From: a plasmid | Strand: one strand, 5' to 3' | Assembly (NCBI RefSeq): GCF_054482525.1 | Contig: NZ_JBTHVG010000008.1 | Length of the DNA stretch: 5,891 nt | In this document: positions 1 to 5,891 of the stretch, piece by piece | Numbering within the stretch: the first letter of the stretch is position 1 | How the letters are laid out: the number at the start of each line of letters is the position of its first letter | Translations under genes and position numbers: made by a program | The notes under the pieces: model-generated | What the model saw: the letters and a program-made list of their open reading frames with translations, nothing else | Told to the model about the DNA's origin: nothing | Database searches by the model: none

Positions 1-414
1 TCTGTCAGCGAGGCTGTGACATCAAACGAGACGAAAATCAGAGACGCTATAGCCCTGTTCACAGTCTCGACAGAGAAATCGCTGGAAAAACACCGGGAAG
101 GGGTGAAAGAGGCGATGATGCAGCACAGGAAGGACGTGTTAAAGCTGGCAGGGAATACGGGCATGATGTTACTGGGGATAGTCTTTCTTCTGTTTACCGC
201 GAGTGGCGGGACGCTCTGGTATCTTGGCGGACGGATACAGACGAACCTGGAAGAAATCAGGAAGCAGGAAGAGACATTGCAGAAACTGAACGCGAAGACA
301 TGGGGCGTGGAGTTTGTGCAGGACGGGAACAGGAAATTTCTGGTCCTTCCGTACGGGAAATCAGCAGAGATGATTCCCTTTCAGGGGAAAGAGTGGGTAC
401 ATCTGAAGGAGTGA
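1..414 (+). CDS. mbeB: Mobilization protein MbeB, 3' portion (5' partial at window edge; the first 35 codons lie at 5787..5891 if the window is circular)
   Basis: Frame 1 is open from nt 1 to TGA at 412-414. The track ORF 16..414 starts at an internal GTG. The translation contains one hydrophobic transmembrane-like segment (MMLLGIVFLLFTASGGTLWYLGG). The gene is nested out of frame inside mbeA, as in ColE1. Joined to 5787..5891 it gives 172 aa, the length I recall for ColE1 MbeB. Confidence 0.75.
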   Translation, partial: SVSEAVTSNETKIRDAIALFTVSTEKSLEKHREGVKEAMMQHRKDVLKLAGNTGMMLLGIVFLLFTASGGTLWYLGGRIQTNLEEIRKQEETLQKLNAKTWGVEFVQDGNRKFLVLPYGKSAEMIPFQGKEWVHLKE

Positions 415-761
415 CACAGAGTGACAGAGCTGGAAACACATTTGCTGAACGCCTTAGAGCAGCTGCAACAGGACTATATGCAGCGGCTGAGCGAATGGGA
501 GAGCGCCTTCGTGGAATTGCAGAAGATGTTTTCGCTTACGCAACGGGACAACGCGATGCTGAACGAGCGGGTCATGCAGTTGAGTCAGCAGGTGCAGCAC
601 TTGAGCGAGCAGACAGAACGCTTGAGCCAGTTATACAGCGAGAACTGGAGATAAGAGAGGAACGGTTGATGCAGGAGCGCGAACATGCGTTATCCCTGGA
701 ACGGGAGCGTCAGCTGGAAATACAGGAACGCACACTGGATGGCCCTTCGCTGGGATGGTGA
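3..761 (+). CDS. mbeA: Relaxase MbeA, C-terminal portion (continues from 5099..5891 across the window ends)
   Basis: I translated frame 3 codon by codon from nt 3 and found no stop until TGA at 759-761. The track reports only 300..761 because it begins at the first ATG. The single base left over at 5891 plus nt 1-2 completes one codon (gtc), so the two parts are in frame and sum to 517 aa. Confidence 0.8.
   Translation, partial: CQRGCDIKRDENQRRYSPVHSLDREIAGKTPGRGERGDDAAQEGRVKAGREYGHDVTGDSLSSVYREWRDALVSWRTDTDEPGRNQEAGRDIAETEREDMGRGVCAGREQEISGPSVREISRDDSLSGERVGTSEGVTQSDRAGNTFAERLRAAATGLYAAAERMGERLRGIAEDVFAYATGQRDAERAGHAVESAGAALERADRTLEPVIQRELEIREERLMQEREHALSLERERQLEIQERTLDGPSLGW
421..654 (+). 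CDS. mbeD: Mobilization / entry-exclusion protein MbeD-like, 77 aa
   Basis: GTG start at 421, directly after the mbeB stop and nested inside mbeA in a different frame. The product is a small glutamine/leucine-rich, probably coiled-coil protein (MTELETHLLNALEQLQQDY...). Position and size match the ColE1 mbeD arrangement as I recall it. Confidence 0.65.
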   Translation: MTELETHLLNALEQLQQDYMQRLSEWESAFVELQKMFSLTQRDNAMLNERVMQLSQQVQHLSEQTERLSQLYSENWR

Positions 762-966
762 AACCATGAAAAATGGCAGGTTCATTGGATTAAGGCGGAC
801 TAATGTGCTCTGTGCCATCTGGTTGCATAGGTATTCATACGGTTAAAATTTATCAGGCGCGATCGTGGCAGTTTTTCGGGTGGTTTGTTGCCATTTTTAC
901 CTGTCTGCTGCCGTGATCGCGCTGAACGCGTTTTAGCGGTACGTACAAACTGTTGTTATGTTAAAT
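760..966. other. cer-like Xer (XerC/XerD) multimer-resolution site: accessory sequences plus core at 938..966
   Basis: The stretch 846-946 (gcgatcgtggcagtttttcgggtggtttgttgccatttttacctgtctgctgccgtgatcgcgctgaacgcgttttagcggtacgtacaa) closely matches ColE1 cer as I remember it. Core: XerC-arm-like GGTACGTACAA (938-948), central region actgttg (949-955), XerD-arm-like TTATGTTAAAT (956-966). Each arm is one mismatch from the cer arms GGTGCGTACAA and TTATGGTAAAT. Confidence 0.7.
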
Positions 967-988
967 ACTGATGGGCTTTCCTGCTTGA

Positions 989-1873
989 TTATCCGAAGAG
1001 CAATCCCCAAACACTTTTAGCTACAGAAACAATGGCTTTCTTGGCGACTTTAGCCACTGACGCTATTGGTTTAGGTAGTACGGTGTCTATTATATCATCA
1101 ATAGCTCTATCTACGGTGTCTGCGAACCCGTCCTTTGCCGTTTCTACAATTTCTTTTGTTTTTATTTCGTCTTTTACTTGATGCACCACTCCGCTCTGTG
1201 CTTCCTTTGGGAGCGATCTTACTATTGCCTCCACTAACCTTGAAATGTTATAACCTTCATTCGCAGATACAGATATAACGGGATGTTTGGTAAAACCGAA
1301 TCGTTCTATTAAGTATTCTTCCTTTTTTCTAATATTTATTTGTTGTGAGGGTGATGGTTGGTGTTTTTCTTCATCCCATTCGCGGAATGGCTCAATCTTG
1401 TCGACTTGGTTTAAAACAAACAACACTTTTTCATCACCACCAACTGGTTTTAAAACATTTTTATAAAAGTGCTCATCAGCTGAAAATGCTCGATCATCAC
1501 CTTTAACAACCCAAAGCACCAGATCTAATTCTGGGAGAAGATTTTTATACAACTCTTCATATTCTATATCTTTAGCTTCATTTTCACCTACACCTGGTAT
1601 ATCTATTATTTTAATTGTTCTATCACCAAATGAAATTATTAATTCCTGAACCTTTCTCGTGCATGCTTCTACATCACTCACTGCACATACATTACCTTTA
1701 AAGATAGAATTACATAGGCTGGATTTACCAGCGCCGGTTTTACCCATAATCCCTATTACTGGTTCGTAATTAATAACATTTCTAATTTTGTTATAGACAG
1801 ACTTGCGAATCTCTTTAGGTAGAACATCCACAGCTTCTTTGATTAATTTTATACCTTGCGTATTGTTTTCCAT
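989..1873 (-). CDS. P-loop GTPase of the YfjP/YkfA/YeeP (MMR_HSR1-like) family with C-terminal amphipathic tail, 294 aa from the MENNTQ start
   Basis: The track ORF is 989..1960 on the minus strand. I prefer the ATG at 1873 (MENNTQGIK...): it has a GAGGA about 11 nt upstream and avoids overlap with the upstream gene, which ends at 1909. Motifs read in the translation: G1 GIMGKTGAGKSS, G3 DIPG, G4 NQVD, G5 SVSA. Conserved blocks ELDLVLW, DEHFY and QPSPSQQ resemble the E. coli CP4-prophage GTPases YkfA/YfjP/YeeP as I recall them. The C-terminus (PKPIASVAKVAKKAIVSVAKSVWGLLFG) looks amphipathic. Confidence 0.8.
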   Translation of the reverse strand: MENNTQGIKLIKEAVDVLPKEIRKSVYNKIRNVINYEPVIGIMGKTGAGKSSLCNSIFKGNVCAVSDVEACTRKVQELIISFGDRTIKIIDIPGVGENEAKDIEYEELYKNLLPELDLVLWVVKGDDRAFSADEHFYKNVLKPVGGDEKVLFVLNQVDKIEPFREWDEEKHQPSPSQQINIRKKEEYLIERFGFTKHPVISVSANEGYNISRLVEAIVRSLPKEAQSGVVHQVKDEIKTKEIVETAKDGFADTVDRAIDDIIDTVLPKPIASVAKVAKKAIVSVAKSVWGLLFG

Positions 1874-1908
1874 AGTTACTATTTTCCTCATTTTGTTGTT
1901 CATATGAA

Positions 1909-2343
1909 TTAACGGAAGCTTGTTTTTCTTTCTTCTTTTTCTTCCCCGCATACAGAACATTTGTAATGGCGATAGGTATCAGAACTCCCACTAAGATACC
2001 AATTGTGTCTTTTACCATGAACTCGCTCTGTAAAACATCTCACGCATCTTTCTTTCACATTGCAATAATCATCGACTGCAATTTCAACAAATCTTTCATG
2101 CCTTTCGCCTTCTTGTTCAGCGCCACAGTCGATACACTTTTTTACAGTTGTGCACTTGAAATCGTATTTATAACTTTCCTCTCCGTATTTATGCTGTTCT
2201 TTTTGTATAGTGCGATTGCAGTCAGGGCATAGTTTAGAATATTTACAAGTCTCACCATCAATAAGCTTATAGTTTCCTCCGTGTATACCTACCCCACACT
2301 TAGCCTTGATTGCTGCATTTTTTATGCTATCCCAAAAGCCCAT
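1909..2343 (-). CDS. Cysteine-rich small protein (144 aa) with three tandem CX5CX2C motifs plus a terminal CX2C; putative multi-zinc-ribbon protein
   Basis: ATG at 2343 (minus strand) is preceded by GGGAGA at about 7 nt spacing. The translation has 12 Cys arranged as CKYSKLCPDC, CTTVKKCIDC, CNVKERCVRC and CSVC, spaced about 30 aa apart. It ends 35 nt before the GTPase start, so the two are probably co-transcribed. I recognise no family. Confidence 0.7.
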   Translation of the reverse strand: MGFWDSIKNAAIKAKCGVGIHGGNYKLIDGETCKYSKLCPDCNRTIQKEQHKYGEESYKYDFKCTTVKKCIDCGAEQEGERHERFVEIAVDDYCNVKERCVRCFTERVHGKRHNWYLSGSSDTYRHYKCSVCGEEKEERKTSFR

Positions 2344-2389
2344 GGAAAAATCTCCCTACGATTAGTTGATATAAGTTGAACAATTCATC

Positions 2390-2440
2390 GACATGATTAT
2401 ACACGTATAGTGTGTGGATATATAAAAATGAGTATGGATT
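2390..2440 (-). promoter_or_regulatory. Candidate sigma70 promoter for the Cys-rich/GTPase gene pair (perfect -10 TATAAT on the minus strand at 2396..2401)
   Basis: The minus strand reads ...acgtgTATAATcatgtcg... about 50 nt upstream of the 2343 start codon. The -35 region is AT-rich and weak (TATATA-like). This is an inferred position within a 227-bp AT-rich intergenic gap (2344..2570). Confidence 0.3.
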
Positions 2441-2570
2441 TATGCTCTGTATAATGTTTTTGTTATGTTAAATATAGCGCTGAAAAAGTGGGGGCACTGG
2501 ATAAACTTCGTGTTTTTCCCGCAAAGATAGTATTGGAAAGTCATTGTCTAATTCATCCAAGATAAATATT

Positions 2571-3383
2571 TTACGAATTTGTGAGTTTGCTTGAGATTTT
2601 TATATATTCAGCCTTTATTAACTCATTGCCATATTTTTTCTCGAGTCTTTTAACAATGAAATGACCTCGAGCCATATCTTGATAATAGTCGGTAAACATT
2701 GTGTTTAATGTGGCTCCAGTTAGTGCTCCAATAACGGGAACGACTTGAGCTGCCATTTTTTCCGTAATAACTATACCAAATCTTGTTGCAACTTTTTCTA
2801 TTAACGAAGCTAACCATTTTCCTGTTTGTACTGAAGATGCGTTTTTGACAGCAATGTTAGAAATTTCTTTGGATAAATCTTGTACGATCTCGGCAGTCAA
2901 ACTTCTTGTTGCATAGTATGCAGTATTAGCTGCATCATCGTCATCAGATGGTCCTCCCAAGGAAAACACCTCTAAGCAGGCCAGTTTGGTATCAATATTA
3001 TCTAGCTCAAAACCTTCACTTCTTGCTATGTCAGCAATTGAACGAAGCATAATTGTCGTTGAAACCGGTAACTCAATTGCTAATGCAGAAAAGCCAAAAG
3101 CGCCACCAATGGCTCCAGATACGGCCGCAAAGAATTTATTTGTCTTAGTTGATGCTATTCGGTTAGGTTCATTGTCTAGACTCCATAAGGCCGCATCAGC
3201 AGCTTTGTGGAGCGATTTTTCTACTAGACTATAAATTTGCTCTTCTGCCCCTTTGGGAAGTTTACTCATTAAGTAATCTATTGGGGTTCCAACTAATTGG
3301 GTTAATGTTTCAGTAATTGTATCTTGTTCTAATAATTCTACGGCCCTTTCTAAAGCCCGCAGATCTCCTTCTTCAAGATGCAT
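2571..3383 (-). CDS. EcsC-family-like protein (putative), 270 aa
   Basis: Long minus-strand ORF. Its ATG at 3383 is preceded by AAAGGA at about 9 nt. It has Gly/Ala-rich hydrophobic segments (AAVSGAIGGAFGFSALAIELPVSTTIMLRSIADIARSEGF and VVPVIGALTGATLNTMFTDYY) that I associate with EcsC-family proteins. That assignment is from memory and unverified. Confidence 0.6.
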   Translation of the reverse strand: MHLEEGDLRALERAVELLEQDTITETLTQLVGTPIDYLMSKLPKGAEEQIYSLVEKSLHKAADAALWSLDNEPNRIASTKTNKFFAAVSGAIGGAFGFSALAIELPVSTTIMLRSIADIARSEGFELDNIDTKLACLEVFSLGGPSDDDDAANTAYYATRSLTAEIVQDLSKEISNIAVKNASSVQTGKWLASLIEKVATRFGIVITEKMAAQVVPVIGALTGATLNTMFTDYYQDMARGHFIVKRLEKKYGNELIKAEYIKISSKLTNS

Positions 3384-3536
3384 ATAATGAATCCTTTATG
3401 AATCAATCGATAGTCTACTTTTGTAAGTGATTCGTCTTGGGAGCTTACCTTGAGCGAGTTCAGTGATTCAATAGGCGAGATGCCGACATCATTGTTGTCT
3501 GTGAAGCAGGAGTGATGAAAAGATCAAAGGATCCTC

Positions 3537-3565
3537 TTGTGATCCTTTTTTTCTGCGCGTAATCT
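3537..3565 (+). promoter_or_regulatory. RNAII (primer) promoter: -35 TTGTGA (3537..3542), 17-bp spacer, -10 TAATCT (3560..3565)
   Basis: Positional and sequence equivalent of the pBR322/pMB1 RNAII promoter (TTGAGA - 17 bp - TAATCT). The transcription start is predicted at G3573. Confidence 0.7.
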
Positions 3566-3574
3566 GCTGCCTGT

Positions 3575-3682
3575 AAACAAAAAAACCACCGCTACCAACG
3601 GTGGTTTGTTTGCCGGATCAAGAGCTACCAACTCTTTTTCCGAAGGTAACTGGCTTGGTGGAGCACAGATACCAAATACTGT
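3575..3682 (-). ncRNA. RNAI antisense copy-number control RNA (about 108 nt)
   Basis: The minus strand beginning at 3682 reads acagtatttggtatctg..., the RNAI 5' end. It is complementary to the 5' end of RNAII. Its promoter (-35 TTGAAG, -10 CTACACT) lies at 3689..3718 on the minus strand. Confidence 0.85.
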
Positions 3683-3688
3683 CCTTCT

Positions 3689-3718
3689 AGTGTAGCCGCA
3701 GTTAGGCCACCACTTCAA
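3689..3718 (-). promoter_or_regulatory. RNAI promoter (-35 TTGAAG, -10 CTACACT on minus strand)
   Basis: The reverse complement of 3689..3718 reads ttgaagtggtggcctaactgcggctacact, matching the pBR322 RNAI promoter apart from one base in the spacer. Confidence 0.65.
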
Positions 3719-4119
3719 GAACTCTTAATATCTCAATCCACCTTGTCCAGTTACCAGTGGCTGCTGCCAGTGGCGCTTTGTCGTGTCTTACCGGGTTGGA
3801 CTCAAGACGATAGTTACCGGATAAGGCGCAGCGGTCGGGCTGAACGGGGGGTTCGTGCACACAGCCCAGCTTGGAGCGAACGACCTACACCGGGCCGAGA
3901 TACCAACAGCGTGAGCTATGAGAAAGCGCCACGCTTCCCGAAGGGAGAAAGGCGGACAGGTATCCGGTAAACGGCAGGGTCGGAACAGGAGAGCGCACGA
4001 GGGAGCCACCAGGGGGAAACGCCTGGTATCTTTATAGTCCTGTCGGGTTTCGCCACCTCTGACTTGAGCGTCGATTTTTGTGATGCTCGTCAGGGGGGCG
4101 GAGCCTATGGAAAAACGCC

Positions 4120-4140
4120 AGCGGCGCGGCCTTTCGTTGC
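4120..4140 (+). other. ColE1-type origin of replication (RNAII-to-DNA transition)
   Basis: The sequence aaaaacgccagcggcgcggcctttcgttgcc corresponds to the pBR322 ori switch region (aaaaacgccagcaacgcggcctttttacgg). Confidence 0.65.
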
Positions 4141-4369
4141 CCTTTGCCTTTTTGCTCACATGTTCTTTCCGGCCTTATCCCCTGATTCTGTGGATAACCG
4201 TATTACCGCCTTTGAGTGAGCCGGCACCGCTCGCCGCAGCCGAACGACCGAGCGTAGCGAGTCAGTGAGCGAGGAAGCGGAAGAGCGCCGGAACGTGCAT
4301 TTTCTCCTTACGCATCTGTGCGGCATTTCACACCGCATATAGCGCTCTTTTCTTACAATCTGCACTGAT

Positions 4370-4440
4370 GCCGCATGGTTAAGCCAGTATACACTCCGCT
4401 ATCGCTACGTGACTGGGTCATGGCTGCGCCCCGACACCCG
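4370..4440 (-). other. oriT / bom (basis of mobility) with nic region near 4381..4385
   Basis: The reverse complement of 4376..4440 reads cgggtgtcggggcgcagccatgacccagtcacgtagcgatagcggagtgtatactggcttaacc, the pBR322 bom sequence, which contains the nick site in the TGGCTTA context. It lies between the origin and rom, as in pBR322. Confidence 0.65.
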
Positions 4441-4529
4441 CTAAAACCTGCTGACGCGCCCTGACGGGCTTGTCTGCTCCCGACATCCGCTCACAGGCAA
4501 GCTGTGACCGTCTCCGGGAGCTACATGTG

Positions 4530-4721
4530 TCAGAGGTTTTCACCGTCATCCCCGAAGCGTGAGAGGCAGCTGCGGTAAAGCTCATCGGCGTGCTCGTGAA
4601 GCGATTCACAGATGTCTGCCTGTTCATCTGCGTCCAGTTCGTTGAGCTTCTCCAGCAGCGTTAATGTCTGGCTTCTGATAAAGCGGGCCATGTTAAGGGC
4701 GGTTTTTTCCTGTTTAGTCAC
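4530..4721 (-). CDS. rom: Rom/Rop, RNA-one modulator (63 aa)
   Basis: The translation MTKQEKTALNMARFIRSQTLTLLEKLNELDADEQADICESLHEHADELYRSCLSRFGDDGENL differs from pBR322 Rop, as I recall it, at only two residues. It has a GTG start with GGAGG upstream and is convergent with RNAII, as in pBR322. Confidence 0.9.
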   Translation of the reverse strand: MTKQEKTALNMARFIRSQTLTLLEKLNELDADEQADICESLHEHADELYRSCLSRFGDDGENL

Positions 4722-4761
4722 TGATGCCTCCGTGTAAGGGGGTATTTCTGTTCATGGGGTA

Positions 4762-5109
4762 ATGATACCGATGAAACGCGAGAGGATGCTCACGATACGG
4801 GTTACTGATGATGAACATGCACGGTTACTGGAACGCTGTGAGGGTAAACAACTGGCGGTATGGATGCGGCGGGTCTGCCTGGGTGAGCCGGTTGCCCGTT
4901 CCGGGAAGCTGCCGACACTGGCACCGCCGTTACTGCGTCAGCTGGCTGCCATCGGGAATAACCTGAATCAGACGGCGAGGAAGGTGAACAGCGGGCAGTG
5001 GTCTTCCGGTGACCGGGTTCAGGTGGTGGCCGCACTGATGGCCATCGAGAGAGAGTTGCGCAGCTTACGGCAGGTCGTCAGGGAACAGGGAGCGCGGGAT
5101 GATAGTTAA
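4762..5109 (+). CDS. mbeC: Mobilization accessory protein MbeC (MobC family); start codon uncertain among 4762, 4771 and 4786
   Basis: The track ORF begins MIPMKRERMLTIRVTDDEHARLLERCEGKQLAVWMRR..., which is the reading frame whose first 30-odd codons survive as the mob remnant in pBR322. The stop at 5107-5109 overlaps the mbeA start. A start at 4786 would give the 107 aa I recall for ColE1 MbeC. Confidence 0.8.
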   Translation: MIPMKRERMLTIRVTDDEHARLLERCEGKQLAVWMRRVCLGEPVARSGKLPTLAPPLLRQLAAIGNNLNQTARKVNSGQWSSGDRVQVVAALMAIERELRSLRQVVREQGARDDS

Positions 5110-5891
5110 ATTTCATGCCAGGGGAAAAGGCGGTGGCAGTGGTCCGGTTGATTACCTGCTGGGAAGGGAGCGTAACCGGGAAGGGGCAACGGTGCTTCAG
5201 GGTAATCCGGAAGAAGTCCGGGAACTCATCGATGCCACGCCATTTGCGAAGAAATACACGTCAGGTGTTCTGTCGTTCGCGGAGAAGGAACTGCCGCCGG
5301 GAGGACGTGAAAAAGTGATGGCGAGCTTTGAGCGTGTACTGATGCCCGGTCTCGAAAAAAATCAGTACAGCATCCTGTGGGTTGAGCACCAGGACAAGGG
5401 ACGGCTTGAGCTGAATTTTGTCATTCCGAACATGGAGCTACAGAGCGGAAAACGCCTCCAGCCGTACTATGACCGCGCAGACAGGCCGAGAATTGATGCC
5501 TGGCAGACGCTGGTGAATCACCATTACGGGCTGCATGACCCGAATGCCCCGGAGAACCGCAGGACGCTGACACTCCCTGATAACCTGCCGGAAACGAAAC
5601 AGGCGATTGCTGAGAGCGTTACACGGGGGCTTGATGTGCTTTACCGTACCGGAGAGATAAAAGACCGTCAGGATGTGATTCAGGCACTCACAGATGTGGG
5701 AGTTGAGGTTGTCAGGGTGACGCGAAGCAGTATCAGCATTGCAGACCCGAACGGCGGAAGGAATATCAGGCTGAAAGGAGCATTTTATGAGCAATCTTTT
5801 ACAGACGGGCGCGGAGTTCGAGAAAAAGCTGAAAGAGAGAGCCGAATCTACAGAGAAAATGCTGAACGACGAGTTCAGGAAGCTCGGCGAG
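5099..5891 (+). CDS. mbeA: Relaxase MbeA (MOB-HEN / MOBP5 type), N-terminal portion, 3' partial at window edge
   Basis: This ORF is absent from the supplied track because it has no stop inside the window. I translated by hand from ATG 5099 in frame 2 and found no stop through 5891. The product begins MIVKFHARGKGGGSGPVDYLL (catalytic Tyr19 context) and contains the HEN signature in WVEHQDKGRLELNFVIPN. It overlaps the mbeC stop by 11 nt. Confidence 0.9.
   Translation, partial: MIVKFHARGKGGGSGPVDYLLGRERNREGATVLQGNPEEVRELIDATPFAKKYTSGVLSFAEKELPPGGREKVMASFERVLMPGLEKNQYSILWVEHQDKGRLELNFVIPNMELQSGKRLQPYYDRADRPRIDAWQTLVNHHYGLHDPNAPENRRTLTLPDNLPETKQAIAESVTRGLDVLYRTGEIKDRQDVIQALTDVGVEVVRVTRSSISIADPNGGRNIRLKGAFYEQSFTDGRGVREKAERESRIYRENAERRVQEARR
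5787..5891 (+). CDS. mbeB: MbeB, 5' portion (35 codons), nested in mbeA in the +1 frame; continues at 1..414
   Basis: ATG at 5787 is preceded by AAGGAG at 8-nt spacing. Frame 3 is open from there to the window end with the last codon complete at 5889-5891, so it joins frame 1 at nt 1 without a shift. Confidence 0.7.
   Translation, partial: MSNLLQTGAEFEKKLKERAESTEKMLNDEFRKLGE

Follow-up and report, generated by a model that had tools for sequence, protein, structure and literature searches.

The stretch of plasmid DNA analyzed here, which we call the window (5,891 nt, whole length), carries a ColE1-type backbone for replication, multimer resolution, and mobilization. The other 2.6 kb, with 37% G+C, are a cargo region that encodes a YkfA-like GTPase, a Cys-rich orphan open reading frame (ORF), and an EcsC-family protein. 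The features are, in window coordinates:

1..414, plus strand: 3' part of mbeB; the joined product has 172 aa and is 95.9% identical, without gaps, to ColE1 MbeB
1..761, plus strand: 3' part of mbeA, starting with bases 2 and 3 of codon 265 and ending with the stop codon at 759-761
421..654, plus strand: mbeD, nested in mbeA; 77 aa, 100% identical to ColE1 MbeD
760..966, plus strand: cer, with accessory sequences and the core GGTACGTACAA-ACTGTTG-TTATGTTAAAT at 938-966
989..1873, minus strand: GTPase of 294 aa from the annotated start, ORF open to 1960; Pfam MMR_HSR1, 5e-17
1909..2343, minus strand: Cys-rich protein of 144 aa, no family match
2444..2473, plus strand: GCTCTGTATAA-TGTTTTTG-TTATGTTAAAT, a degenerate second site that resembles an Xer core and is oriented in the same direction as the core of cer
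2571..3383, minus strand: EcsC-family protein of 270 aa; Pfam EcsC, 110.5 bits
3537..4135, plus strand: RNAII promoter, RNAII primer, and origin, with a probable start at ~3573 and a probable RNA-to-DNA switch at ~4125-4135
3577..3680, minus strand: RNAI, antisense copy-number regulator; full-length match to the model Rfam RF00106
4290..4529, no strand assigned: probable bom/oriT region, lying between the origin and rom with approximate limits, inside the 92.9% ColE1 alignment
4530..4721, minus strand: rom/rop, 63 aa; Pfam Rop, 127.6 bits; 96.9% identical to ColE1 Rop
4786..5109, plus strand: mbeC, 107 aa from the annotated start, ORF open from 4762; 95.3% identical to ColE1 MbeC
5099..5891, plus strand: 5' part of mbeA, codons 1-264 and the first base of codon 265; ATG at 5099, open to the edge
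5787..5891, plus strand: 5' part of mbeB, 35 codons, nested in mbeA in a different frame

Two overlapping genes, mbeA and mbeB, leave the window at its right edge and resume at its left edge. On a doubled copy of the sequence, G at nt 5891 and TC at nt 1-2 form a sense codon (GTC, Val265), and the joined mbeA encodes 517 aa with its stop ending at 761; mbeB joins 5787..5891, exactly 35 codons, to 1..414 and encodes 172 aa. The first-pass annotation had proposed both joins and had given the two lengths as those of ColE1, and indeed, ColE1 (NC_001371.1) encodes proteins of 517 and 172 aa. Re-calling ORFs on a copy rotated to start at nt 3517, a check suggested there, recovered both genes at these lengths. 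The ends of the window join without gap or overlap, and both reading frames are kept across the join. Furthermore, the joined MbeA aligns end-to-end with ColE1 MbeA at 94.2% identity, with neither gap nor duplication at the junction, and gives one continuous match to NCBIfam relax_MbeA_E1 (residues 1-509, 869 bits, cut-off 500). The Pfam MbeB_N match in MbeB (residues 1-52, 76.8 bits) crosses the junction at residue 35/36. Relatives are annotated with a 519-nt MbeB coding sequence, and the exact 517-aa MbeA is called as a single gene on contigs, mostly of 5-10 kb, in 173 blocks of the assembly collection.

Public assemblies opened elsewhere allowed a check of the junction. Three records of 5,891 bp each are exact rotations of the window with 0 mismatches: pMV-v4-SK2-O-b from Klebsiella pneumoniae, Switzerland (NZ_CP085865.1, identical over 5,891 nt after rotation and reverse complementation), and Escherichia coli pMD28 from Canadian lambs (NZ_OZ464531.1 and NZ_OZ462649.1, identical over 5,891 nt after rotation). 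Their openings lie at window-equivalent positions 1701, 2772, and 4071, respectively, of their own coordinates; they carry the same gene set and differ from the window only in linearization point, strand, and annotation choices. Eight further records of 5,878-5,892 bp, among them NZ_JBUXMG010000004.1 (also 5,891 bp, 10 substitutions relative to the window), cross the 5891/1 junction with neither insertion nor deletion; the other seven, aligned over their full length, have no indel at or near it. A 300-nt junction probe found a contiguous match in records opened elsewhere (in relative L007, the opening falls 8 nt short of the probe's end).

Circularization errors at contig ends are common in small plasmids, and the relatives vary in length by 1-13 bp; both points would fit a closure that is an assembly artifact, with a few bases missing or duplicated at the 5891/1 join. 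However, the length differences all map elsewhere (2457-2459, 2490, 4035, 4201, 4366, and 4434-4443), none of them within 1 kb of the junction, the junction probe is contiguous in independent records, and the frames of two overlapping genes are both intact across the join. In addition, self-comparison of the window found no terminal overlap or terminal repeat, any internal repeats do not exceed 35 nt, and the backbone functions are therefore present in single copy. The artifact is already largely refuted, and its probability is practically nil.

ColE1 plasmids are known to form multimers, and the window might also be a repeat unit or a segment of a larger molecule, for example a multimer of tandem copies or a cointegrate that includes another ColE1-like plasmid, with no free 5.9-kb monomer. 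Indeed, in CP100018.1 (12,915 bp), most of the plasmid is joined to another ColE1-like replicon and IS91-family transposases are present, and some metagenome scaffolds link it to other ColE1-like plasmids with ToxN or EcoRII-type genes. Yet 14 free-standing plasmids of 5,878-5,892 bp have been deposited, and an arbitrary cut of a non-repeating larger molecule would not rebuild two genes in frame from its ends, without gap or overlap. The unit of any multimer would still be 5,891 bp, as seen in metagenome contig ERZ28521449 NODE_1402, a self-repeat with a period of exactly 5,891 nt and 100% identity over 3,736 nt. We consider a molecule without a free monomer highly improbable.

With a probability of about 0.97, we therefore read the window as one complete unit of a 5,891-bp ColE1-type circular, multicopy, mobilizable plasmid, linearized arbitrarily inside the overlapping mbeA/mbeB genes; the in-frame joins and the records opened elsewhere confirm what the first-pass annotation had claimed. 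Every check suggested there agreed with the claim when carried out on public sequence. Its further claim, that no sequence is missing from the replicon, is supported by the same-length records and by the gapless MbeA and MbeB. What closes here is the sequence, and from this closure the molecule would be expected to be physically circular. Whole-replicon status means that mbeA and mbeB, though split, are intact, that no gene is missing, and that circular coordinates should be used for any other finding in the window. The result is right but unremarkable, as the plasmid had already been sequenced and deposited, and plasmids of 5,878-5,892 bp are carried by 13 E. coli genomes and by K. pneumoniae and Salmonella records. 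Its importance is mainly bookkeeping, and the biology, from ColE1 replication and copy-number control to cer/Xer resolution and MbeA-dependent mobilization, is that of the textbook.

The relation to ColE1 (6,646 bp) is close over ~3.3 kb. Window 3517-5891 plus 1-948 is collinear with ColE1 585-3919 at ~93-96% nucleotide identity (92.9% for 3517-5890 against ColE1 585-2971, 96.4% for 1-948 against ColE1 2973-3919) and includes the RNAII/RNAI origin, bom, rom, mbeC, mbeA with the nested mbeB and mbeD, and cer. MbeA, MbeB, MbeC, MbeD, and Rop have the same lengths as in ColE1 (517, 172, 107, 77, and 63 aa) and align without gaps at 94-100% identity. In contrast, the colicin E1, immunity, lysis, and exc1/exc2 genes of ColE1 are absent and replaced by the cargo.

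RNAI scores 68.6 bits against RF00106 (gathering score, 47), occurs once in the window, and is complementary to the 5' end of the RNAII primer transcript. An Rfam search at a permissive E-value found nothing beyond RNAI, and a sub-threshold STnc240 match at 3547-3613 was dismissed. Because a strict sigma-70 consensus scan of 3380-4800 flagged no promoter, not even that of RNAII, the RNAII promoter is placed only by analogy with pMB1/ColE1, from which we take both the promoter, TTGTGA-17 nt-TAATCT, and the position of the origin. A 52-aa ORF at 3702-3860 (minus strand), labeled "replication initiation protein" by PGAP, lies inside RNAII and is without a Pfam domain. With RNAI, the homology of RNAII and the origin without a plasmid-encoded Rep protein, and Rom/Rop, which is optional in this replicon family and present in ColE1, the replicon is of ColE1 type; a sequence-identical record is typed rep_cluster_2350 in PLSDB, as is ColE1. 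By homology with ColE1, replication would be primed by RNAII, transcribed on the plus strand from ~3573 and processed at the origin near 4130, and antisense RNAI (3680 to 3577, minus strand) together with Rom would hold the copy number down.

The stretch from ori to rom is collinear with ColE1, so that homology predicts a bom here; its position at 4290..4529 is presumably that of the established ColE1 and pBR322 maps. This stretch is the most divergent part of the plasmid in comparison with close relatives, and a search for inverted repeats in the bom region found only one 9-nt pair (4488-4510).

The joined MbeA has Y19, H97, E104, and N106, the predicted catalytic tyrosine and H-E-N motif III by which relaxases of this kind are reportedly defined (Varsaki et al. 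2003). These residues and the relax_MbeA_E1 match point to a MOBP5/HEN relaxase of the ColE1 MbeA type; the HEN group is named in PMC8683028. The accessory set is arranged as in ColE1: mbeA contains mbeB and mbeD and is preceded by mbeC, at identical lengths and 95-100% identity. MbeC matches Pfam MobC and NikA-like families, and MbeD matches Pfam MbeD_MobD (121 bits) and NCBIfam plas_excl_MbeD (120 bits). If the proteins act like their ColE1 homologs, and all biochemical activities of the plasmid are predicted in this way, the HEN-type MbeA would nick bom/oriT with the help of MbeB and MbeC, followed by transfer by a co-resident conjugative plasmid, and MbeD may act in mobilization and exclusion.

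Several RefSeq records, three of them sequence-identical to the window, label mbeA a truncated pseudogene: in the annotation of NZ_OZ464531.1, NZ_OZ462649.1, NZ_AP027605.1, and NZ_JBUXMG010000004.1, mbeA has 321 nt and is described as "incomplete; missing C-terminus". For pMV-v4-SK2-O-b and pMD28, either the PLSDB gene table has no mbeA or the gene carries a pseudogene flag. Taken at face value, the plasmid would be complete but mobilizable only with a relaxase supplied in trans. However, all 517 codons are open, with neither a frameshift nor a stop in mbeA, the alignment with ColE1 MbeA is gapless, and the predicted catalytic residues are intact. In NZ_CP041419.1 (99.3% identical), PGAP/RefSeq annotates the full 1,554-nt mbeA as intact and omits the nested mbeB and mbeD instead; the pseudogene label therefore stems from the way annotation handles genes that overlap and lie within one another. 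We reject the pseudogene and regard decay of mbeA as very unlikely. The inconsistent annotation of mbeA in public records could make automated surveys under-count self-mobilizable ColE1 plasmids.

A cer-type site has a core with a central region of 6-8 nt and ~180 bp of accessory (ArgR/PepA) sequence upstream. The core in the window aligns with the ColE1 cer core, and XerC arm, central region, and XerD arm are all present; the sequence upstream belongs to the 1-948 block of ColE1 homology, which stops inside the central region. With core and accessory sequence in place, the site is of the cer type, and multimers would be resolved there by host XerC/XerD with ArgR and PepA, as in ColE1. The central region is 7 nt long (ACTGTTG) compared to 8 nt (TTAAGGGA) in ColE1, and the XerD arm is TTATGTTAAAT compared to TTATGGTAAAT; the XerD arm of the window is identical to that of dif. 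That every core ColE1 function occurs exactly once, as first annotated, holds for ori, rom, bom, the mbe genes, and the full cer; only the full site is unique, because the degenerate Xer-core-like sequence at 2444-2473 had been overlooked. This second site has a perfect XerD arm and a poor XerC arm. An exact direct repeat of 15 nt links the two (953-967 and 2460-2474), and a shared 14-mer occurs twice in the window compared to 0 times in 200 shuffles. All relatives checked for it (L002, L007, L008, and L017) retain the second site, and in two of them a deletion of TTT extends the repeat common to both sites to 17 nt.

As for the cargo, the GTPase is ~44% identical to E. coli YkfA-type GTPases (tblastn), and the neighborhoods of its distant relatives revealed no shared partner genes. 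The Cys-rich ORF had no match in Pfam, NCBIfam, or PADLOC and is found in PLSDB in this plasmid lineage only, apart from one weak match (29% identity) on a Pseudomonas plasmid. A defense-system call from PADLOC was rejected, the matches being weak (GTPase to LeoBC/LeoA, 7.8e-12; EcsC to PDC-S29, a candidate defense family, 2.7e-10).

Small ColE1-type plasmids exchange modules at Xer sites and via oriT (Tran et al. 2012, cited in PMC6764390 and PMC8683028), and Xer-flanked modules are described in Acinetobacter plasmids (PMC7399989). The window resembles such cases in that its ColE1 homology breaks inside the cer core, a second XerD-arm site in direct orientation brackets the GTPase module, and a recombinant patch spans bom-rom-mbeC. 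Unlike in Xer-exchanged modules, the second predicted site has its poor XerC arm, and no excision product was found: a 300-nt query for the hybrid junction of a cer x second-site deletion was not covered to at least 80% by any record in 5,426 E. coli genomes, and in PLSDB the right flank of the second site occurs only in full-length relatives. A pdif-module-like, Xer-flanked mobile module would have two complete XerC/XerD sites around its cargo and recur in other settings; the GTPase and Cys-rich module is, moreover, confined to this plasmid lineage, and we do not class it as one. It is imaginable, though doubtful, that segment 967-2443 (GTPase and Cys-rich ORF) was inserted by Xer recombination into an EcsC-bearing ColE1 plasmid, that 2444-2473 is the scar or a still-active partner of cer, and that the three cargo genes form an uncharacterized defense or competition module. 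Such a module could explain how the exact plasmid comes to occur, across several continents, in E. coli, Salmonella, and Klebsiella of animal, food, and human origin.

ColE1-like plasmids of 3.27 kb that bear an EcsC gene (e.g., NZ_CP033763.1) share the EcsC gene, the origin, and the rom region with window 2577-4721 at 83-92% identity. They are without mbe genes and without the GTPase/Cys-rich module, and their EcsC protein has 279 aa compared to 270 aa in the window. In these plasmids, the EcsC gene (~91% identity to that of the window) adjoins the origin, and they also have a cer-like core with a 7-nt central region.

Our analysis supports the interpretation that the 5,891-nt window is a complete plasmid opened inside the overlapping genes mbeA and mbeB. 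On the doubled sequence, mbeA opens with an ATG at 5099 and runs through 264 codons to the right edge with one base left over; this base (G5891) and nt 1-2 (TC) form codon 265 (GTC, Val265), and the frame stays open past the join until a stop codon whose last base is 761, for a protein of 517 aa. Likewise, mbeB starts at 5787, has 35 full codons up to the edge, and continues through 1..414 for a total of 172 aa. Both joined frames had been described in the first-pass annotation and are confirmed here, and the lengths given there for ColE1 are indeed those of the reference NC_001371.1 (MbeA, 517 aa; MbeB, 172 aa). After rotation to nt 3517, just 5' of the RNAII promoter, both genes were recovered among the longest called ORFs of the molecule. 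The alignment of joined MbeA with ColE1 MbeA has neither gap nor duplication at junction residue 265, and the NCBIfam model relax_MbeA_E1 gives one match to the joined protein (residues 1-509, 869 bits, with a cut-off of 500). Furthermore, the Pfam MbeB_N match (residues 1-52) spans the junction in mbeB. MbeA carries the catalytic Tyr19 and the "HEN" motif H97/E104/N106, whose definition reportedly goes back to Varsaki et al. 2003. PMC8683028 describes the MOBP5/HEN grouping.

Three deposited 5,891-bp plasmid records are exact rotations of the window with 0 mismatches: pMV-v4-SK2-O-b of Klebsiella pneumoniae from a Swiss veterinary clinic (NZ_CP085865.1, as reverse complement) and pMD28 of Escherichia coli from Canadian lambs (NZ_OZ464531.1 and NZ_OZ462649.1). 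Window nt 1 lies at their record-oriented positions 1701, 2772, and 4071, respectively, and therefore, each record holds the join internally. Another record of 5,891 bp, NZ_JBUXMG010000004.1, differs by 10 substitutions. Seven further records from E. coli and Salmonella (5,878-5,892 bp, 96.7-99.4% identity) are opened elsewhere, one of them (L007) 8 nt before the end of our 300-nt junction probe, and the probe matched contiguously in all seven. Their few indels (2457-2459, 2490, 4035, 4201, 4366, and 4434-4443) are not near the junction. This agrees with the proposal that no sequence is missing at the join: the three exact rotations and the seven relatives run through it without an indel. In the assembly collection, 173 blocks have contigs, mostly of 5-10 kb, on which the exact 517-aa MbeA is called as a single gene, and the metagenome contig ERZ28521449 NODE_1402 (11,223 nt) has a self-period of exactly 5,891 nt, with 100% identity over 3,736 nt. 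In a self-comparison, the ends of the window do not overlap, and internal repeats of >35 nt are absent. Because of this evidence from records, contigs, and self-comparison, a gap or duplication at the join, or an origin of the window as a fragment of a larger, non-repeating molecule, is effectively excluded at the sequence level.

The plasmid consists of a ColE1-like backbone and a cargo region, with the following features:

Features of the 5,891-bp plasmid
3537-4135, plus strand: predicted RNAII promoter, transcript, and origin, with the start at ~3573 and the origin at ~4130 by analogy with pMB1/ColE1
3577-3680, minus strand: RNAI, single copy (Rfam, 68.6 bits)
~4290-4529: putative bom/oriT, placed by collinearity with ColE1 alone
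4530-4721, minus strand: rom
4786-5109: mbeC
5099..761, through the join: mbeA
5787..414, through the join: mbeB, nested in mbeA in another frame
421-654: mbeD, nested in mbeA in another frame
~760-966: cer, core at 938-966
within 989-3383, minus strand: GTPase (MMR_HSR1), ~44% identity to YkfA-type GTPases
within 989-3383, minus strand: 144-aa Cys-rich protein without a family match, essentially limited to this plasmid lineage
within 989-3383, minus strand: EcsC-family protein by Pfam (110.5 bits), with a weak match to the PADLOC candidate PDC-S29

The backbone (3517-5891 plus 1-948), which has 54% G+C, aligns collinearly with ColE1 585-3919 (93-96% identity), and MbeA (94.2%), MbeB (95.9%), MbeC (95.3%), MbeD (100%), and Rop (96.9%) align with their ColE1 counterparts over the full length without gaps. 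The colicin, immunity, lysis, and exc genes of ColE1 are replaced by 949-3516 (2,568 nt, 37% G+C), which encodes the three cargo proteins. ColE1 plasmids are generally built in this way, with a backbone that is conserved and a region of low G+C that varies (PMC5864857). The plasmid is a member of a textbook family and already deposited; only the second Xer-like site described below and the three-gene cargo are mildly novel. Small plasmids outside this lineage carry related GTPases as cargo, too, namely a 4.8-kb plasmid of Col156 type and a 5.1-kb plasmid from Aeromonas. From the homology to ColE1, RNAII would prime replication, RNAI and Rom would set the copy number, and host XerCD, ArgR, and PepA would resolve multimers at cer; MbeA, together with MbeB and MbeC, would nick bom, and the transfer apparatus of a helper plasmid would then move the plasmid.

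The first-pass annotation had counted every core function exactly once. This holds for the backbone, which is single copy in the self-comparison and by RNAI, but the window has a second, degenerate Xer-core-like sequence at 2444-2473. The cer core reads GGTACGTACAA-ACTGTTG-TTATGTTAAAT; its central region (949-955) has 7 nt instead of the 8 nt of ColE1 cer, as is also the case in 3.27-kb ColE1-like plasmids with EcsC (TACGGGA). Homology to ColE1 ends within this central region, as would be expected if the segment downstream had been exchanged by Xer recombination. The second site, GCTCTGTATAA-TGTTTTTG-TTATGTTAAAT, has the same orientation as the cer core and shares with it a 15-nt exact direct repeat, which a TTT deletion in two 97% relatives extends to 17 nt; a 14-mer of the two sites occurs twice in the window versus none in 200 shuffles. 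Its XerD arm is perfect and its XerC arm poor; the upstream flank does not align with cer, and no accessory sequence of the cer type was recognised there. The two sites bracket the segment with the GTPase and the Cys-rich ORF, and in the 3.27-kb plasmids, the EcsC gene stands by itself beside ori. Both findings would fit a GTPase module that was inserted through Xer recombination, which is offered as a lead; for small ColE1-type plasmids, such a route has been suggested (Tran et al. 2012, cited in PMC6764390 and PMC8683028). Neither a deletion product of recombination between the two sites in public genomes nor the GTPase module in a second context was found.

Compared with the 99.4%-identical 5,892-bp plasmids, 35 of the 41 differences cluster in 4290-4875 (bom-rom-mbeC), which indicates that a patch between oriT and the mob genes is recombinant. 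The closest match to this patch elsewhere in PLSDB is in 5,055-bp plasmids (98.2% identity). The 10-nt segment 4434-4443 (ACACCCGCTA) is missing from the 97% relatives and resembles a short tandem duplication or deletion within the bom-rom spacer.

Plasmids of this type are present in 13 of 5,426 complete E. coli genomes. The identical 5,891-nt sequence in K. pneumoniae from the Swiss clinic and E. coli from the Canadian lambs implies recent spread between genera. In one E. coli assembly, ECL27829, the plasmid has two entries. In a 12.9-kb record with IS91-family transposases (L009, CP100018.1), it is fused to another ColE1-like replicon, and in metagenome scaffolds (L020, L022), it is joined to ColE1-like plasmids with ToxN or EcoRII-type genes; these fusions could reflect true cointegration or chimeric assembly via shared ori/rom sequence.

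PGAP treats mbeA in two ways in identical or near-identical sequences. In four RefSeq records (L010, L017, and the identical L015 and L016), it is labelled a truncated 321-nt pseudogene, and the nested mbeB and mbeD are kept; in L011 (NZ_CP041419.1), it is annotated as an intact 1,554-nt gene, and both nested genes are dropped. Since the frame is open, we reject the truncated pseudogene and regard the label as an annotation artefact. Two short PGAP calls without a Pfam domain are probably spurious: a 52-aa "replication initiation protein" (3702-3860, minus strand) inside RNAII/ori and a 53-aa "mobilization protein" (685-846, plus strand) that overlaps the mbeA 3' end and cer.

Follow-up and report, generated by a model that had tools for sequence, protein, structure and literature searches.

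What does a cer-type Xer site do at the edge of plasmid cargo? In the plasmid described here such a site, with a central region of 7 bp, abuts a set of low-GC genes, and this raises two questions: whether the short central region sets the site apart from the cer of ColE1, and whether the site has served multimer resolution only or has also been the point at which cargo was gained. Below we follow these questions from the anatomy of the site to its neighbourhood in relatives and then to a second Xer-like core within the cargo.

The plasmid and its cargo

The window, i.e. the whole stretch of DNA analysed, is a complete circular plasmid of 5,891 bp and matches pMV-v4-SK2-O-b of Klebsiella pneumoniae (NZ_CP085865.1) at 100%. 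The plasmid is a ColE1-type replicon. RNAI lies on the minus strand at 3577-3680 (Rfam RF00106, 68.6 bits); it was the sole match of the Rfam search, and Rfam holds no family for Rcd. With RNAI on the minus strand, RNAII is on the plus strand, which fixes the orientation of the replicon, and the RNAII -35 hexamer TTGTGA is found at 3537-3542 (plus). The plasmid also bears rop (4530-4721) and mobilisation genes of the mbeA/B/C/D type.

The GC content drops from 0.53 at the mobilisation end (1-739) to 0.37-0.39 over the cargo and is 0.54 in the ori. According to open reading frames and annotation, the cargo is encoded on the minus strand and consists of two blocks. Block 1 (967-2443, GC 0.37) comprises a GTPase gene (989-1873, stop codon at 989-991), which is the first gene of the cargo, and a Cys-rich ORF of 144 aa (1909-2343). 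Block 2 is a gene of the EcsC family (2571-3383). The right-hand edge of the cargo lies at about 3514-3518, where homology with plasmids of other cargo restarts.

Anatomy of the cer-type site

The cer-type Xer site spans 740-966 on the plus strand, and its core, GGTACGTACAA-ACTGTTG-TTATGTTAAAT, occupies 938-966. When all six frames were scanned for the consensus of both arms at a spacing of 6, 7 or 8 bp, this core was the sole strong match; its XerC arm deviates from the consensus at one base, its XerD arm at none. By analogy, XerC would bind the arm at 938-948 and XerD the arm at 956-966 (both plus). The first differs from the ColE1 cer arm in a single position (G4>A), and the identical variant is present in pET-ATCC-159-3. 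The second is an exact match and is the same as the arm of E. coli dif. The core of ColE1 cer, taken from 6,647-bp plasmids of the ColE1 type, is GGTGCGTACAA-TTAAGGGA-TTATGGTAAAT. Hence, unlike ColE1 cer, which has the 8-bp central region TTAAGGGA and the XerD arm TTATGGTAAAT, the window site combines a 7-bp central region with a dif-type XerD arm.

The window and ColE1 cer are near-identical over 730-948, and the alignment contains exactly one gap, of one base, within the central region (949-955, plus). The same one-base gap appears against six of the eight other aligned ColE1-like plasmids, namely those with 8-bp central regions. Thus, the spacer is 7 bp and not 8. Parses of the core with 6 or 8 bp were considered as well; none exceeded the scan thresholds, and the alignments pin the borders of the arms, so that no canonical 6- or 8-bp spacer with shifted borders comes into play. 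The preliminary description, which had named a cer-like site with near-consensus arms and 7 bp between them, against 8 in ColE1 cer, is borne out in these respects.

Next to the XerC arm, positions 740-937 (plus) hold the accessory sequences, by analogy the region bound by ArgR and PepA. Together with the XerC arm they are about 94% identical to ColE1 cer, and the accessory region is near-invariant across nine ColE1-like plasmids with unrelated cargo. It contains the ARG-box-like sequence GTTGCATAGGTATTCATA (822-839, plus), a putative ArgR site 99 bp upstream of the XerC arm. By eye it fits the ARG-box consensus, and it is unchanged in every aligned plasmid, ColE1 included. The role of ArgR at this box comes from the literature on ColE1 cer (PMC2831885, PMC5357621).

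In the same region a Pcer-like promoter may be recognised by eye (823-849, plus), with the -35 hexamer TTGCAT at 823-828, a spacer of 15 bp and the -10 hexamer TAAAAT at 844-849. A generic scan for sigma-70 promoters and terminators over 700-1010 made no calls; it missed these hexamers because it requires spacers of 16-18 bp. A putative Rcd-like RNA region follows at 846-936 (plus). It consists of a long hairpin, at about 853-925, and the sequence GCGUUUU after it. The predicted RNA fold has -38.4 kcal/mol (z = -4.96), and none of 200 shuffles was equally stable. The existence and the direction of Pcer and Rcd are known from earlier work (PMC2831885, PMC4393325); rcd is transcribed the same way as RNAII (PMC2831885), and the Rcd-like region of the window also has the direction of RNAII. 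The hairpin is conserved, fits the putative Rcd RNA and is phased as in ColE1 cer. The order accessory sequences, XerC arm, XerD arm runs along the plus strand, as RNAII does, and agrees with the constant orientation of cer relative to oriV/RNAII in ColE1-like plasmids (PMC2831885), in which RNAII meets the ArgR side first.

In sum of its parts, the site has two 11-bp arms with a central region in the range of 6-8 bp, the roughly 180-200 bp of accessory DNA and an ArgR box about 100 bp from the core; the 8-bp central region that belongs to ColE1 cer in the strict sense is absent. Homology and analogy to ColE1 make it very probable that 740-966 is the cer-type multimer-resolution site of the plasmid. 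The 7-bp spacer marks an allele, and the site stays within the cer family.

Spacer length among cer-like sites

Xer sites are 28-30 bp long, and their central regions measure 6-8 bp and are not conserved in sequence (bioRxiv 10.1101/2024.04.05.588136; PMC5357621). We scanned genomes, one per species, with the pattern CGTACAA-N6-8-TTATGKTAAAT. Of the cores found, 36 had the complete cer-type arm GGTRCGTACAA. Spacers of 8 bp were the most frequent (23 cores), followed by 7 bp (10) and 6 bp (3), and the distinct core sequences of these lengths numbered 12, 5 and 3. Other 7-bp central regions on related plasmids are TACGGGA (on 3.27-kb plasmids with the EcsC gene), TGTGACG (on pMUB-MIN14-5), TGCGACG and TAAGGGA. 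We considered the last of these as an experimentally studied site such as that of ColK; it belongs to 7.9-kb plasmids of the pHUSEC41-3 type. The 7-bp spacer is, hence, a common natural variant inside the published range, and the special standing that it had been given at first was overstated. Among the tested plasmid sites of E. coli, none with a spacer of exactly 7 bp is known to us. A literature search for a 7-bp central region together with XerC returned no match, and the precedent for a tested 29-bp site is attP of the Vibrio phage VGJphi (PMC5357621, PMC4246890).

What makes the window core atypical is the position of XerC cleavage. Its central region begins with A, whereas those of the 12 distinct 8-bp cores all begin with T, as do those of four of the five other distinct 7-bp cores. 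This leading A may suggest a crippled cer, in which the usual leading T was deleted and dimer resolution was lost; indeed, TACTGTTG minus T gives ACTGTTG. However, the ACTGTTG core is identical in all members of the cargo family that were aligned or scanned (the window, four relatives and one metagenome contig), with backbones diverged by up to 10%, and the family is widespread, with E. coli, Salmonella and Klebsiella as hosts on several continents. Moreover, 7-bp cores are frequent in cer-like sites whose accessory regions are intact. We therefore regard a crippled site as highly improbable.

The backbone/cargo boundary in ColE1-like plasmids

The cer region is matched by more than 1,100 plasmid records, and the matches to plasmids with other cargo end at window positions 966-974. 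The end of the XerD arm, 966, is the last position that is homologous to such plasmids. From there to the stop codon of the GTPase gene it is 22 bp, and the GC content falls from 0.53 to 0.37, in agreement with the earlier remark that the site is about 20 bp from the 3' end of the cargo and coincides with a break in composition. We took 14 distinct sites and compared them, by ungapped identity and with 200 bp upstream, in 88 plasmid pairs whose downstream DNA is unrelated. The mean identity was 95% for each of the two arms and 89% for the accessory region; the central region between the arms had 41% and the downstream DNA 26%. On these comparisons, a cargo boundary at the Xer site is the rule among ColE1-like plasmids, and in relatives with other cargo homology stops exactly at the site. 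Strict co-variation of the central region with the downstream cargo was also considered and rejected: TCATGGCT and TTAAGGGA precede differing DNA in some contigs.

Two cases resolve the boundary to the base. pMTY1881_NA3 and pACN001-C are 100% identical over 500 bp upstream and through the XerC arm, split at base 2 of the central region and are unrelated thereafter. In pRGF99-1-6k the cer accessory sequences and GGTGCGTACAA are followed, in this order, by TCATGCCT, TTATGTTAAAT, an insert of 504 bp with a ydgH/bhsA-like gene, GGTTCGTTCAA, TTAAGGGA, TTATGGTAAAT and CCACTTACTGTCT, so that after GGTTCGTTCAA the central region, the XerD arm and the downstream DNA of ColE1 are found. This layout is that of a cassette inserted exactly at the junction of XerC arm and central region of ColE1 cer, with ColE1 as the empty site. 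XerC is known to cut at this junction, and at cer-type sites as well as in IMEX the exchange is made by XerC only, the Holliday junction being resolved otherwise (PMC5357621, PMC7399989, PMC4246890). The break between pMTY1881_NA3 and pACN001-C and the insertion in pRGF99 thus make Xer-mediated cargo exchange well supported, at the level of sequence, for the ColE1-like family. That an Xer site may be a point of cargo exchange has already been published (Tran et al. 2012, Zakharova et al. 2002; via PMC10454011, PMC8683028, PMC6764390).

The right-hand boundary is different in kind. It coincides with the edge of the RNAII promoter, about 20 bp upstream of the -35 hexamer, and is as sharp as the left one. 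The arm-consensus scan found no Xer-like core at this far boundary (3384-3534), as had been stated before. Since the right boundary is sharp without an Xer site, a sharp edge at an essential element is not itself evidence of site-specific capture.

This sharp right edge favours a reading in which Xer had no part in placing the cargo of the window. Cer, cargo and the 5' part of the ori would then have moved by homologous recombination, or the cargo would have come in by illegitimate recombination, and the boundary would meet the XerD arm only through selection that keeps cer whole. The relatives add to this. The window's cargo is shared by nine PLSDB records, 13 E. coli RefSeq plasmids and one metagenome contig. 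Within this family the segment 740-3775 (cer, cargo and 5' ori) is diverged by at most 1.5%, against 2-10% for mob, rom and oriT, which means that the entire cer travels with the cargo. The window and pACN001-C are about 99% identical at the mobilisation end, and over the roughly 200 bp of cer accessory DNA they differ at 16 positions; the last exchange thus falls upstream of cer and not within the core. Hence, the latest exchanges carried cer along with the cargo, presumably by homologous recombination in the conserved flanks and not by crossover at the core. However, homologous exchange covers the spread of the block, not the first abutment of cargo on the XerD arm, and the break at base 2 of the central region and the pRGF99 insertion are left unexplained. 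We give an arrangement of the cargo without Xer, including the preservation of the boundary by selection, somewhat less than an even chance.

A second Xer-like core within the cargo

The cargo itself contains a second, dif-like Xer core that the preliminary description had overlooked when it reported no further Xer-like site. It lies at 2444-2473 (plus), between the Cys-rich ORF and the EcsC gene and in direct orientation with respect to cer, and reads GCTCTGTATAA-TGTTTTTG-TTATGTTAAAT. Its XerD arm is exact and its XerC arm matches in 7 of 11 positions; the 15-mer TTGTTATGTTAAATA is common to this core and the cer core. Dinucleotide shuffling of the cargo, repeated 20,000 times, produced an exact XerD arm in 251 cases, and in 7 (3.5e-4) this arm had, at a distance of 6-8 bp, a XerC-like arm as good as that of the window. 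The core is thus non-random by this measure, and it is a further feature that is left unexplained if Xer had no part in the cargo; in that case it would be a chance or decayed match in AT-rich DNA. Its drift among relatives speaks in favour of the latter. The window and pSTEC711_3 have a spacer of 8 bp. Two further relatives have the same length together with a G>A change in the XerD arm, and in pE1246_2 and the metagenome contig the spacer is 5 bp.

The segment between 938-966 and 2444-2473 is bracketed by two direct Xer cores, as a cassette would be. Hence, a tentative reading, to which we assign a rather low probability, is that the present cer core is an attL-like hybrid, formed when a circular cassette of about 1.5 kb (949-2454, with the GTPase gene and the Cys-rich ORF) integrated by XerC exchange. 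The incoming site would have been GCTCTGTATAA-ACTGTTG-TTATGTTAAAT and the target GGTACGTACAA-TGTTKTTG-TTATGTTAAAT, the 8-bp cer of an EcsC-carrying ColE1-like plasmid. The 7-bp spacer would have arrived with the cassette, and 2444-2473 would be the attR-like scar. The deletion junction implied by this integration is GGTACGTACAA joined to TGTTTTTG (in longer form GCGGTACGTACAA joined to TGTTTTTGTTATGTTAAATATAGCG), and the circle junction is GCTCTGTATAA joined to ACTGTTG (in longer form TATGCTCTGTATAA joined to ACTGTTGTTATGTTAAATACTGATGG).

Besides the two direct cores, several observations are in agreement with such an integration. The central region of the second core begins with T, as in all 8-bp cer cores, and that of the present cer with A. 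The architecture of pRGF99 is identical, and there ColE1 is the demonstrable empty site. The two cargo blocks also occur apart. The EcsC gene alone, at about 91% identity, is found on 3.27-kb ColE1-like plasmids; the GTPase is a YeeP-like island protein, and the homologues examined are located in genomic islands of Providencia and on other contigs, without EcsC. A conserved GTPase-EcsC operon elsewhere, which would speak for the cargo as one unit, was also considered; the homologues examined gave no instance of it. Finally, XerC-only integration between unequal spacers is established for VGJphi (PMC4246890).

Other observations weigh against the integration of a cassette. No plasmid with an empty site (cer joined to ...ATAGCGCTGAAAAAG/EcsC) was found in PLSDB, the E. 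coli RefSeq plasmids or a metagenome pattern scan, and neither was an excised-circle junction or an independent copy of the GTPase block elsewhere in them. In PLSDB block 1 is present in only nine plasmids, all of the window's own family, and the metagenome scan yielded one plasmid of this family and three chance matches. Thus, the block is known from one context only, in contrast to the pRGF99 cassette. The second core is not conserved as a site in close relatives, given its 8- or 5-bp spacer and the G>A change in the XerD arm, and the change in spacer length resembles slippage in GTT repeats. The XerC-like arm is poor. The first central bases of the putative partners, A and T, differ, which would disfavour ligation.

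We suggest that the second core is probably a relic; by its sequence it hints at a past insertion of some of the cargo through the recombinase of the host that would also serve cer. Xer-mediated capture, proposed earlier as a possible route by which the cargo was acquired, is well supported for the ColE1-like family, on the strength of pMTY1881_NA3/pACN001-C and pRGF99, and is only a possible route for the window plasmid, for which neither an empty site nor a circle junction came to light in these collections. Likewise, the statement that there is no second Xer-like site is valid for the far boundary and not for the interior of the cargo.

Proposed working of the site

By analogy with ColE1 cer, we suggest that ArgR and PepA bind the accessory region of about 200 bp (740-937), with XerC on 938-948 and XerD on 956-966. 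XerC would exchange a single strand pair between 948 and 949, and the Holliday junction formed in this way would be resolved without catalysis by XerD, so that dimers would be converted to monomers. The embedded Pcer/Rcd unit may delay cell division while dimers last. Sequence anatomy, homology and the breakpoints in relatives are the direct evidence here; from these we infer protein binding, strand exchange and the function of Rcd.

The conserved ColE1 backbone ends with cer. Directly past the XerD arm the slot for cargo opens, and it closes about 20 bp short of the RNAII promoter; for this reason the low-GC cargo starts 1 bp past the arm. The point of XerC exchange would also be a spot at which ColE1-like plasmids swapped or gained cargo, and the second core at 2444-2473 may be the scar of one such event. 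The steps are modelled on published mechanisms (PMC5357621, PMC7399989, PMC4246890).

Comparison with known systems

In orientation relative to the ori and in position at the junction of backbone and cargo, the site resembles ColE1 cer. The plasmid also shares its plan, variable cargo with an Xer site at one side, with small ColE1-type plasmids such as those of the qnrB19 model (Tran et al. 2012) and pAM1, as described in PMC10454011, PMC8683028 and PMC6764390. However, the variable regions of those plasmids are bounded by Xer and oriT, whereas the other cargo edge of the window is the RNAII promoter and not oriT.

The site belongs to a known plasmid family, a known range of 6-8 bp and a known kind of backbone/cargo junction, and for the window plasmid alone the significance is small. 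What the comparison of relatives provides is base-resolution evidence for cargo exchange at the XerC cleavage side of cer; its sources are a single recombinant pair and a single inserted cassette whose empty site is known. These comparative data back a published and thinly documented idea, namely that host Xer helps small multicopy plasmids to gain genes, defence-like and resistance genes among them.

Among integrative elements the likeness is to the IMEX VGJphi, which has a 29-bp site with a 7-bp central region (PMC5357621, PMC4246890). XerC exchange of VGJphi at unequal spacers leaves two direct Xer sites, and this layout matches the window as well as pRGF99. Unlike for VGJphi, the putative target is a plasmid cer and not chromosomal dif, and the gene cassette, whose mobility is putative, is without replication or phage functions.

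In the pdif modules of Acinetobacter the flanking sites are inverted, and the modules recur in many contexts. The cores of the window are, in contrast, direct, one of them is degenerate and drifting, and the block is known from a single context. The likeness lies in cargo genes of small plasmids that are bracketed by Xer-like cores (PMC7399989, PMC5790767). It is conceivable, if on balance unlikely, that ColE1-like plasmids of Enterobacterales build up their cargo slot by serial XerC-mediated insertion of cassettes into cer. With the same reserve, each promoter-less or self-contained gene cassette would come with a central region and an XerD arm of its own, and a degenerate core would be left behind. 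If true, serial insertion would be the enterobacterial counterpart of the pdif modules, with direct sites in place of inverted ones.

Xer cores in the cargo and in a related plasmid

The cargo contains a second Xer core (window 2444-2473), which is dif-like, reads GCTCTGTATAA-TGTTTTTG-TTATGTTAAAT and has the same orientation as cer. The match is statistically non-random; its spacer, however, is not constant in length and comprises either 8 or 5 bp across near-identical relatives. These changes look like slippage in a GTT repeat.

In the relative pRGF99-1-6k (region 3239-3802) two direct Xer cores flank a cassette of 504 bp that carries a ydgH/bhsA/mcbA-like gene; the second core retains the ColE1 central region and XerD arm together with the downstream exc2 sequence. 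The cassette is a clean insertion at the XerC cleavage junction of the ColE1 cer.

ColE1-type cer is also present on short contigs from assemblies labelled as Cutibacterium, Streptococcus, Corynebacterium, Varibaculum, Pseudomonas and others (loci L014-L110 of the one-genome-per-species core scan), and the accessory sequences of these sites are enterobacterial. Most likely, such contigs carry cer from contaminating E. coli plasmids.

Cargo genes

The cargo (989-3383) is possibly a defence or stress module. It encodes a YeeP-like TRAFAC GTPase, with weak matches to LeoBC/LeoA in PADLOC, a 144-aa Cys-rich ORF with no family match, and an EcsC-family protein matching the PADLOC candidate PDC-S29 (E = 2.7e-10). 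Unlike in the window cargo, the neighbour of EcsC in the 3.27-kb EcsC plasmids is a different small, Zn-ribbon-like ORF.

Replication and mobilization region

pSTEC711_3 is near-identical to the window throughout, except for a stretch of ~650 bp over oriT/rop (window 4101-4760), which is ~5% diverged. This diverged stretch indicates local recombination between ColE1-like plasmids. The plasmid family of the window has TTGTGA as its RNAII -35 element (window 3537-3542), where related plasmids have TTGAGA and ColE1 has TTGAAA; the variant might influence copy number.

Two RefSeq proteins look like annotation artefacts across functional non-coding DNA: the 52-aa ‘replication initiation protein’ (window 3702-3860, minus strand), lying within the RNAII/ori region, and the 53-aa ‘mobilization protein’ (window 685-846, plus strand), overlapping the cer accessory region and the ARG box.

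Follow-up and report, generated by a model that had tools for sequence, protein, structure and literature searches.

The low-GC block of three genes at positions 989-3383 of this plasmid is probably a mosaic of accessory genes that were acquired separately and lie side by side in the variable cargo slot of a ColE1 backbone, rather than a three-component system. The observations concern its gene content, composition and family assignments, the lack of co-occurrence of the genes, their separate boundaries and their genomic contexts. The window, i.e. the whole stretch of DNA analysed, is a complete ColE1-type plasmid of 5,891 bp (Table 1), and its positions 900-3500 are identical to K. pneumoniae pMV-v4-SK2-O-b. 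The backbone genes are rom, a MobC-like gene, MbeB, MbeD and an intact MbeA (517 aa) that spans the window ends. The position of RNAI marks the RNAII start and the right-hand edge of the cargo slot and, since the cer-like core is found at the other side, the block lies between cer and the RNAII start. Its GC content is 36.9% versus 53.5% in the remaining plasmid, and the three cargo genes have a GC of 36.5-38.4% and a GC3 of 0.27-0.31. The preliminary description of this DNA had seen a mob/rom/ori/cer ColE1 backbone of roughly 50-55% GC with three co-oriented low-GC genes between cer and the RNAII promoter. All of this was confirmed, the genes being three minus-strand ORFs, and the block is real foreign cargo. 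It had also noticed no resemblance to colicin, immunity, lysis, resistance or toxin-antitoxin genes and, in agreement, profile searches of the three proteins against Pfam, NCBIfam and PADLOC gave no match to any of these families or to a validated defence family. The Rfam search found nothing inside the block and the PHROGs search nothing informative.

Table 1 Features of the window discussed in the text, from the replicon side to cer
Feature	Position	Strand	Basis or remark
RNAI antisense RNA, ColE1 replicon	3577-3680	-	Rfam RF00106, 68.6 bits, E=1.7e-11
EcsC-family gene, 270 aa	3383..2571	-	Pfam PF12787, E=1.8e-31
AT-rich spacer, 227 bp, 32% GC	2344..2570	-	Contains Xer-like site 2
Xer-like site 2: XerC-like arm GCTCTGTATAA, spacer TGTTTTTG, XerD arm TTATGTTAAAT	2444..2473	+	Sequence
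Cys/His-rich (zinc-ribbon-repeat) gene, 144 aa	2343..1909	-	ORF; no family profile match
YkfA/YfjP/YeeP-type GTPase gene, 294 aa	1873..989	-	RefSeq start; longest ORF reaches 1960
Xer core site 1, cer-like: GGTACGTACAA-ACTGTTG-TTATGTTAAAT (XerC arm, spacer, XerD arm)	938..966	+	Sequence

The three genes had been proposed to form one module, with a check of their co-occurrence across genomes as one way to find out and a lack of it outside this plasmid as a refutation. Once run, this check went against the proposal. The trio is restricted to a single near-clonal plasmid lineage (99.3-100% identical), with nine plasmids in PLSDB, plus one 12.9-kb IS91 cointegrate that also carries it. Among 5,426 complete E. 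coli genomes about 13 carry it (in 10 an unbroken match covers at least 80% of the query, and in a further 4 records the match is interrupted by the record start), and it is also present in Salmonella and Klebsiella. In a context sample of dozens of loci, no two of the genes were adjacent at any of the 40 non-self loci holding a homologue, where the identities ranged over 39-65% for the Cys-rich protein, 35-73% for the GTPase and 80-91% for EcsC. The scan of reference genomes yielded 6 loci only, because the single-protein patterns used reach close relatives alone. One further locus (L032) looked like an independent pair of Cys-rich and GTPase genes at 76% identity. It is the same plasmid again, in an error-rich version with frameshifts (by tblastn the GTPase is 99% identical and remnants of EcsC are present), and it was discarded as independent evidence. 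Within the lineage the trio is intact in every member across three genera, an observation that sits less easily with a mosaic. No functional study of this plasmid was found in the literature search.

The products had been described as EcsC-like, a Cys-rich repeat protein and a YfjP-family GTPase, and these three calls were right. Profile searches had been suggested as well and, when run with Pfam and PADLOC, matched EcsC and MMR_HSR1 and left the Cys-rich protein unmatched. The first protein belongs to the EcsC family, with positions 31-236 of the 240 of the PF12787 model aligned to residues 18-243. It is all-helical, with only two Gly-rich and moderately hydrophobic segments at residues ~83-110 and ~202-230 (from hydropathy), and its AF2 model is of low confidence. 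It is 91% identical to its counterpart on 3.27-3.28-kb ColE1 plasmids, where the gene is the sole cargo. The homology to one of these EcsC-only plasmids (L002) starts at position 2577 and continues onward, and the EcsC gene is the older cargo unit. A chromosomal homologue of 80% identity (948 contigs listed) stands alone in the hsd defence hotspot of E. coli, where it lies between orphan Rhs/CDI cassettes and a type I R-M system, DarTG or a RADAR-like pair. In Bacillus, EcsC is found in an operon with EcsA (ABC ATPase) and EcsB (permease). These partners of the EcsABC transporter are absent from all the EcsC contexts examined here, i.e. no ABC-transporter genes of the EcsA/EcsB type were found on the plasmid, on the 3.3-kb plasmids or up to 7 kb away from the chromosomal homologue of E. 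coli. Against PADLOC the protein gave a distant match to the candidate PDC-S29 (E=2.7e-10, 38 bits, profile positions 40-216 of 220, with no curated cut-off). PDC-S29 is a single-gene candidate and EcsC is likewise a stand-alone gene in a defence hotspot, but the similarity is weak. PDC-S29 appears in one paper as a mere prediction within a PADLOC table, and the literature searched held neither a functional test of it nor a functional study of an enterobacterial EcsC.

The second protein had no match in Pfam, NCBIfam or PADLOC. An N-terminal helix is followed by three C-x5-C-x2-C-x8/9-H units, with a C-x4-H and a CxxC half-unit at their flanks, and 16 Cys/His positions are conserved across its homologues (15 invariant, and C103 absent in two). 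Sixteen conserved ligands would amount to four zinc sites, which are predicted to lie in a stack of beta-hairpins. The domain forms 392 clusters, with no Pfam family and no solved fold, and among 30 long proteins containing it there were fusions to EAD7 (5 of 30) and to CHAT (2 of 30). Its homologues are found in the mutS-rpoS region of Mixta, as lone genes in the moron slots of lambdoid prophages, upstream of a McrB-like gene, and in a smpB integrase island, where the homologue adjoins Hachiman-like or SMC/CTD4 genes and then a JukA fusion. In islands L007-L010 this JukA-coiled-coil fusion (PADLOC JukA match E=4e-50) is directly downstream of the Cys-rich homologue, with a gap of ~320 nt.

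These neighbours and fusions relate the domain to two described kinds of conflict system. In Juk (jumbo-phage killer; bioRxiv 10.1101/2022.09.17.508391) the YaaW-like sensor JukA has EcsC-like operon partners and fusions to Ras-like GTPases and Zn-fingers. The likeness of such partners to the three cargo proteins is one of protein kind, and the plasmid has no JukA: none of the three proteins matched it (PADLOC, E<=0.1), so they do not belong to Juk. That EcsC-like, GTPase and Zn-finger types have all been reported as JukA partners or fusions could nonetheless hint at a shared theme, which would speak against a mosaic. In the EAD-linked NTPase conflict systems (Kaur, Burroughs, Iyer and Aravind; eLife 2020 PMC7159879, eLife 2021 PMC8195603) the EADs are adaptors that recruit effectors, and there are GTPase switches with N-terminal zinc ribbons. 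Through its fusions to EAD7 and to caspase-like CHAT domains the Cys-rich domain is connected to these systems, but the plasmid proteins have no EAD, GAP1 partner or DO-GTPase Pfam match, and the zinc ribbon, fused in those systems, is here a separate small gene.

The third protein matches Pfam MMR_HSR1 (E=1.4e-16), has intact GTPase motifs (G1 GKTGAGKS 44-51, G3 DIPG 91-94, G4 NQVD 155-158, G5 VSA 202-204) and shares 44% identity with YkfA of E. coli K-12 over residues 3-261 (88% of the length). By this full-length similarity and the intact G domain it is a member of the YkfA/YfjP/YeeP mobile-element GTPases. Those of the CP4-type cryptic prophage islands of E. coli are alike in their length of ~290 aa, their Era/Der-like G domain and their helical C-terminal part and, as the GTPase here, they are carried by mobile elements. 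In the islands they are preceded by a WYL regulator, whereas here the GTPase is preceded by the zinc-ribbon-repeat gene, on a 5.9-kb ColE1 plasmid. Among solved structures, the G domains of Der and Era are the closest. The C-terminal tail is basic and amphipathic, ends in WGLLFG and is conserved among homologues. There are 4,389 of these at E<=1e-3, mostly from Enterobacterales among the matches listed. Relatives were found as solo cargo of a 4.8-kb Col156 plasmid, adjoining ccdAB on an Aeromonas plasmid, between toxin-antitoxin pairs on Acinetobacter pAV1, following WYL regulators in integrative islands and next to an integrase remnant (L044); a Providencia relative reaches 73% identity. No gene follows the GTPase gene before cer, and the literature searched contained no function or functional study of the YkfA/YfjP/YeeP family.

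Two other assignments of the GTPase were considered and rejected. As a member of Eleos (dynamin-like LeoA-LeoBC) it is too short (294 aa versus about 560-600 aa), and only its G domain aligns to LeoBC (PADLOC profile positions 48-237 of 601), with 22 bits against NCBIfam DLP_LeoA_gen, below the cut-off of 325. As to a DO-GTPase/GAP1 conflict system, neither family, both of which we take to be present in Pfam, was among the 24 Pfam matches listed to E=10. PADLOC similarity is of the G domain only for the GTPase, and weak, at 38 bits, for EcsC, which counts against a defence role.

Two putative Xer recombination sites bound part of the block. A cer-type site consists of an XerC arm of 11 nt, a central region of 6-8 nt and an XerD arm of 11 nt, and for activity it also requires accessory sequences and XerCD. 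Site 1 matches 10 of 11 positions of the XerC arm of ColE1 cer and 11 of 11 of the XerD arm of dif; the arm consensuses of dif and cer served as the reference for both sites. The homology with ColE1-plasmid backbones stops near this site, at about 966-975. In pACN001-C, which has a sister backbone, the homology stops at the XerD arm and a different cargo, with no Pfam or PADLOC match, starts from the same arm. The window contains two exact XerD-arm matches, versus 0.15 expected. The one at site 2 is in the same orientation, next to a degenerate XerC arm that fits the consensus at about 7 of 11 positions. This poor XerC arm counts against a capture at these sites. Both XerD arms are contained in a 15-nt exact direct repeat, TTGTTATGTTAAATA, at 953-967 and 2460-2474, and repeats of at least 15 nt arose in 4 of 500 composition-matched simulations. 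The related plasmids L002, L016 and L035 have one Xer site each, and the EcsC-only plasmid is without the 15-mer. The Cys-rich and GTPase genes are located on a 1.5-kb segment (about 968-2474) bracketed by sites 1 and 2, and this bracketing by XerD-arm sequences in direct repeat, with the cer core at one end, suggests an Xer-mediated capture of the segment at cer. A passage of PMC6764390 describes Xer sites as accepted points of cointegrate formation and gene capture and gives, citing Tran et al. 2012, a precedent for Xer-mediated capture on small plasmids. In the known Xer-site-bounded modules (the ColE1-type qnrB19 plasmids of Tran et al. 2012 and the Xer/pdif modules of Acinetobacter) the cargo also lies between XerC/XerD-type sites, one of them the dimer-resolution site, but there it is a resistance gene and here two genes, with a predicted second site whose XerC arm is degenerate.

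The AT-rich spacer that contains site 2 had matches in PLSDB in the nine sister plasmids only, and no homologue was found outside the lineage. Upstream of the Cys-rich gene it has a TATAAT box (2401-2396, minus strand) and a GGGAGA ribosome-binding site (2355-2350). The former is only a visual -10 match, because the consensus scan called no minus-strand promoter within the block. No terminator-like site was called within the block either and, given their shared orientation, the three genes could be co-transcribed. This possible co-transcription, as well as the distance of only 35 nt from the Cys-rich stop to the GTPase start, fits a mosaic less well.

We propose that the block consists of two units. 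Unit 1 would be the EcsC-family gene, which brings its own upstream region and adjoins the replication origin. Unit 2 would be the 1.5-kb segment, with the zinc-ribbon-repeat and GTPase genes behind a likely promoter, and host XerCD recombination may have captured it at cer, via a cointegrate or a circular intermediate. Since each family moves alone, in small plasmids, integrase islands, moron slots and defence hotspots, we infer that each gene acts alone, or that any joint action is limited to the unit 2 genes. A defence or mobile-element association had been hinted at before, and each gene family was indeed found in such contexts. From these contexts we infer a defence role, most likely in mobile-element conflict as phage or plasmid exclusion. 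The GTPase might work as a nucleotide-dependent switch, tethered to the membrane or to a partner by its basic amphipathic tail; the zinc-ribbon-repeat protein might serve, without enzymatic activity, as a four-zinc scaffold for binding a macromolecule of the invader; and EcsC would be a helical protein with two Gly-rich hydrophobic helices acting at the inner membrane.

Other readings of the block have to be weighed against this mosaic. The zinc-ribbon-repeat protein and the GTPase could be a two-gene system, for example a sensor and a membrane-tethered switch or effector, with EcsC as unrelated single-gene cargo. The two genes share the strand, the short gap, one candidate promoter upstream and the enclosure by Xer-arm repeats; zinc ribbon-GTPase fusions are common in DO-GTPase conflict systems (PMC7159879), and the usual WYL regulator gene before the GTPase in islands means that the upstream position is functionally occupied elsewhere. 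However, the pair was seen nowhere besides this lineage, GTPase relatives of 61-73% identity (L018, L020, L026-L030, L044) have no Cys-rich gene nearby, and at least nine distinct contexts of the Cys-rich gene have no adjacent GTPase. Both families clearly function without each other, and we consider such a pair unlikely. For all three genes to be one defence or addiction module, for example a relative of Juk without JukA (membrane protein, zinc-finger sensor and GTPase), is highly improbable, the lowest rated of the readings considered. Adjacency, orientation, similar low GC and GC3 and the missing internal terminator-like site would agree with it, and so would the partners and fusions given in the Juk preprint and the Cys-rich homologue directly upstream of the JukA-coiled-coil fusion in islands L007-L010. 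Against it are the failed co-occurrence test (0 of 40 loci), the presence of EcsC on the 3.3-kb plasmids with a homology breakpoint at its 3' end, the 227-bp lineage-specific spacer with an Xer site that parts EcsC from the other two genes, and a plasmid that has no JukA.

The genes may also have nothing to do with defence, being hitchhiking or host-physiology cargo or selectively neutral passengers. EcsC could be an orphan immunity or protection protein that counters a membrane-acting toxin or bacteriocin, the GTPase a stress or ribosome-associated factor and the Cys-rich protein a regulator. The position of the chromosomal EcsC homologue right after orphan Rhs/CDI toxin-immunity cassettes fits an immunity role, the closest solved GTPase relatives, Der and Era, are ribosome-assembly GTPases, and none of the three proteins has a validated defence-family match. 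A survey of gut ColE1 plasmids puts an 'era GTPase' and an 'escC family' gene, possibly the same kinds of genes, in its miscellaneous cargo, function not given. Yet R-M, DarTG, RADAR-like, Hachiman-like, McrB-like and JukA neighbours are found repeatedly, together with prophage moron slots and the fusion of the Cys-rich domain to EAD7 and CHAT, and neutrality is at odds with the preservation of intact ORFs and motifs in hosts of three genera, so that a non-defence cargo appears very unlikely. A far-reaching and quite doubtful possibility is that the zinc-ribbon-repeat protein and the YkfA-type GTPase, possibly with a membrane-acting EcsC, form a new GTP-switched anti-phage or anti-plasmid system on an Xer-mobilised cassette, the zinc-ribbon-repeat domain being a new invader-sensing module reused across Juk-like, McrBC-like and GTPase-based immunity.

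With the block read as a mosaic, an operon-like row of genes can turn out to be several unrelated cassettes placed side by side, and adjacency in one plasmid lineage is thus weak evidence for a system. Small multicopy plasmids are a neglected reservoir of accessory genes. On this one, cer appears to serve as a docking point for cargo exchange, and Xer-mediated capture on ColE1 plasmids would then apply to genes of unknown function as well as to resistance genes. For phage or plasmid exclusion the plasmid also offers three candidates that are tractable as single genes: EcsC, as sole cargo on the widespread 3.3-kb plasmids and a gene of the E. coli hsd hotspot; the zinc-ribbon-repeat domain, tied to conflict systems by its fusions; and the YkfA/YfjP/YeeP GTPases, with thousands of members that include genes of E. 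coli K-12. A phenotype for any of them would annotate thousands of hypothetical genes. Among the GTPase homologues, those of Providencia have N-terminal extensions of 94 aa that were considered as fused zinc ribbons; this was rejected, as the extensions lack Cys residues and appear to reflect mis-called starts.

The window is a complete circular plasmid with a ColE1-type backbone, and its sequence from 900 to 3500, the part used as query, matches pMV-v4-SK2-O-b from Klebsiella pneumoniae (NZ_CP085865.1) at 100% identity. Since the MbeA gene runs across both ends of the linear window, ORF lists made from that sequence lack it; it is also absent from the PLSDB gene table. ColE1 replicons require no Rep protein, and the 52-aa "replication initiation protein" annotated by RefSeq within the RNAII primer region (WP_071529495.1, 3702-3860, minus strand), present on 3.3-kb plasmids too, is probably a spurious ORF call. 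In one collected locus, L043 (CP100018.1, 12,915 bp), the window plasmid forms a cointegrate with a further ColE1 replicon, and an IS91-family transposase, in two copies, marks the junctions.

Features of the 5,891-bp plasmid and of homologous loci (L-numbers, with positions within each locus)
Feature	Location	Strand	Remarks
EcsC gene, 270 aa	3383..2571	-	Pfam PF12787, E=1.8e-31
Cys-rich gene, 144 aa	2343..1909	-	
GTPase gene, 294 aa (RefSeq start)	1873..989	-	Pfam MMR_HSR1-type G domain, E=1.4e-16
cer-like Xer core	938-966		GGTACGTACAA-ACTGTTG-TTATGTTAAAT
RNAI	3577-3680	-	Rfam
Rop, MobC-family protein, MbeB, MbeD	backbone		RefSeq annotation
MbeA relaxase, 517 aa, intact	5099-5891 joined to 1-758		spans window ends
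80% EcsC homologue, E. coli chromosomes	L021-L025 7001-7834		
WYL regulator and GTPase homologue	L018 5147-6882; L026 6624-8846; L027 6649-8855		integrative islands
Cys-rich homologues	L039 and L042 5001-5435; L033 8001-8441; L034 4751-5191		lambdoid moron positions
JukA-coiled-coil protein	L007 8762-10627; likewise L008, L009, L010		~320 nt downstream of Cys-rich homologue
Two other cargo genes of pACN001-C	L035 2649-4684		co-oriented, hypothetical, 385 and 296 aa, 13-nt overlap

The low-GC block of three co-oriented genes at 989-3383, proposed in the preliminary description, was confirmed, with a GC content of 36.9% against 53.5% in the remaining plasmid and a GC3 of 0.27-0.31 in the cargo genes. 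The Pfam match bears out the EcsC-like label, and "YfjP-family" is supported for the GTPase by 44% identity to E. coli K-12 YkfA across 88% of its length. As had been stated, no cargo protein looks like a colicin, an immunity or lysis protein, or a resistance or toxin-antitoxin protein. In the all-helical EcsC protein two segments are hydrophobic and rich in Gly; its structural model was poor, the fold search was uninformative, and PADLOC gave a weak match to PDC-S29, itself an untested candidate. The Cys/His-rich protein (zinc-ribbon-repeat protein, from its putative zinc sites) had no significant match in Pfam, NCBIfam, PADLOC or PHROGs. In the GTPase the G1, G3, G4 and G5 motifs are intact, and the match to LeoA/LeoBC (PADLOC/NCBIfam) is confined to the G domain. 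A basic amphipathic C-terminal tail is common to its family; in the homologues P0111 and P0132 (408-409 aa) a Gly-run and then a Cys-containing domain of ~110 aa (GGGGCYITTAVC...) replace it.

The three genes had also been put forward as one undescribed module, for which joint occurrence outside the plasmid was a proposed test. This part of the claim failed. Across PLSDB, the complete E. coli genomes and the collected loci, the trio is restricted to one nearly clonal plasmid lineage, found in nine PLSDB plasmids of E. coli, Salmonella and Klebsiella (99.3-100% identity) and in about 13 of 5,426 complete E. coli genomes. When all three proteins were compared by tblastn with 40 further loci encoding a homologue of one gene, no two of the trio were adjacent in any. 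The nearest approach was an smpB-linked island that holds both a Cys-rich homologue and a 50%-identical GTPase, 7.5 kb apart on opposite strands, with a four-gene conflict system in between. A contig seeming to hold a diverged Cys-rich and GTPase pair proved to be the same plasmid with sequencing errors.

The internal boundaries point to separate origins. Homology to plasmids carrying only EcsC starts at 2577, inside the EcsC 3' end, and continues through the replicon; in 3.27-3.28-kb ColE1-like plasmids EcsC is the sole cargo (91% nucleotide identity). The 227-bp spacer between the EcsC and Cys-rich genes is unique to the plasmid lineage. An exact 15-nt direct repeat, TTGTTATGTTAAATA, occurs at 953-967 and 2460-2474; repeats of at least 15 nt arose in 4 of 500 composition-matched simulations. 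It includes TTATGTTAAAT, the XerD-binding arm in the consensus of dif and cer sites, with two exact copies in the plasmid versus 0.15 expected. The first copy forms part of the cer core as its XerD arm, and the second (core site 2444-2473), in the same orientation, follows a degenerate XerC-like arm; related ColE1 plasmids have one such Xer site each. With XerD-arm repeats at both ends, the Cys-rich and GTPase genes therefore lie on a 1.5-kb Xer-arm-bracketed segment. The simplest reading of the sequence suggests that this segment was captured at cer through XerCD recombination, a process accepted for small plasmids in a passage of PMC6764390 citing Tran et al. 2012. The capture is an inference: an empty-site ancestor of the segment was looked for and not found.

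Each gene family, taken alone, is independently mobile and repeatedly found among defence genes, and to this extent the preliminary description is supported. The 80% EcsC homologue is listed on 948 contigs, E. coli chromosomes among them, and in the latter it is always a lone gene, flanked on one side by orphan Rhs/CDI toxin-immunity cassettes and on the other by type I restriction-modification, DarTG or a RADAR-like pair (799-aa deaminase-like and 947 aa); this site is a defence hotspot. Relatives at 70-78% occur in Vibrio, Aeromonas, Morganella and Pseudoalteromonas. A 192.7-kb E. coli plasmid (NZ_CP127301.1, 52971-53893) contains the EcsC region of the 3.3-kb type at 91% identity, a sign that a small ColE1 plasmid, or the cargo of one, may have integrated there. 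The GTPase family has thousands of members, mostly Enterobacterales among the matches listed. Relatives are stand-alone cargo of a 4.8-kb Col156 plasmid, of an Aeromonas plasmid (adjoining ccdAB) and of Acinetobacter pAV1 (flanked by toxin-antitoxin pairs). In integrative islands an HTH-WYL regulator gene is consistently found 5' of GTPase homologues (61-67% identity), and an integrase remnant precedes other island relatives.

The close Cys-rich family comprises 13 clusters, with named members in Mixta, Yersinia and Leclercia. In the Mixta mutS-rpoS region the homologue is a solitary gene; it adjoins Hachiman-like or SMC/CTD4/MComp1 genes in smpB integrase islands, and on one contig is followed by an McrB-like AAA protein. 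In lambdoid prophages it is again a single gene and occupies one of two moron slots, that between replication genes and NinG (opposite strand) or that between Q-like and holin genes. Yet no member of the family turned up in 50,697 sequenced phage genomes, where searches with all three proteins gave only two remote G-domain matches. A profile search extended the domain to 392 representative clusters, many of them stand-alone proteins of ~140 aa, others of 300-1,046 aa with the domain N-terminal. In a set of 30 of these long proteins the fusion partner was EAD7 in 5 and a CHAT caspase-like domain in 2, both described within NTPase-centred conflict systems (PMC7159879, PMC8195603). In the smpB islands, the ~620-aa protein 3' of the Cys-rich homologue combines an N-terminal JukA domain (E=4e-50) with a long coiled-coil C-terminus, and is kept in two island variants whose left flank is SMC/CTD4/MComp1 or Hachiman-like HamA and helicase. 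Going by the partners that the Juk preprint (bioRxiv 10.1101/2022.09.17.508391) gives for JukA, the YaaW-like sensor of Juk, all three plasmid gene types (EcsC-like, GTPase, Zn-finger) appear among them, a likeness by gene type alone; the plasmid differs in having no JukA.

The best-supported interpretation is that the block is a mosaic and not a conserved three-gene unit, in which EcsC would be the older single-gene cargo and the zinc-ribbon-repeat gene and GTPase a later Xer-bounded two-gene insert. A single system of all three would agree with their shared strand and composition, and has lower probability given the one-lineage distribution. The Cys-rich and GTPase genes might work as a pair, as their common segment allows; a TATAAT box and a ribosome-binding site lie upstream of them, and the GTPase starts 35 nt (RefSeq start) past the Cys-rich stop, so the genes do not overlap. 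This too is less probable, no two of the genes being adjacent in any of the 40 loci. Cargo unrelated to defence would suit the lack of a match to any validated defence family in PADLOC and is less favoured by the neighbourhoods of all three families; it is these contexts that make it plausible for each gene to act in excluding phages or plasmids.

Public records already hold the plasmids and the names of the families. The novelty is modest and lies in three points: cargo of unknown function bracketed by Xer arms on a ColE1 plasmid, the recurrence of EcsC both as solo cargo and as a gene of a hotspot, and a widespread zinc-ribbon-repeat domain with conflict-system fusions, not in Pfam or solved structures. 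In pACN001-C (NC_023324.1), a sister backbone, homology to the window plasmid ends at the XerD arm of cer, where another gene pair begins and fills the same slot. Its two proteins had no Pfam or PADLOC match, and the genes are a further uncharacterised cargo pair in the ColE1 slot.

Follow-up and report, generated by a model that had tools for sequence, protein, structure and literature searches.

The window, the whole 5,891-nucleotide stretch of DNA that was analysed, was 100% identical to the complete, circular 5891-bp plasmid pMV-v4-SK2-O-b (NZ_CP085865.1), a mobilizable plasmid of the ColE1 type (MOBP) with RNAI at 3577-3680. A preliminary description made from the sequence alone had likewise placed the gene studied here on a small mobilizable plasmid. 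The gene lies within an open reading frame at 989..1960 on the minus strand; the PGAP call within it, 989-1873 (294 aa), is named 'GTPase' in RefSeq (WP_021551692.1). The features of the locus are collected in Table 1.

Table 1 Features of the GTPase locus, with positions in the 5,891-nucleotide window
Feature	Position	Strand	Basis or remark
CDS, 294-aa YfjP-family GTPase	989..1873	-	stop codon 989-991; same PGAP coordinates; full-length YkfA/YfjP alignment
Shine-Dalgarno-like GAGGA, 11 nt 5' of ATG 1873	1885..1889	-	sequence inspection
Two N-terminal helices, residues 2-15 and 20-34 (predicted)	1772..1870	-	AF2, block-mean pLDDT 80-95
G1 / P-loop GKTGAGKS, residues 44-51	1721..1744	-	G44, G47, G49, K50, S51 each at least 90% conserved
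G2 / switch I C-T-R, residues 71-73	1655..1663	-	C71, T72, R73 at least 90% conserved
G3 / switch II DIPGVGE, residues 91-97	1583..1603	-	D91, P93, G94, G96, E97 at least 90% conserved
G4 NQVDK, residues 155-159	1397..1411	-	Q156, D158, K159 at least 90% conserved
G5 S-A-N, residues 203-205	1259..1267	-	within the 'SVSA' of the preliminary description
Long C-terminal helix, residues 240-265 (predicted)	1079..1156	-	AF2, block-mean pLDDT 93-98
Basic/hydrophobic tail, residues 268-294 (helices 268-287, 289-293), W289..F293 at end	992..1072	-	AF2, alignment
144-aa Cys/His-rich gene, upstream neighbour of the GTPase	1909..2343	-	stop codon 1909-1911
Presumed cer/dif-like Xer site GGTACGTACAA-ACTGTTG-TTATGTTAAAT	938..966	+	just downstream of the GTPase gene
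Second, degenerate Xer-like site	2444..2473	+	exact 15-nt repeat TTGTTATGTTAAATA (2460-2474) in common with the site at 938..966

The open reading frame contains five in-frame ATG codons (1960, 1951, 1903, 1891 and 1873), of which only the last is preceded by a Shine-Dalgarno-like sequence. The closest homologues, P0002 and P0003, have the N-termini MENN... and MDNK..., and the alignment with YkfA starts at residue 2-3 of the GTPase. On the grounds of the homologue N-termini, the sole GAGGA element and the agreement with PGAP we favour ATG 1873, from which translation is read to give a predicted protein of 294 aa. The four longer starts were ruled out by the same N-termini and by the lack of a Shine-Dalgarno sequence. 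ATG 1960 had been put forward earlier as an alternative start overlapping the upstream gene; the overlap was found, and amounts to 52 nt, and the choice between the two starts is settled for 1873. A start at 1960 would add MFCMRGRKRRKKNK... at the N-terminus, and the fact that it would run into the conserved C-terminal part of the upstream gene further counts against it. Versions of the GTPase of 304 aa and 320 aa are also present in databases.

BLASTP aligned the protein end to end with YkfA (42% identity, E=9e-84, query residues 3-293) and YfjP (40% identity, E=3e-75, query residues 4-293) of E. coli K-12, and the Pfam profile MMR_HSR1 matched it at 1.1e-16. Homologues numbered 4388 at E<=1e-5, and AFDB50 models of the family superposed on the GTPase with TM-scores of about 0.8-0.95 over about 290 columns. 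The motifs that characterise the family outside the G boxes (YxP, EYxxLY, WxxKxDDRA, DKxEPxxxW and PSxxQ) are all found in the query. Within them, Y36xP38, EY105..L108Y109, W121..K.D126.R128, DK159..P162...W166 and P173..Q177 were each at least 90% conserved; these values, like those for G1 to G4, were taken from an alignment of 121 sequences. By these comparisons the plasmid gene encodes a genuine YfjP/YkfA/YeeP small TRAFAC GTPase (the family is also annotated 'NgrB'), as had been proposed: HMM searches gave strong similarity to TRAFAC GTPases, and every conserved G-motif residue is kept in the alignment with homologues. One NCBI record in the 90% cluster of the GTPase is already titled 'YfjP family GTPase'.

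The K-12 relatives YkfA (CP4-6), YfjP (CP4-57) and YeeP/NgrB (CP4-44, pathogenicity islands) measure 287 aa against the 294 of the plasmid protein, and share with it the G motifs, the family-specific motifs and the basic, aromatic C-terminal tail. They are found in integrase islands, whereas the plasmid gene sits on a ColE1-type replicon and, unlike them, is not followed by DUF932 and the YfjR-type WYL regulator, both of which are absent from the plasmid. The G4 box reads NQVD in the plasmid protein and SQSD in YfjP and YkfA (SQSDK with the following Lys). The query belongs to a distinct subgroup whose nearest relatives (60-77% identity) occur in Providencia, Edwardsiella, Citrobacter and Klebsiella; the family as a whole runs to thousands of members, carried in genomic islands and on plasmids both in Enterobacterales and outside them. 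E. coli K-12 holds three family copies.

The family versions of the G boxes (GKTGxGKS, CTR, DxPGxGE, [NST]QxDK and SA) are all present in the plasmid protein. G1, G3, G4 and G5, recognised in the preliminary description, could be located by residue, and G2 (C71-T72-R73), which had not been listed there, was added. The 'vsa' of G5 was conserved in at least 60% of 166 sequences. G3 carries a hydrophobic residue at the position of the catalytic Gln of Ras. Taken together, the motifs suggest an active GTPase. The AF2 model (pTM 0.89) predicts an architecture of two N-terminal helices, a complete G domain and two long C-terminal helices, ending in a basic tail with terminal aromatics. Residues 67-71, beside G2, had a pLDDT below 50, as would be expected of a flexible switch.

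The last residues had been described as an amphipathic helix of the membrane-targeting kind. The tail (residues 268-294, KPIASVAKVAKKAIVSVAKSVWGLLFG) is real, and is basic and hydrophobic, with a net charge of +5 and no acidic residues. Its best 18-residue hydrophobic moment was 0.50, compared with 0.29 +/- 0.09 for shuffled sequences, 1.6% of which reached the same value; three further helical segments of the GTPase contain windows that score 0.65-0.70, above the tail. The tail is only moderately amphipathic. Nor is it distinctive of the plasmid protein, being a trait of the whole family: YfjP and YkfA end in ...SVARAVWDFFF and the plasmid GTPase in ...SVAKSVWGLLFG, and W289 was found in 96 and F293 in 134 of 166 sequences. 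Among 216 family members the tails had a median net charge of +3, 74% had at least two aromatics in the last six residues, and 18 carried a TM-grade hydrophobic segment near the C-terminus. In P0144 the tail is kept at the extreme C-terminus behind a coiled-coil insert of about 200 aa, and in P0170 it comes after a Gly-zipper hydrophobic stretch.

Two published experiments bear on this region. Chromosomal YfjP-EYFP was counted, in one sentence, among proteins 'associated with the membrane', in a paper that has a figure legend mixing up yfjP and yfjB/NadK (Watt 2007, PMC1874593). In a BACTH screen using a bait with the membrane-targeting helix of RNase E, the fragment 259-287 of YfjP was recovered twice; the preys were mostly transmembrane fragments, the YfjP prey lacked validation as a full-length protein, and the authors suspect a bias towards membrane proteins (PMC13232886). 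This fragment aligns with residues 266-293 of the plasmid GTPase. The two experiments indirectly back a membrane role for the tail. Targeting of the MinD, FtsA and RNase E type relies on a helix close to or at one end of the protein that is short, cationic and amphipathic and by itself binds membranes weakly. The GTPase tail has no sequence relationship to these C-terminal targeting sequences; it is like them in being short, cationic, amphipathic and terminal or nearly so, and the YfjP tail was caught by the RNase E bait.

The tail had a pLDDT of 89-95 in the AF2 model, and because of this high value and the superposition of homologues over about 290 columns, its 'amphipathic' face may simply pack in a helical bundle; any packing against the N-terminal helices was deduced solely from pLDDT, pTM and superposition lengths. 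The C-terminal helix would then be purely structural and close a bundle made with the N-terminal helices, comparable to the bundle-signalling element of dynamin or HD1 of mitofusin, in a soluble protein with incidental amphipathicity. We regard this as somewhat unlikely, since YfjP-EYFP was membrane-associated, the isolated YfjP tail acted as a membrane prey, and the net cationic charge and terminal aromatics are kept family-wide, with some members substituting or extending the tail with a TM-grade Gly-zipper. A structural helix and a membrane-binding tail are compatible if nucleotide binding releases the tail.

The genomic context of the family was examined in a contig scan that gave at least 23 loci and in neighbourhood statistics on 61 GTPase loci, which are heavily weighted toward Enterobacterales. 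A co-directional DUF932 gene lies downstream of the GTPase in 31 of the 61, often within less than 100 nt and followed by YfjR, and a co-directional YfjR-type HTH-WYL regulator within about 1.6 kb in 30 of the 61. Two loci show a tight three-gene array of regulator, 134-135-aa protein and GTPase. Chromosomal copies are found in integrase islands, beside RnlAB and AbpAB, McrBC, type I R-M, BREX, GmrSD and TIR genes. Carriage by plasmids is not unusual: 67 PLSDB plasmids bear family members, and some of these plasmids are likewise small; there, distant members stand beside TA modules or among few genes and have no common partner. A phage origin was considered and rejected, as 50,697 curated phage genomes gave no match and the 36 matches in IMG/VR resemble islands of the CP4 type, in which DUF932 and WYL genes follow the GTPase.

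In CP4-like islands the GTPase is one of the conserved backbone genes (GTPase, DUF932, YfjR ...) and lies outside the variable cargo. It could be a backbone gene of CP4-type integrative mobilizable elements, acting in their own transfer or establishment with DUF932, KlcA-like antirestriction, RadC and CbeA/CbtA, and the plasmid copy a stray passenger of little function. The succession of GTPase, DUF932 and YfjR in the neighbourhood statistics speaks for this, and the literature has the YeeR-YeeV module begin with YeeP/NgrB (PMC6174562, PMC6980539). We nevertheless judge it unlikely: DUF932 does not adjoin the GTPase in the subgroup of the query (60-77% identity) or in any of the small-plasmid copies, and the plasmid gene, intact and with essentially no variation across at least 480 contigs, does not have the look of a decaying gene.

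Plasmids of about 6 kb with the GTPase have been sequenced by the hundreds from E. coli, Salmonella and Klebsiella. The tight link to a Cys-rich protein noted earlier holds as to distance, the stop codon of the co-directional Cys-rich gene (1909-1911) and the ATG of the GTPase (1871-1873) being exactly 35 nt apart; the arrangement itself is not conserved, as none of the 60 other GTPase loci has a Cys-rich gene. The link is weak evidence for a functional pair because it is conserved nowhere else. A dedicated two-gene system, with the Cys-rich protein as a Zn-binding sensor or partner encoded in a coupled operon, would account for the shared direction and short gap, for the joint occurrence of the pair at 99% identity or more in 9 plasmids (E. 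coli, Salmonella, Klebsiella) and for the position of both genes between the two Xer-like sites. Other family GTPases also have small, unrelated upstream proteins (134-135-aa acidic; 96-aa Zn-ribbon/Gly-zipper), and a Yersinia island has a Cys-rich homologue about 7.5 kb from a family GTPase. No Cys-rich homologue was found within 5 kb in the 60 other loci, however, and the Cys-rich family is tiny, with 13 clusters against 4388 GTPase matches. Its homologues are solitary in Mixta (mutS-rpoS variable region) and Leclercia, and the exact Cys-rich sequence was found on 897 contigs, the exact GTPase sequence on 480. A conserved operon of the two genes was rejected on the solitary homologues and the 60 loci, and we hold a dedicated system to be quite improbable. 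The GTPase has no universally conserved partner; here on the plasmid it is carried as cargo together with a Cys-rich gene to which it is unrelated.

The two Xer-like sites flank this pair. The site at 938..966, whose resemblance to cer and dif we assume, is also where the homology to other ColE1 plasmids stops. A simple cer-cer cointegrate origin of the cargo was not shown: plasmids carrying EcsC only are homologous as far as the stop codon of EcsC, which leaves about 100 nt to the second Xer-like site. EcsC was also considered as a partner of the GTPase and rejected; it occurs alone on 3.2-kb plasmids (91% identity) and in none of the 60 other loci. A promoter and terminator scan of the cargo gave none on the minus strand under the criteria of the scan. 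Visual inspection pointed to a candidate promoter for the Cys-rich and GTPase genes, a minus-strand TATAAT at about 2395-2400 with a TG before it.

We think it reasonably probable that the GTPase is a peripheral membrane protein, self-contained and switched by nucleotide, that serves mobile elements; its biological role is unproven. The protein would bind GTP and, like its septin, Toc, GIMAP, IRG and dynamin relatives, probably dimerise through its G domains. In the GTP-bound state it would expose or pair its weak C-terminal membrane-binding tails, and the tails so paired or exposed would attach it reversibly to the inner membrane. More speculatively, mobile elements may use the GTPase as a module when in conflict with the host, with phages or with other elements. 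Its gene is often part of a co-directional cluster with the YfjR-type HTH-WYL regulator in chromosomal islands, and the plasmid lacks this regulator. The position in the island backbone must be set beside this, and the element's own biology therefore fits at least as well as host defence. Deletion of yfjP gave no striking persister-resuscitation phenotype (bioRxiv 10.1101/2021.04.10.439273).

The farthest-reaching form of this proposal is that the YfjP family represents miniature bacterial IRG/GIMAP/dynamin-like immune GTPases, each a single polypeptide of 290 aa, in which a GTP-driven switch would put the C-terminal amphipathic and aromatic tail on the inner membrane and one gene would suffice on its own for conflict (abortive infection, exclusion or anti-plasmid), wired to a ligand-sensing HTH-WYL regulator in islands and unregulated on small plasmids. 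We offer it tentatively, as an unlikely reading. If a compact membrane-active GTPase of the immune type were confirmed, the link between bacterial defence and eukaryotic IRG/GIMAP/dynamin immunity would be extended, and long-standing 'y-genes' of K-12 would be explained. As a database object the plasmid GTPase is of little importance, being already catalogued (WP_021551692.1) in a cluster with a record that carries the family name; its value lies in the family, for which no function was found. In the literature we found no biochemical or genetic functional test of any YfjP-family member. The plasmid copy, naturally isolated from the island regulator and DUF932, is a convenient test bed.

By sequence and fold, the core of the G domain was best matched by Era, EngA (Der) and EngB (YihA). 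In these GTPases a hydrophobic residue replaces the catalytic Gln, as it does in the plasmid protein. The K+-activated GTPases Era, EngA and MnmE have an Asn in the P-loop, where the plasmid GTPase has a Gly. A GTPase of ribosome assembly or translation of the Era/EngA/EngB type, by which the element would modulate host ribosomes (cf. the label '50S ribosome-binding GTPase', which is merely the Pfam name of MMR_HSR1), is very unlikely, since every equivalog score lay far under its NCBIfam cut-off (EngA 65.6 vs 306.7 bits; YsxC 26.5 vs 124; Era 61.3 vs 237 and 55.7 vs 116), the Asn of the K+ site is replaced, Pfam and the model, which consists of helices flanking the G domain, gave no KH, second G domain, basic EngB-type extension or other RNA-binding domain, and the gene, unlike those of Era, EngA and EngB, is accessory and borne by mobile elements and encodes extra N- and C-terminal helices and a membrane-type tail.

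A second set of relatives, IRG and AIG1/GIMAP/Toc proteins, acts at membranes and dimerises through the G domain. The family profile matched Irgb10 with E=5.6e-16 over 235 profile positions (15-249, about query residues 2-236), covering the N-terminal helices and the G domain, and Toc33 with 1.4e-13. Pfam AIG1 matched 102 of 121 family members and IIGP 29 of 121 at E<=0.001. On the plasmid GTPase itself AIG1 matched at 2.6e-07, over residues 42-137 only and more weakly than MMR_HSR1, and IIGP (PF05049) gave no match at E<=10. With GKTGxGKS, the P-loop follows the GIMAP pattern. Compared with the three-part IRGs (about 415 aa), the plasmid protein is about 120 residues shorter and lacks most of the C-terminal helical domain; it also differs from IRG, GIMAP and Toc proteins in being bacterial and in having no lipidation site. 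The label 'paraseptin' was dropped for the YfjP family, as the literature uses the term for Toc and AIG1/GIMAP.

Finally, PADLOC matched no defence or candidate family beyond G-domain similarity to LeoA and LeoBC, confined to profile positions 59-237 of 601, and the NCBIfam LeoA/HP0731 score was 22 bits against a cut-off of 325. Anti-phage activity has been proven for the related Leo-type dynamin pair and depends on its P-loops (bioRxiv 10.1101/2022.05.11.491447). Eleos consists of two proteins of 560-600 aa with stalk and paddle, whereas the plasmid encodes a single protein of 294 aa, of which only the G domain and flanking helices are matched, and the open reading frames of the window include no second GTPase. 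On profile searches and a confident predicted structure, the family sits between the Era/EngB-like GTPases and the membrane-active immune GTPases (IRG, AIG1/GIMAP, LeoA/dynamin-like).

BLASTP aligned the plasmid-encoded GTPase over its full length, tail included, with YkfA (42% identity, E = 9e-84) and YfjP (40% identity, E = 3e-75), which confirmed the YfjP/YkfA/YeeP-family label given in the preliminary description. Its HMM similarity to TRAFAC GTPases was strong (Pfam MMR_HSR1, 1.1e-16) and, given 4388 homologous database proteins at E ≤ 1e-5 and 181 family clusters (50% identity, E ≤ 1e-30), the reading frame is not a product of chance. The G1, G3, G4 and G5 motifs reported before were all present, as GKTGAGKS (residues 44-51), DIPGVGE (91-97), NQVDK (155-159) and SAN (203-205, inside SVSA), and G2 was found in addition as CTR (71-73). 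Across 121 aligned family members, conservation reached at least 90% at every G-motif residue and at each of the family-specific residues Y36, P38, N55, Y105, L108, Y109, W121, D126, R128, P162, W166, P173 and Q177; the plasmid copy has all of them, and its GTP-binding site, judged by these residues, is intact and conserved. AFDB50 family models superposed on its predicted structure with TM-scores of ~0.8 to 0.95 over ~290 columns. The name "YfjP family GTPase" has already been given to one NCBI record in its 90% cluster, and relatives are entered in UniProt as YeeP or NgrB. Considering the end-to-end alignments, conserved residues, model superposition and existing names, the family assignment can be regarded as secure, and it is already public.

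The open frame spans 989 to 1960 on the minus strand, of which PGAP annotates 989-1873, with five in-frame ATGs (1960, 1951, 1903, 1891 and 1873). The longer start at 1960 had been thought worth resolving, and annotation is indeed inconsistent: besides the majority version of 294 aa, databases hold versions of 304 aa (WP_001060586.1, 101 contigs) and 320 aa (WP_001214911.1), so that the ambiguity is real at this level. Comparison points to ATG 1873. The alignments with YkfA and YfjP start at their residues 2-3, opposite residues 3-4 when numbered from this ATG, and the two closest homologues begin with MENNSTKG and MDNKKGQQ. An SD-like GAGGA lies 11 nt upstream of ATG 1873 and has no counterpart at the other four, and up to 52 nt of the longer forms would lie within the C-terminus of the Cys-rich gene, a region kept among Cys-rich homologues. 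The short homologue N-termini, the missing SD-like sequence and this overlap disfavour the longer starts, and on comparative evidence the start may be considered settled at ATG 1873.

The window (5891 bp) showed 100% identity to a complete circular plasmid of Klebsiella pneumoniae, pMV-v4-SK2-O-b (NZ_CP085865.1), which was typed as ColE1-type, MOBP and mobilizable; RefSeq annotates Rop, MobC and the MbeB/MbeD mobilisation genes in its backbone. The G+C content was 52-60% in the backbone versus 33-41% in a block at ~990-3400, which holds three co-directional minus-strand genes encoding the EcsC-family protein, the Cys/His-rich protein and the GTPase. This block recurs at ≥99.3% identity in nine plasmids of PLSDB, whose hosts are E. 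coli, Salmonella and Klebsiella, and the identical GTPase sequence was present in 480 contigs of a large protein collection. Many 3.2-kb ColE1 plasmids carry as their main cargo an EcsC gene with 91% DNA identity to the copy studied here, and EcsC can therefore be seen as an independent module. Among PADLOC's candidate single-gene defence families, PDC-S29 matched the EcsC-family protein (2.7e-10). RefSeq further lists a 52-aa "replication initiation protein" (WP_071529495.1; 3702-3860, minus strand) antisense inside the RNAII primer region and adjoining RNAI. ColE1-type replication requires no Rep protein, and this gene call is therefore probably spurious.

Features of the plasmid, in window positions, and family copies on other small plasmids
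Feature	Position	Strand	Remarks
Xer-like site 1	938-966		GGTACGTACAA-ACTGTTG-TTATGTTAAAT; appearance of a complete cer/dif-type site
GTPase	989-1873	-	PGAP WP_021551692.1, "GTPase"
144-aa Cys/His-rich protein	1909-2343	-	
Xer-like site 2	2444-2473		11-nt right arm common to site 1; left arm degenerate
EcsC-family protein	2571-3383	-	Pfam EcsC, 1.8e-31
RNAI	3577-3680		backbone
Family copy, 4.8-kb Col156 plasmid			
Family copy, 5.1-kb Aeromonas plasmid			adjoins CcdAB
Family copy, 10.8-kb Acinetobacter plasmid			flanked by VapBC and BrnTA

The two Xer-like sites flank precisely the Cys-rich and GTPase pair. They lie in direct orientation, 1507 nt apart, and share an exact repeat (953-967 and 2460-2474); TTATGTTAAAT occurs twice, versus 0.15 occurrences expected. 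Many other ColE1 plasmids are homologous to the window only as far as ~966-974. Together with the paired sites, this suggests that the pair is a 1.5-kb module mobilised by Xer recombination.

The tight link to the Cys-rich protein holds on the plasmid, where the 35-nt gap was confirmed, but not elsewhere: none of the 60 other GTPase loci had a Cys-rich homologue within 5 kb, and none had EcsC within this distance. The Cys-rich family comprises only 13 clusters; homologues stand alone in Mixta (mutS-rpoS variable region) and Leclercia, and one in Yersinia shares an integrase island beside smpB with a family GTPase ~7.5 kb away. The Cys-rich protein is therefore no conserved partner of the GTPase. 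Other neighbours do recur: 31 of 61 loci have a co-directional DUF932 gene (YfjQ/YafZ) after the GTPase, often less than 100 nt away, and a YfjR-type regulator, matching PADLOC WYL models at 5e-34 to 9e-20, lies within ~1.6 kb in 30 of the 61. For the E. coli protein P0047 (1092 member sequences in its 90% cluster) a YfjR-like regulator is located 39 nt upstream. Two relatives with 64-66% identity to the plasmid protein are encoded in a tight array of HTH-WYL-WCX regulator, 134-135-aa acidic protein and GTPase (loci L045, 6691-8903, and L044, 6694-8900), with overlapping or abutting frames, in integrase or recombinase islands. The acidic, helical protein gave no family match; the array may represent a regulated operon of the family. 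In a C. koseri locus (L012, 9368-9658), a 96-aa protein encoded ~340 nt upstream of the GTPase has CPQC...CCDC zinc-ribbon halves around a long Gly-zipper hydrophobic segment, and is another small unrelated neighbour, possibly with membrane activity.

Genes around family GTPases are rich in conflict systems: RnlAB and AbpAB in CP4-57, type I R-M and McrBC in C. koseri, and BREX and CbtA/CbeA in E. coli; further examples are GmrSD, UvrD-type helicases and a TIR protein. Carriage on a small plasmid is true but not unusual, since the family was found on 67 of 72,556 PLSDB plasmids, several of them small; curated phage genomes contained none. The GTPase has no obligatory partner gene and is carried by mobile elements.

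The last 27 residues (KPIASVAKVAKKAIVSVAKSVWGLLFG, net charge +5) have a helical hydrophobic moment of 0.50, matched by 1.6% of same-residue shuffles and exceeded within three further helical segments of the protein. The amphipathic tail is real in this copy but not distinctive of it. Its hydrophobic/basic alternation is kept across 166 aligned sequences, of which 96 have Trp at position 289 and 134 have Phe at position 293. In 216 family members the last 27 residues had a median net charge of +3; 74% of these members had at least two aromatics in the last six, and 18 carried a hydrophobic segment of transmembrane grade close to the C-terminus. Distant members on other small plasmids end in KLKFW, WFKSWF or KKLLSWF. 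The usual short tail stands at the extreme C-terminus of P0144, after ~200 residues of coiled coil, and of P0134, which has a kinase-like N-terminal domain; in P0170 a Gly/Ala-rich hydrophobic stretch precedes it. Judged by these sequences, the tail is a property of the family, not of the plasmid copy. Fusion forms (P0098 and P0151, 409 aa; P0134, 618 aa; P0170/P0180, ~700 aa) have an N-terminal kinase-like domain, or large helical domains at the N-terminus and a Gly-zipper C-terminus; in a third variant a ~110-aa C-terminal extension starting with GGGGGCYITTAVC replaces the usual tail.

Watt et al. 2007 (PMC1874593) tagged chromosomal yfjP of K-12 with EYFP and listed the product as associated with the membrane; yfjP is confused with yfjB/NadK in one figure legend, which makes this evidence soft. 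In the genomic two-hybrid library screen of Göpel et al. 2026 (PMC13232886), an RNase E bait including its membrane-targeting helix twice yielded YfjP residues 259-287 (LIPAPVRTIIQAVRSSVVSVARAVWDFFF), which align with residues 266-293 of the plasmid protein, i.e. the tail. The remaining preys were mostly transmembrane fragments, and the authors suspected a bias to membrane-localised proteins. AlphaFold2 modelled residues 268-293 with pLDDT 89-95 (model pTM 0.89), and this confidence, with the lower hydrophobic moment than in other helices, disfavours a simple free membrane anchor. We read the tail as a helix able both to pack on the protein and to bind membrane; it would be released upon nucleotide binding or dimerisation.

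The AlphaFold2 model (mean pLDDT 90) comprises a Ras-like G domain and helices 2-15, 20-34, 240-265 and 268-287, with low confidence for switch I (67-71); helical frame and tail are conserved. Against PDB sequences, the family profile placed EngA and Era on top, with best stretches limited to the G domain. The match to Irgb10 (E = 5.6e-16) covered profile positions 15-249, N-terminal helices included; Toc33 matched at 1.4e-13 and Irgb6 at 1.9e-8. Pfam matches among 121 members were MMR_HSR1 in 119, AIG1 in 102, Dynamin_N in 93, IIGP in 29 and Septin in 13, and PADLOC matched LeoBC (1e-11) and LeoA (3.7e-9) to the G domain only. We therefore place the family within the Era/EngB/septin-like part of the TRAFAC class, leaning to the AIG1/GIMAP, IRG and dynamin-like groups; it probably belongs to none of these.

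With moderate confidence, the GTPase may be described as a peripheral membrane protein that is switched by nucleotide and probably forms dimers through its G domain, as do the septin, Toc, GIMAP, IRG and dynamin relatives. A family role in conflicts among mobile elements, phages and hosts can be put forward with low confidence. It is suggested by the genomic context, the WYL regulators and the related Leo-type dynamin pair, whose anti-phage role is proven (bioRxiv 10.1101/2022.05.11.491447); a 2026 review (PMC13276650) cites Cury et al. 2024 for GIMAPs as eukaryotic homologues of this system. Against it, PADLOC has the protein in no defence catalogue, the GTPase gene is a backbone gene rather than variable cargo in CP4-type islands, and yfjP deletion had no striking phenotype in the one study trying it.

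In summary, the interpretation in the preliminary description was essentially right, and the features it highlighted are family-wide (tail), common (plasmid carriage) or not conserved (Cys-rich link). Public databases already contain the gene and its plasmid as well as the family label, and the find is ordinary in itself. In the literature, YfjP-family members appeared only in lists of island genes to which no function is assigned. For the role of this widespread family, a testable hypothesis now comes from its leaning to IRG, GIMAP and dynamin-like GTPases, its linkage to WYL regulators and the evidence on the membrane tail.

Finally, a Desulfurivibrionaceae genome encodes a tandem pair of family GTPases of 293 and 269 aa (L029, 8001-8807, and an ORF 48 nt downstream), which recalls the paired dynamin-like genes of Leo/Eleos. 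The GIMAP-type P-loop is GKTGxGKS, and that of the plasmid protein is of the same type, whereas the P-loop Asn used by the K+-activated Era, EngA and MnmE is absent. The family G3, DxPGxGE, resembles the septin DTPGxGD. P-loop type and G3 form both fit the placement of the family given above.

Follow-up and report, generated by a model that had tools for sequence, protein, structure and literature searches.

The window, that is, the whole stretch of DNA analysed here, is a complete ColE1-type mobilizable plasmid of 5,891 bp, pMV-v4-SK2-O-b, on which a literature search found no paper. Its cargo includes ecsC, a gene for a Cys-rich, zinc-finger-like protein (2343 to 1909, with the ATG at 2343), and a gene for a YfjP-like GTPase (1873 to 989), all of them on the minus strand. 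The AT-rich spacer considered here (2344–2570, 227 bp) lies between two of these cargo genes, and the G+C content is 32–35% in the stretch that holds the two −10-like hexamers discussed below. The start codon of the Cys-rich gene is confirmed by a homologue alignment, in which the N-terminus MGFWDSIKNA is conserved, and a Shine–Dalgarno sequence, GGGAG (2352–2356, minus strand), is located 8 nt 5' of it. An overlapping ORF of 67 aa is probably due to chance, since the Cys-rich frame stays conserved over its full length, and the ORFs of 21–34 aa in the spacer are without support. On the ecsC side, a 103-bp orphan segment (2474–2576, minus strand) comprises the ecsC stop codon and an untranslated tail and is unique to this plasmid family; in plasmids that carry only EcsC, homology starts at 2577, which places a module break at 2576/2577.

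The exact Cys-rich protein is indexed in 1,486 blocks of a public collection. A phage database search returned only chance matches of 21–22 nt, a search of Rfam found RNA I only, the spacer being without any match, and folding of the spacer was unremarkable on either strand (z = 0.38 and −0.75).

Promoter-like hexamers and the end of the ecsC transcript

The original prediction placed an internal promoter at a perfect TATAAT on the minus strand, about 50 nt upstream of the Cys-rich start. The hexamer is indeed there (2401 to 2396, 6/6), with its last base 53 nt from the ATG and a predicted leader of about 46 nt, and it represents the best −10 candidate for a Cys-rich/GTPase transcript and the top minus-strand candidate in the spacer. 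In a position-weight promoter scan of all plasmid positions, performed with an approximate matrix, it reaches 7.62 bits (rank 27), a score similar to that of the RNA II promoter of the plasmid (7.70 bits, rank 24), the RNA I promoter being second (9.72 bits). The −35-like sequences upstream of it (2419–2426, minus strand) are weak and A/T-rich, namely TATATA (3/6) at 17 bp and TTTATA (4/6) at 19 bp, so that no adequate −35 is found at 16–18 bp, and a scan of 2344–2570 with sigma-70 consensus criteria reported no site. Moreover, the score is not above background, being equalled or exceeded in 79% of dinucleotide shuffles of the spacer, and the motif itself occurs at chance frequency, with four TATAAT in the plasmid against 2.73 expected (57 of 200 shuffles reach four) and two in the spacer, where 0.82 would be expected and 19% of shuffles give two or more. 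The hexamer is invariant across all good plasmid copies, which says little because the copies compared are at least 96% identical to each other.

The genomic context is more favourable to an internal promoter. Wherever else the Cys-rich gene has a homologue, that homologue stands alone, with upstream spacers of about 150–750 bp in most loci, and the closest relative of the GTPase also heads its own unit. No phylogenetic footprint supports the promoter, as the upstream regions of nine loci with Cys-rich homologues fail to align and have their best predicted promoters at 41–164 nt from the ATG. Thus, an internal promoter for the Cys-rich/GTPase pair with the minus-strand TATAAT as its −10 element is plausible from context, although the motif is statistically at chance and its −35 is poor.

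On the plus strand, the predicted ctgTATAATg is likewise present at 2447–2456, with its hexamer at 2450–2455. It scores 7.60 bits (rank 28), and its −35, ATGAGT, matches 3/6 at 16 bp. The two boxes lie back-to-back as the arms of an 8-nt inverted repeat, TGTATAAT, and in both of them TG directly abuts the hexamer, so that neither is an extended −10 (TGn). The plus-strand hexamer is made up of five bases from the inner end of the XerC-like arm and the first base (T) of the central region of a Xer core-like site described below, and an antisense promoter at this position is not supported. A better antisense candidate is a promoter-like match at 2544–2572 on the same strand (TTGTCT, 17 bp, TATTTT), directed into ecsC, which with 10.21 bits ranks first in the plasmid; a score of this size is matched or beaten in 21% of spacer shuffles.

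A hairpin, AGTG-CCCC-CACT, followed by a T-run had been proposed as the terminator of ecsC. These elements occur on the minus strand as described (hairpin 2498 to 2487, then four T at 2486–2483), and shuffled versions of its 29 nt fold less well than the hairpin itself (z = −3.15). However, with a stem of 4 bp and −2.4 kcal/mol, the hairpin falls short of an intrinsic terminator, whose stem is stable, rich in G+C, and 5 bp or longer, with a U-tract after it; it is absent from the minimum-energy folds of its 61-nt and 237-nt contexts, and a terminator scan left it unreported. As an intrinsic terminator, it is not credible.

Taken together, these elements had been read as convergent promoters and a terminator, in which an internal sigma-70 promoter, an opposing antisense promoter, and an intrinsic ecsC terminator would keep costly cargo under tight control. 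Both perfect −10 hexamers do exist, with scores in the range of the RNA II promoter, and the hairpin does exceed its shuffles. Nevertheless, motif counts and scores are those expected by chance for the composition, both boxes are short of a proper −35, the Xer core explains the hexamer on the plus strand, the match at 2544–2572 is a stronger candidate for antisense transcription, and the hairpin is lost in larger folds. In addition, the boxes are divergent rather than convergent, and there is no indication of a toxic or costly cargo. The plasmid is very common. Such a control region is therefore improbable.

In E. coli, AT-rich, horizontally acquired DNA contains spurious or weak sigma-70 promoters, intragenic and antisense, that are silenced by H-NS. 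The spacer resembles such DNA in that −10 hexamers which are perfect or nearly so are combined with poor −35 elements, on both strands and at chance frequency, but differs in that the minus-strand hexamer at 2401–2396 sits where an autonomous cassette would need a promoter. A perfect TATAAT in AT-rich DNA can also be part of a recombination site rather than a promoter, which calls for caution in annotation.

The three genes could also be transcribed as a single operon from a promoter upstream of ecsC, the spacer motifs being spurious and the Xer-like site perhaps still a scar. The genes share one strand with no intrinsic terminator between them, they are always together where found, the spacer has as much promoter-like sequence as its shuffled versions, and a candidate ecsC promoter (TTGAAT, 18 bp, TAAGCT, the −10 running from 3447 to 3442 on the minus strand) scores better than the two TATAAT boxes (8.26 bits, rank 13). 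By contrast, a 227-nt untranslated, C-rich, and G-poor gap would, from the properties of rut sites, be an expected Rho stop for an uncoupled transcript, and the minus-strand RNA from 2500 to 2423 (20 C, 6 G) is the most C-over-G-rich stretch of the cargo and rut-like. The otherwise stand-alone occurrence of the Cys-rich family and the independent unit headed by the closest GTPase relative also speak against one transcript, and a cassette arriving as a unit would have needed its own promoter. A single operon is thus rather unlikely. In the module-junction reading favoured below, the region 2474–2570 is the untranslated tail of ecsC, without an intrinsic terminator, and ecsC transcripts would either read through into the downstream genes or be stopped by Rho on the C-rich, G-poor RNA.

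A second Xer core-like site

Recombination sites of the cer type comprise an XerC arm, a central region of 6–8 bp, an XerD arm, and about 180 bp of ArgR/PepA accessory DNA. The plasmid has a cer-type core at 938–966 on the plus strand (site 1, GGTACGTACAA-ACTGTTG-TTATGTTAAAT), with an ARG box at 824–837 and conserved accessory DNA upstream. The end of its central region and its XerD arm form one copy of an exact direct repeat of 15 nt (953–967 and 2460–2474), the only long one in the plasmid, whose second copy lies in the spacer; a repeat of at least 15 nt arises in 1.3% of shuffles that preserve the compartments. This second copy belongs to a core-like site at 2444–2473, also on the plus strand (site 2), which consists of an XerC-like arm, GCTCTGTATAA (2444–2454), a central region, TGTTTTTG (2455–2462), and an XerD arm that matches TTATGTTAAAT in 11 of 11 positions (2463–2473). 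The 11-nt XerD arm is present in exactly two copies in the plasmid, both on the plus strand, where 0.15 would be expected at up to one mismatch. The XerC-like arm agrees with that of dif, GGTGCGCATAA, in 7 of 11 positions, the inner ...ATAA being conserved and the outer half divergent. XerD arms are in general far better conserved than XerC arms, and the inner part of each arm is conserved (PMC2731167, PMC5935869).

The central region of site 1 has 7 nt, whereas that of site 2 is 8 nt long in most copies, the window included, and 5 nt long in the L025, L026, L045, and L050 alleles. The cer cores of backbone relatives include GGTGCGTACAA-TATTGTTG-TTATGTTAAAT and GGTGCGCATAA-AATGGGG-TTATGTTAAAT; with the former TATTGTTG (8 nt), site 2 shares the class of its central region, TGTTTTTG or TGTTGTTG, and the inner ...ATAA of the XerC arm is shared as well. 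Three independent differences among plasmid copies fall in the 30 bp of site 2, namely T/G at 2459, the deletion of a GTT unit that produces the 5-nt central region, and G/A at 2467, against about 22 changes in the other 2.6 kb compared and none in site 1. On its left, site 2 borders the leader of the Cys-rich gene; no ARG box or accessory DNA is found at site 2, the only ARG-box match in the plasmid being that of site 1. A BLAST search of plasmids with 47 nt spanning site 2 retrieved the same lineage and, apart from it, only chance matches in Gram-positive bacteria.

Two other possible connections with Xer elements were rejected. An XerC-like half-site at the minus-strand TATAAT (TACGTGTATAA) is not followed by an XerD arm. 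The plus-strand TATAAT was also considered as the equivalent of Pcer, but the matching element, which we take to be TTGCAT (823–828), 15 bp, TAAAAT (844–849), lies about 90 bp upstream of the core of site 1 and outside any core. The spacer of Pcer is 15 bp (PMC5935869).

When compared with ColE1 cer and other cer-type sites, site 2 has in common a consensus XerD arm, a central region of the 8-nt class found in the cer core of a related plasmid (TATTGTTG), and a left arm ending in ...TATAA, and it has the same orientation as the real cer site of the plasmid; it differs in having no ARG box or accessory DNA, in its divergent outer XerC arm, and in its variability among copies. For these latter reasons, site 2 is not expected to resolve multimers and should not work as a multimer resolution site. 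Since it lacks ArgR/PepA accessory DNA and is drifting, it is probably a recombination scar today. Judged on sequence, this second Xer core is the main non-random feature of the spacer, and it had been overlooked in the original prediction.

The repeat could alternatively have nothing to do with Xer recombination and be due to chance or to microhomology-mediated illegitimate recombination at the XerD arm of cer. Its XerC-like arm is weak, its central region differs in length from that of site 1, the databases searched contain neither an empty site nor a second context for the DNA between the cores, and there is clearly no Xer site at the second module break, 2576/2577. However, a repeat of this length, already infrequent in shuffles, must also land on a 30-bp cer core, and the likeness reaches past the repeat, into the class of the central region and the inner bases of the XerC arm. 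Moreover, the module has an XerD arm at its left boundary too, and no convincing second Xer core was found in four related plasmids scanned in full: three of them have no second site within one mismatch, and the single one-mismatch match of the fourth is inside a gene and without an XerC-like arm. An origin of the repeat unrelated to Xer is thus very improbable.

A putative cassette between the two cores

Four other ColE1 backbones have the accessory region and the core in common with pMV-v4-SK2-O-b and diverge right after the XerD arm (at 966–974), which indicates that the XerD side of cer is a cargo junction. Because related backbones diverge exactly at this point, the two cores seem to bracket a compact cassette of 1,507 bp, counted core to core, with a putative body at 967–2443 on the minus strand. 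This interval contains the GTPase and Cys-rich genes only, with no recombinase, and is almost entirely coding, the order being 22 nt, the GTPase gene, 35 nt, the Cys-rich gene, and a 100-nt leader/promoter region, which together account for its non-coding DNA. The GTPase and Cys-rich families are normally found apart, so the cassette would itself be a mosaic.

Accordingly arranged, the spacer may be a junction between two cargo modules rather than a purpose-built control region, in which a leader with a candidate promoter, a second Xer core, and the ecsC tail follow one another, and where Xer-mediated recombination captured a cassette; we regard this reading as reasonably probable. In such a module junction, the stretch 2344–2443 would be the leader of the Cys-rich/GTPase pair, in which a good ribosome-binding site is preceded by what is probably a sigma-70 promoter of weak to moderate strength. 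If the cassette ends at 2444, only 100 bp are left for a promoter, and the minus-strand TATAAT is the best candidate for it, on context only. The core-like site at 2444–2473 forms, at the sequence level, a direct repeat with the cer core at 938–966, which suggests that the two-gene block downstream of the spacer was captured as a cassette at the dimer-resolution site of the plasmid. Most probably, a circular DNA with its own Xer-like site, having GCTCTGTATAA as its XerC arm, entered a ColE1 plasmid that already carried EcsC, by recombination at the cer site of the latter; the recombinase would have been the XerCD of the host, and a hybrid site would have been left on each side of the cassette. 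At present, site 2 would probably be a scar that holds the cassette in place.

Neither an empty-site plasmid nor the cassette elsewhere was found in PLSDB, 5,426 E. coli genomes, or JGI metagenomes, where of two empty-site pattern scans one gave nothing and the other one more copy of the same plasmid; the 24 longest of the 1,486 collection blocks likewise contained no empty site and no other cassette context. Within the databases searched, the module is thus seen in one plasmid lineage only. It seems quite unlikely that the block is a still-mobile mini-cassette, composed of a Xer site, a promoter, the Cys-rich protein, and the GTPase, which would move without a recombinase of its own between enterobacterial cer sites or dif via host XerCD, as a direct-repeat counterpart of the pdif modules of Acinetobacter and the smallest IMEX-like element. 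If it were mobile, the perfect TATAAT built into its XerC arm would make transcription that leaves the site depend on whether XerC is bound there.

Relation to other Xer-bounded modules

The pdif modules of Acinetobacter have inversely oriented flanking sites and recur in many contexts, whereas the sites described here are direct repeats and occur in a single plasmid lineage. The likeness to Xer-bounded modules, both pdif and ColE1-type, lies in a short recombinase-less block between Xer cores, in a non-cer site without accessory sequences, and in the change of cargo among related plasmids exactly at the XerD arm. The lack of accessory sequences is characteristic of Xer-module sites (PMC7399989).

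Integrative mobile elements exploiting Xer (IMEX) include CTX-phi, VGJ-phi, TLC-phi, and the gonococcal genetic island (PMC5357621). In the capture proposed here, a circular element bearing a single degenerate dif-like site would similarly have entered a Xer site of its host and would lie between two direct hybrid Xer sites, with one divergent arm. Nevertheless, the known IMEX are phages or large islands that integrate at chromosomal dif, while here the element would be a two-gene insert of 1.5 kb in the cer site of a plasmid and shows no sign of moving today.

In gut Enterobacteriaceae, small ColE1 plasmids are abundant and act as platforms for gene capture. If cargo enters them at cer via host XerCD, this would explain why the cargo of the present backbone always starts right after the XerD arm and would allow a recombinase-free spread of accessory genes, possibly including phage-defence genes. 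In plasmids, Xer sites are known to promote both cointegration and the integration of genes (PMC6764390 and references therein), and ColE1-type plasmids have been proposed to evolve by Xer-site recombination, examples being the qnrB19 plasmids (Tran 2012) and pECL18/pKPN2 (Zakharova 2002), as cited in PMC6764390 and PMC7399989. Features of the kind seen in pMV-v4-SK2-O-b are already known.

Cargo genes of the plasmid

The window is the complete Klebsiella pneumoniae plasmid pMV-v4-SK2-O-b (100% identity), a ColE1-type mobilizable plasmid of 5,891 bases whose annotated backbone includes rop, mobC/mbeB/mbeD, and the relaxase region, with RNA I at 3680->3577. The cargo is AT-rich (G+C 32–43% versus 50–63% in the backbone) and comprises three genes, all on the minus strand: ecsC, encoding an EcsC-family protein (3383->2571; PF12787, E = 1.3e-31), a gene for a Cys-rich protein of 144 aa (2343->1909), and a gene for a GTPase of 294 aa (1873->989; MMR_HSR1, E = 4.5e-17). 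About a dozen copies of the plasmid at ≥99.4% identity come from E. coli, Salmonella, and Klebsiella. Moreover, 1,486 blocks of a public collection index the exact Cys-rich protein, and in the 24 longest contigs of these blocks its constant setting is this gene trio on this plasmid.

The GTPase presumably belongs to the YfjP/YkfA/YeeP family, and its closest relative (67% protein identity) is the first gene of its own unit in a chromosomal tRNA-Gly island. DNA matches to the GTPase gene, which is related to chromosomal 'GTPase family protein' genes, were obtained in 2,037 of the 5,426 complete E. coli genomes (~64–70% identity among the matches listed). In PADLOC, the GTPase matches LeoBC and LeoA weakly, and EcsC weakly matches the candidate PDC-S29.

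The Cys-rich family is very small (13 clusters in a set of 5.8 billion proteins), and its plasmid member has no match in Pfam, NCBIfam, or PADLOC. The protein contains three C-x5-C-x2-C-x8/9-H repeats and a terminal CxxC, all Cys and His residues of which are invariant or nearly so across homologues (L007–L019). These homologues stand alone with their own upstream spacers, most of which measure ~150–750 bp, in variable regions or defence islands: adjoining MComp1/CTD4/SMC and DO-GTPase/GAP1 conflict systems in Yersinia, adjoining McrB, inside a lambdoid prophage, and between mutS and rpoS in Mixta. The GTPase is absent as a direct neighbour at every homologue locus examined, and the two families are usually separate elsewhere. 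A 67-aa ORF in another frame (1815–2018, minus strand), with a transmembrane-like helix followed by KKKKK, overlaps the GTPase start and the 3'-terminal 110 nt of the Cys-rich gene; it is probably due to chance, because the Cys-rich frame is kept to its end in homologues. In EcsC-only plasmids, a different small Cys-rich ORF, zinc-ribbon-like (CxxC ... CxxC), lies between cer and ecsC and is convergent with the latter (L002, 1438–1659, plus strand), so EcsC may be habitually accompanied by small Cys-rich proteins.

A cer-type Xer core and a core-like site around the GTPase and Cys-rich genes

A whole-plasmid repeat scan detected one long exact direct repeat, TTGTTATGTTAAATA, at 953–967 and 2460–2474; repeats of at least 15 nt arose in 1.3% of shuffles in which the AT-rich island was held separate from the rest. 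The first copy (953–967) comprises the end of the central region and the XerD arm of a cer-type dimer-resolution core, site 1 (938–966, plus strand; GGTACGTACAA-ACTGTTG-TTATGTTAAAT). The 11-nt arm TTATGTTAAAT, which is also the XerD arm of E. coli dif and the proteobacterial consensus, occurs exactly twice in the plasmid, both times on the plus strand, with 0.15 occurrences expected when up to one mismatch is allowed. The XerD arms of ColE1-like plasmids show one G/T difference from the consensus (PMC5935869).

Site 1 lies ~100 bp downstream of an ARG box (824–837), the only match in the plasmid, has accessory DNA common to other ColE1 plasmids, and is oriented as RNA II, which is also the orientation of cer in ColE1-like plasmids (PMC2831885). 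Upstream of the core there is a Pcer-like promoter (TTGCAT at 823–828, 15 bp, TAAAAT at 844–849, plus strand) and, downstream of it, a GGCA...TGCC-TTTTT hairpin (867–898, plus strand); by analogy with ColE1, 823–898 probably encodes an Rcd-type checkpoint RNA, and Rfam gave no match at this position.

The second core-like site, site 2 (2444–2473, plus strand; GCTCTGTATAA-TGTTTTTG-TTATGTTAAAT), has a perfect XerD arm, as in relatives. The cer cores compared are those of pACN001-C (GGTGCGTACAA-TATTGTTG-TTATGTTAAAT), pVPS18EC0505-6 (GGTGCGTACAA-TTACAGGG-TTATGTTAAAT), the K. pneumoniae FDAARGOS_1330 plasmid (GGTGCGCATAA-AATGGGG-TTATGTTAAAT), and the 3.2-kb EcsC plasmid (GGTGCGCGCAA-TACGGGA-TTATGGTAAAT). 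The 8-nt central region of site 2 is of the pACN001-C class: the version in the window matches that of pACN001-C at 6/8 positions, and the TGTTGTTG allele, carried by other copies, matches it at 7/8. Its XerC-like arm has the inner ...ATAA common to relatives and differs in the outer bases (7/11 to dif); published comparisons show far stronger conservation of XerD than of XerC arms and, within either arm, conservation of the inner part (PMC2731167, PMC5935869). To the left of site 2 there is neither an ARG box nor accessory DNA, which makes site 2 a bare core comparable to those flanking Acinetobacter Xer modules; dimer-type resolution requires accessory sequences (PMC7399989), and the absence of such DNA rules out site 2 as a cer-type resolution site.

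Among eight aligned copies of the plasmid, site 1 does not vary, and the 30 bp of site 2 have changed three times independently (a T/G substitution at 2459, the loss of a single GTT unit, which leaves a 5-nt central region, and a G/A substitution at 2467 in the XerD arm), with ~22 changes in the remaining 2.6 kb. A more divergent metagenomic copy (96–98% identity) also carries the 5-nt allele. Site 2 is thus probably inactive, or weakly active, and its drift and bare core fit a scar without excision that would hold the two-gene block, or cassette, in place.

The homology of hundreds of ColE1 mobilizable plasmids ends at 966–974, right after the XerD arm of site 1, and the four relatives examined have the accessory region and core in common and unrelated cargo from the first base past the arm; the cargo of this backbone is therefore joined at the XerD side of cer. 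Between the cores lie 22 nt, the GTPase gene, 35 nt, the Cys-rich gene, and a 100-nt leader, 1,507 bp from core to core. On the other side, 3.2-kb ecsC-only plasmids align to 2577–4721 at 89–92% identity and have a cer site 3' of ecsC whose relative orientation is that of site 2. Their homology breaks off at 2576/2577, inside the last ecsC codons (L002, 1746–1779), which read ...KLTNS* here versus ...KLTNQNQRKHLNSN* in those plasmids; this junction is illegitimate and not an Xer site. The 103 bp at 2474–2576 were found in this plasmid lineage alone.

Promoter-like and terminator-like motifs of the spacer

Within the spacer between ecsC and the Cys-rich gene (2344–2570), the original prediction had placed an internal promoter, an antisense promoter, and a hairpin terminator. 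These motifs are real yet statistically ordinary, all three being usual for the composition of the spacer. The minus-strand TATAAT is present at 2401->2396, 53 nt 5' of the ATG at 2343, and the plus-strand ctgTATAATg at 2447–2456. TATAAT occurs four times in the plasmid versus 2.73 expected (57 of 200 shuffles reach four) and twice in the spacer versus 0.82 (19% of shuffles reach two). A consensus scan found no sigma-70 site within 2344–2570, and both boxes are devoid of a usable -35: the candidates are TATATA (3/6) at 17 bp and TTTATA (4/6) at 19 bp for the minus box and ATGAGT (3/6) at 16 bp for the plus box. Since TG directly abuts the hexamer in both, neither is an extended -10. When the whole plasmid was ranked with an approximate position-weight matrix, the RNA I promoter came second (9.72 bits), the RNA II promoter 24th (7.70), and the minus and plus boxes 27th and 28th (7.62 and 7.60), so both fall within the range of working promoters; an equal or better minus-strand candidate arose in 79% of spacer dinucleotide shuffles. 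The top match of the plasmid (10.21 bits) is on the plus strand, TTGTCT (2544–2549), 17 bp, and TATTTT (2567–2572).

The two boxes form an 8-nt inverted repeat, TGTATAAT, and point away from each other, so the arrangement is divergent and not, as had been proposed, convergent. Nor is the antisense promoter supported, since its hexamer consists of the last five bases of the XerC-like arm of site 2 and the first base of the central region.

An internal promoter for the Cys-rich/GTPase pair remains a plausible proposal by context, but its motif lacks statistical support. If the cassette ends at 2444, the promoter is confined to 100 bp, a stretch with a single strong -10, the TATAAT at 2401->2396; this hexamer would give a ~46-nt leader ending in GGGAG, 8 nt 5' of the ATG. 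The DNA upstream of Cys-rich homologues cannot be aligned, and the distance of the promoters predicted there is not conserved, so no footprint backs this promoter. Position 2394, two bases downstream of the -10, is A in the window and, on the minus strand, G in most other copies; no other polymorphism in the putative promoter and leader is common.

The predicted AGTG-CCCC-CACT hairpin followed by four more T is indeed found on the minus strand (2498->2487), but its role as a terminator is unsupported: it has four base pairs and -2.4 kcal/mol, compared with 11 pairs in the RNA I terminator of the same plasmid, and is gone from the minimum-energy fold at 61 or 237 nt. A terminator scan found no intrinsic terminator between ecsC and the Cys-rich gene, so transcripts from the candidate ecsC promoter (-10 at 3447->3442, minus strand) may read through. 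The untranslated minus-strand RNA of the spacer at 2500->2423, with 20 C and 6 G, is the most C-over-G-rich of the whole cargo. Rho prefers such RNA and, judged from composition and not by a dedicated predictor, might stop transcription here. The plasmid has one long inverted repeat, made up of A and T only (2415–2429/2596–2610; 15 nt, 14/15 complementary); site 2 and the ecsC stop codon lie between its arms, which could form a long-range AU stem on a read-through transcript. At the other end, there is no terminator 3' of the GTPase gene (940–1000, minus strand), and cassette transcription would enter the cer core from the XerD side, which ColE1 plasmids have been argued to avoid, as it could displace XerCD and derepress Pcer (PMC2831885).

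Proposed acquisition of the cassette and likeness to known systems

With the second Xer core-like site, the plus-strand TATAAT takes on another meaning, and a route by which the plasmid gained the two-gene block suggests itself. From the arrangement of the sites, we infer that the cassette was most likely gained by XerCD recombination at the cer core. The ancestor would have been an EcsC-carrying ColE1 plasmid in which accessory DNA was followed in turn by the cer core, a short spacer, and ecsC. An incoming circular DNA that brought along an Xer-like site (XerC arm GCTCTGTATAA) would have recombined at this core via the host XerCD. The left product, the plasmid XerC arm with a XerD arm, would be site 1, with the inserted genes to its right, and the right product, the incoming XerC arm joined to the plasmid XerD arm and the old downstream DNA, would be site 2. 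In plasmids, Xer sites are known to favour both cointegration and the insertion of genes and elements (PMC6764390 and the literature it cites), and integrative elements exploiting Xer end between two direct hybrid sites (PMC5357621). The unequal central-region lengths of the two sites count against this reading, as does the usual separation of the GTPase and Cys-rich families. Also against it, no empty-site plasmid was found in PLSDB, 5,426 E. coli genomes, or JGI metagenomes, and the cassette was not found in another context in these sources or in the 24 longest of the 1,486 collection blocks; with mobility across contexts looked for and none found, it is not assignable as a mobile Xer module.

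Both elements of the spacer belong to known kinds: one is a candidate sigma-70 promoter whose -10 is consensus and whose -35 is weak, the other a bare Xer core at a cargo junction of a ColE1-type plasmid. The cassette differs from Acinetobacter pdif modules in that its sites are directly repeated, and its closest likeness is IMEX-type integration, the target here being the cer site of a plasmid.

Follow-up and report, generated by a model that had tools for sequence, protein, structure and literature searches.

Results

An EcsC-family gene on a small ColE1-type plasmid

The plasmid DNA analysed in this work (5,891 nucleotides; hereafter the window) carries three contiguous, co-oriented cargo genes on its minus strand, coding for an EcsC-like protein, a Cys-rich protein and a GTPase. 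These genes, together with the signals around them, are located as follows:

989..1873, minus strand: small GTPase of the YkfA/YeeP/YfjP family, 294 aa when read from the start that RefSeq gives (1873); outside the EcsC unit
1909..2343, minus strand: Cys-rich orphan gene, 144 aa with 12 Cys and four CxxC; outside the EcsC unit
2344..2570, minus strand: AT-rich spacer between EcsC and the Cys-rich gene, 227 bp, 32% GC
2396..2401, minus strand: perfect -10 hexamer TATAAT, 53 bp upstream of the Cys-rich ATG
2571..3383, minus strand: EcsC-family gene, 270 aa, ATG start, identical to WP_000549944.1 (ORF list, Pfam, RefSeq)
3384..3576, minus strand: EcsC upstream region, 193 bp from the RNAI 3′ end to the ATG (promoter scans, alignment)
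3392..3396, minus strand: RBS AAGGA, 8 nt upstream of the EcsC ATG (read from the sequence)
3577..3680, minus strand: RNAI antisense replication regulator (Rfam RF00106, 68.6 bits), upstream of EcsC and sharing its strand
3607-3583, minus strand: RNAI terminator (terminator scan)

The cargo region that was queried (850-3520, 2671 bp) is 100% identical to Klebsiella pneumoniae pMV-v4-SK2-O-b (NZ_CP085865.1, 5891 bp), so the window appears to be that whole plasmid, with position x of the window corresponding to position 4192-x of NZ_CP085865.1. The plasmid is a mobilisable ColE1-type replicon, in whose RefSeq annotation the genes rop, mobC and mbeB/mbeD are found. Its backbone has a GC content of 51.5-55.8% and its cargo genes one of 36.5-38.4%, and RNAI is the only structured RNA that an Rfam search returned in the window, with none in the gap between the EcsC and Cys-rich genes.

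A sequence-only reading of this DNA had placed an EcsC-family gene at 2571-3383, and the Pfam search confirms it: residues 18-243 of the protein align to positions 31-236 of the 240 in PF12787 (E=1.8e-31, 110 bits), and the identical protein in RefSeq, WP_000549944.1, bears the name ‘EcsC family protein’. The family was founded on EcsC of the Bacillus subtilis ecsABC locus, and at E<=1e-3 its PF12787-like members make up 1777 clusters (50% identity). All residues invariant in an alignment of 116 EcsC sequences (G90, G94, R160, N227, H241 and F242), as well as those conserved in at least 90% of them (G97, E104, P106, C136, Y156, G219 and G223), are present in the plasmid protein, and so are the family motifs, i.e., the GxxxGxxG helix, ELP, R160, N227 and H241-F242. 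The acidic patch GGPSDDDDAAN and the Gly/Ala-rich hydrophobic stretches that had been pointed out in the same reading could be located at residues 143-153, and at residues ~84-122 and ~209-232, respectively. The Kyte-Doolittle 19-residue maximum is 1.74 in the first of these stretches (peak at residues 85-103) and 1.44 in the second, with one EcsC segment only reaching the usual transmembrane threshold. The AF2 model of the protein (pLDDT 89.2, pTM 0.89) is an all-helical, compact globular bundle with no solved homologue, and the best 50 Foldseek matches in AFDB50 are essentially all EcsC-family or legacy ‘Peptidase’-named homologues, with TM between 0.79 and 0.94. No NCBIfam model matches either EcsC or the Cys-rich protein, and no phage homologues of EcsC were found by tblastn in 50,697 phage records or in PHROGs.

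Pairwise dN/dS of EcsC is 0.13-0.25 across eight homologues and 0.22 between two plasmid lineages; in a ninth comparison, with the Raoultella homologue, dS was saturated. It is practically certain that the minus strand of 2571-3383 carries a functional gene, that its product belongs to the EcsC family (PF12787), and that RefSeq already contains this protein. Because the exact protein is found there under the very name proposed for it, the finding itself is already known, and the reading made from the sequence is a correct re-identification of an ordinary, catalogued gene.

Upstream of the gene, nucleotide homology to the chromosomal EcsC homologues begins at 3388-3397, that is to say, it takes in the ORF and the RBS only. 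The 193-bp upstream region is ~93% conserved, with the RBS kept, in the 3.27-kb plasmids that carry EcsC only (described below), and promoter scans gave no convincing sigma-70 promoter in it. On the 3′ side, the segment 2460-2580 folds no better than its shuffles (z=-0.33), and the terminator scan gave no intrinsic terminator after EcsC, for which reason some read-through co-transcription with the Cys-rich/GTPase pair is possible. The lack of a recognisable promoter upstream, and the fact that EcsC is disrupted on one plasmid, are what could be expected if the gene had no function at present and were a passenger, neutral or in decay. Such a passenger, however, should hardly keep an intact ORF in 34 complete E. 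coli genomes, a conserved RBS, and a dN/dS of 0.22 even between two plasmid lineages, and we regard this explanation as highly improbable.

The spacer and a probable Xer-bounded cassette

The AT-rich gap had been measured correctly in the sequence-only reading: exactly 227 bp separate the stop of EcsC (2571) from the ATG of the Cys-rich gene (2343). Nucleotides 2400-2600 of the window match nine plasmids only, the spacer being confined to this plasmid lineage, and its small ORFs, looked at as candidate antitoxin genes, are all chance-like and 21-34 aa long. The strong -10 element reported in the gap does exist, as the perfect TATAAT at 2396-2401, but it does not amount to evidence of a strong complete promoter: the best -35 candidates match the consensus at 3-4 of six positions, at a spacing of 17 or 19 bp, which is weak, and the consensus promoter scan listed zero minus-strand promoters. 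The gap also contains the second of two XerCD-type sites:

938..966, plus strand: XerCD-type site 1, cer-like, GGTACGTACAA-ACTGTTG-TTATGTTAAAT; XerC arm with one mismatch, XerD arm perfect
2444..2473, plus strand: XerCD-type site 2, GCTCTGTATAA-TGTTTTTG-TTATGTTAAAT; XerC arm with four mismatches, XerD arm identical to the dif arm

The two sites, each composed of an XerC arm, a spacer of 6-8 bp and an XerD arm, are in direct orientation and flank the Cys-rich/GTPase pair. They have an exact 15-mer in common (953-967 and 2460-2474), and an exact repeat of at least 15 nt arises in 4 of 300 Markov simulations; the XerD arm itself is matched twice in the window, against 0.15 matches expected. Site 1 has homologues in related ColE1 backbones, namely their cer-like sites, one of which, for example, reads GGTGCGTACAA-TTACAGGG-TTATGTTAAAT. 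Since site 2 lies inside the gap, the gap is a junction between modules, and since the TATAAT falls between that site and the Cys-rich gene, the -10 belongs to the downstream cassette. The independence of the EcsC unit, which had been suggested on account of this element, is therefore upheld by modularity (the Xer site, and the sole-cargo plasmids and break at 2577 described below) and mainly not by the -10. In small plasmids, Xer sites are an established route for cointegration and gene capture (PMC6764390; Tran 2012, as cited in PMC8683028). The most likely origin of the Cys-rich/GTPase cassette would be a Xer-mediated cointegration at the cer-like site of the plasmid and its resolution there, with the -10 element arriving as part of the cassette.

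EcsC without the Cys-rich/GTPase pair

The full trio of genes occurs in nine near-identical plasmids only, eight of which measure 5.88-5.89 kb and the ninth 12.9 kb. About 11 further plasmids, of 3272-3282 bp, have a 91%-identical EcsC gene as their sole cargo beside ori and rop. Their homology to the window is restricted to 2577-4721 and breaks off at 2577, within the last EcsC codons, where the shared ending ...KLTN is followed by S and the stop in the window, and by QNQRKHLNSN and the stop in the small plasmids. Some derivatives of these 3.27-kb plasmids have gained OXA-48, others a CMY/sugE insertion by which EcsC is disrupted; in pEcoUTI1c, EcsC is interrupted by an insertion and the plasmid is still retained.

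Whether EcsC might be functionally linked to the pair had been left undecided in the sequence-only reading, and such a link fails by the refuting condition set there, the neighbourhood of EcsC in other genomes speaking against it. A species-level scan (one genome per species) queried with 21 closer sequences gave 80 loci, at 44-76% identity, and in none of these does a relative of the GTPase or of the Cys-rich protein lie within 8 kb on either side of the EcsC homologue (tblastn, E<=1e-3). Neighbouring genes were called with a codon-model caller, which missed EcsC in 13 of the 80 loci, and the immediate neighbours at 32 non-redundant loci belong to heterogeneous Pfams (EAL/GAF, GNAT, RibD_C, Barstar, histidine kinase, helicases and others). 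Relatives of the GTPase, for their part, are found in CP4-like islands, where they adjoin WYL-domain genes and have no adjacent EcsC, the best relative on a plasmid being 65% identical. Those of the Cys-rich protein number 13 only and, where their context is available, are solitary in variable regions of Mixta, Yersinia and Leclercia.

In some islands of E. coli, a type I R-M system lies between the EcsC homologue and a GTPase of the YkfA family, the two genes being about 7.7 kb apart. The EcsC homologue of Pelistega is situated between dynamin-like proteins, one of which is LeoA-like. EcsC was also considered as a relative of DUF697/YcjF, the membrane partner of the YcjX GTPase, and this candidate was rejected, with an hhalign probability of 1% and a motif of 16 columns only.

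One three-gene operon system, with the GTPase as sensor or switch, for example, the Cys-rich protein as zinc-finger adaptor and EcsC as membrane effector, would account for the common orientation, contiguity and low GC of the genes (36.5-38.4%) and for the lack of a terminator between EcsC and the pair. The GTPase of the E. coli islands and the dynamin-like neighbours in Pelistega could be read in the same sense, as could the occurrence of JukA in fusion with a Ras-like GTPase or in pairs with EcsC-like genes. It does not account for EcsC being alone on the 3.27-kb plasmids, the restriction of the trio to nine near-identical plasmids, the lack of either partner at all 80 homologue loci, the occurrence of GTPase and Cys-rich relatives with no EcsC beside them, or the Xer-site junction that separates EcsC from the pair, and a system of this kind is very unlikely. 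It is, by contrast, very probable that the pair constitutes a separate predicted cassette of 1507 bp between direct XerCD-type repeats, and that EcsC is an autonomous single-gene module on a ColE1 replicon and no partner of the pair.

Close homologues and their surroundings

The close EcsC clade, at 70-80% identity, includes homologues from E. coli, Morganella, Vibrio, Aeromonas and a Raoultella plasmid, and is common to Enterobacterales, Vibrionales, Aeromonadales and Alteromonadales. Within E. coli its distribution is rare and patchy, with a member in 47 of 5426 complete genomes (36 of the matching places are on plasmids and 18 on chromosomes). The gene is solitary in every one of its settings, that on the Raoultella plasmid included, and in E. 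coli, Vibrio, Aeromonas and Morganella it is set off from its neighbours by spacers of roughly 80-630 bp. At the E. coli site, orphan cdiA-CT/cdiI arrays lie on one side of EcsC and a variable slot on the other, which holds type I R-M genes, with or without DarT-Macro, or RADAR-like RdrA/RdrB genes. The Morganella homologue is near a PrrC-containing type I R-M system; that of Vibrio parahaemolyticus is ~5 kb from GajA (Gabija; E=7e-200) and follows a PDC-S15 FRG protein at a distance of ~1.2 kb that takes in two small genes; that of the Raoultella plasmid adjoins HEC-05 (DUF262) and TerY-C/PP2C/kinase genes; and that of Aeromonas merely follows the trp operon. The close chromosomal homologues are adjacent to, and not inside, the type I R-M systems and RADAR-like genes, and on the plasmid no defence system surrounds the gene. 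The defence-rich settings of the close clade hint at a role in conflict or defence.

The position of the E. coli and Morganella chromosomal homologues directly after the orphan cdiA-CT/cdiI arrays suggests another role, in which EcsC would be an orphan immunity-like protein that shields its carrier from toxins that target the membrane, pore-forming colicins or CDI toxins for instance. ColE1-family plasmids have historically carried bacteriocin and immunity genes (PMC8683028), which would suit this role, as would the hydrophobic helices of EcsC. No toxin gene is paired with EcsC on the plasmids, however, CDI genes are absent from the Vibrio, Aeromonas and Raoultella contexts, and ~450 bp separate the EcsC homologue from the CDI arrays where these are present. 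We also know of no colicin or CdiI immunity protein that EcsC resembles in size and fold, and altogether hold toxin protection to be unlikely.

In PADLOC, the plasmid EcsC matches PDC-S29 (38 bits, E=2.7e-10) and, more weakly, PDC-S30 (E=3e-4). PDC systems are candidates for phage defence put forward on the grounds of guilt by embedding (bioRxiv 10.1101/2024.01.29.577857). In a control, ten diverse EcsC-family proteins all matched PDC-S29, with 20-58 bits, and a Stenotrophomonas homologue that is apparently core scored above the plasmid protein, with 57.6 bits. As every EcsC member tested is matched, the match restates family membership and does not discriminate, and it was rejected as specific evidence of defence. 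On EcsC function on plasmids or in defence, the literature gave passing mentions only: EcsC-like genes share putative operons with JukA, a sensor of jumbo phages, whose operons with alternative effectors include none shown to need a partner gene, and an EcsC-like gene is predicted to be up-regulated by CASP-sigma at a type III-E CRISPR locus.

Further away in the family, the immediate neighbours at the 32 non-redundant, more distant loci rarely match defence models, and about 35 Stenotrophomonas species keep an EcsC homologue at an apparently conserved locus, which points to a role in the cell, and not in immunity, for at least part of the family. EcsC could accordingly be a housekeeping-type accessory of the envelope or membrane, acting as in ecsABC or in membrane/stress homeostasis, whose presence on the plasmid brings a modest physiological benefit or is simple hitch-hiking. 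The large size and wide spread of the family would agree with this, and so would the mostly metabolic or regulatory neighbours of the distant homologues and the non-specific nature of the PDC-S29 match. On the other hand, EcsA and EcsB genes are absent both from the plasmid and from the vicinity of the close homologues, and the close clade is rare, transferred between orders, and found in variable islands where defence and CDI genes are its neighbours. It is also hard to explain why a housekeeping gene should be the sole selected cargo, under purifying selection, of a 3.27-kb high-copy plasmid. This role is the main rival of a conflict function at the membrane, and we give the two about equal weight, considering each possible without calling it probable.

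Discussion

The results of this work can be brought together in a single explanation with three tiers, to which we give a probability of roughly 40%: a functional EcsC-family gene, which forms an autonomous module on a small ColE1-type plasmid, and whose product is a membrane-acting conflict factor. The tiers differ in how firmly they stand, the first two having been dealt with above. The third, taken by itself, sees EcsC as a stand-alone, abortive-infection-like conflict protein at the inner membrane, and is a tentative proposal: the analysis has established who the gene's relatives are, that it is under selection, what class of fold it has, that it is modular and what it lies beside in genomes, and the action on the membrane, the trigger and the defence phenotype are all inferred.

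In the mechanism that we propose, the EcsC protein would be cytoplasmic, acidic, compact and all-helical, and its two conserved glycine-zipper-like helices (G90, G94 and G97 in one, G219-x3-G223 in the other) might allow it to associate with the inner membrane or insert into it. Insertion, considering that one segment reaches the hydropathy threshold and that the AF2 model is a compact globular bundle, would be conjecture. The protein would act alone as a conflict factor, most probably as an anti-phage protein of the abortive-infection type that perturbs the membrane when triggered. Its expression, given that no clear promoter lies upstream, would stay low, the protein being normally quiescent, and may depend on read-through from RNAI.

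A further, and more doubtful, step would be to extend this to the whole plasmid clade of EcsC, as a single-gene, membrane-acting immunity or conflict factor, anti-phage or anti-competitor, carried as the sole cargo of small ColE1 plasmids. If it were true, this would be the first function assigned to the EcsC family outside the Firmicutes, and would make of EcsC a new effector fold without a solved homologue. Independently of its function, the 3.27-kb high-copy plasmid, with EcsC as sole selected cargo, is a minimal natural construct for a family of 1777 clusters. The PADLOC PDC-S29 call, being generic for the EcsC family, should not be taken as evidence of defence. As a by-product, the plasmid offers a probable example of the capture of non-resistance cargo by ColE1 plasmids through Xer sites.

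Comparison with known systems

The nearest relatives of the plasmid gene are the chromosomal genes for ‘EcsC family protein’ of E. coli, Vibrio, Aeromonas and Morganella (277-287 aa, e.g., WP_040084984.1), with which it is collinear at 73-80% identity and which are solitary as well. The plasmid copies differ from these in lacking a loop segment of 5-10 residues after residue 184, and in their flanks. With B. subtilis EcsC, the plasmid protein has in common a full-length domain match, the family-invariant residues and an all-helical fold, which is shared with other members of the family. Unlike in the B. subtilis ecsABC locus, however, there are no ecsA/ecsB ABC-transporter genes on the plasmid or beside the close homologues, and the plasmid clade is Gram-negative, horizontally mobile and monocistronic.

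The likeness to PDC-S29 and PDC-S30 consists of a weak HMM similarity and of the location of close EcsC homologues, likewise, beside type I R-M systems. In contrast to the PDC-S29 class, the plasmid EcsC is not embedded in a defence system, and its match is at the level of the family only.

The Cys-rich/GTPase cassette resembles the Xer modules of ColE-type qnrB19 plasmids and the pdif modules of Acinetobacter, in which discrete cargo is likewise flanked by two XerC/XerD-type sites, and it resembles Xer cointegrates in that one of its two sites is the cer-like site of the backbone. It departs from the known modules in its cargo, which is a GTPase and a zinc-finger-like orphan instead of a resistance gene, and in its predicted sites, which are direct here and of alternating orientation there. 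The GTPase itself is 44-46% identical, over 257-259 residues, to YkfA/YeeP/YfjP of CP4-type integrative elements, with an MMR_HSR1 G domain, but follows the Cys-rich orphan on the plasmid, whereas its CP4-type relatives follow a WYL-domain gene.

Cassette and replication region of the plasmid

The two genes downstream of EcsC occupy a 1507-bp segment flanked by two XerCD sites, which have an exact 15-mer in common (TTGTTATGTTAAATA).

938-966 and 2444-2473, plus strand: XerCD (cer/dif-like) sites, direct repeats
989-1960, minus strand: longest ORF of the GTPase gene (323 aa, start at 1960), overlapping the Cys-rich gene
1909-2343, minus strand: Cys-rich orphan, 144 aa

Because these direct repeats bracket the GTPase and Cys-rich genes, the arrangement suggests that a non-resistance cassette was captured by the ColE1 plasmid via Xer. 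RefSeq places the start of the GTPase at 1873, which gives a protein of 294 aa. A GAGGA ribosome-binding site goes with that start, and instead of overlapping the Cys-rich gene the ORF is then 35 bp away from it, so 1873 rather than 1960 is likely to be the true start. This GTPase, a member of the YkfA/YeeP/YfjP family, has a hydrophobic tail at its end (...VAKSVWGLLFG); a WYL-domain gene usually lies beside its relatives.

The Cys-rich orphan found no match in Pfam, NCBIfam, PHROG or PADLOC. Three units, each about 30 aa long, stand in tandem in it and share the pattern C-x5-C-x2-C-x8/9-H (C33/C39/C42/H51, C64/C70/C73/H82 and C94/C100/C103/H113); a terminal CxxC follows. The protein resembles a triple zinc knuckle. 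It has 13 relatives, and those whose context could be read are solitary genes. Examples lie in the variable region between mutS and rpoS of Mixta (mutS-rpoS) and next to SMC_N/MComp1/CTD4 conflict genes on an island in Yersinia.

Upstream of EcsC lies the replication region, including RNAI, the antisense replication regulator.

3384-3680, minus strand: stretch from RNAI to EcsC
3702-3860, minus strand: 'replication initiation protein' WP_071529495.1 (52 aa), a RefSeq annotation within the RNAII/ori region

ColE1 replication requires no Rep protein, and WP_071529495.1 is therefore probably an annotation artefact. EcsC and RNAI share a strand, with 193 bp between the RNAI terminator and the EcsC gene downstream. 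No sigma-70 promoter belonging to EcsC itself is recognisable; its expression may be driven by RNAI read-through or by a non-canonical promoter.

EcsC homologues in other contexts

ColE1 plasmids of about 3.27 kb with EcsC as sole cargo have become platforms for resistance genes (L004, NZ_CP049849.1; L031, NZ_CP195445.1): in one derivative OXA-48 flanked by IS1 adjoins an intact EcsC, and in one EcsC is split by a sugE-blc-CMY-136/ISKpn26 insertion.

On E. coli chromosomes the homologue stands at the boundary that separates cdiA-CT/cdiI orphan arrays from a swap-in defence slot. This slot is occupied by type I R-M, either plain or with DarT-Macro embedded in it, or by RdrA/RdrB-like genes. Past the slot comes a YeeP-like GTPase. 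In some islands an Ag43-type autotransporter follows it, and another island has a dynamin-family gene there.

In Stenotrophomonas (L034-L102) a homologue of 51-57% identity is present in about 35 species genomes and looks like a core gene of the genus. Of the loci that allowed gene calling, most have it downstream of a gene on its own strand that encodes about 190-210 aa.

L083 6243-13050: Pelistega suis locus, EcsC homologue between two P-loop proteins

Here the homologue is spaced 66 bp and 18 bp from its neighbours. In the neighbour set that includes this locus, Pfam matches two proteins to Dynamin_N, likely these two flanking ones, and the upstream one matches LeoA in PADLOC. The locus is a possible EcsC-dynamin operon.

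Follow-up and report, generated by a model that had tools for sequence, protein, structure and literature searches.

Does a short non-coding interval between an accessory gene and the replication primer promoter of a small plasmid act as a control region, through which expression of the gene could be coupled to copy number? This question, raised by a first-pass annotation, was addressed for the interval between an EcsC-family gene and the RNAII promoter in a DNA stretch of 5,891 bp (the window). The window corresponds to the complete, circular Klebsiella pneumoniae plasmid pMV-v4-SK2-O-b (NZ_CP085865.1) in reverse-complemented and rotated form, and near-identical plasmids of 5.88-5.89 kb occur in E. 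coli, Salmonella, and Klebsiella. It is a natural, mobilizable ColE1-like plasmid that was already sequenced and present in RefSeq.

The replicon showed the organization of ColE1-like plasmids, in which an antisense RNAI of approximately 100 nt with three stem-loops overlaps the 5' end of the primer transcript, a P2 promoter is located upstream of and opposite to RNAI, and a Rop/Rom gene is found downstream of the origin; all three elements were identified (Table 1). RNAI is transcribed toward the interval and has its own terminator, an 11-bp stem followed by a T7 run, at its end. Since the 3' end of RNAI is at 3577, the RNAII start was placed near g3573. Counting 555 bp from g3573 leads to approximately 4128, inside an origin-like sequence (GGAAAAACGCCAGCGGCGCGGCC), and the primer of ColE1-like plasmids starts about 555 bp before the origin (PMC11012335). 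The RNAII promoter (TTGTGA-17-TAATCT; Table 1) matched, column by column, a colicin ColE1-type plasmid over the stretch TTGAGA...TAATCT...GCAAACAAAAAAACC, from which its -35 hexamer differs as TTGTGA versus TTGAGA. We take TTGAGA and TAATCT to be the ColE1 boxes. The P2 boxes are reported to be highly conserved in the ColE1-like family (PMC5935869). With a PWM score of 9.07, the RNAII promoter was, in a tie, the second-best sigma-70 site in 3340-3740. RefSeq also lists a 52-aa 'replication initiation protein' (WP_071529495.1; 3702-3860, minus strand) inside the RNAII primer region. This entry, in a replicon that needs no Rep protein, is probably a spurious ORF call that was propagated across ColE1-like records.

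The divergent geometry described earlier was confirmed. The EcsC start (3383, minus strand) and the RNAII promoter (plus strand) point away from each other, TTGTGA begins exactly at the reported position 3537, and the distance, previously given as about 150 bp, is 153 bp from start codon to -35 hexamer.

Table 1. Coordinates of features in the EcsC-RNAII interval and in the remainder of the window (promoters are given as -35 hexamer, spacer length, and -10 hexamer).
Feature	Position	Strand	Evidence and remarks
GTPase gene, low GC	989..1873	minus	ORF and annotation
Cys-rich ORF (144 aa), low GC	1909..2343	minus	ORF and annotation
EcsC-family gene, 270 aa	2571..3383	minus	ORF; RefSeq CDS WP_000549944.1; Pfam PF12787 at 1.3e-31
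AT-rich predicted EcsC 5' leader with Shine-Dalgarno	3384..3434	minus	29% GC; travels only with EcsC
Lineage-restricted segment	3435..3515		46-48% GC; blastn versus pKMi029_5/pKFu015_4; only in this plasmid lineage
Best candidate EcsC promoter, TTGAAT-18-TAAGCT	3471..3466 (-35), 3447..3442 (-10)	minus	PWM 9.07, tied with RNAII promoter
Start of family-wide ColE1 core: A-rich RNAII promoter flank (-57 to -39) and left hairpin arm	3516..3534	plus	
Perfect 8-bp hairpin (AAAGGATC / GATCCTTT)	3526-3533 / 3541-3548		Terminator scan of both strands and inverted repeat; overlaps RNAII -35
RNAII (primer) promoter, TTGTGA-17-TAATCT	3537-3542 (-35), 3560-3565 (-10), start ~g3573	plus	Alignment, PWM, RNAI 3' end
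RNAI antisense regulator	3577-3680	minus	Rfam RF00106, 68.6 bits versus gathering score 47, E = 1.7e-11, full length 1-102
RNAI promoter (RNAIp), TTGAAG-18-TACACT	3718..3689	minus	PWM 11.24, rank 1 in 3340-3740
rop	4530..4721	minus	ORF; annotated Rop family protein WP_000165993.1
MobC/MbeA-B-D genes	across window ends		ORFs and RefSeq annotation

Comparison with related plasmids resolved the interval into three layers. The layer next to EcsC (3384-3434) is missing from the EcsC-less plasmids pKMi029_5 and pKFu015_4, whose homology to the window in blastn searches begins at 3435. From 3435 across the window ends to 968, their backbone is 93-96% identical to that of the window, and their slot 969-3434 holds other, plus-strand cargo that consists of a helix-turn-helix (HTH) protein and a small ORF. 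As their homology extends from 3435 despite the different cargo, the second layer (3435-3515) stays with the replicon. When 3384-3600 was used as a query, 3,069 plasmids matched, only 19 of which covered most of the query. Outside 22 close relatives, the left edge of homology fell mostly, in a spread sample of 60 listed records, at query positions 133-147 (window 3516-3530; -57 to -43 relative to the RNAII start), which defines the onset of the third layer. The full interval is rare and was found in 22 of 72,556 PLSDB plasmids and in 31 of 5,426 E. coli genomes.

From 3516 onward, the window resembles colicin plasmids of the ColE1/pMB1 type, with which it has in common the sequence GAAAAGATCAAAGGATC..TTGNGATCCTTTTTTT..TAATCT, the hairpin and T-run that overlap the -35 hexamer, the geometry of RNAI and RNAII, and rop. 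In the colicin plasmids, however, a lysis gene reads toward the promoter and the core starts right at its stop codon, whereas EcsC reads away from the promoter and approximately 130 bp of lineage-specific DNA separate it from the core. The possibility that 3414-3515 preserves the 3' end of a plus-strand gene, closed by a double stop at the core in the manner of the colicin lysis gene, was rejected, since its 33-codon frame matched only the same 22 plasmids (tblastn, E up to 10).

GC content changes from 29% in 3384-3434 to 46% in 3435-3534, and is likewise 46% in the RNAI/RNAII overlap. The compositional switch that had been noted in the interval is real and its boundary does lie inside; its position was refined to approximately 3435, one third of the way in, rather than the right edge. 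The GC step coincides with a recombination breakpoint near 3435. Xer sites were not found at both ends of the segment exchanged there (969-3434). At its left end, backbone homology runs out at 966-968, next to a cer-like site (938-966); near 3435, no match to the XerD arm was found with up to 2 mismatches in the window, and none with up to 1 mismatch in relatives.

The site at 938-966, directly after the mob genes, is a bona fide cer-like site (GGTACGTACAA-ACTGTTG-TTATGTTAAAT). A second Xer/cer-type site, in direct orientation at 2445-2473, combines an exact XerD arm with a degenerate XerC arm and has a stretch of 15 identical nt in common with the first site (TTGTTATGTTAAATA). The two sites bracket the two-gene module of GTPase and Cys-rich ORF, so that the second site encloses only the GTPase sub-module of the exchanged segment. 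Metagenome contig L007 carries mob, EcsC, and ori and lacks 967-2576. Based on the bracketing Xer sites and on this contig, the module looks like an Xer-site-flanked insertion. Upstream of the Cys-rich ORF (2396-2426, minus strand), the arrangements TATATA-17-TATAAT and TTTATA-19-TATAAT, each with a perfect TATAAT -10 hexamer, suggest that the Cys-rich/GTPase pair is a transcription unit apart from EcsC.

A second EcsC-bearing lineage allowed rates of change to be compared along the interval. A contiguous block corresponding to 2577-4721 (EcsC, interval, ori, and rop) occurs, at approximately 89-93% identity, in plasmids of 3.27-3.28 kb, in one CMY-2 derivative, and in several metagenome contigs. 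For cryptic 3.27-kb plasmids such as pWP4-W18-ESBL-09_6 (NZ_AP022075.1) and for the CMY-2 derivative pEcoUTI1c, identity over this block is approximately 89%. The 3.27-kb plasmids match the window in the EcsC start codon, the Shine-Dalgarno sequence, the candidate promoter, and the spacing up to the RNAII promoter; unlike the window, they carry neither mob genes nor the GTPase module. The earlier designation of EcsC as cargo is therefore too simple, since in these plasmids EcsC, interval, ori, and rop move as one block.

Between the window and the 3.27-kb lineage, identity was 92% for EcsC, 79% for the leader (3384-3434), 86% for the middle segment (3435-3507), 97% for the RNAII promoter region, 70% for the RNAI/RNAII overlap with its loop region, and 99% for the rest of RNAII. 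Outside the family-wide core, the interval (79-86%) thus changes faster than its flanks, EcsC and the RNAII promoter. The leader drifts at about the neutral rate (EcsC dS 0.22) and the middle segment only slightly more slowly, as a spacer with little embedded information would. The sequences available for such footprinting (PLSDB, 5,426 E. coli genomes, and one metagenome scan) represented 3 independent lineages of the interval, which gives the comparison low power and is too few for statistics.

Two further mosaic features were observed in the replicon. The RNAI/RNAII overlap (3573-3680) was 70% identical to that of records L002, L007, L010, and L011, with 97-99% identity in the flanking promoter and the rest of RNAII, and the loops differ between the EcsC lineages (ACCACCGCTACCAACGGTGG versus ACCGCCTGGGGAGGCGG). 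This pattern looks like a swap, or a rapid divergence, of incompatibility specificity within a conserved replicon. DNA identity of rop (4530-4721) was 51-66% to the 3.27-kb-type records L002 and L011 and 93% to contig L007; the origin beside it was 97-99% identical in all three, which marks a further mosaic boundary.

The EcsC reading frame itself appears to be in use. Downstream of an in-frame stop, the first start codon is the one at 3383, which RefSeq also gives as the start of WP_000549944.1 and which the second EcsC lineage keeps; a Shine-Dalgarno sequence, AAGGA (3396..3392), is located 8 nt upstream of it. Comparison with the allele of the 3.27-kb plasmids gave a dN/dS of 0.21 at a dS of 0.22, which indicates that the gene is under purifying selection, maintained, and presumably expressed. 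Residues 85-103 form a hydrophobic, glycine-rich segment (Kyte-Doolittle 1.74) that is compatible with membrane association. The nearest EcsC homologue beyond these plasmids, on a 241-kb Raoultella plasmid, is 55% identical and too distant for comparison of upstream DNA. A literature search found no paper on EcsC on ColE1 plasmids; a paper on CMY-2/ColE1 (PMC6061673) deals with another plasmid, pSC137.

Homology of EcsC with the 3.27-kb plasmids breaks off in its last codons (window 2571-2576 / L002 2199-2232). The protein ends in ...KLTNS (270 aa) in the window versus ...KLTNQNQRKHLNSN in the 3.27-kb plasmids (279 aa, 9 aa longer), and its original C-terminus was apparently replaced when the GTPase module was inserted. 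In searches of defence-system models, EcsC matched the PADLOC candidate single-gene system PDC-S29 (2.7e-10), the GTPase (MMR_HSR1/dynamin-like) gave a weak match to LeoA/LeoBC models, and the 144-aa Cys-rich ORF matched nothing in Pfam or PADLOC. The three low-GC genes at 989-3383 (minus strand) may be defence-related.

Two minus-strand terminator-like hairpins, at 3607..3583 and 3548..3526, stand between EcsC and RNAIp. They separate the gene from RNAIp, and as no other minus-strand promoter is known upstream, EcsC most probably has its promoter inside the interval. The first-pass annotation had found no convincing -35/-10 pair by eye, and a consensus scan at 9 or more matches out of 12 likewise found none in the interval. 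As a negative result this has little weight, since the same threshold misses RNAIp (8/12) and the RNAII promoter (7/12), and it was replaced by a PWM scan calibrated on these two promoters. The best minus-strand sigma-70 candidate inside the interval was TTGAAT-18-TAAGCT (3471..3442), with a predicted start at approximately A3435 and a predicted leader of about 52 nt. The p3272 (3.27-kb) lineage retains it as TTGAAT-18-TAAGAT, the top minus-strand site there (PWM 10.66); the EcsC-less lineage has TAAAAT and CAAACT instead, so that neither hexamer is intact. A score of 9.07 was reached by 446 of 2000 dinucleotide shuffles of the interval (22%). The earlier statement that the interval must contain the cargo promoter is most probably correct, with TTGAAT-18-TAAGCT as a best guess that is not proven.

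Two other origins of EcsC transcripts were considered. A site at 3519..3491 (minus strand), TTCATC-17-AACAAT, has its -35 hexamer 17 bp from that of RNAII and would form a truly overlapping divergent pair in which polymerases compete for shared A-rich upstream DNA. It ranked second on the minus strand of the interval in all 3 lineages (PWM 7.02) with invariant hexamers, and it overlaps the conserved flank of the ColE1 family. We nevertheless regard it as quite improbable: its score is lower and far from significant when compared with shuffles, its -10 hexamer lacks the first T, and its conservation in the EcsC-less lineage is equally explained by constraint on the RNAII promoter flank. Alternatively, EcsC might have no promoter of its own in the interval and be expressed at a low level by read-through from the strong RNAIp, past the RNAI terminator and the 3548..3526 hairpin, in which case its expression would passively follow RNAI synthesis. 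RNAI is indeed on the EcsC strand with its 3' end approximately 190 bp upstream of the EcsC start codon, the interval contains no statistically convincing promoter, and the minus-strand T-run of the second hairpin is poor (GATCTTTTCA). Such read-through is unlikely in view of the two successive terminator-like structures in its path and of the presence of a candidate promoter that scores as high as the RNAII promoter and is kept where EcsC is present.

The hairpin at 3526-3548 consists of 8 pairs (3 G-C) and a 7-nt loop, is followed by TTTTTTT on the plus strand and by the weaker T-run named above on the minus strand, and folds at -21.4 kcal/mol (z = -2.56). With its G-C-containing stem-loop and T-run it has the features of an intrinsic terminator, is terminator-like in both directions, and is kept across the ColE1 family. 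In related plasmids it would end the gene that reads toward the origin and so, presumably, insulate the primer promoter. The strongest sigma-70-like site on the plasmid, TTGTGA-18-TATATT (2579-2608, plus strand; 9/12, PWM 11.36), falls within the 3' end of the EcsC coding sequence and faces the interval, antisense to the gene. It may be an AT-rich chance match; an antisense transcript from it would be stopped by the 3526-3548 hairpin before the RNAII promoter.

The description of the interval as a control region was not borne out. The search for conserved inverted repeats or operators was negative, and the polymerase footprints predicted for the two promoters (approximately 3415-3490 and 3518-3593) are separate. 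In the search for a shared operator, the only perfect inverted repeat in the interval was the family-wide hairpin, and the repeat search found no tandem repeats there. Candidate regulatory repeats (AGTGATTC, present twice; TAATGAATC/GATTCAATA; TGAATC/GATTCA) were rejected since they are not kept in the p3272 lineage. Inspection of the sequence by eye for LexA boxes, CRP sites, and sigma-28 and sigma-54 motifs gave no match worth reporting, the RefSeq annotation of the plasmid contains no regulator gene, and Rfam searches returned no family other than RNAI. The leader has no stable structure and folds worse than shuffled sequences (z = +0.95), and with RNAI as the sole Rfam match, a structured leader or riboswitch was rejected. 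Of the two opposite promoters that bidirectional control would involve, the RNAII promoter is secure and that of EcsC is predicted, at a score that 22% of shuffles equal; neither a shared operator nor overlapping footprints connect them.

Taken together, the interval is probably an ordinary intergenic spacer of mosaic make-up in a natural ColE1-like plasmid and not a dedicated control element. In this arrangement, 3384-3434 would act as an unstructured, AT-rich leader of about 52 nt with a ribosome-binding site. TTGAAT-18-TAAGCT (3471..3442) would probably be a weak, constitutive sigma-70 promoter of EcsC that starts transcription near 3435 and is located inside an 80-bp lineage-specific stretch, and from 3516 the conserved flank of the RNAII promoter, including hairpin and T-run, would follow. 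The two promoters would stand back to back, with starts approximately 138 bp apart. As neither their predicted footprints overlap nor a shared operator was found, any cross-talk would only be generic and supercoiling-mediated, as between any divergent neighbours on a small plasmid.

Coupling of cargo expression to copy number, as suggested by the first-pass annotation, is unsupported. It would mean that transcription from the EcsC promoter alters firing of the RNAII promoter or R-loop formation and that copy number tracks cargo expression, via upstream negative supercoils (twin-domain model), possibly combined with co-translational membrane insertion of EcsC, or via local recruitment of RNA polymerase. 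Consistent with such a mechanism, the predicted starts are close and back to back, the hydrophobic segment of EcsC fits membrane association, and the divergent placement is kept in all EcsC-bearing relatives found, which comprise three plasmid architectures and two RNAI specificity types; this uniform position beside the RNAII promoter could reflect more than shared ancestry. However, the candidate promoter is weak (7/12 hexamer match), so that little supercoiling is expected from it, the footprints are separate with no shared operator found, and the interval is poorly conserved. In pKMi029_5 and pKFu015_4, with their 93-96% identical backbone, the cargo is a different, co-directional one and the candidate hexamers are lost: these natural replicons work without EcsC and with both hexamers mutated, and another works with EcsC truncated by the CMY-2 insertion. 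We consider functional coupling improbable.

The nearest documented precedent for the coupling idea is pSW200, in which 15-bp repeats in non-coding DNA of a ColE1-type plasmid bind RNAP/sigma-70, modulate the replication promoters, and raise the activity of RNAIp and the RNAII promoter by approximately 30% (PMC3628316). In pSW200, unlike in the interval, the repeats are tandem and number 41, their action depends on neither distance nor orientation, and their loss left copy number unchanged (PMC3628316). Neighbouring divergent genes on ColE1 vectors also influence each other (PMC11951768), and the window has the same layout of two divergent units, here within approximately 140 bp on a small circular ColE1 replicon. 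The published direction of these effects is inconsistent, and the gene-syntax studies measured reporter genes with strong promoters rather than a primer promoter or copy number (PMC11951768). Foreign transcription that is co-directional with RNAII may also take the place of a deleted RNAII promoter (PMC4938672). With these precedents, a weak effect is conceivable. In its strongest form, the idea would be that the placement of EcsC was selected, its transcription supplying negative supercoils to the primer promoter and to the region of the R-loop, maybe with a membrane anchor, as a cis-acting tuner of copy number; we judge this very improbable. On pBR322, membrane insertion of the nascent TetA protein, encoded by tetA, acts as an anchor that affects supercoiling. 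A similar anchoring by EcsC is imaginable, as speculation from this analogy.

If coupling did occur, an accessory gene could set plasmid copy number by its position alone, which would be relevant to plasmid evolution and vector design. As it stands, the interval is an unremarkable junction, of a well-known kind, between an accessory gene and a ColE1 primer promoter. Its layers place the end of the cargo slot of one ColE1-like lineage at approximately 3435 and the start of the conserved replicon approximately 57 bp upstream of the primer start, two boundaries that are useful for annotating and engineering such plasmids.

Follow-up and report, generated by a model that had tools for sequence, protein, structure and literature searches.

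The RNAI gene of the 5,891-nt plasmid sequence analysed here (the window, meaning the whole stretch at its full length) has CCACCA in the loop of its 5' hairpin, where ColE1 has CUGCUGA, and the RNAII primer of the same plasmid carries a matching replacement downstream. The feature is an ordinary member of a textbook system and not a new kind of system: a ColE1-family RNAI/RNAII module with an alternative loop I and a matching beta block, which probably gives the plasmid a distinct, or at least a weakened, incompatibility with ColE1 and pMB1.

The segment singled out in the earlier note, 3575-3682, is by ColE1 homology exactly the 108-nt RNAI on the minus strand, and it is a bona fide RNAI of a ColE1-type replicon. 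Rfam agrees: the RF00106 match at 3680..3577 (-) takes in all 102 model positions (1-102) and scores 68.6 bits, above the gathering score of 47 (E = 1.7e-11). RNAI lies antisense to the first ~110 nt of an RNAII pre-primer of ~550 nt that runs into the conserved oriV, the transcript ends being placed by homology. In the predicted fold a 9-nt single-stranded 5' tail is followed by three hairpins; the minimum free energy (MFE) and centroid structures are identical, and the MFE of -43 kcal/mol (z = -4.64) was equalled by 0 of 200 shuffles. A scan also found a terminator-like site at 3607..3583 (-). A second Rfam candidate, STnc240 (27.7 bits against 55, E = 0.59), was dismissed as a chance overlap with the RNAI terminator hairpin. 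RNAI is unannotated in every record seen. We number the 5' hairpin as I; it is 'III' in the Tomizawa/Chaillou scheme. The coordinates of these and the other features are collected in Table 1.

Table 1. Features of the replicon and of selected genes in the window (positions count from the first letter of the window)
Feature	Position	Strand	Details	Basis
RNAII promoter	3537..3565	+	-35 TTGTGA (3537-3542), 17-nt spacer, -10 TAATCT (3560-3565)	homology
RNAII pre-primer	3573..4127	+	5' end is the G of GUAAAC; 3' limit (4127) approximate	5' end and origin end by ColE1 homology
RNAI	3575..3682	-	108-nt antisense copy-number regulator	ColE1 homology and Rfam RF00106
RNAI hairpin III and U-run (intrinsic terminator)	3577..3613	-	loop UUGGUAG at 3592-3598	
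RNAI hairpin II	3614..3642	-	loop UUGGUAG at 3625-3631	alignments and fold
RNAI 5' hairpin (hairpin I)	3645..3673	-	loop CCACCA at 3656-3661; bulged U at 3665 (C in ColE1/pMB1)	alignments, fold, Rfam consensus structure
RNAII 'alpha' arm	3645..3662	+	GGUAACUGGCUUGGUGGA; 5' half and loop of RNAII stem-loop III; core GGUGGA at 3657-3662	
RNAI promoter	3689..3718	-	-35 TTGAAG (3713-3718), 18-nt spacer, -10 TACACT (3689-3694)	homology
RNAII 'beta' block	3726..3750	+	UAAUAUCUCAAUCCACCUUGUCCAG; wholesale replacement relative to ColE1/pMB1; core UCCACC at 3737-3742	
rom/rop	4530..4721	-	63-aa RNA-one modulator	Pfam PF01815 Rop, E = 1.6e-37
Small GTPase	989-1873	-	MMR_HSR1 and dynamin-like	
Cys-rich 144-aa protein	1909-2343	-	no match in Pfam or PADLOC	
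EcsC-family protein	2571-3383	-		PF12787, E = 1.3e-31

The window was aligned with authentic ColE1 (NC_001371), with sequences of the pMB1 and p15A types and with several natural plasmids. Relative to ColE1 RNAI, all differences are confined to the loop and the bulge of the 5' hairpin: the 7-nt loop CUGCUGA becomes the 6-nt CCACCA through five substitutions and a 1-nt deletion, and the C-to-U change at 3665 affects an unpaired bulge base (C18 in ColE1 RNAI). There are no compensatory stem pairs among the hairpin I changes. The claim in the earlier note that RNAI/RNAII depart from pMB1 in the first stem-loop is thus borne out, and the folding of RNAI that it proposed places the substitutions in the kissing loop and the bulge and not in compensatory pairs. 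Both window strings that it quoted are present, and the pBR322 strings that it gave are real, a 131-nt pMB1-type sequence being a 100% match to vector-derived records. The further change that it assigned to the second loop (accgTtgg; accgttggtagcgg, accgTtggtagcgg) sits in the loop of the third hairpin and is the normal ColE1 state. Loop II, UUGGUAG, is the same in the window, ColE1, the pMB1-type and the p15A-type sequences. The first base of loop III, RNAI nt 85 at window position 3598, is U in the window and in ColE1 and C in pMB1; because the T at 3598 is identical to that of NC_001371, it is merely the base that separates ColE1 from pMB1. The earlier observation thus holds in substance, apart from one mislabelled hairpin.

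Over its whole length, RNAII promoter and origin included, the 651-bp ori region can be aligned closely to ColE1 except in two replaced blocks, the first of which is the RNAI loop. ColE1 and the pMB1-type sequence both have the window's RNAI hexamers TTGAAG and TACACT and its RNAII -10 hexamer TAATCT, and the RNAII -35 hexamer reads TTGTGA in the window against TTGAGA in the aligned ColE1 stretch. We take these hexamers to correspond to the mapped RNAI and RNAII promoters of ColE1/pBR322, and the conservation of the RNAI pair suggests that this promoter is functional. A simple sigma-70 consensus scan called neither promoter; the RNAI promoter reached 8 of 12, where 9 were required.

The second replaced block, which the earlier note did not mention, lies in RNAII at 3726-3750 (+), about 75 nt downstream of the loop. 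In the whole-ori alignment, ColE1 CAUCGCUCUGCUAAUCCGG is replaced by CUCAAUCCACCUUGUCCAG in the window, which is 13 nt shorter. The alpha arm of RNAII is complementary to the RNAI loop, and in the MFE fold of RNAII nt 1-215 it pairs with 3737-3755, so that the UCCACC core of the beta block pairs with the GGUGGA core of the alpha arm; in ColE1/pMB1 the counterpart CGCUCUGCU pairs with AGCAGAGCG. The window's alpha-beta core is only 6 bp long, a length attained in 502 of 20,000 shuffles, and by itself has only weak significance.

Different origins were compared to see whether the coupling holds generally. One genome per species was scanned for the conserved RNAI -35 region, and the natural origins were then extracted. 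The survey yielded 48 loci, of which about 30 had a ColE1-type origin, many of these being vector contamination; the others were chance matches to unrelated sequence. Six loop classes, including the p15A type, were distinguished (CUGCUGA, CCACCA, UCGCACA, CCGUGAA, UCGUACA and CCUCCA), each with its own complementary block. Loop/beta matching was judged by the length of exact Watson-Crick complements and by whole-RNAII folds. For the six classes in the order given, the longest exact complements between loop and own block were 9, 6, 9, 10, 8 and 6 nt, the cognate pair was always the row maximum, and the true assignment of blocks to loops was the unique best of 720 permutations. An alpha/beta duplex-energy matrix had also been computed and was set aside as ambiguous, because G-U pairs permit out-of-register pairing (window alpha with ColE1 beta, -12.4; cognate, -10.7). 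In MFE folds of RNAII 1-215, the alpha-beta helix formed in 17 of 18 oris from five natural loop classes, the sole exception being a metagenome-assembled (MAG) contig whose loop and beta block belong to different classes. The beta blocks of different classes differ by indels, so that an alignment bringing their pairs into register would already be fitted to the structure. Since each loop is accompanied by its matching beta block, the loop allele belongs to a cassette of two pieces and is not a handful of drifting point mutations. The modelled loop/beta pairing is consistent with the long-range alpha-beta helix of RNAII (structure IV), which, according to Masukata and Tomizawa in 1986, is reportedly needed for primer maturation when RNAI is absent.

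The exceptional contig, RFQK01000327.1 (Methylococcaceae MAG, 1,770 bp), combines a CUGCUGA loop with a UCGCACA-class beta block, and the predicted alpha-beta helix is missing from its RNAII fold. It is the only mismatched ColE1-like origin that we found. The contig, probably a chimera of metagenome assembly or else a contaminant, provides a natural negative control. Identical pMB1-type origins also turned up in unrelated assemblies (a Nitrospira MAG, Streptomyces, Pseudoalteromonas, Methylobacterium, Pseudoflavonifractor and others). Just upstream of RNAI these have CTAGAAGAACAG, which we take to be the pUC-type G-to-A change, and they are almost certainly cloning-vector contamination.

RNAI acts through kissing contacts of its loops with those of nascent RNAII, after which a duplex forms starting at the 5' tail; Rop stabilises the kissing complex (PMC8683028; PMC9458437). 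By pairing rules, loop I of the window's RNAI makes no more than 1 contiguous Watson-Crick pair with the RNAII loop of ColE1/pMB1, whereas its own RNAII loop allows 6 of 6. Loop II pairs 7/7 with ColE1 and pMB1, and loop III 7/7 with ColE1 and 6/7 with pMB1. Identity or cross-complementarity with ColE1/pMB1 at all three RNAI loops is thus not found, loop I being the one that breaks it. If RNAI of this plasmid works as in other members of the family, by loop-loop kissing with nascent RNAII and then zippering from the 5' tail, the complementarity lost at one of three loops would slow its binding to ColE1/pMB1 RNAII, and the plasmid would have a distinct or at least weakened incompatibility with those replicons. 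Rom would still stabilise the cognate complex and keep copy number moderate. The matching UCCACC replacement in RNAII preserves the predicted alpha-beta helix for the new loop allele. The proposal in the earlier note that the loop changes alter kissing specificity, and with it incompatibility, is plausible to this extent, a genuine kissing-loop change being present, but two loops still match ColE1. Because these two loops and the 5' tail are identical to those of ColE1, some cross-inhibition is to be expected. The full heterologous duplex has a predicted energy of -195 kcal/mol compared with -212 kcal/mol for the cognate one; since the heterologous duplex is still very stable, any discrimination must be kinetic.

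Natural co-residence bears on the question of compatibility, which the earlier note had raised by suggesting that the plasmid may coexist with pMB1 or ColE1 replicons. Escherichia coli U90 (GCF_016696665.1) holds pU90-2, a colicin E1 plasmid with an IS66 insertion and a ColE1-type RNAI, together with pU90-3, a 5.6-kb EcoRI restriction-modification (R-M) plasmid whose RNAI differs from that of ColE1 only by the CCACCA loop. In E. coli LR-71-1 (GCF_036498465.1), pLR-71-1_6 has an RNAI stretch identical to that of the window and resides with pLR-71-1_5 (9 kb, tet(A), rop), which combines the loop I CCGUGAA and a beta block to match it with loops II and III identical to the window's and small stem differences; a third ColE1-like plasmid of this strain, pLR-71-1_7, is fully divergent. 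As assemblies and not segregation tests, the U90 and LR-71-1 pairs speak for the coexistence of replicons whose difference lies essentially in the 5' loop alone. They are not proof, and loop divergence alone does not predict compatibility (PMC9458437). In a clean test, stable compatibility with ColE1/pMB1 replicons seems to us a little likelier than its failure. In ETEC1738 a window-type plasmid is found with a partner whose RNAI is fully divergent, which is the expected situation. Accessions neighbouring those of STEC711, SCU-301 and TW14425 proved to be an IncFII plasmid, another strain's chromosome and a 124-kb plasmid, and gave no further co-resident pair. Salmonella CP100735 and CP100742, considered as a pair, were rejected, as they belong to different strains.

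Two observations were made on these strains in passing. The record of pU90-2 (NZ_CP068037.1) is assembled as an 18.7-kb head-to-tail dimer with origins at 8450-9170 and 17795-18520. Of the two origin copies one is ColE1-type and the other CCACCA-type; within the origin region nothing but the RNAI loop and the RNAII beta block tells them apart, and ColE1-specific SNPs between the two blocks are kept in both; the dimer may be a real recombinant or heterodimer, or a polishing or assembly artefact from co-resident pU90-3. In ETEC1738, the 5.7-kb ColE1-like plasmid unnamed6 has an Rfam sraL match (RF01408, 84.7 bits) at 496-629 (-). SraL is an Hfq-binding sRNA that is normally described as chromosomal, and its location on a plasmid was unexpected.

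The possibility has to be weighed that the loop I allele is near-neutral, the window RNAI capturing ColE1/pMB1 RNAII efficiently so that all three plasmids fall in the same incompatibility group. Co-residence would then reflect selection, addiction genes or transient carriage, and the partners found do bear colicin E1 and its immunity, EcoRI R-M or tet(A), any of which could maintain an unstable pair. The full pairing of loops II and III with ColE1, the stability of the heterologous duplex and the matching stems and 5' tail all fit such an allele, and directed evolution has shown loop sequence divergence to be an unreliable predictor of compatibility, which may moreover be directional (PMC9458437, Chaillou et al.). 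Co-occurrence in assemblies has its own pitfall: Klebsiella pneumoniae Z0117KP0042 has two window-like oris with the same RNAI minus one T of the terminator U-run (NZ_CP098124.1, NZ_CP098125.1), one in a free 9.25-kb plasmid and the other beside IS5 in a 204-kb IncFII conjugative plasmid. The arrangement suggests IS-mediated cointegration of a small Col plasmid. Since one of its oris is embedded in the IncFII plasmid, this pair is uninformative on compatibility, and since identical RNAIs can co-occur by way of a cointegrate, assemblies alone are no proof of it. Against near-neutrality, however, stand the two independent isolates with pairs that differ essentially only in loop I. In addition, p15A shares loop II with ColE1 yet forms an experimentally established separate incompatibility group (PMC9458437), and loop I with the beta block is a diversified cassette of at least six alleles, as diversifying selection on specificity would give. 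We regard a near-neutral allele as the less probable case, though one with a substantial chance of being right.

That the differences are sequencing or assembly errors, or mark a decaying, non-functional origin, is extremely improbable. The plasmid does come from the assembly of a single environmental isolate, and nothing else of substance speaks for an error. In PLSDB, 8 records, each a plasmid of Klebsiella, Salmonella or E. coli about 5.88-5.89 kb in size, have exactly the same 110-nt RNAI stretch, as do 13 records of complete E. coli genomes; together they span several countries, hosts and genera. The Rfam score clearly exceeds the threshold, the fold is intact and the beta block matches; Rop, MobC and the full-length 517-aa MbeA are intact as well. 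As independent identical records exist, the explanation by error or artefact is rejected.

The CCACCA cassette is not tied to one RNAI background. Loop and beta block occur with ColE1-type hairpins II/III in pECO29, pFUJ80155-3, pU90-3, FWSEC0001 unnamed7 and pR18.1932_5.4k, and with quite different hairpins II/III in contigs of Pantoea stewartii and Erwinia endophytica and in one contig labelled 'Pseudomonas'. Conversely, ColE1-type hairpins II/III are joined to three cassettes, those of ColE1, the window and pLR-71-1_5. Because cassettes and hairpin II/III modules are variously combined, the RNAI gene looks mosaic. From the finding of the CCACCA and ColE1-type cassettes each with different hairpin II/III modules, and from the at least six cassette alleles, one might propose that loop I together with the beta block acts as a specificity cassette of two parts, portable and shuffled by recombination among ColE1-like replicons independently of hairpins II/III; we put this forward tentatively, with slightly less than even confidence. 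If it is true, a single-loop change suffices for natural coexistence, and ColE1 incompatibility types are combinatorial and not lineage-bound.

Among known systems, ColE1 (NC_001371) has the window's architecture and a near-identical sequence. It shares with the window the 5' tail, all stems, loops II and III including U85, the RNAI promoter hexamers, rom and the MbeA/B/D-MobC mobilisation genes, and differs in the 7-nt loop I, the C at the bulge and the beta block, which is 13 nt shorter in the window. The RNAI of pMB1/pBR322/pUC resembles that of the window as ColE1's does, with an identical loop II, and differs in loop I, the beta block and the base that opens loop III, the single one known to distinguish ColE1 from pMB1. 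Plasmid pECO29 (NC_001537, Eco29kI R-M) and the other CCACCA plasmids have the window's loop, a GGTGGA-containing beta block and ColE1-type loops II/III, and pR18.1932_5.4k has the bulge U too. In some of these plasmids the lower stem of hairpin II has 1-nt insertions, or the bulge base is C; the CCACCA plasmids carry R-M systems as cargo where the window has an EcsC/GTPase cassette. Like the window, p15A has a 6-nt loop I (CCUCCA, one base from CCACCA) and the same loop II, with its own matching beta block (GAGGAG:CUCCUC), but its loop III is different, as are several of its stems and the region of the RNAI promoter. The engineered colE1-compatible origins of Chaillou et al. 2022 (PMC9458437) have altered RNAI loops and retained stems, as the window does; their loops, however, were randomised without a designed downstream change in RNAII, whereas the window allele has a compensating beta block.

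E. coli, Salmonella and Klebsiella commonly harbour small mobilisable ColE1-like plasmids, and RNAI specificity determines which of these can live together in one cell. Public databases already contain this plasmid and its RNAI allele, and the mechanism is known; the addition made here, the loop/beta-block cassette and its apparent shuffling, is modest, and the accepted model of ColE1 control is unchanged. Replicon typing is refined when CCACCA is treated as a loop I type of its own that goes with ColE1-type loops II/III, and recognising this type helps to explain strains with multiple Col plasmids. The origin is a natural candidate for an origin compatible with pMB1 vectors. The loop/beta coupling also amounts to a design rule, in that engineering the loop of the 5' hairpin without changing RNAII should damage primer folding.

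As to the plasmid itself, the window is, on the sequence evidence, apparently the entire circular plasmid pMV-v4-SK2-O-b (NZ_CP085865.1, 5,891 bp) of K. pneumoniae MV-v4-SK2-O, isolated from an environmental swab in a Swiss veterinary clinic. The 651-bp ori is 100% identical in the two, and an intact mbeA (517 aa) spans the window ends (5099-5891 plus 1-761); since mbeA crosses the junction, the window is a complete circle cut within the relaxase gene. In PLSDB, pOXA-48 is the sole other plasmid of this strain, and mbeA is missing from the gene table for the plasmid record. The 651-bp query matched more than 5,000 ColE1-like records, and MOB-suite typing in PLSDB places both the plasmid and ColE1 in rep_cluster_2350. 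It is a typical mobilisable ColE1-like plasmid, with a backbone of the RNAI/RNAII origin, rop, mobC, mbeB/mbeD and full-length mbeA and an AT-rich three-gene cargo. The rop gene, downstream of the origin, is intact, its product matching PF01815 over the full 57-position model (residues 1-57), and PGAP labels the product 'Rop family plasmid primer RNA-binding protein'. Rom is therefore retained, as the earlier note had said, and a moderate copy number is a reasonable expectation. PGAP also calls a 52-aa 'replication initiation protein' (WP_071529495.1) within RNAII/ori at window 3702-3860 (-), record 332-490, a label that recurs on ColE1 and many other relatives. Because ColE1-type replicons require no plasmid-encoded initiator, this ORF is probably a spurious call over the primer RNA.

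The cargo, 989-3383 (-), has a GC content of 0.37 against 0.51-0.56 for the backbone. Its PADLOC matches are weak (PDC-S29, 2.7e-10; LeoBC/LeoA, 1e-11 and 4e-9), and it may be an uncharacterised defence-like or membrane-stress cassette. The same trio of proteins is encoded on the Salmonella plasmid pR18.0292_5.9k (5,892 bp), and the remaining E. coli plasmids of about 5.9 kb with the exact RNAI probably carry the same three cargo proteins.

What the first reader, a model, noticed from the sequence alone, without database searches (positions are those of the whole stretch)
4370..4440. Intact bom/oriT together with a full mbeCABD set: the plasmid should be mobilizable
pBR322 keeps only bom and a mob remnant. 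Here the nick region, mbeC and a relaxase with Tyr19 and the HEN motif are all present, so the cargo can spread by mobilization when a helper conjugative plasmid is present.
Basis: established knowledge. Interest (0 to 1): 0.25.

Follow-up and report, generated by a model that had tools for sequence, protein, structure and literature searches.

The report
ColE1-type mobilization module, intact
The window is a complete 5.9-kb ColE1-family plasmid, already in public databases, that carries the classic ColE1 transfer origin and all its mobilization genes intact, so it is an ordinary mobilizable plasmid.

Summary
Confirmed and ordinary. The window is a rotation of a complete circular plasmid, 100% identical to K. 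pneumoniae pMV-v4-SK2-O-b (NZ_CP085865.1, 5,891 bp), which PLSDB/MOB-suite already types as 'mobilizable, MOBP'. It is 70/71 identical to ColE1. The nick motif TAAG|CCAG lies at 4380-4387, and the nick is on the minus strand. In an alignment of ten plasmids an invariant block spans 4380-4439, and homology between lineages stops exactly at the nick. mbeC (107 aa), mbeA (517 aa), mbeB (172 aa) and mbeD (77 aa) have the same lengths as in ColE1, with no gaps and 94-100% identity. mbeA and mbeB are intact only once the window is circularised, because both cross its ends. Tyr19 and His97/Glu104/Asn106 are present and invariant across divergent relatives. MbeA scores 869 bits against NCBI's MbeA model (cut-off 500). 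Versions at least 99.3% identical occur in Klebsiella, Salmonella and E. coli, and a conjugative pOXA-48 IncL/M plasmid sits in the same strain. Transfer itself was not tested here. Novelty: already known. Interest: low.

The parts
4380..4439 (-). oriT (bom) conserved core. The nick motif 5'-CTGG|CTTA-3' lies on the minus strand (TAAG|CCAG at 4380-4387 on the plus strand). The inferred nick is between 4384 and 4383.
   Evidence: 70/71 identical to ColE1 over 4370-4440. The block is invariant in a ten-plasmid alignment, with a sharp loss of homology left of 4380. TAAGCCAG maps to ColE1 1462-1469. Those are the coordinates I recall from Varsaki et al. 2003 for nic; that is my own recollection, as the paper is not held.
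4786..5109 (+). mbeC: ribbon-helix-helix nicking accessory protein, 107 aa. Its end overlaps the start of mbeA by 11 nt.
   Evidence: Pfam MobC 4e-13 and NikA-like 1.6e-08. 95.3% identical to ColE1 MbeC with no gaps. Annotated as a MobC family relaxosome protein.
5099..5891 (+). mbeA relaxase, codons 1-264 plus the first base of codon 265. Contains Tyr19 and His97/Glu104/Asn106. The gene continues at window position 1.
   Evidence: The 517-aa ORF crosses the junction. NCBIfam relax_MbeA_E1 scores 869 bits against a cut-off of 500. 94.2% identical to ColE1 MbeA with no gaps. The motif residues are invariant in 5 relaxases.
1..761 (+). mbeA relaxase, the rest of codon 265 through codon 517 and the stop (continuation across the circular junction).
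5787..5891 (+). mbeB, first 35 codons. It is nested in mbeA in the +1 frame and continues at window position 1.
   Evidence: 172 aa across the junction. Pfam MbeB_N 1.6e-21. 95.9% identical to ColE1 MbeB.
1..414 (+). mbeB, codons 36-172 and stop.
421..654 (+). mbeD: mobilization/entry-exclusion protein, 77 aa, GTG start, nested in mbeA.
   Evidence: Pfam MbeD_MobD 1.9e-35. NCBIfam plas_excl_MbeD 120 bits against a cut-off of 60. 100% identical to ColE1 MbeD.
685..846 (+). Small ORF in the mbeE position (53 aa), overlapping the end of mbeA. RefSeq calls it 'mobilization protein'.
   Evidence: ORF list and annotation WP_071779130.1. No Pfam or NCBIfam hit, so its status as a gene is unverified.
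4530..4721 (-). rop (rom): RNA I/RNA II pairing modulator, 63 aa, lying between oriT and mbeC as in ColE1.
   Evidence: Pfam Rop 1.6e-37; annotation.
3517..4140 (+). ColE1-type replication region (RNA II primer and origin), with RNA I antisense at 3577-3680 on the minus strand. It is needed for establishment in the recipient.
   Evidence: Rfam RNAI 68.6 bits against a gathering score of 47. Homology with ColE1 begins at 3517. The 3' limit near 4140 is approximate, inferred from the known 555-nt distance between the RNA II start and the origin in ColE1.
780..966 (+). cer-type Xer multimer-resolution site. The crossover core is at about 936-966: GGTACGTACAA-ACTGTTG-TTATGTTAAAT.
   Evidence: Aligns with the ColE1 cer region up to the XerC arm, and homology is lost after the XerD arm.
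967..3516 (-). Low-GC cargo carried by the mobilizable backbone: GTPase (989-1873), Cys-rich hypothetical protein (1909-2343) and EcsC-family protein (2571-3383).
   Evidence: ORFs. Pfam MMR_HSR1 and EcsC. GC 0.32-0.41 against 0.51-0.61 in the backbone. No homology to ColE1.

Best explanation
This is a functional ColE1-type (MOB-HEN, or MOBP5) mobilization module on a complete 5,891-bp ColE1-family plasmid.

Shown by sequence: the cis-acting oriT core (4380-4439) and the operon mbeC-mbeA, with mbeB, mbeD and an mbeE-like ORF nested in the +1 frame of mbeA, are all intact and 94-100% identical to ColE1.

Inferred from the ColE1 literature:
1. MbeC, a ribbon-helix-helix protein, binds oriT and helps the relaxase MbeA.
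2. MbeA holds a metal ion with His97/Glu104/Asn106 and uses Tyr19 to cut the minus strand at 5'-CTGG|CTTA-3', between window positions 4384 and 4383. It stays covalently bound to the 5' end.
3. With help from MbeB and MbeD, the relaxosome is handed to the coupling protein and type IV secretion system of a co-resident conjugative plasmid.
4. The nicked strand is transferred 5' to 3'. The replication origin enters first, then the cargo, and the mob genes enter last.
5. In the recipient MbeA re-joins the strand, and the plasmid establishes itself through its RNA II/RNA I/Rop replicon.

The plasmid has no coupling protein or secretion genes, so it depends on a helper.
For: - The window is an exact rotation of the circular plasmid NZ_CP085865.1, which is typed mobilizable, MOBP, rep_cluster_2350, the same as ColE1.
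- The backbone from 3517 across the junction to 948 is 93.9% identical to ColE1 585-3919.
- oriT is 70/71 identical to ColE1. An invariant 60-bp block ends at the nick in ten plasmids. The segment is present in 4,808 plasmid records, 4,418 of them typed mobilizable.
- MbeA, MbeB, MbeC and MbeD have the same lengths as in ColE1, no gaps, and 94.2, 95.9, 95.3 and 100% identity.
- Y19, H97, E104 and N106 are present and invariant in relatives down to about 57% identity.
- NCBIfam MbeA 869 bits against a cut-off of 500, and MbeD 120 against 60. Pfam MobC, NikA-like, MbeB_N, MbeD_MobD and Relaxase.
- Copies at least 99.3% identical occur in Klebsiella, Salmonella and E. coli from different countries and hosts.
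- A conjugative IncL/M MPF_I plasmid is in the same strain.
- Literature: ColE1 needs bom in cis plus the Mob proteins, and is mobilized by IncF, IncP, IncI and IncW plasmids (PMC9282650). MbeA is the MOBP(HEN) prototype (PMC12857230). ColE1 is listed as a model mobilizable plasmid (PMC12282955).
Against: - No transfer or nicking experiment exists for this plasmid, so function is inferred from homology.
- A simple sigma-70 consensus scan found no promoter between oriT and mbeA. The scan is crude. It was not run on ColE1, whose rop-mbeC spacer differs from the window's by a single inserted base.
- The nicked strand shows no hairpin better than shuffled controls (z = -0.32).
- RefSeq labels mbeA a partial pseudogene in a sibling record, and the PLSDB tables omit it. 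However, the ORF is a full 517 codons there too, and ColE1 itself is treated the same way, so this is an annotation artefact.
- A published case (pSN11/00Kan) has a conserved ColE1-like oriT and a mob operon yet was not mobilized by F tra genes (PMC9282650). Helper range therefore cannot be read from sequence alone.
Confidence: 0.9

Rival explanations
1. The module is complete in sequence but is in practice inactive, or works only with a narrow set of helpers. The cause would be altered expression or a poor match with the available coupling proteins, so the plasmid is effectively non-mobile in its natural hosts.
For: - No consensus promoter was found upstream of mbeC.
- There is a 1-nt insertion in the rop-mbeC spacer relative to ColE1, and 7 differences from the sibling plasmids lie in that spacer.
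- MbeA has 30 substitutions relative to ColE1.
- pSN11/00Kan, which has a conserved oriT and a mob operon, was not mobilized by F (PMC9282650).
- The only conjugative plasmid known in the host strain is IncL/M, and I found no direct evidence that IncL/M mobilizes ColE1.
Against: - None of the substitutions touches the catalytic residues, and all four proteins are gap-free.
- The oriT core is unchanged from ColE1 except at 4421. From memory, pBR322's functional bom has the same T at that position.
- The same plasmid is found in three genera.
- All nested reading frames remain open, which argues for continued selection on function.
Confidence: 0.07
2. The wide distribution of this plasmid across genera is due mainly to routes that do not use MbeA: transduction of small multicopy plasmids, transformation, or co-integration with a conjugative plasmid. 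On this view the mob module contributes little.
For: - ColE1 plasmids are reported to be packaged into phage particles very efficiently (PMC8683028).
- A 12.9-kb record holds 86% of this plasmid, with three matching places in the record. That could be a co-integrate or a multimer (H9).
- About 60% of ColE1-family plasmids lack a relaxase yet persist (PMC8683028).
Against: - This is not exclusive of mobilization.
- The 1.55-kb mbeA with two or three nested genes has stayed intact in all siblings examined, which is hard to explain without selection for transfer.
- ColE1, which is 94% identical, is mobilized efficiently in experiments (PMC9282650).
Confidence: 0.1
3. mbeA is a pseudogene, as the RefSeq annotation of a sibling plasmid suggests, which would leave an oriT-only plasmid that needs a relaxase supplied in trans, like pBR322.
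For: - RefSeq: 'plasmid mobilization relaxase MbeA, incomplete; partial in the middle of a contig; missing C-terminus' at 151-471 of NZ_AP027605.1.
- No MbeA entry appears in the PLSDB gene tables.
Against: - Translation gives an uninterrupted 517-aa protein in both the window and that sibling.
- The NCBIfam MbeA model matches residues 1-509 at 869 bits.
- The ColE1 reference record also lacks an MbeA entry, although ColE1 MbeA is the experimentally studied prototype.
- The single-base length difference from the siblings lies in non-coding DNA at about 4366.
Confidence: 0.02

Closest known systems
Plasmid ColE1 (NC_001371), mobilization region mbeC-mbeA(B,D,E) with oriT/bom
   Same: - Same gene order: ori, oriT, rop (opposite strand), mbeC, mbeA with nested mbeB and mbeD, then cer.
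- Same protein lengths, 94-100% identity, no gaps.
- oriT core 70/71 identical.
- Same replicon cluster and MOBP typing.
- 93.9% identity over the 3.3-kb backbone.
   Different: - The cargo differs. ColE1 carries the colicin E1, immunity and lysis genes and exc1/exc2. This plasmid carries a low-GC GTPase, a Cys-rich protein and an EcsC-family protein.
- The central region of the cer crossover differs.
pMV-v4-SK2-O-b (NZ_CP085865.1) and its siblings of about 5.9 kb in E. coli and Salmonella (for example NZ_AP027605.1 and NZ_CP100742.1)
   Same: The first is identical to the window. The siblings are 96.7-99.4% identical over the full length, with the same cargo and mob set.
   Different: The siblings are 1 bp longer or 11-13 bp shorter. 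Of the 41 differences from NZ_AP027605.1, 35 lie in 4290-4875, around oriT and rop but not inside the oriT core.
pBR322 / pMB1-derived cloning vectors
   Same: ColE1-type replicon, rop, and a bom site of nearly the same sequence (from my own knowledge of the pBR322 sequence; it is not in the searched collections).
   Different: pBR322 lacks the mob genes and needs them supplied in trans. Here mbeC, mbeA, mbeB and mbeD are all present.
oriT-only mini-plasmids (for example NZ_CP117321.1 at 1,316 bp and NZ_CP103737.1 at 1,549 bp)
   Same: They carry the same invariant oriT block, beginning at TAAGCCAG.
   Different: They have no mob genes and a different replicon, so they would depend on a relaxase supplied in trans.

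Membership tests
ColE1-type MOB-HEN (MOBP5) mobilization system | Relaxase with a single catalytic tyrosine in N-terminal motif I (Tyr19 in MbeA) | tested here: met
   Y19 lies in ...GPVDYLLG.... It is invariant in 5 aligned relaxases.
ColE1-type MOB-HEN (MOBP5) mobilization system | Motif III is H-x6-E-x-N (HEN) instead of the three-histidine motif (PMC12857230) | tested here: met
   H97, E104 and N106 lie in WVEHQDKGRLELNF. They are invariant in relatives down to about 57% identity.
ColE1-type MOB-HEN (MOBP5) mobilization system | Full-length match to the curated MbeA model above its cut-off | tested here: met
   NCBIfam NF047848 relax_MbeA_E1: 869.1 bits against a cut-off of 500; residues 1-509 match profile positions 1-496 of 497. 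Pfam Relaxase 29.2 bits against 24.6.
ColE1-type MOB-HEN (MOBP5) mobilization system | Ribbon-helix-helix accessory protein (MbeC/MobC) encoded immediately upstream of the relaxase | tested here: met
   mbeC at 4786-5109 overlaps the mbeA start at 5099. Pfam MobC and NikA-like. 95.3% identical to ColE1 MbeC.
ColE1-type MOB-HEN (MOBP5) mobilization system | mbeB and mbeD nested in another frame within the 3' half of mbeA | tested here: met
   mbeB runs from 5787 across the junction to 414, and mbeD is at 421-654. Both are in the +1 frame relative to mbeA. Pfam MbeB_N and MbeD_MobD. 95.9% and 100% identical to ColE1.
ColE1-type MOB-HEN (MOBP5) mobilization system | Cis-acting oriT (bom) with the ColE1 nick sequence CTGG|CTTA, located upstream of the mob operon | tested here: met
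   TAAGCCAG at 4380-4387 corresponds to ColE1 1462-1469, and 4370-4440 is 70/71 identical. The block 4380-4439 is invariant in ten plasmids. The exact cut position is taken from my recollection of Varsaki et al. 2003.
ColE1-type MOB-HEN (MOBP5) mobilization system | No coupling protein or mating-pair-formation genes on the plasmid (mobilizable, not conjugative) | tested here: met
   The 5.9-kb plasmid has nine annotated genes and none is a T4CP or T4SS gene. MOB-suite typing is 'mobilizable'.
ColE1-type MOB-HEN (MOBP5) mobilization system | Site- and strand-specific nicking at oriT, and helper-dependent transfer | not testable with these tools
   This needs a mating assay and an in vitro nicking assay. 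The only indirect support is near-identical copies in three genera and a conjugative plasmid in the same strain.
ColE1-type replicon | RNA I antisense regulator, RNA II primer region and Rop | tested here: met
   Rfam RNAI 68.6 bits against 47 at 3577-3680 on the minus strand. Pfam Rop 1.6e-37. The region is homologous to ColE1.
bom-only, mob-deficient ColE1 derivatives (pBR322 type) | oriT present but relaxase and accessory genes absent or truncated | tested here: not met
   All four mob genes are full length, so the plasmid does not belong to this class.

The most novel reading that the evidence does not exclude
The mobilization module is textbook, but its passenger may not be. The low-GC cargo consists of a dynamin/Era-like GTPase, a Cys-rich protein with no family match, and an EcsC-family protein. 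Its full-length form is confined in PLSDB to this one mobilizable ColE1 backbone in three genera. It could be an uncharacterised defence or competition module, assembled at Xer sites and spread by MbeA-dependent mobilization, perhaps with pOXA-48-type plasmids as helpers.
Probability: 0.15. Interest if true: 0.35.

Novelty: already known. Interest (0 to 1): 0.05.

Why it matters
It matters little beyond bookkeeping. It confirms that this small plasmid belongs to the well-studied ColE1 mobilizable class, so whatever its cargo does can move between Enterobacteriaceae whenever a suitable conjugative plasmid is present. In the source strain a carbapenemase plasmid of the pOXA-48 type is present. 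A practical by-product concerns annotation. Automated pipelines label the relaxase of these plasmids, ColE1 included, as missing or as a pseudogene because of its nested genes. Gene-table-based surveys may therefore undercount relaxase-bearing ColE1 plasmids.

Tried and rejected
- Folding the nicked strand (4360-4470, minus strand) as single-stranded DNA gave no structure better than shuffled controls (z = -0.32). I make no claim about a nick-proximal hairpin.
- The inverted-repeat search in 4300-4560 found only short arms away from the nick.
- The sigma-70 and terminator consensus scan of 4300-5150 found nothing. The mob promoter is therefore not located here. Conservation with ColE1 is the only argument for expression.
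- The pseudogene reading of mbeA was considered and rejected by direct translation.
- The primary papers (Varsaki 2009, PMC2648203; Tran 2012, PMC3318318) are not held. A text search for the nick sequence returned only unrelated papers, and a search for Y19/H97 found nothing useful. The exact nicked bond therefore rests on my recollection, on the matching ColE1 coordinates 1462-1469 and on the conservation boundary.
- I found no paper showing that IncL/M (pOXA-48) plasmids mobilize ColE1. Its role as a helper is only a suggestion.
- PADLOC gave only weak hits for the cargo: LeoBC/LeoA 1e-11 and PDC-S29 2.7e-10. That is not enough to call it a known defence system.

Full report
WHAT THE WINDOW IS. 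A megablast of the whole window against PLSDB gave a 100% identical, full-length match to NZ_CP085865.1. That record is Klebsiella pneumoniae strain MV-v4-SK2-O plasmid pMV-v4-SK2-O-b, 5,891 bp, circular, from an environmental swab in a Swiss veterinary clinic. The window is an exact rotation of that record. PLSDB/MOB-suite types it as 'mobilizable; rep_cluster_2350; relaxase MOBP', the same typing as ColE1 itself, NC_001371. Eight further records of 5,878-5,892 bp from E. coli and Salmonella enterica (human, goat and pig sources) are 96.7-99.4% identical over the full length.

CHECK OF THE OBSERVATION: THE NICK REGION. Window 4290-4560 aligns with ColE1 1370-1645 at 96% identity. From my own knowledge, Varsaki et al. 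2003 (Mol Microbiol 48:481) mapped the ColE1 nick to 5'-(1469)CTGG/CTTA(1462)-3'. The paper is not in the held library, but those coordinates match what I find in NC_001371. This places the nick on the window's minus strand, between positions 4384 and 4383.

The data give an independent pointer to the same spot. A blastn search with 4360-4450 found the segment in 4,808 plasmid records, 4,418 of them typed mobilizable. Many of the more distant hits begin at query position 19-23, which is window 4378-4382. I fetched eight divergent plasmids and aligned them with the window and ColE1. The block 4380-4439 is invariant or nearly so in all ten, and sequence to the left of 4380 is unrelated between lineages. 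The conserved side is the 5' side of the nick on the nicked strand, where relaxase and accessory-protein recognition sequences are expected. The abrupt boundary fits the published idea that ColE1-family plasmids recombine at oriT and at cer (PMC8683028).

CHECK OF THE OBSERVATION: THE GENES. On the linear window the relaxase ORF starts at 5099 and runs off the end. Joined across the circular junction it is 517 codons and ends at 761. mbeB likewise runs from 5787 across the junction to 414 (172 aa). mbeD is 421-654 (77 aa, GTG start). mbeC is 4786-5109 (107 aa), overlapping the mbeA start by 11 nt. All four have exactly the ColE1 lengths and align with no gaps: MbeA 94.2%, MbeB 95.9%, MbeC 95.3% and MbeD 100% identical. 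'Full mbeCABD set' is therefore correct, but only because the window is a whole circular molecule. The actual layout is mbeC then mbeA, with mbeB, mbeD and a small mbeE-position ORF (685-846) nested in the +1 frame of mbeA.

Tyr19 and His97/Glu104/Asn106 are present. None of the 30 MbeA substitutions relative to ColE1 touches them. They are invariant in an alignment that includes three relaxases only about 57-60% identical overall. Family scans agree:
- NCBIfam relax_MbeA_E1: 869 bits against a cut-off of 500, covering residues 1-509.
- NCBIfam plas_excl_MbeD: 120 bits against a cut-off of 60.
- Pfam: Relaxase, MobC plus NikA-like, MbeB_N, MbeD_MobD and Rop.

AN ANNOTATION TRAP. RefSeq marks mbeA in the sibling NZ_AP027605.1 as 'incomplete; partial in the middle of a contig; missing C-terminus'. 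The PLSDB gene tables list no relaxase for the window's record, for the sibling, or even for ColE1. Direct translation shows an uninterrupted 517-aa ORF in the sibling as well. The one-base length difference between window and sibling lies in non-coding DNA near 4366. The pseudogene label appears to be an artefact, plausibly of the nested-gene architecture, and is not evidence against function.

SURROUNDINGS. The backbone from 3517 across the junction to 948 is 93.9% identical to ColE1 585-3919. It contains:
- the RNA II/RNA I replicon, with an Rfam RNAI hit at 3577-3680 on the minus strand (68.6 bits);
- oriT;
- rop at 4530-4721 on the minus strand;
- the mob operon;
- cer.

Homology with ColE1 ends inside the cer crossover. 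The XerC arm is conserved, the central region differs, the XerD arm is TTATGTTAAAT, and after that there is no similarity. Positions 967-3516 are low-GC cargo, at 0.32-0.41 against 0.51-0.61 in the backbone. The cargo encodes a GTPase, a Cys-rich protein with no family match, and an EcsC-family protein.

MECHANISM. Shown here: all sequence components of the ColE1 relaxosome and its target are intact, and the plasmid has no coupling-protein or secretion genes.

Inferred from established work on ColE1 (PMC9282650, PMC12857230, PMC5935869 and my own knowledge of Varsaki et al. 2003, 2009 and 2012):
1. MbeC binds oriT and stimulates MbeA.
2. MbeA coordinates a metal with the HEN residues and uses Tyr19 to cleave CTGG|CTTA on the minus strand, staying attached to the 5' end.
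3. A helper plasmid's coupling protein and type IV secretion system export the MbeA-DNA complex 5' to 3'. Given the strand and position of the nick, the replication origin leads and the mob genes enter last.
4. MbeA recloses the circle in the recipient, and the ColE1 replicon takes over.

ColE1 is reported to be mobilized by IncF, IncP, IncI and IncW plasmids (PMC9282650). The source strain also carries a 63.6-kb conjugative IncL/M, MPF_I, pOXA-48-type plasmid. It is a candidate natural helper, but I found no paper showing that IncL/M mobilizes ColE1.

CAVEATS.
- No experiment exists for this plasmid.
- A consensus scan found no sigma-70 promoter in 4300-5150. The rop-mbeC spacer differs from ColE1 by a single inserted base.
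- No significant single-strand hairpin is predicted next to the nick.
- One published ColE1-like plasmid with a conserved oriT and a mob operon was not mobilized by F (PMC9282650), so helper range cannot be read from sequence.

COMPARISON WITH WHAT IS KNOWN, AND VERDICT. Every defining feature of the ColE1/MOB-HEN (MOBP5) mobilization system that can be tested in silico is met. Only the functional assays are untestable here. The plasmid itself is already deposited and already typed as mobilizable. ColE1 plasmids are widely described as small mobilizable gene-capture platforms (PMC5864857, PMC8683028), and about 40% of enterobacterial members carry the relaxase (PMC8683028). The finding is correct and already known. 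Its interest is low. The only open question nearby is what the cargo does.

Noticed in passing
window 953-967 and 2460-2474: An exact 15-bp direct repeat, TTGTTATGTTAAATA, contains a dif-type XerD arm (TTATGTTAAAT). The first copy is the cer crossover. The second lies between the Cys-rich ORF and the EcsC gene. The GTPase and Cys-rich gene pair is therefore bracketed by two directly repeated Xer-like sites, which suggests a possible Xer cassette. The XerC-side arm of the second site is poorly conserved.
   Followed up: partly
window 967-3516: The cargo is a GTPase (989-1873), a Cys-rich 144-aa protein with no Pfam hit (1909-2343) and an EcsC-family protein (2571-3383). All are on the minus strand and low in GC. 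PADLOC hits are weak: LeoBC/LeoA 1e-11 for the GTPase and PDC-S29 2.7e-10 for EcsC. The full cargo occurs in only 9 PLSDB records. The EcsC part alone (window 2577-3516) occurs at about 91% identity on plasmids of about 3.3 kb and on one 193-kb plasmid. Function is unknown.
   Followed up: partly
window 5099-5891 joined to 1-761; L004 151-471; L003 2180-3733: RefSeq/PGAP labels mbeA a partial pseudogene in a sibling record, and the PLSDB gene tables omit the relaxase even for ColE1. Yet the 517-codon ORF is intact in all of them. This looks like a systematic annotation artefact, plausibly linked to the nested mbeB and mbeD genes.
   Followed up: yes
window 4290-4875: Of the 41 differences between the window and the 5,892-bp sibling NZ_AP027605.1, 35 fall in this 590-bp stretch (ori-bom spacer, rop, rop-mbeC spacer and the start of mbeC). 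None falls in 4380-4441. It looks like a recombination patch from another ColE1-like plasmid that spares the oriT core.
   Followed up: partly
L009 (NZ_CP117321.1, 1,316 bp) and L010 (NZ_CP103737.1, 1,549 bp), aligned to window 4380-4439: Very small plasmids with one annotated gene and no mob genes in the PLSDB table carry the same invariant oriT block. In all divergent lineages homology starts exactly at TAAGCCAG. This fits oriT-only hitchers and relaxase-mediated recombination at the nick.
   Followed up: partly
window 3702-3860, minus strand: A 52-aa ORF inside the RNA II/origin region is annotated in RefSeq as 'replication initiation protein' (WP_071529495.1), and ColE1 carries a likewise-named ORF (WP_071531517.1) at the same place. 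ColE1 replication needs no plasmid initiator protein, so this is probably a spurious gene call.
   Followed up: no
NZ_CP085864.1 (L005), same strain as the window: The co-resident plasmid is a 63.6-kb pOXA-48-type plasmid: IncL/M, conjugative, MOBP, MPF_I. It is a candidate natural helper. I found no literature on IncL/M mobilizing ColE1.
   Followed up: partly
CP100018.1 (hit H9, 12,915 bp): A 12.9-kb E. coli record contains 86% of this plasmid, with three matching places in the record. It may be a co-integrate, a multimer or an assembly artefact.
   Followed up: no

Follow-up and report, generated by a model that had tools for sequence, protein, structure and literature searches.

The 5,891-nt stretch of plasmid DNA analysed here (the window) almost certainly carries the standard mobilization (mbe/mob) module of the ColE1 family, in which mbeC is followed by mbeA and two further genes, mbeB and mbeD, are nested in mbeA. 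The product of mbeA is an HUH-type relaxase of 517 aa that belongs to the HEN subgroup, and the second half of the gene also carries mbeB and mbeD as two independent genes in the +1 frame. The mbeB product is predicted to combine a long helix with a single membrane-spanning segment and a small beta domain, and the mbeD product to be a 77-aa coiled-coil protein. The nesting of mbeB and mbeD in mbeA is already known, widely conserved and ordinary, having been described for ColE1 since 1989; the account of the ColE1 mbeA/mbeB/mbeC/mbeD mobilization region in that year is reportedly that of Boyd, Archer and Sherratt.

A complete ColE1-type plasmid

Along its entire length, and in two alignment blocks, the window is 100% identical to NZ_CP085865.1, the circular 5,891-bp plasmid pMV-v4-SK2-O-b of Klebsiella pneumoniae, which came from a swab taken at a veterinary clinic in Switzerland; it thus represents a complete small plasmid. 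Relative to that record, it is reverse-complemented and rotated, with the cut falling inside mbeA and mbeB; coordinates written with 5891+1 therefore refer to the window read as a circle, with its ends joined. Several E. coli and Salmonella plasmids of 5,878–5,892 bp are 97–99% identical to it. Judged from its sequence, the replicon is of the ColE1 type, with RNAI at 3577..3680 (Rfam RF00106, 68.6 bits) and Rop at 4530..4721 (PF01815), both on the minus strand. Positions 3517..5890 together with 1..948 align to ColE1 (NC_001371) at 93–96% identity, and the comparison of 3517..5890 with ColE1 585..2971, which spans the homologous oriT region, gives 92.9%. The ColE1-type nic site of oriT, expected between the replication origin and rop, would lie at about 4380–4480, to judge from the pBR322/ColE1 bom sequence and the layout in PMC9282650.

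The likeness to ColE1 extends to the whole module. Gene order, reading frames and lengths are equal (mbeA 517, mbeB 172 and mbeD 77 aa), 1488 of the 1554 nt of mbeA are identical (95.8%), MbeD is identical, and the replicon backbone of RNAI, rop and oriT region shares 93–96% identity. The differences comprise 30 amino acid changes in MbeA and 7 in MbeB, together with the replacement of the colicin, immunity, lysis and exc genes of ColE1 by low-GC GTPase/EcsC cargo in the window.

This cargo lies on the minus strand at about 989..3383 and has a GC content of 33–40%, compared with 51–61% for the backbone. It encodes a GTPase, a Cys-rich 144-aa protein that belongs to no family and an EcsC-family protein, and in PADLOC the cargo proteins weakly resemble LeoA/LeoBC and PDC-S29, a candidate defence protein. 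The first two of these genes are flanked by two exact copies of a 15-nt repeat, TTGTTATGTTAAATA, at 953–967 and 2460–2474.

Nested genes in the second half of mbeA

All genes of the mobilization region lie on the plus strand. The first, mbeC, occupies 4786..5109 and is annotated by RefSeq as a CDS; its product is a 107-aa MobC/RHH relaxosome accessory protein by its matches to PF05713 MobC (50 bits) and PF21983 NikA-like (35 bits), and an alternative upstream ATG at 4762 would extend it to 115 aa. The 3' end of mbeC overlaps the start of mbeA by 11 nt. The relaxase gene itself is a wrapped ORF of 517 aa at 5099..5891+1..761, divided by the window ends into a 5' part of 264 codons and 1 nt (5099..5891) and a 3' part (1..761; stop codon 759–761), whose +1 frame contains the nested genes. 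The catalytic Tyr19 codon lies at 5153–5155 and the His97/Glu104/Asn106 (HEN) motif at 5387–5416.

The nested gene mbeB (172 aa; 519 nt with its stop) runs from 5787 to 5891 and on from 1 to 414 in the +1 frame of mbeA. Its ATG at 5787–5789 is preceded, across a 6-nt spacer, by a Shine-Dalgarno-like AAGGAG at 5775..5780. The first 35 codons fall at 5787..5891, and the last 137 codons and the stop (412–414), which encode the transmembrane segment and the C-terminal beta domain, fall at 1..414. A second Shine-Dalgarno-like AAGGAG at 406..411, within the last mbeB codons, stands 9 nt from the GTG start of mbeD (421..654; 77 aa), which follows the mbeB stop after 6 nt in the same +1 frame and ends 107 nt before the mbeA stop. 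The two CDSs annotated in NZ_CP085865.1, mbeB at 3778..4296 and mbeD at 3538..3771, are contiguous there and map exactly to these genes. A sequence-only reading of the window had placed the start of mbeB, with an AAGGAG ribosome-binding site, inside mbeA in the +1 frame, had put the overlap of the two genes at about 520 nt and had located mbeD at 421..654 directly after mbeB; each of these points is borne out by the coordinates above, with mbeB lying wholly within mbeA over a measured 519 nt. The same reading held that an ORF caller blind to window edges and nested genes would miss this layout, and a plain ORF list does indeed return only the truncated ORFs 16..414 and 300..761.

The +1 frame contains 11 stops across the 687 nt of mbeA that lie 5' of mbeB, and between the first codon of mbeB and the last of mbeD the stops of the two genes are the sole ones; the +2 frame of mbeA has stops throughout. 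A further +1-frame ORF of 53 aa at 685..846, which resembles mbeE, overlaps the last 77 nt of mbeA and is annotated by RefSeq as a 'mobilization protein' (WP_071779130.1). It has no Pfam or NCBIfam match and its start codon is not kept in ColE1, and whether it is protein-coding is uncertain.

All three products score above the cut-offs of curated family models. MbeA reaches 869 bits against NCBIfam NF047848 (relax_MbeA_E1, plasmid mobilization relaxase MbeA; cut-off 500), MbeB 76.8 bits against Pfam PF04837 MbeB_N (cut-off 22), and MbeD 121 bits against Pfam PF04899 MbeD_MobD (cut-off 21.6) and 120 bits against NCBIfam NF033829 (cut-off 60). MbeA has Y19, H97, E104 and N106, none of which varies in an alignment of 15 homologs; the HEN relaxase subgroup is defined by a motif III of His-Glu-Asn where other relaxases have three His residues (PMC12857230, PMC3297438). 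MOB-suite calls the plasmid relaxase MOBP. The window thus has these features of a ColE1-type (MOB-HEN/MOBP-HEN) module: the motif I Tyr and His-Glu-Asn motif III, an mbeB nested in the +1 frame, an mbeD directly after it inside mbeA, and an mbeC immediately upstream that overlaps the mbeA start.

One could imagine that MbeB and MbeD are made as programmed +1 frameshift fusions to N-terminal MbeA, without initiation of their own. The nested genes do occupy the +1 frame of a translated gene, a circumstance that fits such fusions in a general way and points to nothing specific. However, both ORFs have a start codon and a Shine-Dalgarno sequence at canonical spacing in all homologs, and the family models start at residue 1 of each ORF. 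Moreover, the +1 frame has a stop at 5772, 15 nt 5' of the mbeB ATG, which leaves about 5 codons in which a shift could take place. We therefore consider frameshift fusions vanishingly improbable.

Conservation of the nested frames among related plasmids

Our comparison covered ColE1 and 19 other related plasmids (20 in total), with MbeA identities of 43–99.8% and hosts in Escherichia, Salmonella, Klebsiella, Citrobacter, Enterobacter, Edwardsiella, Erwinia, Yersinia and Aeromonas. In all 20, mbeB starts with ATG, is read in the +1 frame and has a GGAG/GGGG-type motif ahead of it, and an ORF of the MbeD family follows it in the same frame, usually after a gap of 0–6 nt. The mbeD start is GTG in the window plasmid and ATG in most relatives. 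A BLASTP screen had suggested that mbeD is absent from L020, an OXA-232 plasmid and the most distant relative, and this absence proved to be a sensitivity artefact: reading the +1 frame and scanning it with Pfam recovered a 90-aa protein that matches MbeD_MobD at 72.6 bits. The Erwinia plasmid L013 carries a frameshift near the mbeD 3' end that extends MbeD and replaces the MbeA tail; because the lesion alters both reading frames, mbeD and mbeA are damaged together.

A wider search gave a similar picture. MbeB matched 2,013 records of a plasmid collection by tblastn, 1,873 of them carrying 80% or more of the protein at a single location, and in a spread sample of 40 matches the alignment was single and unbroken in 38; the other two were a record-edge cut and a remnant. 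The sequence-only reading had named stops or frameshifts in a nested frame of a plasmid whose mbeA is intact as the observation that would speak against it, and no such case occurred among the related plasmids. Its statement that the nesting is an established ColE1 feature also holds, since ColE1 itself and published relatives show the same geometry. In pSNC3-Kan, mobA lies at 1659–3212 (1554 nt), mobB at 2347–2865 (519 nt) and the GTG-start mobD at 2872–3105 (234 nt); mobB and mobD, termed 'internally encoded', start at mobA nt 689 and 6 nt after mobB, respectively (PMC9282650). This geometry is identical to that of mbeA, mbeB and mbeD in the window. The nested layout is shared by pCS36-4CPA (PMC5935869), which is also a member of our comparison set (L015), and a similar one has been stated for Salmonella Heidelberg Col plasmids (PMC6118388). 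The ColE1-like plasmids pSNC3-Kan, pEC34B and pCS36-4CPA differ from the window in naming (mob rather than mbe) and in lineage divergence, which is greatest in the mobB/mbeB body.

Constraint on the two reading frames

Taken on its own, the open +1 frame of the window is a mildly unusual departure from chance. When mbeA was recoded synonymously, with MbeA kept, an open +1 run as long appeared in 168 of 5,000 recodings, and 251 of 5,000 had at most two +1 stops across the span. The C-terminal half of MbeA is rich in Arg, Glu, Gly and Ala, so that +1 stops rarely arise there, and because an ORF-length test on a single sequence is only weakly significant (p about 0.03–0.05), we did not rely on it. 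The evidence that the nested frames are not due to chance comes instead from the family HMM matches, from conservation across the 20 plasmids and from substitution patterns, and it is this comparative evidence that is decisive. The converse recodings gave a strong result: the mbeA frame stayed open in none of 5,000 recodings that kept MbeB (mean 10.2 stops) and in 31 of 5,000 that kept MbeD.

We estimated dN/dS by the Nei-Gojobori method (NG86) as the median of pairwise ratios in a close set of plasmids. In the mbeA frame, the ratio is 0.12 in the part before mbeB, rises to 1.0–1.4 in the mbeB overlap and 0.78 in the mbeD overlap, and falls to 0.15 in the tail beyond mbeD; in the nested frames, it is 0.47–0.58 for mbeB and 0.27–0.57 for mbeD. 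The mean pairwise nucleotide difference by mbeA codon position in the same close set behaves similarly. In non-overlapped mbeA it is 0.015, 0.018 and 0.083 at positions 1, 2 and 3, and in the tail 0.010, 0.046 and 0.190. Over the mbeB overlap the values are 0.191, 0.172 and 0.126; as mbeA position 1 is mbeB position 3 here, the most variable position tracks the nested frame.

Because naive dN/dS is biased in overlapping frames, variable sites among six close plasmids were also classed by their effect in both frames, and the counts were set against every single-base change that could occur. Within the mbeB overlap, 28 changes were silent in mbeB and altered MbeA, and 12 were silent in mbeA and altered MbeB. 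The rate of the former is 2.6 times that of the latter (binomial p = 0.004), a result that supports coding in the nested frame, as the sequence-only reading had proposed to check. The mbeD overlap leans in the same direction, with 5 changes against 3 and p = 0.31 on these 8 informative events, which are too few for significance. Mean pairwise amino acid identities across 18 plasmids add a finer division. Over the first 52 mbeB codons, identity is 58.6% for MbeA and 50.7% for MbeB; over the rest of mbeB, it is 30.1% for MbeA and 37.7% for MbeB; and over the mbeD DNA, it is 57.4% for MbeA and 64.8% for MbeD. Selection thus acts on both layers, unevenly, with MbeB and MbeD dominating the constraint over most of the overlap. 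With an MbeA frame that is stop-free and purifying selection on both the nested frames and the ends of MbeA, the two layers are each maintained.

These results bear directly on the suggestion that the +1 ORFs are non-coding by-products of the amino acid composition (Arg, Glu, Gly, Ala) of the C-terminal half of MbeA. The recoding frequencies just given for +1 runs and +1 stops lend it some support, as does the richness of the overlapped part of MbeA in R, E, G and D. Against this, both nested products exceed curated family cut-offs, and the start codon and Shine-Dalgarno sequence are kept in 20 of 20 relatives, down to 43% MbeA identity. The substitution pattern tracks the nested frame, and MbeB has a confidently predicted fold and an architecture conserved at 26% identity. 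We regard the by-product explanation as essentially refuted and, as a residual possibility, extremely improbable.

Predicted architecture of MbeA and MbeB

AF2 models of MbeA and MbeB were built from small alignments and fit the uneven constraint described above. For MbeB, the model (pLDDT 85) predicts a long helix at residues 2–135 followed by a four-stranded beta domain, with a hydrophobic segment at about 89–112 within the long helix. This architecture of an N-terminal region, a transmembrane segment and a beta domain is kept at 26% identity. A fold search of the PDB with the MbeB model returned no match with E < 1 and thus offers no structural clue to the role of MbeB. In the model of MbeA, confidence is reasonable for the relaxase domain and for a helix spanning 234–280. 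Residues 284–416 have a pLDDT below 35 and are without secondary structure, and helices resume at 408–510. The part of MbeA that overlaps the nested genes is rich in R, E, G and D. The protein ends in DGPSLGW, encoded at 738..758; in an alignment of tails, the GP(S/T)(L/M) core of this motif can be recognised in most of the distant homologs, and G512 is nearly invariant.

It might be objected that the true relaxase consists of the N-terminal 230–280 residues and that the extension of mbeA over mbeB and mbeD is non-functional read-through. A dN/dS of about 1 in the mbeA frame over mbeB and the predicted disorder of MbeA 284–416 are both compatible with this objection, and RefSeq gives mbeA as 151..471, with a 'missing C-terminus', in a 99.4%-identical plasmid. 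That plasmid nonetheless has an intact 517-aa mbeA, and 487 calls of this kind have been flagged as misannotations (PMC11229322). The open frame itself is also difficult to reconcile with read-through: recodings that keep MbeB never leave it open, yet it is open to a normal tail in 17 of the 18 relatives in which mbeA is readable to its end, L013 being the exception. Moreover, the mbeA tail past mbeD has a dN/dS of 0.15 and is variable at third positions in the mbeA frame, the C-terminal GPSL motif is conserved, and MbeA 234–280 forms a confidently modelled helix whose conservation exceeds that of the MbeB residues that overlap it. On balance, read-through seems very improbable, and we favour a full-length MbeA maintained together with its nested genes.

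How the two layers share the DNA may be more intricate. The plasmid L007 is 97–99% identical to the window at the nucleotide level on either side of mbeA nt 766–1200 and 47–70% identical within this interval, a drop that suggests that the mbeB body has been swapped by recombination between lineages. The middle third of MbeA has the look of a spacer, with MbeB determining its sequence. A tentative reading, which we hold to be possible and still rather unlikely, is that the overlap does not code uniformly in both frames and is instead a mosaic with divided roles: the disordered spacer (about residues 284–416), dictated by MbeB, would be under no selection other than to remain open, for the sake of the conserved C-terminal helices and the GP(S/T)L motif, and the mbeB body and spacer would form a cassette exchangeable by recombination. 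This reading draws on the pLDDT below 35 at 284–416, on the dN/dS of about 1 compared with 0.15 in the tail, on the end motif and on L007.

Expression and function of the nested genes

A sigma-70 scan detected no promoter-like site ahead of either nested gene, and its total of sites was lower than that for shuffled sequences. With no such site ahead of the nested genes, we assume a single operon mRNA, which would start upstream of mbeC and from which all the genes would be read. Ribosomes would initiate mbeB internally, at its own AAGGAG and ATG. Initiation of mbeD would occur at the second AAGGAG and its GTG, probably by translational coupling to mbeB, because the mbeD ribosome-binding site sits in the last mbeB codons.

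In ColE1-type mobilization, MbeA and its ribbon-helix-helix partner MbeC nick oriT, and the DNA strand is piloted through the type IV secretion system of a helper. The ColE1 mbe proteins are reportedly needed for this helper-dependent mobilization (work attributed to Boyd in 1989 and Varsaki in 2003). We infer that MbeB, anchored in the membrane, may act as an adaptor that links the relaxosome to the coupling and transfer machinery of the helper. Both MbeB and MbeD have been described as accessory mobilization proteins in ColE1-like plasmids (PMC5935869, PMC6118388), and a passage in PMC2831885, which cites Yamada 1995, states that MbeD confers entry exclusion. A proteomics paper that names MbeB yielded no protein-level evidence for it.

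Annotation of mbeA in public records

A usable mbeA is missing from the RefSeq annotation of NZ_CP085865.1, of the ColE1 reference record and of all fetched relatives with an MbeA-family mbeA; a relaxase CDS is given only for L020, the most distant relative fetched. In the 99.4%-identical E. coli plasmid, mbeA is annotated as a 321-nt partial pseudogene although its ORF of 517 codons is undamaged. In 2024, a study described 487 misannotations of this kind and left them out (PMC11229322). Automated pipelines keep the nested mbeB and mbeD, whereas mbeA is either lost or labelled a partial pseudogene. As a result, mobilizable plasmids can look relaxase-less, and counts of pseudogenes can be inflated.

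Discussion

Nested mbeB and mbeD recur in thousands of sequenced small plasmids, and the discovery value of finding them once more is small. A functional analogy may be drawn with RSF1010/R1162, in which mobB lies inside mobA/repB in another reading frame (PMC2200642), so that there, too, an accessory mobilization gene is housed within a relaxase gene in a different frame. The two systems differ in that RSF1010/R1162 has a MOBQ relaxase with a C-terminal primase, compared with the MOBP(HEN) relaxase here (PMC12857230), and in that it has one nested gene, whereas the window plasmid has two.

The locus nevertheless offers a clean natural example for teaching and benchmarking methods that detect selection in overlapping genes. 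Its mildly new angles are the uneven constraint between the frames, the conserved end motif of MbeA and the sharp mosaic boundary at the mbeB body. If the mosaic reading is true, the GP(S/T)L motif may be what the coupling protein of the helper recognises, and the mbeB-body cassette could set helper-plasmid specificity.

Mosaicism and annotation of the mobilization genes

Comparison of window positions 1..414 with positions 1389..1919 of a related locus, L007 (CP088798.1), revealed a sharp mosaic boundary. Nucleotide identity to L007 is 97–99% across mbeA nt 1–720 and 93–97% across mbeD, but only 47–70% across mbeA nt 766–1200, which comprises the mbeB body and the MbeA spacer; mbeA nt 450–600 form another patch of variation, less pronounced than the first. 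The drop in identity suggests a cassette-like recombinational exchange of the mbeB body together with the MbeA spacer. The central 130 residues of MbeA that lie over mbeB (residues 284–416) are predicted to be disordered (pLDDT <35). At the C-terminal end of MbeA is the motif DGPSLGW (738..758; residues 511–517), and distant homologs retain its GP(S/T)(L/M) core.

The 3′ end of the relaxase gene is affected by a frameshift in L013, a locus on an Erwinia aphidicola plasmid (NZ_CP142287.1, at about 2290..2400), close to the 3′ end of mbeD. The frameshift lengthens MbeD to 102 aa and puts the usual MbeA tail sequence, …QRQRTYDGPAL, in the third frame. Since this plasmid carries two MOBP relaxases, the mbeA/mbeD copy may be decaying, or the frameshift may be a sequencing error.

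In the window, a third ORF in the +1 frame shared by mbeB and mbeD (685..846, plus strand; 53 aa, annotated as a 'mobilization protein') shares the last 77 nt of mbeA and is presumably mbeE-like. It has no match in Pfam or NCBIfam, and in ColE1 a stop codon occurs four codons past the ATG equivalent to its start. Within the stretch shared with mbeA, variation follows the mbeA-frame pattern. The status of the ORF as a coding sequence is doubtful.

In RefSeq/PGAP-derived annotation of the window and of the related loci L002–L019 and L021, mbeA (5099..5891 + 1..761 in the window) is absent or called a partial pseudogene while the nested mbeB and mbeD are retained, and the ColE1 reference record has the same fault. 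In a 99.4%-identical plasmid, mbeA (151..471) is labelled 'incomplete; missing C-terminus', yet the 517-codon gene is intact. A 2024 paper has already reported 487 such calls as errors (PMC11229322).

Origin region and cargo genes

The RNA II/origin region contains an ORF of 52 aa (3702..3860, minus strand) to which RefSeq gives the annotation 'replication initiation protein' (WP_071529495.1), and the ColE1 record carries this annotation too. ColE1-type replicons are not known to require a plasmid initiator, and this call is therefore probably spurious.

Whereas ColE1 has its colicin/exc region, the window has a low-GC (33–40%) three-gene cargo (989..3383, minus strand), also carried by E. coli and Salmonella plasmids of 5.88–5.89 kb. 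It encodes a 294-aa GTPase with MMR_HSR1 and dynamin-N matches, a Cys-rich 144-aa protein without a family, and an EcsC-family protein. PADLOC weakly matched the GTPase to LeoBC/LeoA (1e-11) and the EcsC protein to the candidate defence protein PDC-S29 (2.7e-10), and the cargo may represent a defence module. The 15-nt sequence TTGTTATGTTAAATA forms an exact direct repeat (953..967 and 2460..2474; copies 1,507 nt apart), and its first copy sits within what we take to be a cer-type XerCD core. Because the pair brackets the GTPase and Cys-rich genes, it hints at Xer-site-associated module capture.
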